Shown here: one piece after another, positions 1 to 244 of the stretch
Numbering within the stretch: the stretch's first letter is position 1
Layout: the number at the start of each line of letters is the position of its first letter
Assembly: GCF_003334385.1 (NCBI RefSeq)
Contig: NZ_QOWN01000223.1
DNA length: 244 nucleotides
Source: Escherichia coli
GTDB lineage: Bacteria; Pseudomonadota; Gammaproteobacteria; Enterobacterales; Enterobacteriaceae
Reading direction: 5' to 3' (one strand)
The notes under the pieces: generated by a model
What the model was told of the DNA's origin: nothing
The model's database searches: none
Seen by the model: only the letters and a program-made list of their open reading frames with translations
Program-made: the position numbers and the translations under genes

Positions 1-134
1 CCGTATGCTTCGGTATCGCTGGCTGTTGCAGTGAAAGGAACCGCCTGCTCAATGTGCTCAAACTTCACCATGCAATTGACAGCAGTGTGATCTTTATCTG
101 CCCATTGCGGATTGCTTATTTTTTCCACATTCAT
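1..134 (-). CDS. Hypothetical protein, N-terminal fragment (5' end present, 3' end beyond window start). The 44 codons seen translate to MNVEKISNPQWADKDHTAVNCMVKFEHIEQAVPFTATASDTEAY. No family recognised.
   Basis: Reverse complement of 1-134 reads ATG AAT GTG GAA AAA ATA AGC AAT CCG CAA TGG ... GAA GCA TAC with no stop through the window edge. The ATG at 132-134 lies 6 nt downstream of an AGGAG Shine-Dalgarno. Amino-acid composition is balanced and protein-like, and codon choice is mostly common enterobacterial-type codons. The codon-aligned + strand frame is Cys/His-rich and looks like an antisense shadow. Confidence 0.7.
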   Translation of the reverse strand, partial: MNVEKISNPQWADKDHTAVNCMVKFEHIEQAVPFTATASDTEAY

Positions 135-140
135 GTTCAT

Positions 141-145
141 CTCCT
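141..145 (-). promoter_or_regulatory. Shine-Dalgarno / ribosome-binding site (AGGAG) for the downstream minus-strand CDS
   Basis: The + strand CTCCT at 141-145 is AGGAG on the minus strand. It sits 6 nt upstream of the ATG at 132-134 and directly abuts the ATG at 138-140. Confidence 0.6.
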
Positions 146-150
146 GTCTG

Positions 151-244
151 TCAGTATGCGCGCTGGAACAGCCCGATGCCTTCATTGTCATTTGTCGACG
201 TAATTTCATTACACACCATCCATGAGCCCGGAACTGAGGATAGT
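151..244 (-). CDS. Hypothetical protein, C-terminal fragment (5' end beyond window end). The 30 codons seen translate to LSSVPGSWMVCNEITSTNDNEGIGLFQRAY, then stop TGA at 151-153.
   Basis: This minus-strand frame is open from the right window edge to the TGA at 151-153 (+ strand TCA). Codon choice (CCG, GGC, CTG, CAG, CGC, ATC, GAA) looks more gene-like than the other two minus frames over the same stretch. The stop lies 16 nt upstream of the SD-preceded ATG of the next gene, a typical operon junction. The frame assignment is not unique (see findings). Confidence 0.45.
   Translation of the reverse strand, partial: LSSVPGSWMVCNEITSTNDNEGIGLFQRAY

Follow-up and report, generated by a model that had tools for sequence, protein, structure and literature searches.

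The window analysed here, a 244-nt stretch of Escherichia coli DNA, is the junction of a prophage tail-fibre gene and a downstream DUF4376 chaperone-type gene, and this junction is already annotated. The best explanation as a whole, which we hold with good confidence, is that two late prophage genes are co-transcribed, that the second has an AGGAG-directed start at the second of two neighbouring in-frame ATGs, and that the first ATG is a non-conserved by-product. The feature is an ordinary, already annotated Shine-Dalgarno (SD)-led start at an operon junction in a known kind of phage host-recognition cassette.

In the proposed mechanism, two late genes from the host-recognition cassette of an E. 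coli prophage would meet on the minus strand, with the tail fibre first and a presumed chaperone of the DUF4376 type second. The 30S subunit would pair with AGGAG (145-141), and this pairing would bring the P site over the second ATG (134-132), which would make MNVEK the beginning of the protein. The first ATG (140-138) would be too near the SD for decoding.

Anatomy and gene identities of the junction

The junction was read directly on the minus strand as CAG CGC GCA TAC TGA cagac AGGAG ATG AAC ATG AAT GTG GAA AAA ATA. An earlier note on this DNA had given the order TGA-cagac-AGGAG-ATG-AAC-ATG-AAT-GTG, which is exact. The tail-fibre stop TGA (153-151) is followed by cagac (150-146), the SD AGGAG (145-141, also identified by pairing with the 16S 3' end), the first ATG (140-138), AAC (137-135), the second ATG (134-132), AAT (131-129) and an in-frame GTG (128-126). 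Both ATGs are in frame with the DUF4376 gene, and their coordinates agree with the SD spacings of 0 nt and 6 nt that the earlier note had assigned to them. The first is an improbable start and the second the probable initiation codon, giving MNVEKISNPQW. A +1-frame ATG (130-128) overlaps the in-frame GTG to form AUGUG (130-126); in the window allele this ATG is silent, as it opens a 4-codon ORF. An A6 run (119-124; GAA AAA A, from Glu-Lys-Ile codons) lies further downstream and is polymorphic, A6 or A7, between prophage copies.

The last 30 codons of the tail-fibre gene (...GIGLFQRAY) and its TGA occupy 151-244 of the minus strand. This frame has no stop from the window edge to the TGA, ends in ...LSSVPGSWMVCNEITSTNDNEGIGLFQRAY*, and has an annotated match. 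The 5' part of the DUF4376 gene, which is ORF-191 of the P-Eib phages, occupies 1-134 of the same strand with 44 codons, as assigned by Pfam and PHROG matches, and its frame meets no stop between 140 or 134 and the opposite window edge. Window positions 134-1 therefore encode the first 44 residues of the DUF4376 protein and positions 244-151 the last 30 residues of the fibre. From the fibre stop to the probable start runs a 16-nt intergenic spacer (135-150, minus strand; cagacAGGAGatgaac), and the gap to the first ATG is 10 nt.

The frequency of these motifs was compared with shuffled versions of the window. AGGAG-N6-ATG was observed once against an expected 0.01, and 2 of 200 shuffles reached this count; the combination of SD and start is a real signal, beyond chance. 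ATG-N3-ATG was observed twice against an expected 0.48, with the other copy inside the fibre gene (191-183). Since 17 of 200 shuffles held at least two copies, the double ATG alone is no more than chance.

The window is 100% identical to E. coli prophages whose RefSeq annotation reads tail fibre followed by DUF4376 protein. Its fibre end is identical to WP_001537173.1, a 'phage tail-collar fiber domain-containing protein' of E. coli G1/2, and the upstream protein belongs to PHROG tail-fibre families with E-values down to 5e-124. The DUF4376 protein matched Pfam DUF4376 (PF14301) over residues 75-184 of its 202-aa long form (E = 2.9e-20) and phrog_1141 'tail fiber protein' (E = 2e-79). Nearly all of its 105 homologues carry PF14301. 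NCBIfam held no family for the DUF4376 protein and gave only sub-threshold collagen-repeat matches for the fibre.

An AF2 model of the DUF4376 protein had a mean pLDDT of 91.7. It consists of an N-terminal three-stranded sheet with a helix (residues 5-55 of the long form), followed by a DUF4376 domain of helix, beta-hairpin and helix. The first strand begins at residue 5 of the long form, and residues 1-4 are coil ahead of it. In this model, a two-residue N-terminal extension would not obviously disturb the fold.

Two further signals in the window were regarded as spurious or due to chance. Plus-strand ORFs of 49 and 37 aa lie antisense to the two conserved coding regions. The Rfam scan of the window returned only a sub-threshold Mu-gpT-DE RNA (RF03012; 16.6 bits against a gathering score of 49, E = 0.17) at 132-156 of the minus strand, across the stop, SD and start; 25 nt were matched of a 53-position model, and this match was rejected as chance.

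Start codon of the DUF4376 gene

The candidate starts were compared by the DtoStart metric, which measures how far the start codon lies from the 16S 3' end (PMC9841429). For AGGAG, DtoStart equals 7 plus the spacer, a relation derived from the worked examples in PMC9841429 and checked on secF and hdhA. The values were 7 for the first ATG (140-138), 13 for the second ATG (134-132), 17 for the +1-frame ATG (130-128) and 19 for the in-frame GTG (128-126). The optimum is about 13-14, and initiation at a DtoStart of 11 is hardly detectable; a short aligned spacing physically keeps the 5' codon out of the P site (PMC9841429). The second ATG falls within the near-optimum range of about 12-15, and the first falls outside it.

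AGGAG provides at least 4 nt complementary to the 16S 3' end. Together with the next four bases it reads AGGAGAUGA, one mismatch from the extended SD AGGAGGUGA. The duplex energy with the 16S 3' end was -6.2 kcal/mol for the core and -9.5 kcal/mol when the duplex was extended through the first AUG. Besides AGGAG, no second anti-SD-complementary motif of at least 4 nt was found within 30 nt upstream of any candidate start.

On this geometry, the second ATG is more likely the start, with a protein beginning MNVEK, and the first ATG is improbable: with a spacer of 0 and a DtoStart of 7, it touches the SD and falls inside the extended SD complement. The first ATG is an accident within the ribosome-binding site, a by-product of the sequence 3' of the SD core, where AGGAG-AUGA resembles AGGAG-GUGA.

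Seven divergent junctions (L004, L005, L007, L008, L010, L011 and L013; 48-72% protein identity) were compared at the DNA level. In all seven, the gene starts at the codon equivalent to the second ATG, 8-19 nt after a homologous fibre C-terminus; the fibres preceding orthologous DUF4376 genes end in ...FQRIS*, ...FQRIA* or ...CQRIA*. A purine-rich SD-like run was seen by eye in 6 of the 7 spacers, and the formal SD definition applied to 5 of the 7, with none in L004 and L007. The start position is thus conserved among orthologues, as in a canonical SD-led initiation site. The earlier note had proposed an orthologue alignment to see whether the MN- extension is conserved, and it is not: the place of the first ATG is taken by GGG, GAT, ACA, AAT or CAA, and once by GTG. 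In L004, an in-frame TGA stands directly before the ATG, at -1.

The protein comparison gave the same picture. The second ATG aligned with the starts of P0007, P0014, P0017, P0018, P0021 and P0033, and its column is also where 10 of the 12 closest homologues start, with more distant ones differing by 0-2 residues. An MNMN start was found in none of the 105 homologue cluster representatives. The A-run also has a counterpart in the orthologues, as it derives from conserved E-K-I codons seen in them.

Decoy starts were observed at other junctions. In L010 (805-825), the fibre stop overlaps an in-frame ATG (gcATGA), and L011 (1480-1503) has a GTG two codons upstream that abuts its SD. In L013 (875-890), the codon equivalent to the second ATG is a GTG, and an ATG standing two codons before it is well spaced from its own SD (MIVKIEK). 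Since the N-terminus varies by 0-2 residues in the family and L013 has this well-spaced upstream ATG, a two-residue extension would be structurally tolerable, and MNMNVEK is possible on protein grounds.

Public annotations conflict at this point, and both of the N-termini that the earlier note had offered, MNMNVEK and MNVEK, occur in them. The start was placed at the first ATG in AF151674 (ORF-191C of phage P-EibC, a GenBank record of 2000) and at the second ATG by RefSeq PGAP and in PhiR5_2. It is highly improbable that the first ATG is the true main start, giving MNMNVEK as for ORF-191C in AF151674. No ATG comes before it in the open frame that follows the upstream stop, a public record starts the gene there, and close relatives (L012) keep ATGAACATG, but its zero spacer and DtoStart of 7 are far under the functional range in PMC9841429, and no other SD lies upstream to serve it. 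Moreover, the first ATG is not conserved, L004 carries a stop at -1, and the codon is frameshifted in two of the natural alleles described below (b and c; at least 23 genomes and propagated phages). The result favours the RefSeq start (MNVEK) over the older GenBank start of ORF-191C (MNMNVEK), which has little importance beyond annotation hygiene.

It is also unlikely, although less so, that both ATGs are used, with an SD-led main product from the second ATG and a minor MNMNVEK product (long form MNMNVEKISNPQW) made by reinitiation, perhaps with no help from the SD, at the first ATG after the TGA. In bacteria, ribosomes that have terminated are known to scan to the nearest start and reinitiate there. 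The stop is just 10 nt upstream of the first ATG on the same transcript, and the extension appears to be tolerated, given the variation of 0-2 residues at the family N-terminus and the coil at residues 1-4 of the long form in the AF2 model. Against a selected MNMNVEK isoform stand allele b and all the divergent orthologues, which have no in-frame first ATG, and in the window allele the intact SD would re-register a scanning ribosome on the second ATG.

Natural alleles of the start region

The start region (window 119-140, minus strand) was found in three natural alleles. Allele a, that of the window, has ATGAACATG with A6 and would give MNVEK (or MNMNVEK). It was present as a 100% copy in 12 complete genomes and, with differences only in flanking SNPs, in 3 more; PhiR5_2, PhiR12_5 and the P-Eib records also carry it. 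Alleles b and c share a 1-nt deletion (AGGAGATGACATG; short form ATGACATG). Allele b, with A6, gives MNVEK only and was found in 3 complete genomes. Allele c, with A7, gives MWKKISNPQW and was found in 21 complete genomes, as well as in PhiR5_1, PhiR12_3 and the metagenome contig L017. PGAP calls all three alleles intact. The corresponding loci are L014 2593-2640, L015 2594-2640, L017 ~780-830 and L020/L021 ~1293-1340.

The first ATG is frameshifted away in alleles b and c, which were seen in at least 23 genomes as well as in propagated phages. In allele b, it becomes ATG ACA TGA, a 2-codon ORF, and the gene is intact from the second ATG at a DtoStart of 12. Allele c is the commonest (21 of 28 genomes), and both window ATGs are unproductive in it. 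Its best-placed ATG (DtoStart 12) leads into a 13-codon dead-end ORF, and its sole full-length start is the third ATG (equivalent to 130-128, the AUG of AUGUG) at a DtoStart of 16.

The earlier note had preferred the second ATG, and this preference is supported by the DtoStart values (13 against 7), by the orthologue alignments of DNA and protein, and by the natural deletion allele. Two observations go beyond that reading, namely the identity of the tail-fibre/DUF4376 cassette and the fact that the commonest allele uses neither of the two ATGs.

The coexistence of A6 and A7 could be read as a slippage-tolerant or phase-variable start, in which the ATG cluster and the A-run keep the ORF open at either tract length and tune chaperone output. 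A6 and A7 do occur on the same deletion haplotype, both with a full-length ORF. A7, the most frequent allele (21 of 28 genomes), is also carried by the propagated PhiR5_1 and PhiR12_3, and its best-placed ATG (DtoStart 12) yields a 13-codon ORF while the productive ATG is at a DtoStart of 16. We consider this reading most improbable. A single A6-to-A7 change is enough to account for the observation, the A-run is explained by conserved Glu-Lys-Ile codons, and the gene seems dispensable in the laboratory, so a weak start would be tolerated without any special mechanism. A tract of 6-7 nt is also short for a phase-variable locus. A phase-variable homopolymer switch, in which tract length would turn the ORF on and off, was rejected, as A6 and A7 both keep a full-length ORF via different ATGs.

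A related proposal, to which we give a very small but slightly greater chance, is that the three ATGs in two frames and the A6/A7 tract form a slippage-buffered start region that shifts initiation between DtoStart 12-13 and 16, via tract-length changes or via transcriptional or +1 slippage on A7. If this were true, the DUF4376 gene would keep an open frame at a varying output, and the supply of assembled side fibres would vary with it. The simplest reading is weak selection on the gene in the laboratory, with spare ATGs that happen to keep the ORF open. The allelic series is a natural illustration of how SD geometry and spare ATGs set the usable start, and it holds no new mechanism.

The suggestion that the DUF4376 gene is dispensable in the laboratory comes from IS-disrupted copies in propagated phages. 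In PhiR12_1 (L023 1405-2605), the gene is interrupted after about codon 31 (window ~39/40), and its remainder lies ~2.6 kb further on. The insert carries a transposase and an ATP-binding transposition helper in an IS21-like layout. The matches of PhiR12_2, PhiR12_2_star and PhiR12_4 end at the same base as in PhiR12_1, and the insert itself was inspected in PhiR12_1 only. Laboratory E. coli hosts are listed for all four phages.

Overlapping AUGUG/GUGUG starts have been described in E. coli (PMC9841429), and the window AUGUG (130-126) likewise places two frames downstream of one SD. Unlike those sites, where the ambiguity arises at DtoStart 12/14, the window AUGUG lies at 17/19, and its AUG frame stops after 4 codons.

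Co-transcription, cassette mobility and the presumed chaperone

The 16-nt gap had led the earlier note to suggest co-transcription of the two genes, and the anatomy of the region agrees. A compact spacer of 8-19 nt, mostly with an SD-like run, is conserved across orthologous junctions. By consensus scan, neither the fibre gene nor the junction has a promoter-like site on the sense strand; the five promoter-like matches obtained all lay antisense. Nothing resembling a terminator hairpin separates the fibre and DUF4376 genes, and a 9-bp terminator-like hairpin stands directly after the DUF4376 stop. Because of the conserved SD-containing spacer, the lack of a sense-strand promoter-like site or terminator-like hairpin between the genes and the hairpin after the second gene, we infer that the fibre and DUF4376 genes are probably co-transcribed, which is well supported by the anatomy.

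The further suggestion of possibly coupled translation keeps that strength. A ribosome terminating at the TGA would cover the SD, which begins 5 nt after the stop, so reinitiation is possible. Coupling would not be required, because the SD is predicted to be unstructured and independent initiation is feasible; it is only possible. The junction RNA fold was no more stable than that of shuffles (z = 0.15), and the SD was unpaired in both MFE and centroid folds, so an RNA structure masking the SD was rejected. The signs of a translationally coupled pair, an overlapping or abutting stop-start (ATGA, TGATG) or a masked SD, are likewise absent, with a gap of 16 nt (10 nt to the first ATG); coupling by reinitiation is still possible.

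In a survey of 530 genomes, spacers of 9-15 bp had the highest SD presence, with the SD held within the intergenic region (PMC2784483). Compared with this canonical SD-led operon junction, the window spacer of 16 nt is just outside the 9-15 bp band and has the same arrangement. The sole peculiarity is the non-functional-looking ATG immediately 3' of the SD core.

The window matched 28-29 of 5,426 complete E. coli genomes. The matches were always chromosomal and usually lay in several prophages per genome, with a median of 3 matching places per genome and up to 8. No window match was found in the plasmid collection. Matches were also found in isolated PhiR-series phages and in the P-EibC, P-EibD and P-EibE GenBank fragments. 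As only 28-29 of the 5,426 complete genomes have it, the module is expected to be absent from the strains usual in start-site mapping.

In E. coli G1/2, the exact copy (L001) is part of a P2-like tail cluster, where baseplate V/W/J/I homologues are followed by a 532-aa tail-collar fiber and a 200-aa DUF4376 protein. After the DUF4376 gene come a terminator-like hairpin and then a convergent block of tail-tube, sheath and tape-measure genes. G1/2 also holds 100% copies of the central 105 nt beside lambdoid-type fibres. Elsewhere, lambdoid 'prophage tail fiber N-terminal domain' proteins are encoded before the junction and YadA-like (Eib) adhesins after it.

Pairwise comparison identified a ~960-bp cassette common to P2-like and lambdoid prophages, made up of the final ~130 codons of the fibre and almost all of the DUF4376 gene. 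Its identity is ~88-89% overall and ~100% around the junction (L001 5698-6658 against L016, L015, L003, L018 and L020). Given this unit, which is common to both contexts, the window lies mid-way in a mobile fibre-tip/partner cassette, and the N-terminal beta-sheet domain is co-inherited with the fibre tip. The cassette of fibre tip and DUF4376 gene, with its junction intact, is thus common to P2-like and lambdoid E. coli prophages, including those carrying eib.

The gene of the window is the same as ORF-191 of the ECOR-9 prophages P-EibC/D/E (AF151674-6), which lies upstream of the eib genes. These records match window positions 163-1 (query positions 82-244) at 99.4% identity. Unlike the P-Eib ORF-191 loci, the exact-match copy of G1/2 is in a P2-like prophage without a downstream eib gene. 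In a literature search on the PhiR phages and ORF-191/Eib, none of the papers listed matched ORF-191.

In the lambdoid copies, a YadA-like trimeric autotransporter gene (eib family, immunoglobulin-binding) lies 0.4-0.8 kb after the DUF4376 gene. It was located at L002 970-2484, L014 3998-5113, L015 3570-5081 and L016 3988-5244 (where it runs beyond the retrieved sequence), and from ~2490 in L018/L019 and from 2560 in L010. Its place directly behind the fibre module is that of a moron-like cargo gene, and no such gene is present in the P2-like L001.

The E. coli DUF4376 protein is presumed to be a tail-fibre chaperone by analogy, from its family membership and gene position alone. In Alteromonas phage V22 and Campylobacter CJIE1, active fibres require a DUF4376 protein whose gene directly follows that of the fibre (PMC7289586, PMC10579305, PMC7882524). 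The CJIE1 H-fibre needs co-expression of its downstream DUF4376 gene (PMC7882524), and the A5 fibre is chaperone-independent (PMC10579305). Like V22 gp27, A5 gp9 and the CJIE1 H-fibre partner, the E. coli gene is immediately downstream of a fibre gene on the same strand, and its protein, like theirs, combines a variable N-terminal domain with a C-terminal DUF4376 domain. In that group too, the fibre tip is exchanged between unrelated phage types together with its partner gene (PMC10579305). However, the N-terminal domain of the E. coli protein is unrelated in sequence to the published DUF4376 chaperones, and, unlike them, IS-disrupted copies of its gene are found in propagated phages. The comparison draws on distant DUF4376 relatives and has no solved-structure match in its support: a PDB sequence search with the DUF4376 protein gave nothing significant (best E = 0.73), and Foldseek against the PDB gave no match below E = 0.13.

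Lambda Tfa, Mu U and P2 G (Caudo_TAP, PF02413) occupy the same position directly after a fibre gene and have the same presumed role. Membership of the DUF4376 protein in this Caudo_TAP Tfa family was considered and rejected, as neither a PF02413 match nor fold similarity to TfaMu was found. Some DUF4376 homologues (P0076, P0082, P0048 and P0071) are fused to PF02413 or to a Tfa-like N-terminus. With P0057 included, the fused partner of the DUF4376 C-terminal domain is a Tfa-like N-terminus (MTFTMEDEARTL..., PF28596) or PF02413 (Caudo_TAP). Such fusions indicate domain shuffling between two kinds of fibre-partner protein.

What the first reader, a model, noticed from the sequence alone, without database searches (positions are those of the whole stretch)
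1..134. Downstream gene product is unassigned
The 44-residue N-terminus (MNVEKISNPQWADKDHTAVNCMVKFEHIEQAVPFTATASDTEAY) has no signal-peptide-like hydrophobic stretch and no motif I can confidently place in a named family. A tightly coupled pair of genes of unknown function is the kind of place accessory or phage-derived modules turn up, but that is speculation from context only. I considered a phage tail-fibre-assembly-like protein and could not substantiate it from memory.
Basis: inference. Interest (0 to 1): 0.3.

Follow-up and report, generated by a model that had tools for sequence, protein, structure and literature searches.

The report
Prophage tail-fibre assembly chaperone gene

Summary
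On the minus strand, a tail-fibre gene ends at window 153..151. An AGGAG ribosome-binding site lies at 145..141, and ATG 134..132 opens an ORF (MNVEKISNPQW...) that runs off the window.

The window matches an E. coli chromosome (strain G1/2) at 100%, inside a P2-like prophage next to serS. The ORF lies directly after the gene H-type fibre gene, where P2 has gene G.

The full protein is 200 aa. Residues 73-182 are Pfam DUF4376 (E 2.9e-20), and the whole length matches PHROG 1141 (tail). Its C-domain aligns with Alteromonas phage V22 gp27, an experimentally shown fibre chaperone (hhalign 96.9%).

The protein is modular:
- Natural hybrids join the Mu U / P2 G N-domain to the same DUF4376 C-domain.
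- The N-domain co-varies with the fibre tip (rho 0.78, against 0.27 for the C-domain).
- This N-domain type always accompanies fibres ending in a hydrophobic-F/W-x-R-hydrophobic-x motif (here GLFQRAY, inside the window).
- A near-identical block covering the fibre tip and the chaperone N-domain is shared between P2-like and lambdoid phages.

Verdict: a new member of a known kind, of low interest. The docking rule may be useful for fibre engineering.

The parts
151..244 (-). 3' end of the tail-fibre gene (last 30 codons plus TGA stop at 153..151). The full gene is L001:13496-15094, 532 aa, of the P2 gene H type.
   Evidence: Pfam Phage_tail_fib 1-150, Phage_fiber_2 x2 and Collagen 384-439. PHROG 988/381, tail.
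154..174 (-). The fibre's last seven codons, G-L-F-Q-R-A-Y. This C-terminal motif (hydrophobic-F/W-x-R-hydrophobic-x-COOH) always accompanies this chaperone N-domain type. It is inferred to be the docking element.
   Evidence: 33 of 33 loci with this N-domain type have the motif and 0 of 21 with other types do. It is also present in phiP27, Pseudomonas phage 109, Aeromonas PVN04 and Pseudomonas phage Andromeda.
135..150 (-). 16-nt intergenic spacer with the Shine-Dalgarno sequence AGGAG at 145..141, 6 nt before the ATG.
   Evidence: Read directly from the sequence.
132..134 (-). ATG start codon of the chaperone gene.
   Evidence: RefSeq CDS start L001:15111 corresponds to window 134. The Shine-Dalgarno spacing favours it over the in-frame ATG at 140..138.
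1..134 (-). First 44 codons (plus 2 nt) of the 200-aa DUF4376-type tail-fibre assembly chaperone (WP_134880941.1). The window encodes only the N-terminal, fibre-specific domain: strands 3-11, 18-25 and 32-37, and the start of helix 43-53.
   Evidence: AlphaFold2 model with pLDDT 97. PHROG 1141 matches the full length, E 2e-79. DUF4376 lies at residues 73-182, outside the window.
1..244 (-). The whole window lies inside a ~570-nt block (L001 ~14781-15350: the last ~105 fibre codons, the spacer and the first ~78 chaperone codons). The block is mostly 95-100% identical (one 40-nt bin at 82%) between this P2-like prophage and lambdoid phages; identity falls to 60-80% downstream, within the chaperone gene, and to about 30-60% upstream, within the fibre gene.
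   Evidence: Identity profile in 40-nt bins. pS <= 0.02 for chaperone codons 1-70 against 0.71 for codons 71-186.

Best explanation
The ORF encodes a two-domain tail-fibre assembly chaperone of a P2-like prophage, the functional counterpart of P2 gene G and Mu gene U. It is translated from the late tail operon straight after the fibre gene. The N-terminal domain (about residues 1-65, the part in the window; a three-stranded sheet plus a helix) is the fibre-specific adaptor. I infer that it docks onto the C-terminal tip of the cognate fibre, probably by beta-strand pairing that involves the fibre's terminal ...G-L-F-Q-R-A-Y segment. The conserved C-terminal DUF4376 domain (residues 73-182; a helical body with a beta-hairpin) is a generic module. 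I infer that it brings three fibre C-termini into register, so that trimerisation and folding start at the C-terminus, and that it may transiently cap the tip. What is shown here: gene position, family membership, domain modularity, co-variation, selection, and the exchange of the fibre tip and N-domain as one unit. What is inferred from homologues: chaperone activity, the docking geometry and the oligomeric state. The confidence of 0.85 is for the identity as a tail-fibre assembly chaperone; for the specific docking and registering mechanism I would put it at about 0.5.
For: Context:
- The window is 100% identical to a locus in a P2-like prophage (P2-family capsid, gpO, gpM, X, LysC, V, W, J, I, tape measure, D, ogr). 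The ORF follows the fibre gene after 16 nt.
- An 85%-identical protein in the lambdoid phage PhiR5_2 is annotated as a tail fiber assembly protein and also follows a fibre gene.

Family:
- Pfam DUF4376, E 2.9e-20. PHROG 1141, category tail, full length, E 2e-79.
- BFVD structural neighbours are DUF4376 proteins and a tail-assembly chaperone from all tailed-phage morphotypes.
- The family profile aligns to V22 gp27 residues 80-189 with hhalign probability 96.9%, E 1.6e-10.

Experiments on relatives:
- V22 gp27 is required for a functional fibre gp26 (PMC7289586).
- A5 gp9 co-purifies with its fibre, and AlphaFold-Multimer models show a three-strand chaperone sheet pairing with the fibre head (PMC10579305).
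- The Campylobacter CJIE1 H-fibre needs its downstream DUF4376 gene (PMC7882524).

Modularity:
- P0080, P0092 and P0068 carry the N-terminal ~110 aa of Mu U / P2 G (40-55% identity, E about 1e-20 to 7e-30) fused to a DUF4376 domain 57-62% identical to ours. By eye, P0070 carries a lambda-Tfa-like N-terminus.

Co-variation in 50 distinct loci:
- Fibre-tip identity against N-domain identity gives rho 0.78; against the C-domain, 0.27. The C-domain stays about 64% identical where N-domains are unrelated.
- The fibre C-terminal motif is found in 33/33 against 0/21 loci, and in four phages of other genera and morphotypes.

Exchange and selection:
- The recombination block ends at the start of DUF4376. 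C-domain dN/dS is 0.05-0.08.
- The AlphaFold model is very confident (pLDDT 97) and matches the published description of these chaperones.
- No PADLOC defence model matches.
Against: - No experiment exists on this protein or on any enterobacterial member that I could find.
- No sequence relation to Mu U was detected (hhalign probability 0.3%), so the analogy to the solved Mu Tfa-fibre complex rests on domain swaps and not on homology.
- The N-domain is also the DNA next to the fibre tip, so co-variation and co-transfer are partly expected from physical linkage alone.
- The loci are related to one another, so the Mantel p-values overstate independence.
- I could not model the complex, so the docking role of the GLFQRAY motif is an inference.
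Confidence: 0.85

Rival explanations
1. The protein is a stable structural part of the mature fibre. Either it is a distal cap or adhesin that stays on the virion and contributes to receptor recognition (as T2/S16 gp38 does), or it stays bound after assembly (as Mu Tfa does). In this reading it is not a transient assembly factor.
For: PHROG and many GenBank records call relatives 'tail fiber protein' or 'tail fiber component'. Mu Tfa stays bound to the fibre tip, and A5 gp9 largely co-elutes with its fibre (as reported in PMC7289586 and PMC10579305).
Against: The part expected to face outward, the DUF4376 C-domain, is the conserved part. It is about 64% identical across unrelated fibre types and has dN/dS 0.05-0.08, the opposite of what is expected for a receptor-binding adhesin. 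V22 gp27 separates from its fibre on gel filtration and is not part of the final complex (PMC7289586).
Confidence: 0.2
2. The gene is a prophage 'moron' or accessory cargo unrelated to virion assembly (lysogenic conversion, exclusion or defence). It would merely sit at the moron-prone site after the fibre gene, like P2 Z/fun or the eib adhesin genes.
For: The site downstream of the fibre and chaperone genes is a known cargo site. eibC follows ORF-191C in P-EibC, and ORFs ending in a YadA-anchor-like sequence, like Eib, follow the cassette in L048 and L056. The original record described ORF-191 only as similar to a pMT1 hypothetical protein.
Against: The gene sits between the fibre gene and the cargo, separated from the fibre stop codon by -4 to 16 nt in most of the reference phages and by 11 nt in the commonest IMG/VR class. 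It keeps that position in myo-, sipho- and podoviruses of several genera. It is homologous to proven chaperones. Its N-domain can be replaced by the Mu U / P2 G N-domain. No PADLOC hit.
Confidence: 0.03
3. The ORF is a decaying remnant in a defective prophage and has no current function.
For: In PhiR12_1, _2 and _4 the gene is split by an insertion encoding a transposase and an ATP-binding helper. Some loci carry stand-alone N-domain-like fragments.
Against: In the exact-match locus the ORF is intact, at 200 aa with a good Shine-Dalgarno sequence, and sits in a prophage with a full set of P2-type late genes. Selection on the family is strongly purifying. The model folds at pLDDT 97. Carriers of intact copies (PhiR5_1 and PhiR5_2, deposited as phage genomes with named propagation hosts) are sequenced phages.
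Confidence: 0.04

Closest known systems
Alteromonas phage V22 gp27 and A5 gp9 (DUF4376 tail-fibre chaperones; PMC7289586, PMC10579305)
   Same: The gene lies immediately downstream of the fibre gene. Size is similar (195-239 aa against 200). The C-terminal DUF4376 domain is homologous (hhalign 96.9%, E 1.6e-10). The predicted architecture is the same: N-terminal beta-strands followed by a helical body with a beta-hairpin (against the published description). The fibre-plus-chaperone cassette is shared between morphologically different phages.
   Different: The N-domains do not align. V22 gp26 ends ...SKITVNF, not in the F-x-R motif. The host and phage lineage differ (marine Alteromonas against an enteric P2-like prophage). 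No experiment exists for the E. coli protein.
Tfa family: Mu U, P2 gpG and lambda Tfa (Pfam Caudo_TAP PF02413; the Mu Tfa-fibre structure is cited in GenBank AF083977 as PMID 31209305, a paper I could not read)
   Same: The genomic position and size are the same (175 aa). The logic is the same two-domain one, a fibre-specific N-domain plus a conserved C-domain (from my knowledge of North et al. 2019 and as summarised in PMC7882524). Natural chimeras show that the Mu U / P2 G N-domain works with a DUF4376 C-domain.
   Different: There is no detectable sequence relation between this protein and Mu U (BLASTP gives nothing; hhalign probability 0.3%). The query has no PF02413 hit. The statement in PMC7882524 that Mu U contains DUF4376 was not reproduced here.
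ORF-191 of the E. coli ECOR-9 prophages P-EibC, P-EibD and P-EibE (GenBank AF151674-6)
   Same: It is the same gene family and the same N-domain. The window matches at 99.4% over the part those records cover. ORF-191C differs mainly in its C-domain.
   Different: It sits in lambdoid prophages followed by eib adhesin genes. It was deposited as an ORF of unknown function, with its start placed two codons upstream (MNMNVEK...).
C-terminal intramolecular chaperone domains of the K1F endosialidase and the T5 L-shaped fibre
   Same: PMC10579305 reports that DUF4376 chaperones resemble them (a helical core plus beta-hairpin 'tentacles') and proposes the same job, performed in trans.

Membership tests
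DUF4376-type tail-fibre chaperones (V22 gp27 / A5 gp9 kind) | Contains a C-terminal DUF4376 (PF14301) domain. | tested here: met
   Pfam hit at residues 73-182, E 2.9e-20. The precomputed PF14301 hit is present on nearly all homologues.
DUF4376-type tail-fibre chaperones (V22 gp27 / A5 gp9 kind) | Detectable homology to an experimentally validated member. | tested here: met
   hhalign of family profile A1 against V22 gp27: probability 96.9%, E 1.6e-10, 110 columns. Pairwise BLASTP is weak (E 2e-4).
DUF4376-type tail-fibre chaperones (V22 gp27 / A5 gp9 kind) | Encoded immediately downstream of, and on the same strand as, a tail-fibre or receptor-binding-protein gene. | tested here: met
   There is a 16-nt gap after the 532-aa fibre gene. 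In 54 of the 81 loci analysed (80 IMG/VR loci plus L001 and L002, less one with no usable match) an upstream ORF of >=300 aa ends within -20..130 nt. Some of the others were missed by my search window.
DUF4376-type tail-fibre chaperones (V22 gp27 / A5 gp9 kind) | Architecture of N-terminal beta-strands plus a helical body with a central beta-hairpin. | tested here: met
   AlphaFold2 model with pLDDT 97: strands 3-11, 18-25 and 32-37; helices 70-90, 106-120 and 142-176; hairpin 93-104.
DUF4376-type tail-fibre chaperones (V22 gp27 / A5 gp9 kind) | Required for, or promotes, folding of the cognate fibre into an active trimer. | not testable with these tools
   This needs co-expression and binding assays. 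None was found in the literature for enterobacterial members.
Classical Tfa (Caudo_TAP PF02413; Mu U, P2 gpG, lambda Tfa) | Sequence match to PF02413 or to Mu U / P2 G. | tested here: not met
   No PF02413 hit. No BLASTP hit to Mu U, Mu U' or P2 G. hhalign probability 0.3%.
Classical Tfa (Caudo_TAP PF02413; Mu U, P2 gpG, lambda Tfa) | Position after the fibre gene and a two-domain organisation (variable fibre-binding N-domain, conserved C-domain). | tested here: met
   This shows that it works like a Tfa, not that it is a member of that family.
Intramolecular chaperone domain (K1F endosialidase / T5 pb1 type) | Structural similarity to solved IMC domains. | tested here: inconclusive
   [not shown]
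Intramolecular chaperone domain (K1F endosialidase / T5 pb1 type) | Fused to the fibre C-terminus and released by autoproteolysis at a conserved serine. | tested here: not met
   It is a separate gene with its own Shine-Dalgarno sequence and ATG, after the fibre stop codon.
Anti-phage defence proteins (PADLOC) | Match to any defence-system model. | tested here: not met
   No family at E <= 0.1.

The most novel reading that the evidence does not exclude
DUF4376 and the classical Tfa C-domain would be two sequence-unrelated, interchangeable 'generic' chaperone modules. Specificity would reside entirely in a swappable N-domain. The N-domain type encoded in this window would recognise a short, ancient fibre C-terminal tag (hydrophobic-F/W-x-R-hydrophobic-x-COOH) conserved from E. 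coli P2-like and lambdoid prophages to Pseudomonas, Aeromonas and podovirus fibres. If so, cognate fibre-chaperone pairs could be predicted from the last few fibre residues, and 'fibre tip + N-domain' would be the minimal transplantable host-range unit.
Probability: 0.4. Interest if true: 0.35.

Novelty: new member of a known kind. Interest (0 to 1): 0.15.

Why it matters
For genome annotation, this settles that E. coli "DUF4376 domain-containing" proteins found after prophage fibre genes (including ORF-191 of the Eib prophages) are best read as tail-fibre assembly chaperones.

In practice, retargeting phages, tailocins or phage-derived delivery particles by swapping fibres often fails unless the cognate chaperone is moved too. 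The data here suggest which piece must travel with the fibre tip: the last ~105 fibre codons plus the first ~78 chaperone codons. They also give a simple sequence cue, the fibre's terminal F/W-x-R motif, for choosing a compatible chaperone.

None of this changes current understanding of phage assembly.

Tried and rejected
- Sequence search of the PDB with the single protein and with a 118-sequence profile gave only chance-level hits: a multi-ubiquitin domain protein at E 0.73 and ribosomal protein eL19 at E 0.19.
- NCBIfam has no model for the protein.
- hhalign against Mu U found no relation, so I rejected membership of the Caudo_TAP family and could not reproduce the statement in PMC7882524 that Mu U carries DUF4376.
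- Rfam on the window gave only a sub-threshold hit, Mu-gpT-DE at 16.6 bits against a gathering score of 49, E 0.17. I treat it as chance.
- The plus-strand ORFs (49 and 37 aa) lie antisense to two well-supported genes and were dismissed.
- The first search for related loci attempt, with the broad alignment, failed for lack of conserved columns. A tighter alignment worked.
- My first start-codon heuristic over-extended chaperone ORFs into the fibre gene and was replaced.
- Single-linkage clustering of N-domains at 35% global identity wrongly merged lambda-Tfa-like N-domains with type A, so I used motif-based typing instead.
- I considered modelling a fused tip-linker-chaperone. I dropped it because the structure tool returns no contacts or PAE and fibres are trimers.
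- North et al. 2019 (PMID 31209305) could not be read. What I say about it comes from my own knowledge and from its summaries in PMC7289586 and PMC7882524.

Full report
**1. What is in the window**

Both genes are on the minus strand. One gene ends ...NEITSTNDNEGIGLFQRAY with TGA at 153..151. A 16-nt spacer follows, carrying AGGAG at 145..141. ATG 134..132 then opens a frame, MNVEKISNPQWADKDHTAVNCMVKFEHIEQAVPFTATASDTEAY, that runs off the window at position 1. A second in-frame ATG two codons upstream (140..138) overlaps the Shine-Dalgarno sequence and is unlikely to be used, although the 2000-era P-EibC record starts there (translation). Rfam finds nothing significant in the window. The plus-strand ORFs are short and lie antisense to two well-supported genes.

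**2. Where it comes from**

The window is 100% identical to E. coli strain G1/2 (NZ_CP060083) and to several other strains. It occurs in 29 of 5,426 complete E. coli genomes, always on the chromosome, and often in several places per genome.

In G1/2 it lies in a prophage next to serS-rarA-lolA-ftsK that carries the full P2-type late gene set: portal, terminase, gpO scaffold, P2-family capsid, gpM, X, lysis genes with LysC, V, W, J, I, fibre, tape measure, tube, sheath, D and ogr.

- The upstream gene is the 532-aa fibre. It has the P2 gene H-type N-terminal domain, two fibre repeats and a collagen-like stretch.
- The ORF is a 200-aa protein, WP_134880941.1, annotated "DUF4376 domain-containing protein". 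It sits where P2 has gene G.

The same junction is found at about 99% identity in lambdoid phages. These are PhiR5_2, where the gene is annotated "tail fiber assembly protein", and the P-Eib prophages of ECOR-9, where it is ORF-191 and precedes the eib adhesin genes. The multiple copies per genome are explained by several prophages carrying the cassette: four viral contigs of one genome (IMG 643348545) each have it.

**3. Family assignment**

- Pfam gives DUF4376 at residues 73-182, E 2.9e-20.
- PHROGs gives phrog_1141 (category tail) over the full length, E 2e-79. Other PHROGs match only the C-terminal or only the N-terminal part.
- NCBIfam, PADLOC and PDB sequence searches give nothing.
- The family is large. 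There are 554 close homologues, in E. coli, Salmonella and Klebsiella among those that carry an organism name, and 1,167 50%-identity representatives with E <= 0.001.
- Relatives occur in 380 sequenced phage genomes. Most are Pseudomonas phages, the listed ones being ~66-kb genomes of the Pbunavirus type, and the proteins are variously annotated as tail fiber protein, component or assembly protein.

**4. What is known about such proteins**

Three papers show by experiment that a DUF4376 protein encoded just after a fibre gene is needed for, or binds to, that fibre.

- Alteromonas myovirus V22 gp27 is essential for active gp26 and is not part of the final complex (PMC7289586).
- Schitovirus A5 gp9 co-elutes with its fibre. 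Its multimer models show three chaperone beta-strands pairing with the fibre head, and the authors propose a "transient cap" role and a resemblance to intramolecular chaperone domains (PMC10579305).
- The Campylobacter CJIE1 H-fibre is functional only when co-expressed with the downstream DUF4376 gene (PMC7882524).

I tied our protein to this set directly. The family profile aligns to V22 gp27 residues 80-189 with hhalign probability 96.9%, E 1.6e-10. The N-terminal parts do not align.

**5. Structure**

AlphaFold2 with a 118-sequence alignment gives a very confident model (pLDDT 97, pTM 0.79).

- The N-terminal unit has three strands (3-11, 18-25, 32-37) and a helix (43-53).
- The C-terminal unit has helix 70-90, a beta-hairpin at 93-104, helix 106-120, two short strands and a long helix 142-176.

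**6. Modularity and how it probably works**

The DUF4376 domain is highly conserved while N-termini fall into unrelated types. Some family members carry the N-terminal ~110 residues of Mu U / P2 gpG (40-55% identity, E about 1e-20 to 7e-30) fused to a DUF4376 domain 57-62% identical to ours. By eye, another carries a lambda-Tfa-like N-terminus. So DUF4376 occupies the place of the conserved C-domain of classical Tfa proteins. By sequence, however, it is unrelated to Mu U (hhalign probability 0.3%), and the statement in PMC7882524 that Mu U contains DUF4376 was not reproduced.

I then analysed 81 loci: the IMG/VR loci that gave a usable match, together with L001 and L002. Of these, 54 had an upstream ORF of >=300 aa ending -20 to 130 nt before the chaperone start, giving 50 distinct sequence triplets.

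- Identity between the last 100 fibre residues correlates with identity of the chaperone N-domain (Spearman 0.78) far better than with the C-domain (0.27).
- Where N-domains are unrelated, C-domains are still about 64% identical and fibre tips are unrelated (22%).
- All 33 loci with our N-domain type have a fibre ending in [G/T]-[L/I]-F-[Q/E/R]-R-x-x. None of the 21 with other N-domain types do.
- The pairing holds in distant phages: phiP27 L56/L57 (SLFVRIA), Pseudomonas phage 109 (TLFQRVT), Aeromonas PVN04 (TLFIRVA) and the podovirus Andromeda (SVWIRVY).
- By contrast, P2 H, Mu S and phiP27 L54, which pair with Mu U-type chaperones, end in ...W-x-N-V-A-x-x.

Finally, the P2-like and lambdoid copies share a block that is mostly 95-100% identical (one 40-nt bin at 82%), from about L001:14781 to about 15350. 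It comprises the last ~105 fibre codons, the spacer and the first ~78 chaperone codons. Its downstream end coincides with the start of DUF4376. Synonymous divergence is <=0.02 in chaperone codons 1-70 but 0.71 in codons 71-186, where dN/dS is 0.05-0.08. The window lies wholly inside this exchanged block.

My reading is as follows. The N-domain is the fibre-specific adaptor, docking on the fibre tip and probably involving the terminal F-x-R strand. The DUF4376 domain is a generic module that aligns three fibre C-termini so that folding starts at the C-terminus.

Caveats: the N-domain is also the DNA next to the fibre tip, so linkage contributes to the co-variation. The loci are not independent. 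No complex could be modelled with the tools available.

**7. Rivals**

- A permanent structural or adhesin role cannot be excluded, since Mu Tfa and A5 gp9 stay bound. It is disfavoured because the part away from the fibre is the conserved, strongly constrained part.
- A moron or defence role is very unlikely, given the fixed position between fibre and cargo across morphotypes, the homology to proven chaperones and the absence of any PADLOC hit.
- A decaying remnant is unlikely for the intact copy, although copies disrupted by an insertion element exist.

**8. Verdict**

This is a new, uncharacterised member of a known kind of phage protein in an ordinary prophage context, so interest is low (0.15).

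The modest added value has three parts: the evidence that DUF4376 substitutes for the classical Tfa C-domain, the F/W-x-R fibre-terminus rule for this N-domain type, and the mapped exchange unit.

Noticed in passing
L007:7111-10278 (Escherichia phage PhiR12_1; the same pattern in PhiR12_2, PhiR12_2_star and PhiR12_4): The DUF4376 chaperone gene is split after about codon 31-40 by an insertion encoding a transposase and an ATP-binding transposition helper (L007:7290-9592). This explains why these phages match only window 40..244 and show two places per record. The records name propagation hosts (E. coli K-12 MG1655 or E. coli C), which raises the question of whether this side fibre is dispensable for them.
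   Followed up: partly
L003:970-2484 (eibC); L048:4826-6070; L056:4907-6028; L002:9488-10747: In lambdoid contexts the fibre-chaperone cassette is followed by an apparent cargo gene. In L003 this is eibC, and in L048 and L056 it is an ORF ending in the YadA-anchor-like ...GYRFNEQTAAKAG.AASDGDVSYNVGVNFEF. In L002 the gene at that position is annotated only as hypothetical and I did not check it. In the P2-like prophage the chaperone gene is followed directly by the tail genes, on the opposite strand.
   Followed up: partly
L048:3525-3749: A stand-alone 74-aa ORF lies between the fibre gene and the DUF4376 gene and overlaps the latter's start (ATGA). By eye it resembles the N-domain of another chaperone type (compare P0101: ...YSPSKNMFYP...PCWVDIP). 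It may be a remnant of a displaced chaperone or a separately expressed adaptor.
   Followed up: no
L089:1-3064 (phage phiP27): phiP27 carries two fibre-chaperone pairs in tandem. L54/L55 pairs a Mu U-type chaperone with a fibre ending ...NGVWRNVASL. L56/L57 pairs a chaperone of this N-domain type (35.6% identical to the query over residues 1-188) with a fibre ending ...SLFVRIA. L57 is annotated as a 'tail fiber protein'.
   Followed up: partly
L001:13496-15094 (fibre residues 384-439) and L056:1681-3477: The fibres upstream of these chaperones contain collagen-like Gly-X-Y repeats. The stretch is short in the G1/2 fibre and covers several hundred residues in L056. They give weak hits to the bacterial collagen-like adhesin models Lcl, SclA and SclB.
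   Followed up: no
L001:7487-9457, 15749-21341 and 23115-23255: The P2-like prophage departs from P2 in three ways. The sheath-to-gpU block (FI, FII, E/E', T, U equivalents) is on the opposite strand to H and the chaperone gene. A 1,971-nt DUF6645 gene sits between the lysis genes and the tail completion genes. A Hok/Gef toxin gene lies beside ogr, at the prophage end next to serS.
   Followed up: no
L090:3501-3929, L091:3495-3899 and L092:3465-3818: Chaperones with this N-domain type in the Pseudomonas Pbunavirus phage 109, in Aeromonas PVN04 (Chaseviridae) and in the podovirus Andromeda are only 117-142 aa. The Pbunavirus matches stop at about query residue 145, so these proteins seem to lack the last long helix of DUF4376. 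This suggests a shorter C-module can do the job.
   Followed up: no
[not shown]
   Followed up: no
window 132..156, minus strand: Rfam gives a sub-threshold hit to the Mu-gpT-DE sRNA model over the spacer and start codon (16.6 bits against a gathering score of 49, E 0.17). I treat it as chance.
   Followed up: yes
literature: PMC7882524, Discussion and Figure 1 legend: The paper states that the Mu U (Tfa) protein contains DUF4376. In my tests Mu U shows no relation to the DUF4376 profile (hhalign probability 0.3%). However, Mu U-like N-domains are found naturally fused to DUF4376 C-domains, which may be the source of the confusion.
   Followed up: yes

Follow-up and report, generated by a model that had tools for sequence, protein, structure and literature searches.

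The 244-nt stretch of E. coli DNA analysed here (the window) is the reverse strand of a prophage junction between the end of a tail-fibre gene and the start of a DUF4376 gene. Its reverse complement is 100% identical over all 244 nt in E. coli strains G1/2, G6/7, and G8, and the G1/2 copy (NZ_CP060083.1, L001:12001-12244) lies at the end of the baseplate/fibre operon of a P2-like prophage adjoining serS. The sense strand is the minus strand of the window, on which the pentamer TTCAT reads ATGAA. The RefSeq CDS for a "phage tail-collar fiber domain-containing protein" ends at L001:12094 (window position 151), its TGA stop occupying positions 153..151 and its frame ending in ...CNEITSTNDNEGIGLFQRAY*; the corresponding CDS end in phage PhiR5_2 is annotated "tail fiber protein". 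The gap from this stop to the DUF4376 start in L001 is 16 nt, on the same strand, and RefSeq places that start at L001:12111 (window position 134), from where the sense strand reads ATG AAT GTG GAA AAA ATA... (MNVEKISNPQW...). The product is named "DUF4376 domain-containing protein" in G1/2 (RefSeq) and "tail fiber assembly protein" in phage PhiR5_2; the PF14301 domain is precomputed on the 96%-identical protein P0001 and on nearly all of the homologues listed, and 554 proteins match at E <= 1e-10. The coordinates of all features are collected in Table 1.

Table 1. Features of the fibre/DUF4376 junction. Positions are those of the 244-nt window unless a locus is named; a slash within a sequence marks a codon boundary. 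SD, Shine-Dalgarno sequence.
Feature	Position	Strand	Basis or reading
DUF4376 (PF14301) gene, 5' part (44 complete codons plus 2 bases)	1..134	-	annotation
+1-frame ATG (130..128), then A6 run (124..119)	119..130	-	side feature
TTCAT copy 1: start ATG (134..132) plus AA of the second codon, AAT (Asn)	130..134	-	
16-nt intergenic spacer, CAGACAGGAGATGAAC	135..150	-	sequence and CDS coordinates
TTCAT copy 2: ATGAA in the SD-to-start spacer	136..140	-	ATG 140..138 in frame, abuts the SD
3' end of prophage tail-fibre gene, last 30 codons, ...LSSVPGSWMVCNEITSTNDNEGIGLFQRAY	151..244	-	translation and annotation
TTCAT copy 3: ATGAA across AAT/GAA (Asn-Glu)	181..185	-	fibre offset 1564, phase 1, AATGAAGGC = NEG
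GTCAT near-copy: ATGAC across AAT/GAC (Asn-Asp)	187..191	-	read in the fibre frame
TTCAT copy 4: ATGAA across AAT/GAA (Asn-Glu)	205..209	-	fibre offset 1540, phase 1, AATGAAATT = NEI
ATGAATGAA start regions	L019:923-941; L022:1297-1315		
YadA C-terminal-domain gene	L017:3998-5113; L018:3875-5035; L026:4406-5521		

DUF4376 proteins encoded directly after fibre genes have been named tail-fibre chaperones in Alteromonas phages V22 and A5, and gp27 of V22, a DUF4376 protein, was identified by its authors as a new type of chaperone (PMC7289586, PMC10579305). The E. coli DUF4376 gene is presumed to be a tail-fibre chaperone gene, and it is called the chaperone gene below. The junction matches the fibre and chaperone pairs H-G of P2, S-U of Mu, and stf-tfa of lambda in gene order, strand, and short gap, but the classical Tfa family is PF02413, whereas the downstream protein in the window, a putative chaperone, is PF14301. 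In that respect it resembles gp26-gp27 of Alteromonas phage V22, a fibre/chaperone pair of the DUF4376 type. Mosaicism of fibre tip and chaperone across unrelated prophages is also common to the known pairs and to the window locus. The same succession of fibre gene and DUF4376 gene on one strand is found in 10 further loci (L002, L017, L026, and L019-L025), and the locus is a member of the known fibre-tip and chaperone modules that move between unrelated prophages.

Of 5,426 complete genomes, 29 have the window, and the full-length matches are all at least 98.4% identical; other carriers are eight sequenced temperate E. coli phages (PhiR5/PhiR12 series), and the sequence also lies at the ends of the P-EibC/D/E records. 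The prophages that carry the junction are P2-like, lambdoid (where it lies downstream of gpJ), or of the Eib type. Several copies can be found in one genome, in different prophages, with a median of three places per genome that has any: G1/2 itself has at least two junctions of different haplotypes (L001:12001-12244 and L026:3001-3070), and one isolate (IMG genome 643348545) has four (L008, L010, L011, and L012). In the non-P2 prophages, a gene with a YadA C-terminal domain lies ~0.7-0.8 kb downstream of the DUF4376 gene and, judging by the P-Eib records, it belongs to the Eib family of immunoglobulin-binding adhesins. A mosaic breakpoint is seen near window position 40, phages of the PhiR12_1 type matching positions 40-244 only. 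The GC content of the window is 47.5%, against 54.7% in the surrounding P2-like prophage (L001:1-20255), which fits a horizontally swapped fibre-tip/chaperone module.

Two further observations concern the fibre. As read by eye, fibres that are otherwise very divergent, each paired with a DUF4376 gene, have a similar ending, G-(L/I/V)-F-Q-R-x-x-stop, corresponding to window positions 154-171 on the minus strand and lying directly before the fibre stop in L019 and L021-L025; the L019 version is LCQRIA. This shared C-terminal tail may be the tip that is recognised by the chaperone. A collagen-like Gly-X-Y repeat (GPAGQQGPAGPTGPQGNTGPRG...) lies N-terminal to the fibre tip, at residues ~385-445 of the protein encoded by L001:10496-12094, and the L023 fibre also matches the Pfam Collagen family.

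The initial annotation had drawn attention to a local cluster of TTCAT pentamers in this junction. All four copies, and the GTCAT near-copy, are exactly where it placed them (Table 1); the four are on the plus strand, and TTCAT is absent from the minus strand of the window. The copies are 6, 45, and 24 nt apart, which fits neither the helical repeat nor any other regular register. The accompanying expectation of ~0.2 copies presupposes equal base frequencies and is too low for the composition of the window: mononucleotide and dinucleotide shuffles give 0.40 and 0.84 copies on the plus strand, and 1.18 copies are expected from shuffles if both strands are counted. AT-richness had been offered as a possible cause. 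The GC content does fall to 45.7% in positions 130-210, but AT-richness can account for only a small share of the cluster, since it raises the expectation from 0.23 to 0.4-0.8 and not to 4. The copies in the fibre gene had also been ascribed to Met codons of the upstream frame. This is incorrect: each is an xAT/GAA pair, Asn followed by Glu, in the tail-fibre frame, and the sole Met codon in that stretch of the fibre (ATG at 219..217) reads ATGGT rather than ATGAA. The start region ATG-AAC-ATG-AAT does explain part of the cluster, as had been suggested, but only the copy at 134..130 contains the likely start codon.

The two copies outside the fibre gene are in the start region of the chaperone gene. 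The Shine-Dalgarno sequence GGAG occupies positions 144..141, leaving 6 nt to the annotated ATG and none to the upstream one. We infer that the ATG at 134..132 is the start in use from its 6-nt distance to GGAG and from the dispensability of the upstream ATG (see below). An ordinary enterobacterial initiation region consists of GGAG, a spacer of 5-9 nt, and an ATG with an A-rich second codon, and the window has the same arrangement with 6 nt and AAT; its sole oddity by comparison is the near-duplicate hexamer ATGAAC ATGAAT, which places a second ATG in the spacer. The fibre gene ends at TGA and, 16 nt on, the chaperone gene would be translated from its own Shine-Dalgarno sequence (GGAG-N6-ATG), probably coupled to the fibre gene; re-initiation after the fibre stop is plausible. 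The four pentamers have three independent, ordinary sources. Two ATGAA words follow from Asn-Glu dipeptides of the fibre tip that are encoded AAT-GAA, one from the chaperone start codon and its A-rich second codon (ATG-AAT), a common start context in enterobacteria, and one from the spacer, rich in A, T, and G, that separates GGAG from the start codon.

Whether four copies are remarkable depends on the question asked. For ATGAA/TTCAT alone, on one strand, the probability of four or more is 0.0066 in dinucleotide-preserving shuffles of the window, and 8 of 200 shuffles reach four TTCAT if both strands are counted; in the 24-kb neighbourhood, four ATGAA inside 81 nt occur solely at the junction in the window. 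The pentamer was of course picked after looking at the sequence, and the null must allow for that choice. When it does, a count of at least four for the commonest pentamer, whichever it is, is seen in 25% of the shuffles of the window that preserve dinucleotides and in 15% of the mononucleotide shuffles. The surrounding prophage behaves likewise: of its 99 non-overlapping 244-nt segments, 44 have some pentamer at least four times. The single-pentamer significance is thus gone because the motif was chosen after inspection: shuffled and neighbouring sequence yields equally repeated words readily, and over-representation as a sign of a repeated cis-regulatory motif disappears.

A codon-aware null, in which both proteins and the 16-nt spacer were held fixed and synonymous codons were redrawn from prophage usage (AAT 35%, GAA 65%), gives an expectation of 2.46 ATGAA and a probability of 0.055 for four or more; with the spacer randomised as well, the probability is 0.002. 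The word is not a rare one. On the sense strand of the prophage region ATGAA occurs 1.9 times per kb, ranking 131 of 1024 pentamers, and 7 of the 44 annotated CDSs (16%) in the two annotated loci open with it. Inside the annotated CDSs of the locus it falls into phase 0 in 18 cases and into phase 1 in the remaining 22, where it encodes Asp, Asn, His, or Tyr followed by Glu; phase 2, which would make a TGA stop, does not occur.

Conservation of the copies was followed at two distances. Among 17 near-identical loci (98% identity or more), drawn from E. coli genomes, phages, and IMG/VR contigs, substitutions are rare, and the conservation of three of the copies there is uninformative. The near-copy GTCAT is altered in one of these loci (L007) by a synonymous change of GAC to GAT. 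Within the 244 nt, indels recur only in the start region, where the spacer contains ATGAAC in 7 of the 17 loci and ATGAC in the other 10. The copy at 136-140 is abolished by this 1-nt deletion, and its ATG is no longer in frame (ATG ACA TGA), with the gene itself intact. Matches of 100% identity to the ATGAC haplotype are present in 21 complete E. coli genomes; one of them is in a second prophage of G1/2. Looking further afield, a "distant" blastn search of E. coli genomes for the junction returned nothing below 95% identity, and a tblastn search of the phage collection with the fibre tip returned only close relatives (89-94%), which were of no use for a conservation test.

Seven divergent junctions were reached instead through protein homologues; their chaperones are 57-72% identical to that of the window, with the same N-terminal architecture, and their DNA is 52-80% identical. 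The equivalent 244-nt windows were read, the fibre C-termini by eye from the sequence, and contain 3, 4, 1, 2, 0, 1, and 0 copies of ATGAA. The two fibre-gene copies (181-185 and 205-209) are absent from six of the seven; L020 alone keeps them, a junction with 90% identity to the window in the fibre end and 72% in the chaperone part; at 90% identity, the estimated chance of keeping all 20 motif bases is ~0.12 (0.9^20). The third copy in L020 has Asp in place of Asn (GAT/GAA), with the pentamer kept. At the start codon, L019 and L022 read ATGAATGAA, whose first ATG lies 4 nt ahead of the real start and in another frame; the doubled ATGAA of the window is echoed there. Four other divergent junctions start with ATGGAG, ATGATT, ATGATC, or GTGAAA. 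Overall, two ATGAA words stand at or next to the start in three of eight distinct junction types (ATGAACATGAAT in the window and ATGAATGAA in L019 and L022), and a weak preference for ATGAA near the start is conceivable. Conservation of the motif positions, the second comparison proposed at the outset, is not found, with the copy at 136-140 lost from 10 of 17 loci and those in the fibre gene gone from six of seven divergent junctions; as judged from these alignments, there is no position-specific conservation beyond shared ancestry and the start codon.

These data bear first on the idea that the words are repeated sites for a DNA- or RNA-binding regulator, either of late expression or of tail-fibre switching. 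Several copies of a short word within ~80 nt do recall iterons, DnaA boxes, and arrays of transcription-factor half-sites, and the nominal enrichment of the single motif speaks for it. Unlike the words in such arrays, however, those in the window are 5 nt long, irregularly spaced, without dyad symmetry, and mostly coding; they are not conserved, and their number is not significant after correction for motif choice. Three of the four are fixed by coding or start-codon needs, one is lost in most relatives, and the copies in the fibre gene are absent from divergent junctions. The location is equally unsuited to a cis-acting motif: the site is in the middle of a late operon, a scan of the window found no sigma-70-like promoter, two copies are within the fibre CDS, and one is a start codon. 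A repeat search found no repeat family or dyad involving the pentamers; its sole hits, a direct repeat of 9 nt in two copies and a distant inverted repeat of 11 nt, do not include them. We regard a regulator-binding function as exceedingly improbable. The copies arise from coding and start-codon needs and, therefore, are not a regulatory motif.

A few other signals were sought in the window. A terminator-like hairpin on the plus strand (96-112), antisense within the chaperone gene, is weak, with six pairs, and was judged to be due to chance. The same judgement was made of a match to the Rfam family Mu-gpT-DE at 132-156 on the minus strand, which scored 16.6 bits against a gathering threshold of 49 (E = 0.17); in a permissive search, no Rfam family exceeded its threshold in the window.

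It might also be proposed that the words form a recombination joint at which fibre-tip/chaperone modules are exchanged between prophages. The presence of the same junction in P2-like, lambdoid, and Eib-type prophages and the low GC content of the window relative to its host prophage would both be in keeping with such exchange. The breaks in similarity, however, are elsewhere: near window position 40 in phages of the PhiR12_1 type and, in L020, both within the chaperone gene, below about window position 80, and some 300-400 nt upstream of the fibre stop, beyond which similarity is lost. Positions 130-210 are the most conserved core of the module and not its edge, and there is hardly any likelihood that the pentamers themselves are the joint.

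The two start-proximal copies (ATGAAC-ATGAAT) deserve separate treatment, as they could be a functional part of the translation initiation region, either as tandem in-frame starts that give MNMN... and MN... isoforms or as an A-rich, unstructured aid to re-initiation. Both ATGs are in frame in the window, and ATGAATGAA is also found at the start of L019 and L022. A-rich codons after the ATG are a feature of well-translated E. coli genes. The folded sense-strand RNA is, moreover, less stable at the junction than its shuffles (z = +1.0), with no structure that would sequester the Shine-Dalgarno sequence. Against such a role, the ATG at 140..138 is directly against GGAG, with no spacing at all; the ATGAC form, in which that ATG is out of frame and the gene is nonetheless intact, is the version in 10 of 17 loci and in the 21 complete genomes; the upstream ATG of L019 and L022 is likewise out of frame; and ATGAA is missing from the start of four of the seven divergent junctions. 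A role in initiation would in any case cover just two of the four copies, and it strikes us as very unlikely.

The start region has one further peculiarity. Downstream of GTGG, the run of A residues is A6 in some loci and A7 in others; this polymorphism and that of the spacer (window positions 119-140, minus strand) were noted in L009-L013, L016, and L026. With A6, the ORF opens at the ATG at 134..132 (MNVEKISNP...); a seventh A closes that frame after 13 codons, and the gene starts instead at the +1-frame ATG at 130..128 (MWKKISNPQW...), a type of start that PGAP annotates in L026. The ORF is intact, at ~192-200 amino acids, with either run length. All four combinations of spacer (ATGAAC or ATGAC) and run length (A6 or A7) are found, and the protein clusters comprise 857 and 144 members for the MNVEK form and 236 for the MWKK form. 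The source of the run is a conserved series of Glu-Lys-Ile codons (GAA AAA ATx) that most divergent homologues also have. A phase-variable on/off homopolymer tract was considered and rejected, because both tract lengths leave the ORF intact. In two database proteins (P0005 and P0008), the N-terminus comes from other frames of the junction: one, MKLRRQMIMKASGCSSAHTD..., is a close match to frame -1 at the end of the fibre gene, and the other, MNVEKNKQSATGRKDH..., matches the A7 frameshift before returning to frame. These N-termini are probably indels or assembly errors in single contigs.

Three ATGs in two frames are thus found within 13 nt, just upstream of the A6/A7 run, and the start region could in principle have been selected to tolerate indels. 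A one-base slip in the run, whether in replication or transcription, would still give a full-length protein that differs only in its first three or four residues (MNVEK... or MWKK...). If this were selected, it would be a small case of frameshift buffering at a translation start, to which two of the four pentamer copies would belong. We consider such selected buffering very unlikely. The A6/A7 polymorphism has the look of a homopolymer indel that is tolerated because an alternative start happens to rescue it, and it makes a tidy natural example of that kind of rescue.

In our view, the pentamer cluster is almost certainly a coincidence with no function of its own, in an ordinary late-operon junction, and is not a real feature; the caution of the initial annotation, which thought the cluster was probably nothing and proposed no binding protein, was well placed. 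The cluster matters little, as it takes little for a short word singled out by eye to occur four times in 244 nt, and xAT/GAA codon pairs, the ATG-AAx start context, and the Shine-Dalgarno spacer account for it fully. What the analysis yields as a by-product is the firm identification of a mobile fibre-tip/DUF4376 chaperone junction that is common to P2-like, lambdoid, and Eib-type prophages of E. coli.

Follow-up and report, generated by a model that had tools for sequence, protein, structure and literature searches.

An ordinary junction between a tail-fibre gene and a putative DUF4376-type chaperone gene in Escherichia coli prophages

Intermolecular fibre chaperones of the DUF4376 type have been described in the Alteromonas phages V22 (gp26/gp27) and A5 (gp8/gp9) (PMC7289586, PMC10579305). 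The V22 protein gp27, which is encoded directly after the fibre gene, is required for the production of active fibres (PMC7289586). In AlphaFold-Multimer models, three N-terminal strands of the chaperone form a sheet with the fibre head, atop a helical trimerising body, and fibre-chaperone modules are known to be shared between unrelated phages (PMC10579305). The locus analyzed here, a stretch of 244 nucleotides from E. coli (hereafter, the window) together with its surroundings in related genomes, resembles the V22 and A5 modules in that the gene directly after the fibre gene encodes a protein of ~195-240 aa whose C-terminal domain is DUF4376, and in that three N-terminal strands precede a helical body, as described for the Alteromonas proteins (PMC10579305). 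As in V22 and A5, the fibre and chaperone module is common to morphologically unrelated phages.

The second group of comparable systems is formed by the Tfa-type tail-fibre assembly proteins, which comprise lambda Tfa, Mu U / TfaMu, and P2 gpG and correspond to the Pfam family Caudo_TAP (PF02413). A modular model of these proteins is said to have been put forward by North et al. in 2019. The window agrees with the Tfa type in the order of the fibre and chaperone genes, which lie on one strand and are separated by a short spacer, and in the behavior of the two protein domains, the N-domain co-varying and being transferred together with the fibre tip, and the C-domain being more widely shared. 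It differs from the Tfa type, which is defined by PF02413, in that the protein of the window has DUF4376 only; solved Tfa structures were absent from the sequence and fold matches listed. Mosaic tail-fibre genes among unrelated coliphages (P2 H, Mu S, P1 S, and lambda stf) were reportedly described by Haggard-Ljungquist et al. in 1992. In the same manner, one distal fibre segment and the 5' part of the chaperone gene were found here on a P2-type tail-collar fibre, on a lambda-type side fibre located by gpJ, and on a fibre of the SU10-adaptor/N4-capsid type; unlike in those mosaics, the left junction of the cassette lies in collagen-like Gly-X-Y repeats, and the chaperone is of the DUF4376 rather than the Tfa type.

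Finally, successive genes in phage operons can be coupled by stop and start codons of the ATGA or TAATG form, and a TAATG pentamer is present at positions 207-211 of the window. The real junction, in contrast, consists of a stop codon, 16 nt, and a start codon with its own Shine-Dalgarno (SD) sequence. The original prediction, which was made from the sequence alone, had weighed a gene model of this kind against a second one, in which the upstream gene ends at the TAA and the downstream gene starts at the ATG of the TAATG pentamer, and had favored the former. Here we report that the window almost certainly represents nothing more unusual than the 3' end of a tail-fibre gene in an E. coli prophage (TGA 151-153), followed by a 16-nt spacer with GGAG and by a DUF4376 chaperone gene starting from ATG 132-134, an arrangement that is also annotated in all intact relatives, in RefSeq as well as in phage records. 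The features are listed in Table 1. The analysis establishes where the genes are bounded, which frame is read, that the spacer is non-coding, and which domains are encoded. The boundaries agree with those in RefSeq, an older start assigned to ORF-191C (ATG 138-140) is corrected, and the biology is already known. The importance of the result beyond annotation is small, with a modest practical use of the genomic context.

Table 1. Features of the 244-nt window; all features are on the minus strand
Feature	Position	Strand	Basis or remark
DUF4376 protein, codons 2-44 and two bases of codon 45, encoding part of its N-terminal beta-strand domain	1..131	-	translation
A6 homopolymer in chaperone codons 4-6, with an indel polymorphism (A7 allele)	119..124	-	L005
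ATG start of the DUF4376 chaperone gene (MNVEK...)	132..134	-	annotation, profile, homologue starts
Non-coding spacer between the fibre and chaperone genes, 16 nt	135..150	-	alleles with a 1-nt deletion or TAA
Alternative in-frame ATG (MNMNVEK), unlikely start	138..140	-	start in the 2000 GenBank record AF151674
Shine-Dalgarno sequence GGAG, 6 nt 5' of the ATG	141..144	-	sequence; predicted duplex with the 16S 3' tail, -9.5 kcal/mol
TGA stop of the tail-fibre gene	151..153	-	annotated L001 CDS end 6094; shared by 8/8 close tip homologues
3' end of the tail-fibre gene, 30 sense codons (LSSVPGSWMVCNEITSTNDNEGIGLFQRAY), encoding the distal tip of the receptor-binding domain	154..243	-	continuous with fibre ORFs
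TAATG motif, chance overlap within fibre codons TGT AAT GAA (C N E)	207..211	-	13-codon ORF; 0.49 expected

The coordinates of the original prediction were all verified (TAA 211-209 overlapping ATG 209-207, ATGs 191-189 and 185-183, TGA 153-151, GGAG 144-141, and ATG 134-132), as was its reading of the three minus-strand frames. Frame 1 reads TILSSGLMDGV followed by two stops (TAA 211-209, then TGA), frame 2 is LSSVPGSWMVCNEITSTNDNEGIGLFQRAY and ends ...NEGIGLFQRAY at TGA 153-151, and frame 3 is open throughout the window, contains ATGs at 209-207, 191-189, 185-183, 140-138, and 134-132, and continues as MNVEKISNPQWADKDH...

All 244 bases of the window are present with 100% identity in E. coli G1/2 (NZ_CP060083; locus L001), as well as in strains G6/7 and G8. 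Matches of 98.4-100% identity, all of them chromosomal, were detected in 29 of 5,426 complete E. coli genomes, and eleven phage records also match the window. The L001 locus is a P2-like tail gene cluster with the gene order V, W (gp25), J, I, and fibre, in which the CDS of a 'phage tail-collar fiber domain-containing protein' ends at L001 position 6094 (window 151), and the CDS of a 'DUF4376 domain-containing protein' starts at L001 position 6111 (window 134). The same two boundaries are annotated independently in a lambdoid prophage, where they adjoin gpJ (L002), in a third prophage type characterized by a capsid gene of the N4-gp56 family and an adaptor gene of the SU10 type (L003, L007, and L013), and in the isolated phage PhiR5_2, whose genes are named 'tail fiber protein' and 'tail fiber assembly protein'. 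Where the context is P2-like, as for the window, a convergent tail operon (a gpU-like gene and the tape measure gene) follows the chaperone gene. A YadA-like gene follows the chaperone gene in the lambdoid and SU10-adaptor-type prophages (L002 5488-6813, L003 5055-6566, L004, L005, L006, L007, and L009 970-2484), and in phage P-EibC this gene is the immunoglobulin-binding protein gene eibC.

Frame 2 belongs to long fibre ORFs of 532 aa in L001, 520 aa in L002, and 644 aa in L003, and the fibres of three other loci have ~650-690 residues, with differing N-terminal parts. The L001 fibre contains the Pfam domains Phage_tail_fib, Phage_fiber_2, and Collagen (PF12571 with E = 1.9e-51, two PF03406 repeats, and one Collagen domain), and its N-terminal Phage_tail_fib domain, fibre repeats, and location after the baseplate genes J and I are those of a P2 gpH-like tail-collar fibre. 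A search against NCBIfam returned collagen-like adhesin models alone, well under their cut-offs. When the 95-residue tip was searched exhaustively with phmmer, 8 of 8 close tip homologues ended exactly with ...QRAY; a word-indexed protein search with the same query yielded only 11 matches, which were close and partial. The extra phmmer matches of the tip were weak, multi-stretch alignments to large repetitive proteins, which we judged to be compositional and set aside. The position of the fibre stop is retained in L012 and L013, and the divergent tips of L011 (~800-826, ending ...CQRIA) and L014 (~2470-2500, ending ...FQRIS) terminate at the same distance from a conserved QR. Comparison of these tips suggests that the family has a conserved C-terminal [FC]QR-x-x motif. 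Like the window, L011 and L014 have a TGA stop and a purine-rich spacer of 15-19 nt after the tip.

The natural variation of the region agrees with the fibre frame. Twelve distinct variants could be scored in 151-244 (n=12), and in the fibre frame 7 of these are synonymous and 5 non-synonymous, as opposed to 2 synonymous and 10 non-synonymous in frame 3, the frame of the extension proposed for the downstream gene; in frame 1, which also scores window position 244, just 1 of 13 is synonymous. Seven of the 12 variants fall at one codon position (binomial P = 0.066), a small sample that points in the same direction.

The start of the chaperone gene is likewise well delimited. The equivalent of ATG 132-134 is the annotated start also in L002, L003, L007, and L010, and residue 1 of the protein aligns to position 4 of 194 in the phrog_1141 profile, which begins 3 positions earlier. 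The GGAG sequence is unchanged in the alignments of close relatives except for one scaffold with a 36-nt deletion (L016), and the purine-rich equivalents GGGGAA and GAGGAGG occur in L011 and L014. The spacer after the fibre stop measures 15-19 nt in L001, L002, L003, L007, L010, L012, L013, and L014. A different start, ATG 138-140, was annotated for ORF-191C of phage P-EibC, where the gene in the published record AF151674.1 (L009 24-611) begins at record base 24, equivalent to window position 140. This codon is in frame and located just 6 nt upstream of ATG 132-134, and the resulting protein would begin with MNMNVEK. It is nevertheless very unlikely to be the start, as it directly adjoins GGAG with zero spacing, compared with the 6 nt that separate GGAG from ATG 132-134, and the predicted duplex of the 20 nt upstream with the 16S tail is weaker (-6.2 versus -9.5 kcal/mol). 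Furthermore, this codon is followed by a stop (ATG ACA TGA) in the alleles with a 1-nt deletion (L004, L005, and L007), an equivalent of its Met-Asn prefix is missing in more divergent homologues, and ATG 132-134 was chosen in all PGAP and recent phage annotations. The choice of start for ORF-191C in the GenBank record of 2000 is thus probably wrong.

The sole Rfam match of the window, Mu-gpT-DE (132-156, minus strand), scored 16.6 bits against a gathering score of 49 and was treated as a chance hit, the promoter scan of the window found none, and the repeat search gave 9-nt and 11-nt repeats alone, at chance level. One terminator-like hairpin was noted on the plus strand at 96-112, antisense to the chaperone gene; 0.2 such hairpins were expected, and it looks like chance.

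Another alternative is that the two genes are joined by recoding into a fibre-chaperone fusion, either by a +1 shift late in the fibre gene, for the allele of the window, or by UGA-C readthrough, for the alleles with the 1-nt deletion. Before its ATG, the chaperone gene has 46 further open codons in frame, which overlap the fibre end, and in the L007-type alleles both ORFs lie in one frame, separated solely by TGA followed by C (...QRAY, stop, QTGDDMNVEK). Moreover, DUF4376 chaperones reportedly resemble intramolecular chaperone domains (PMC10579305). Against recoding stands the lack, already noted in the original prediction and borne out here, of a programmed frameshift signal: the region 151-244 contains no slippery heptamer of the XXXYYYZ type, and the folding of the junction RNA does not differ significantly from shuffled sequences (z = +0.65), leaving no stimulatory structure. 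The relation between the fibre and chaperone frames is not conserved either, being +1 in the window and 0 in L007, with a TAA in L012 and a TGA in L011 standing in the way. The open frame that links the two genes is at chance level. We regard recoding as very improbable. If it did occur on rare occasions, the fused protein might behave like the self-cleaving intramolecular chaperone domains found in the T5 and K1F fibres, an idea that found no support and to which we assign hardly any weight.

The chance level of the open frame was assessed by keeping the fibre protein fixed and resampling its synonymous codons from local usage. The downstream frame stayed free of stops over 46 or more codons before the ATG (46 being the length found in L001) in 41% of the trials, and over 25 or more in 70%. 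Among the other genes of these loci, as many as 41 open codons precede an annotated start. The TAATG motif was observed once compared with 0.49 expected, and 86 of 200 shuffles contained at least one copy. Neither its TAA nor its ATG is part of a real gene, as both would be in overlapping stop/start coupling. The additional open frames, the in-frame ATGs further upstream, and the TAATG pentamer are chance by-products of the fibre coding sequence rather than a second gene model, and they are most probably not translated within any gene.

The least probable alternative is the second gene model of the original prediction, in which the upstream gene ends at TAA 209-211 (...LMDGV) and the chaperone gene starts at ATG 207-209 with an N-terminal extension, the two being coupled through TAATG. 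The pentamer is present, and no stop interrupts the frame between 209 and 132. The extension also exists with its in-frame ATG, although it comprises 25 residues (MKLRRQMTMKASGCSSAHTDRQEMN) rather than the 26 first given, and it contains the rare codons TTA, CGA, and AGA, as stated. The claim that ATG 207-209 has no SD is doubtful, given that the SD-like GGAUGGUG precedes it with a predicted 16S duplex of -9.4 kcal/mol, compared with -9.5 kcal/mol for ATG 132-134. Some spurious initiation at ATG 207-209 may occur on account of GGAUGGUG. We accordingly rejected SD strength for choosing among the starts, since ATG 207-209 scores as well as the true start; initiation signals alone do not separate the models, and the comparative evidence is decisive.

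Five independent lines of this evidence speak against the second model. Only 13 codons upstream of its end, the ...LMDGV frame meets a TGA, just outside the window at L001 positions 5992-5994, and its sole ATG gives the peptide MDGV; because of this closure, no upstream gene can end at TAA 209-211, and the fibre ORFs of more than 500 codons run in the other frame, frame 2. In L004, L005, and L007 the spacer has one A fewer, GGAGATGAACATG being changed to GGAGATGACATG (AAC to AC at window 136-137), which ends the extension frame with ...DRQEMT and a stop; the fibre and DUF4376 genes of L007 are both intact and annotated. In L012 and L013 a change of AGA to TAA at window 146-148 places an in-frame stop four codons before the ATG while both genes are intact, and these two loci also lack ATG 189-191. 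In the divergent L011, a TGA is found immediately 5' of the chaperone ATG. Most of the variants scored above are non-synonymous when read as part of the extension, and in the AF2 model the first beta-strand (residues 3-11) begins at chaperone residue 3.

The protein homologues lead to the same conclusion. A search with the extension plus the DUF4376 protein as query retrieved 549 homologues, the full-length ones covering at most 89% of the extended query, that is, all but the extension. Their N-termini, down to ~43% identity, are MNVEK, MNIET, MKIEK, MIIEK, MKVDK, MEIEK, MNIIS, etc., summarized as M[NKIE][IV]E[KT]. Among 54 aligned sequences, 40 share the N-domain; 38 of these start 0-4 residues from MNVEK, the remaining 2 have an unrelated 14-residue leader, and the MKLRRQ... 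extension occurs in none of the 40. The original prediction had named two findings that would count against its second model, and both were obtained: the homologues start at the MNVEK position, and ...GIGLFQRAY is the C-terminus of tail-fibre proteins of 520-690 residues. The single case in which a gene is called from the equivalent of ATG 207-209 is L016, a metagenome-derived ENA scaffold of 933 nt (protein P0002), whose 36-nt deletion lies directly 3' of the fibre TGA (equivalent to window 115-150) and removes the SD, the ATG, and six codons. This singleton could be a real mutant or an assembly artefact and has no bearing on the intact locus. On these sequence comparisons, the second model is refuted as a conserved gene model.

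The ordinary fibre-chaperone junction lies in the middle of a conserved block. Sliding identity profiles of L001 against L002, L003, L006, and L007 revealed a segment of ~640 bp, from ~5713 to ~6352 in L001, that is mostly at least 95% identical, whereas to its left the identity is ~25-65% and to its right 62-80%. The block extends from ~127 codons before the end of the fibre gene, through the spacer, to about codon 80 of the chaperone gene, with its left edge in the collagen-like Gly-X-Y repeats and its right edge at the start of the DUF4376 domain. The cassette is common to three tail types, represented by the P2-like, lambdoid, and SU10-adaptor-type loci. It fits the known mosaicism of tail fibres and, in line with the modular Tfa model, a chaperone N-domain that must match its tip, and it would be the unit to transplant for retargeting the host range of phages or tailocins. 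The number of collagen repeats differs among the fibres (P0132-P0134).

The downstream protein matches phrog_1141 over its full length (E = 2.1e-79). DUF4376 (PF14301; residues 73-182 of 200, i-Evalue 2.9e-20) was the single domain found by the Pfam scan, PF02413 (Caudo_TAP) being absent; some DUF4376 homologues also have PF02413. In homologues with other N-domains, the part in common is the C-terminal 55-60% of the query alone. A search of PDB sequences with the fibre and chaperone proteins gave no match. The AF2 model (pLDDT 93.3) contains strands 3-11, 18-25, and 32-37, helices 70-90, 106-120, and 142-175, and hairpins 93-104 and 129-139. In its C-terminal DUF4376 domain, its co-oriented position directly downstream of the fibre gene, and its N-terminal strands followed by a helical body with a beta-hairpin, the protein resembles V22 gp27, the architecture being compared with the published description (PMC10579305) only.

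By analogy with V22 and A5, the downstream protein is probably the cognate chaperone of this fibre tip, and its N-terminal beta-strand domain would contact the tip. According to the proposed mechanism, ribosomes would start at ATG 132-134 on the gene of a DUF4376-type intermolecular tail-fibre chaperone, and the short stop-to-start distance of 16 nt may allow ribosomes that terminate on the fibre gene to re-initiate there. The N-terminal strands of the chaperone would then bind the fibre tip while the helical DUF4376 body trimerises, as modelled for V22 gp26/gp27. Such pairing of tip and chaperone may be the reason why the tip and the chaperone N-domain travel as one ~640-bp recombination cassette.

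Two further kinds of mutation were observed within the DUF4376 gene. In phage PhiR12_1, an element of ~2.6 kb with genes for an IS21-type transposase and an ATP-binding helper is inserted in the DUF4376 gene (L008 3206-5782), at a point equivalent to window 41-45 and with an apparent GGCGG target duplication; it is also present in PhiR12_2, 2_star, and 4. The records of these IS-carrying phages give E. coli K-12 or E. coli C as the host, and a literature search on PhiR phages returned nothing relevant. The side fibres of lambdoid phages may be dispensable, and the recorded hosts suggest that the side-fibre chaperone is dispensable for PhiR12_1, 2, 2_star, and 4. The second kind affects the A6 homopolymer, which is replaced by A7 in L005 (3113) and in the protein cluster P0005 (MWKKISNPQW..., 236 member sequences), and L005 is annotated from a +1 ATG at window 128-130. 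The resulting frameshift is absorbed by the overlapping +1 ATG in ATGAATG, so that the protein is altered in its first few residues only.
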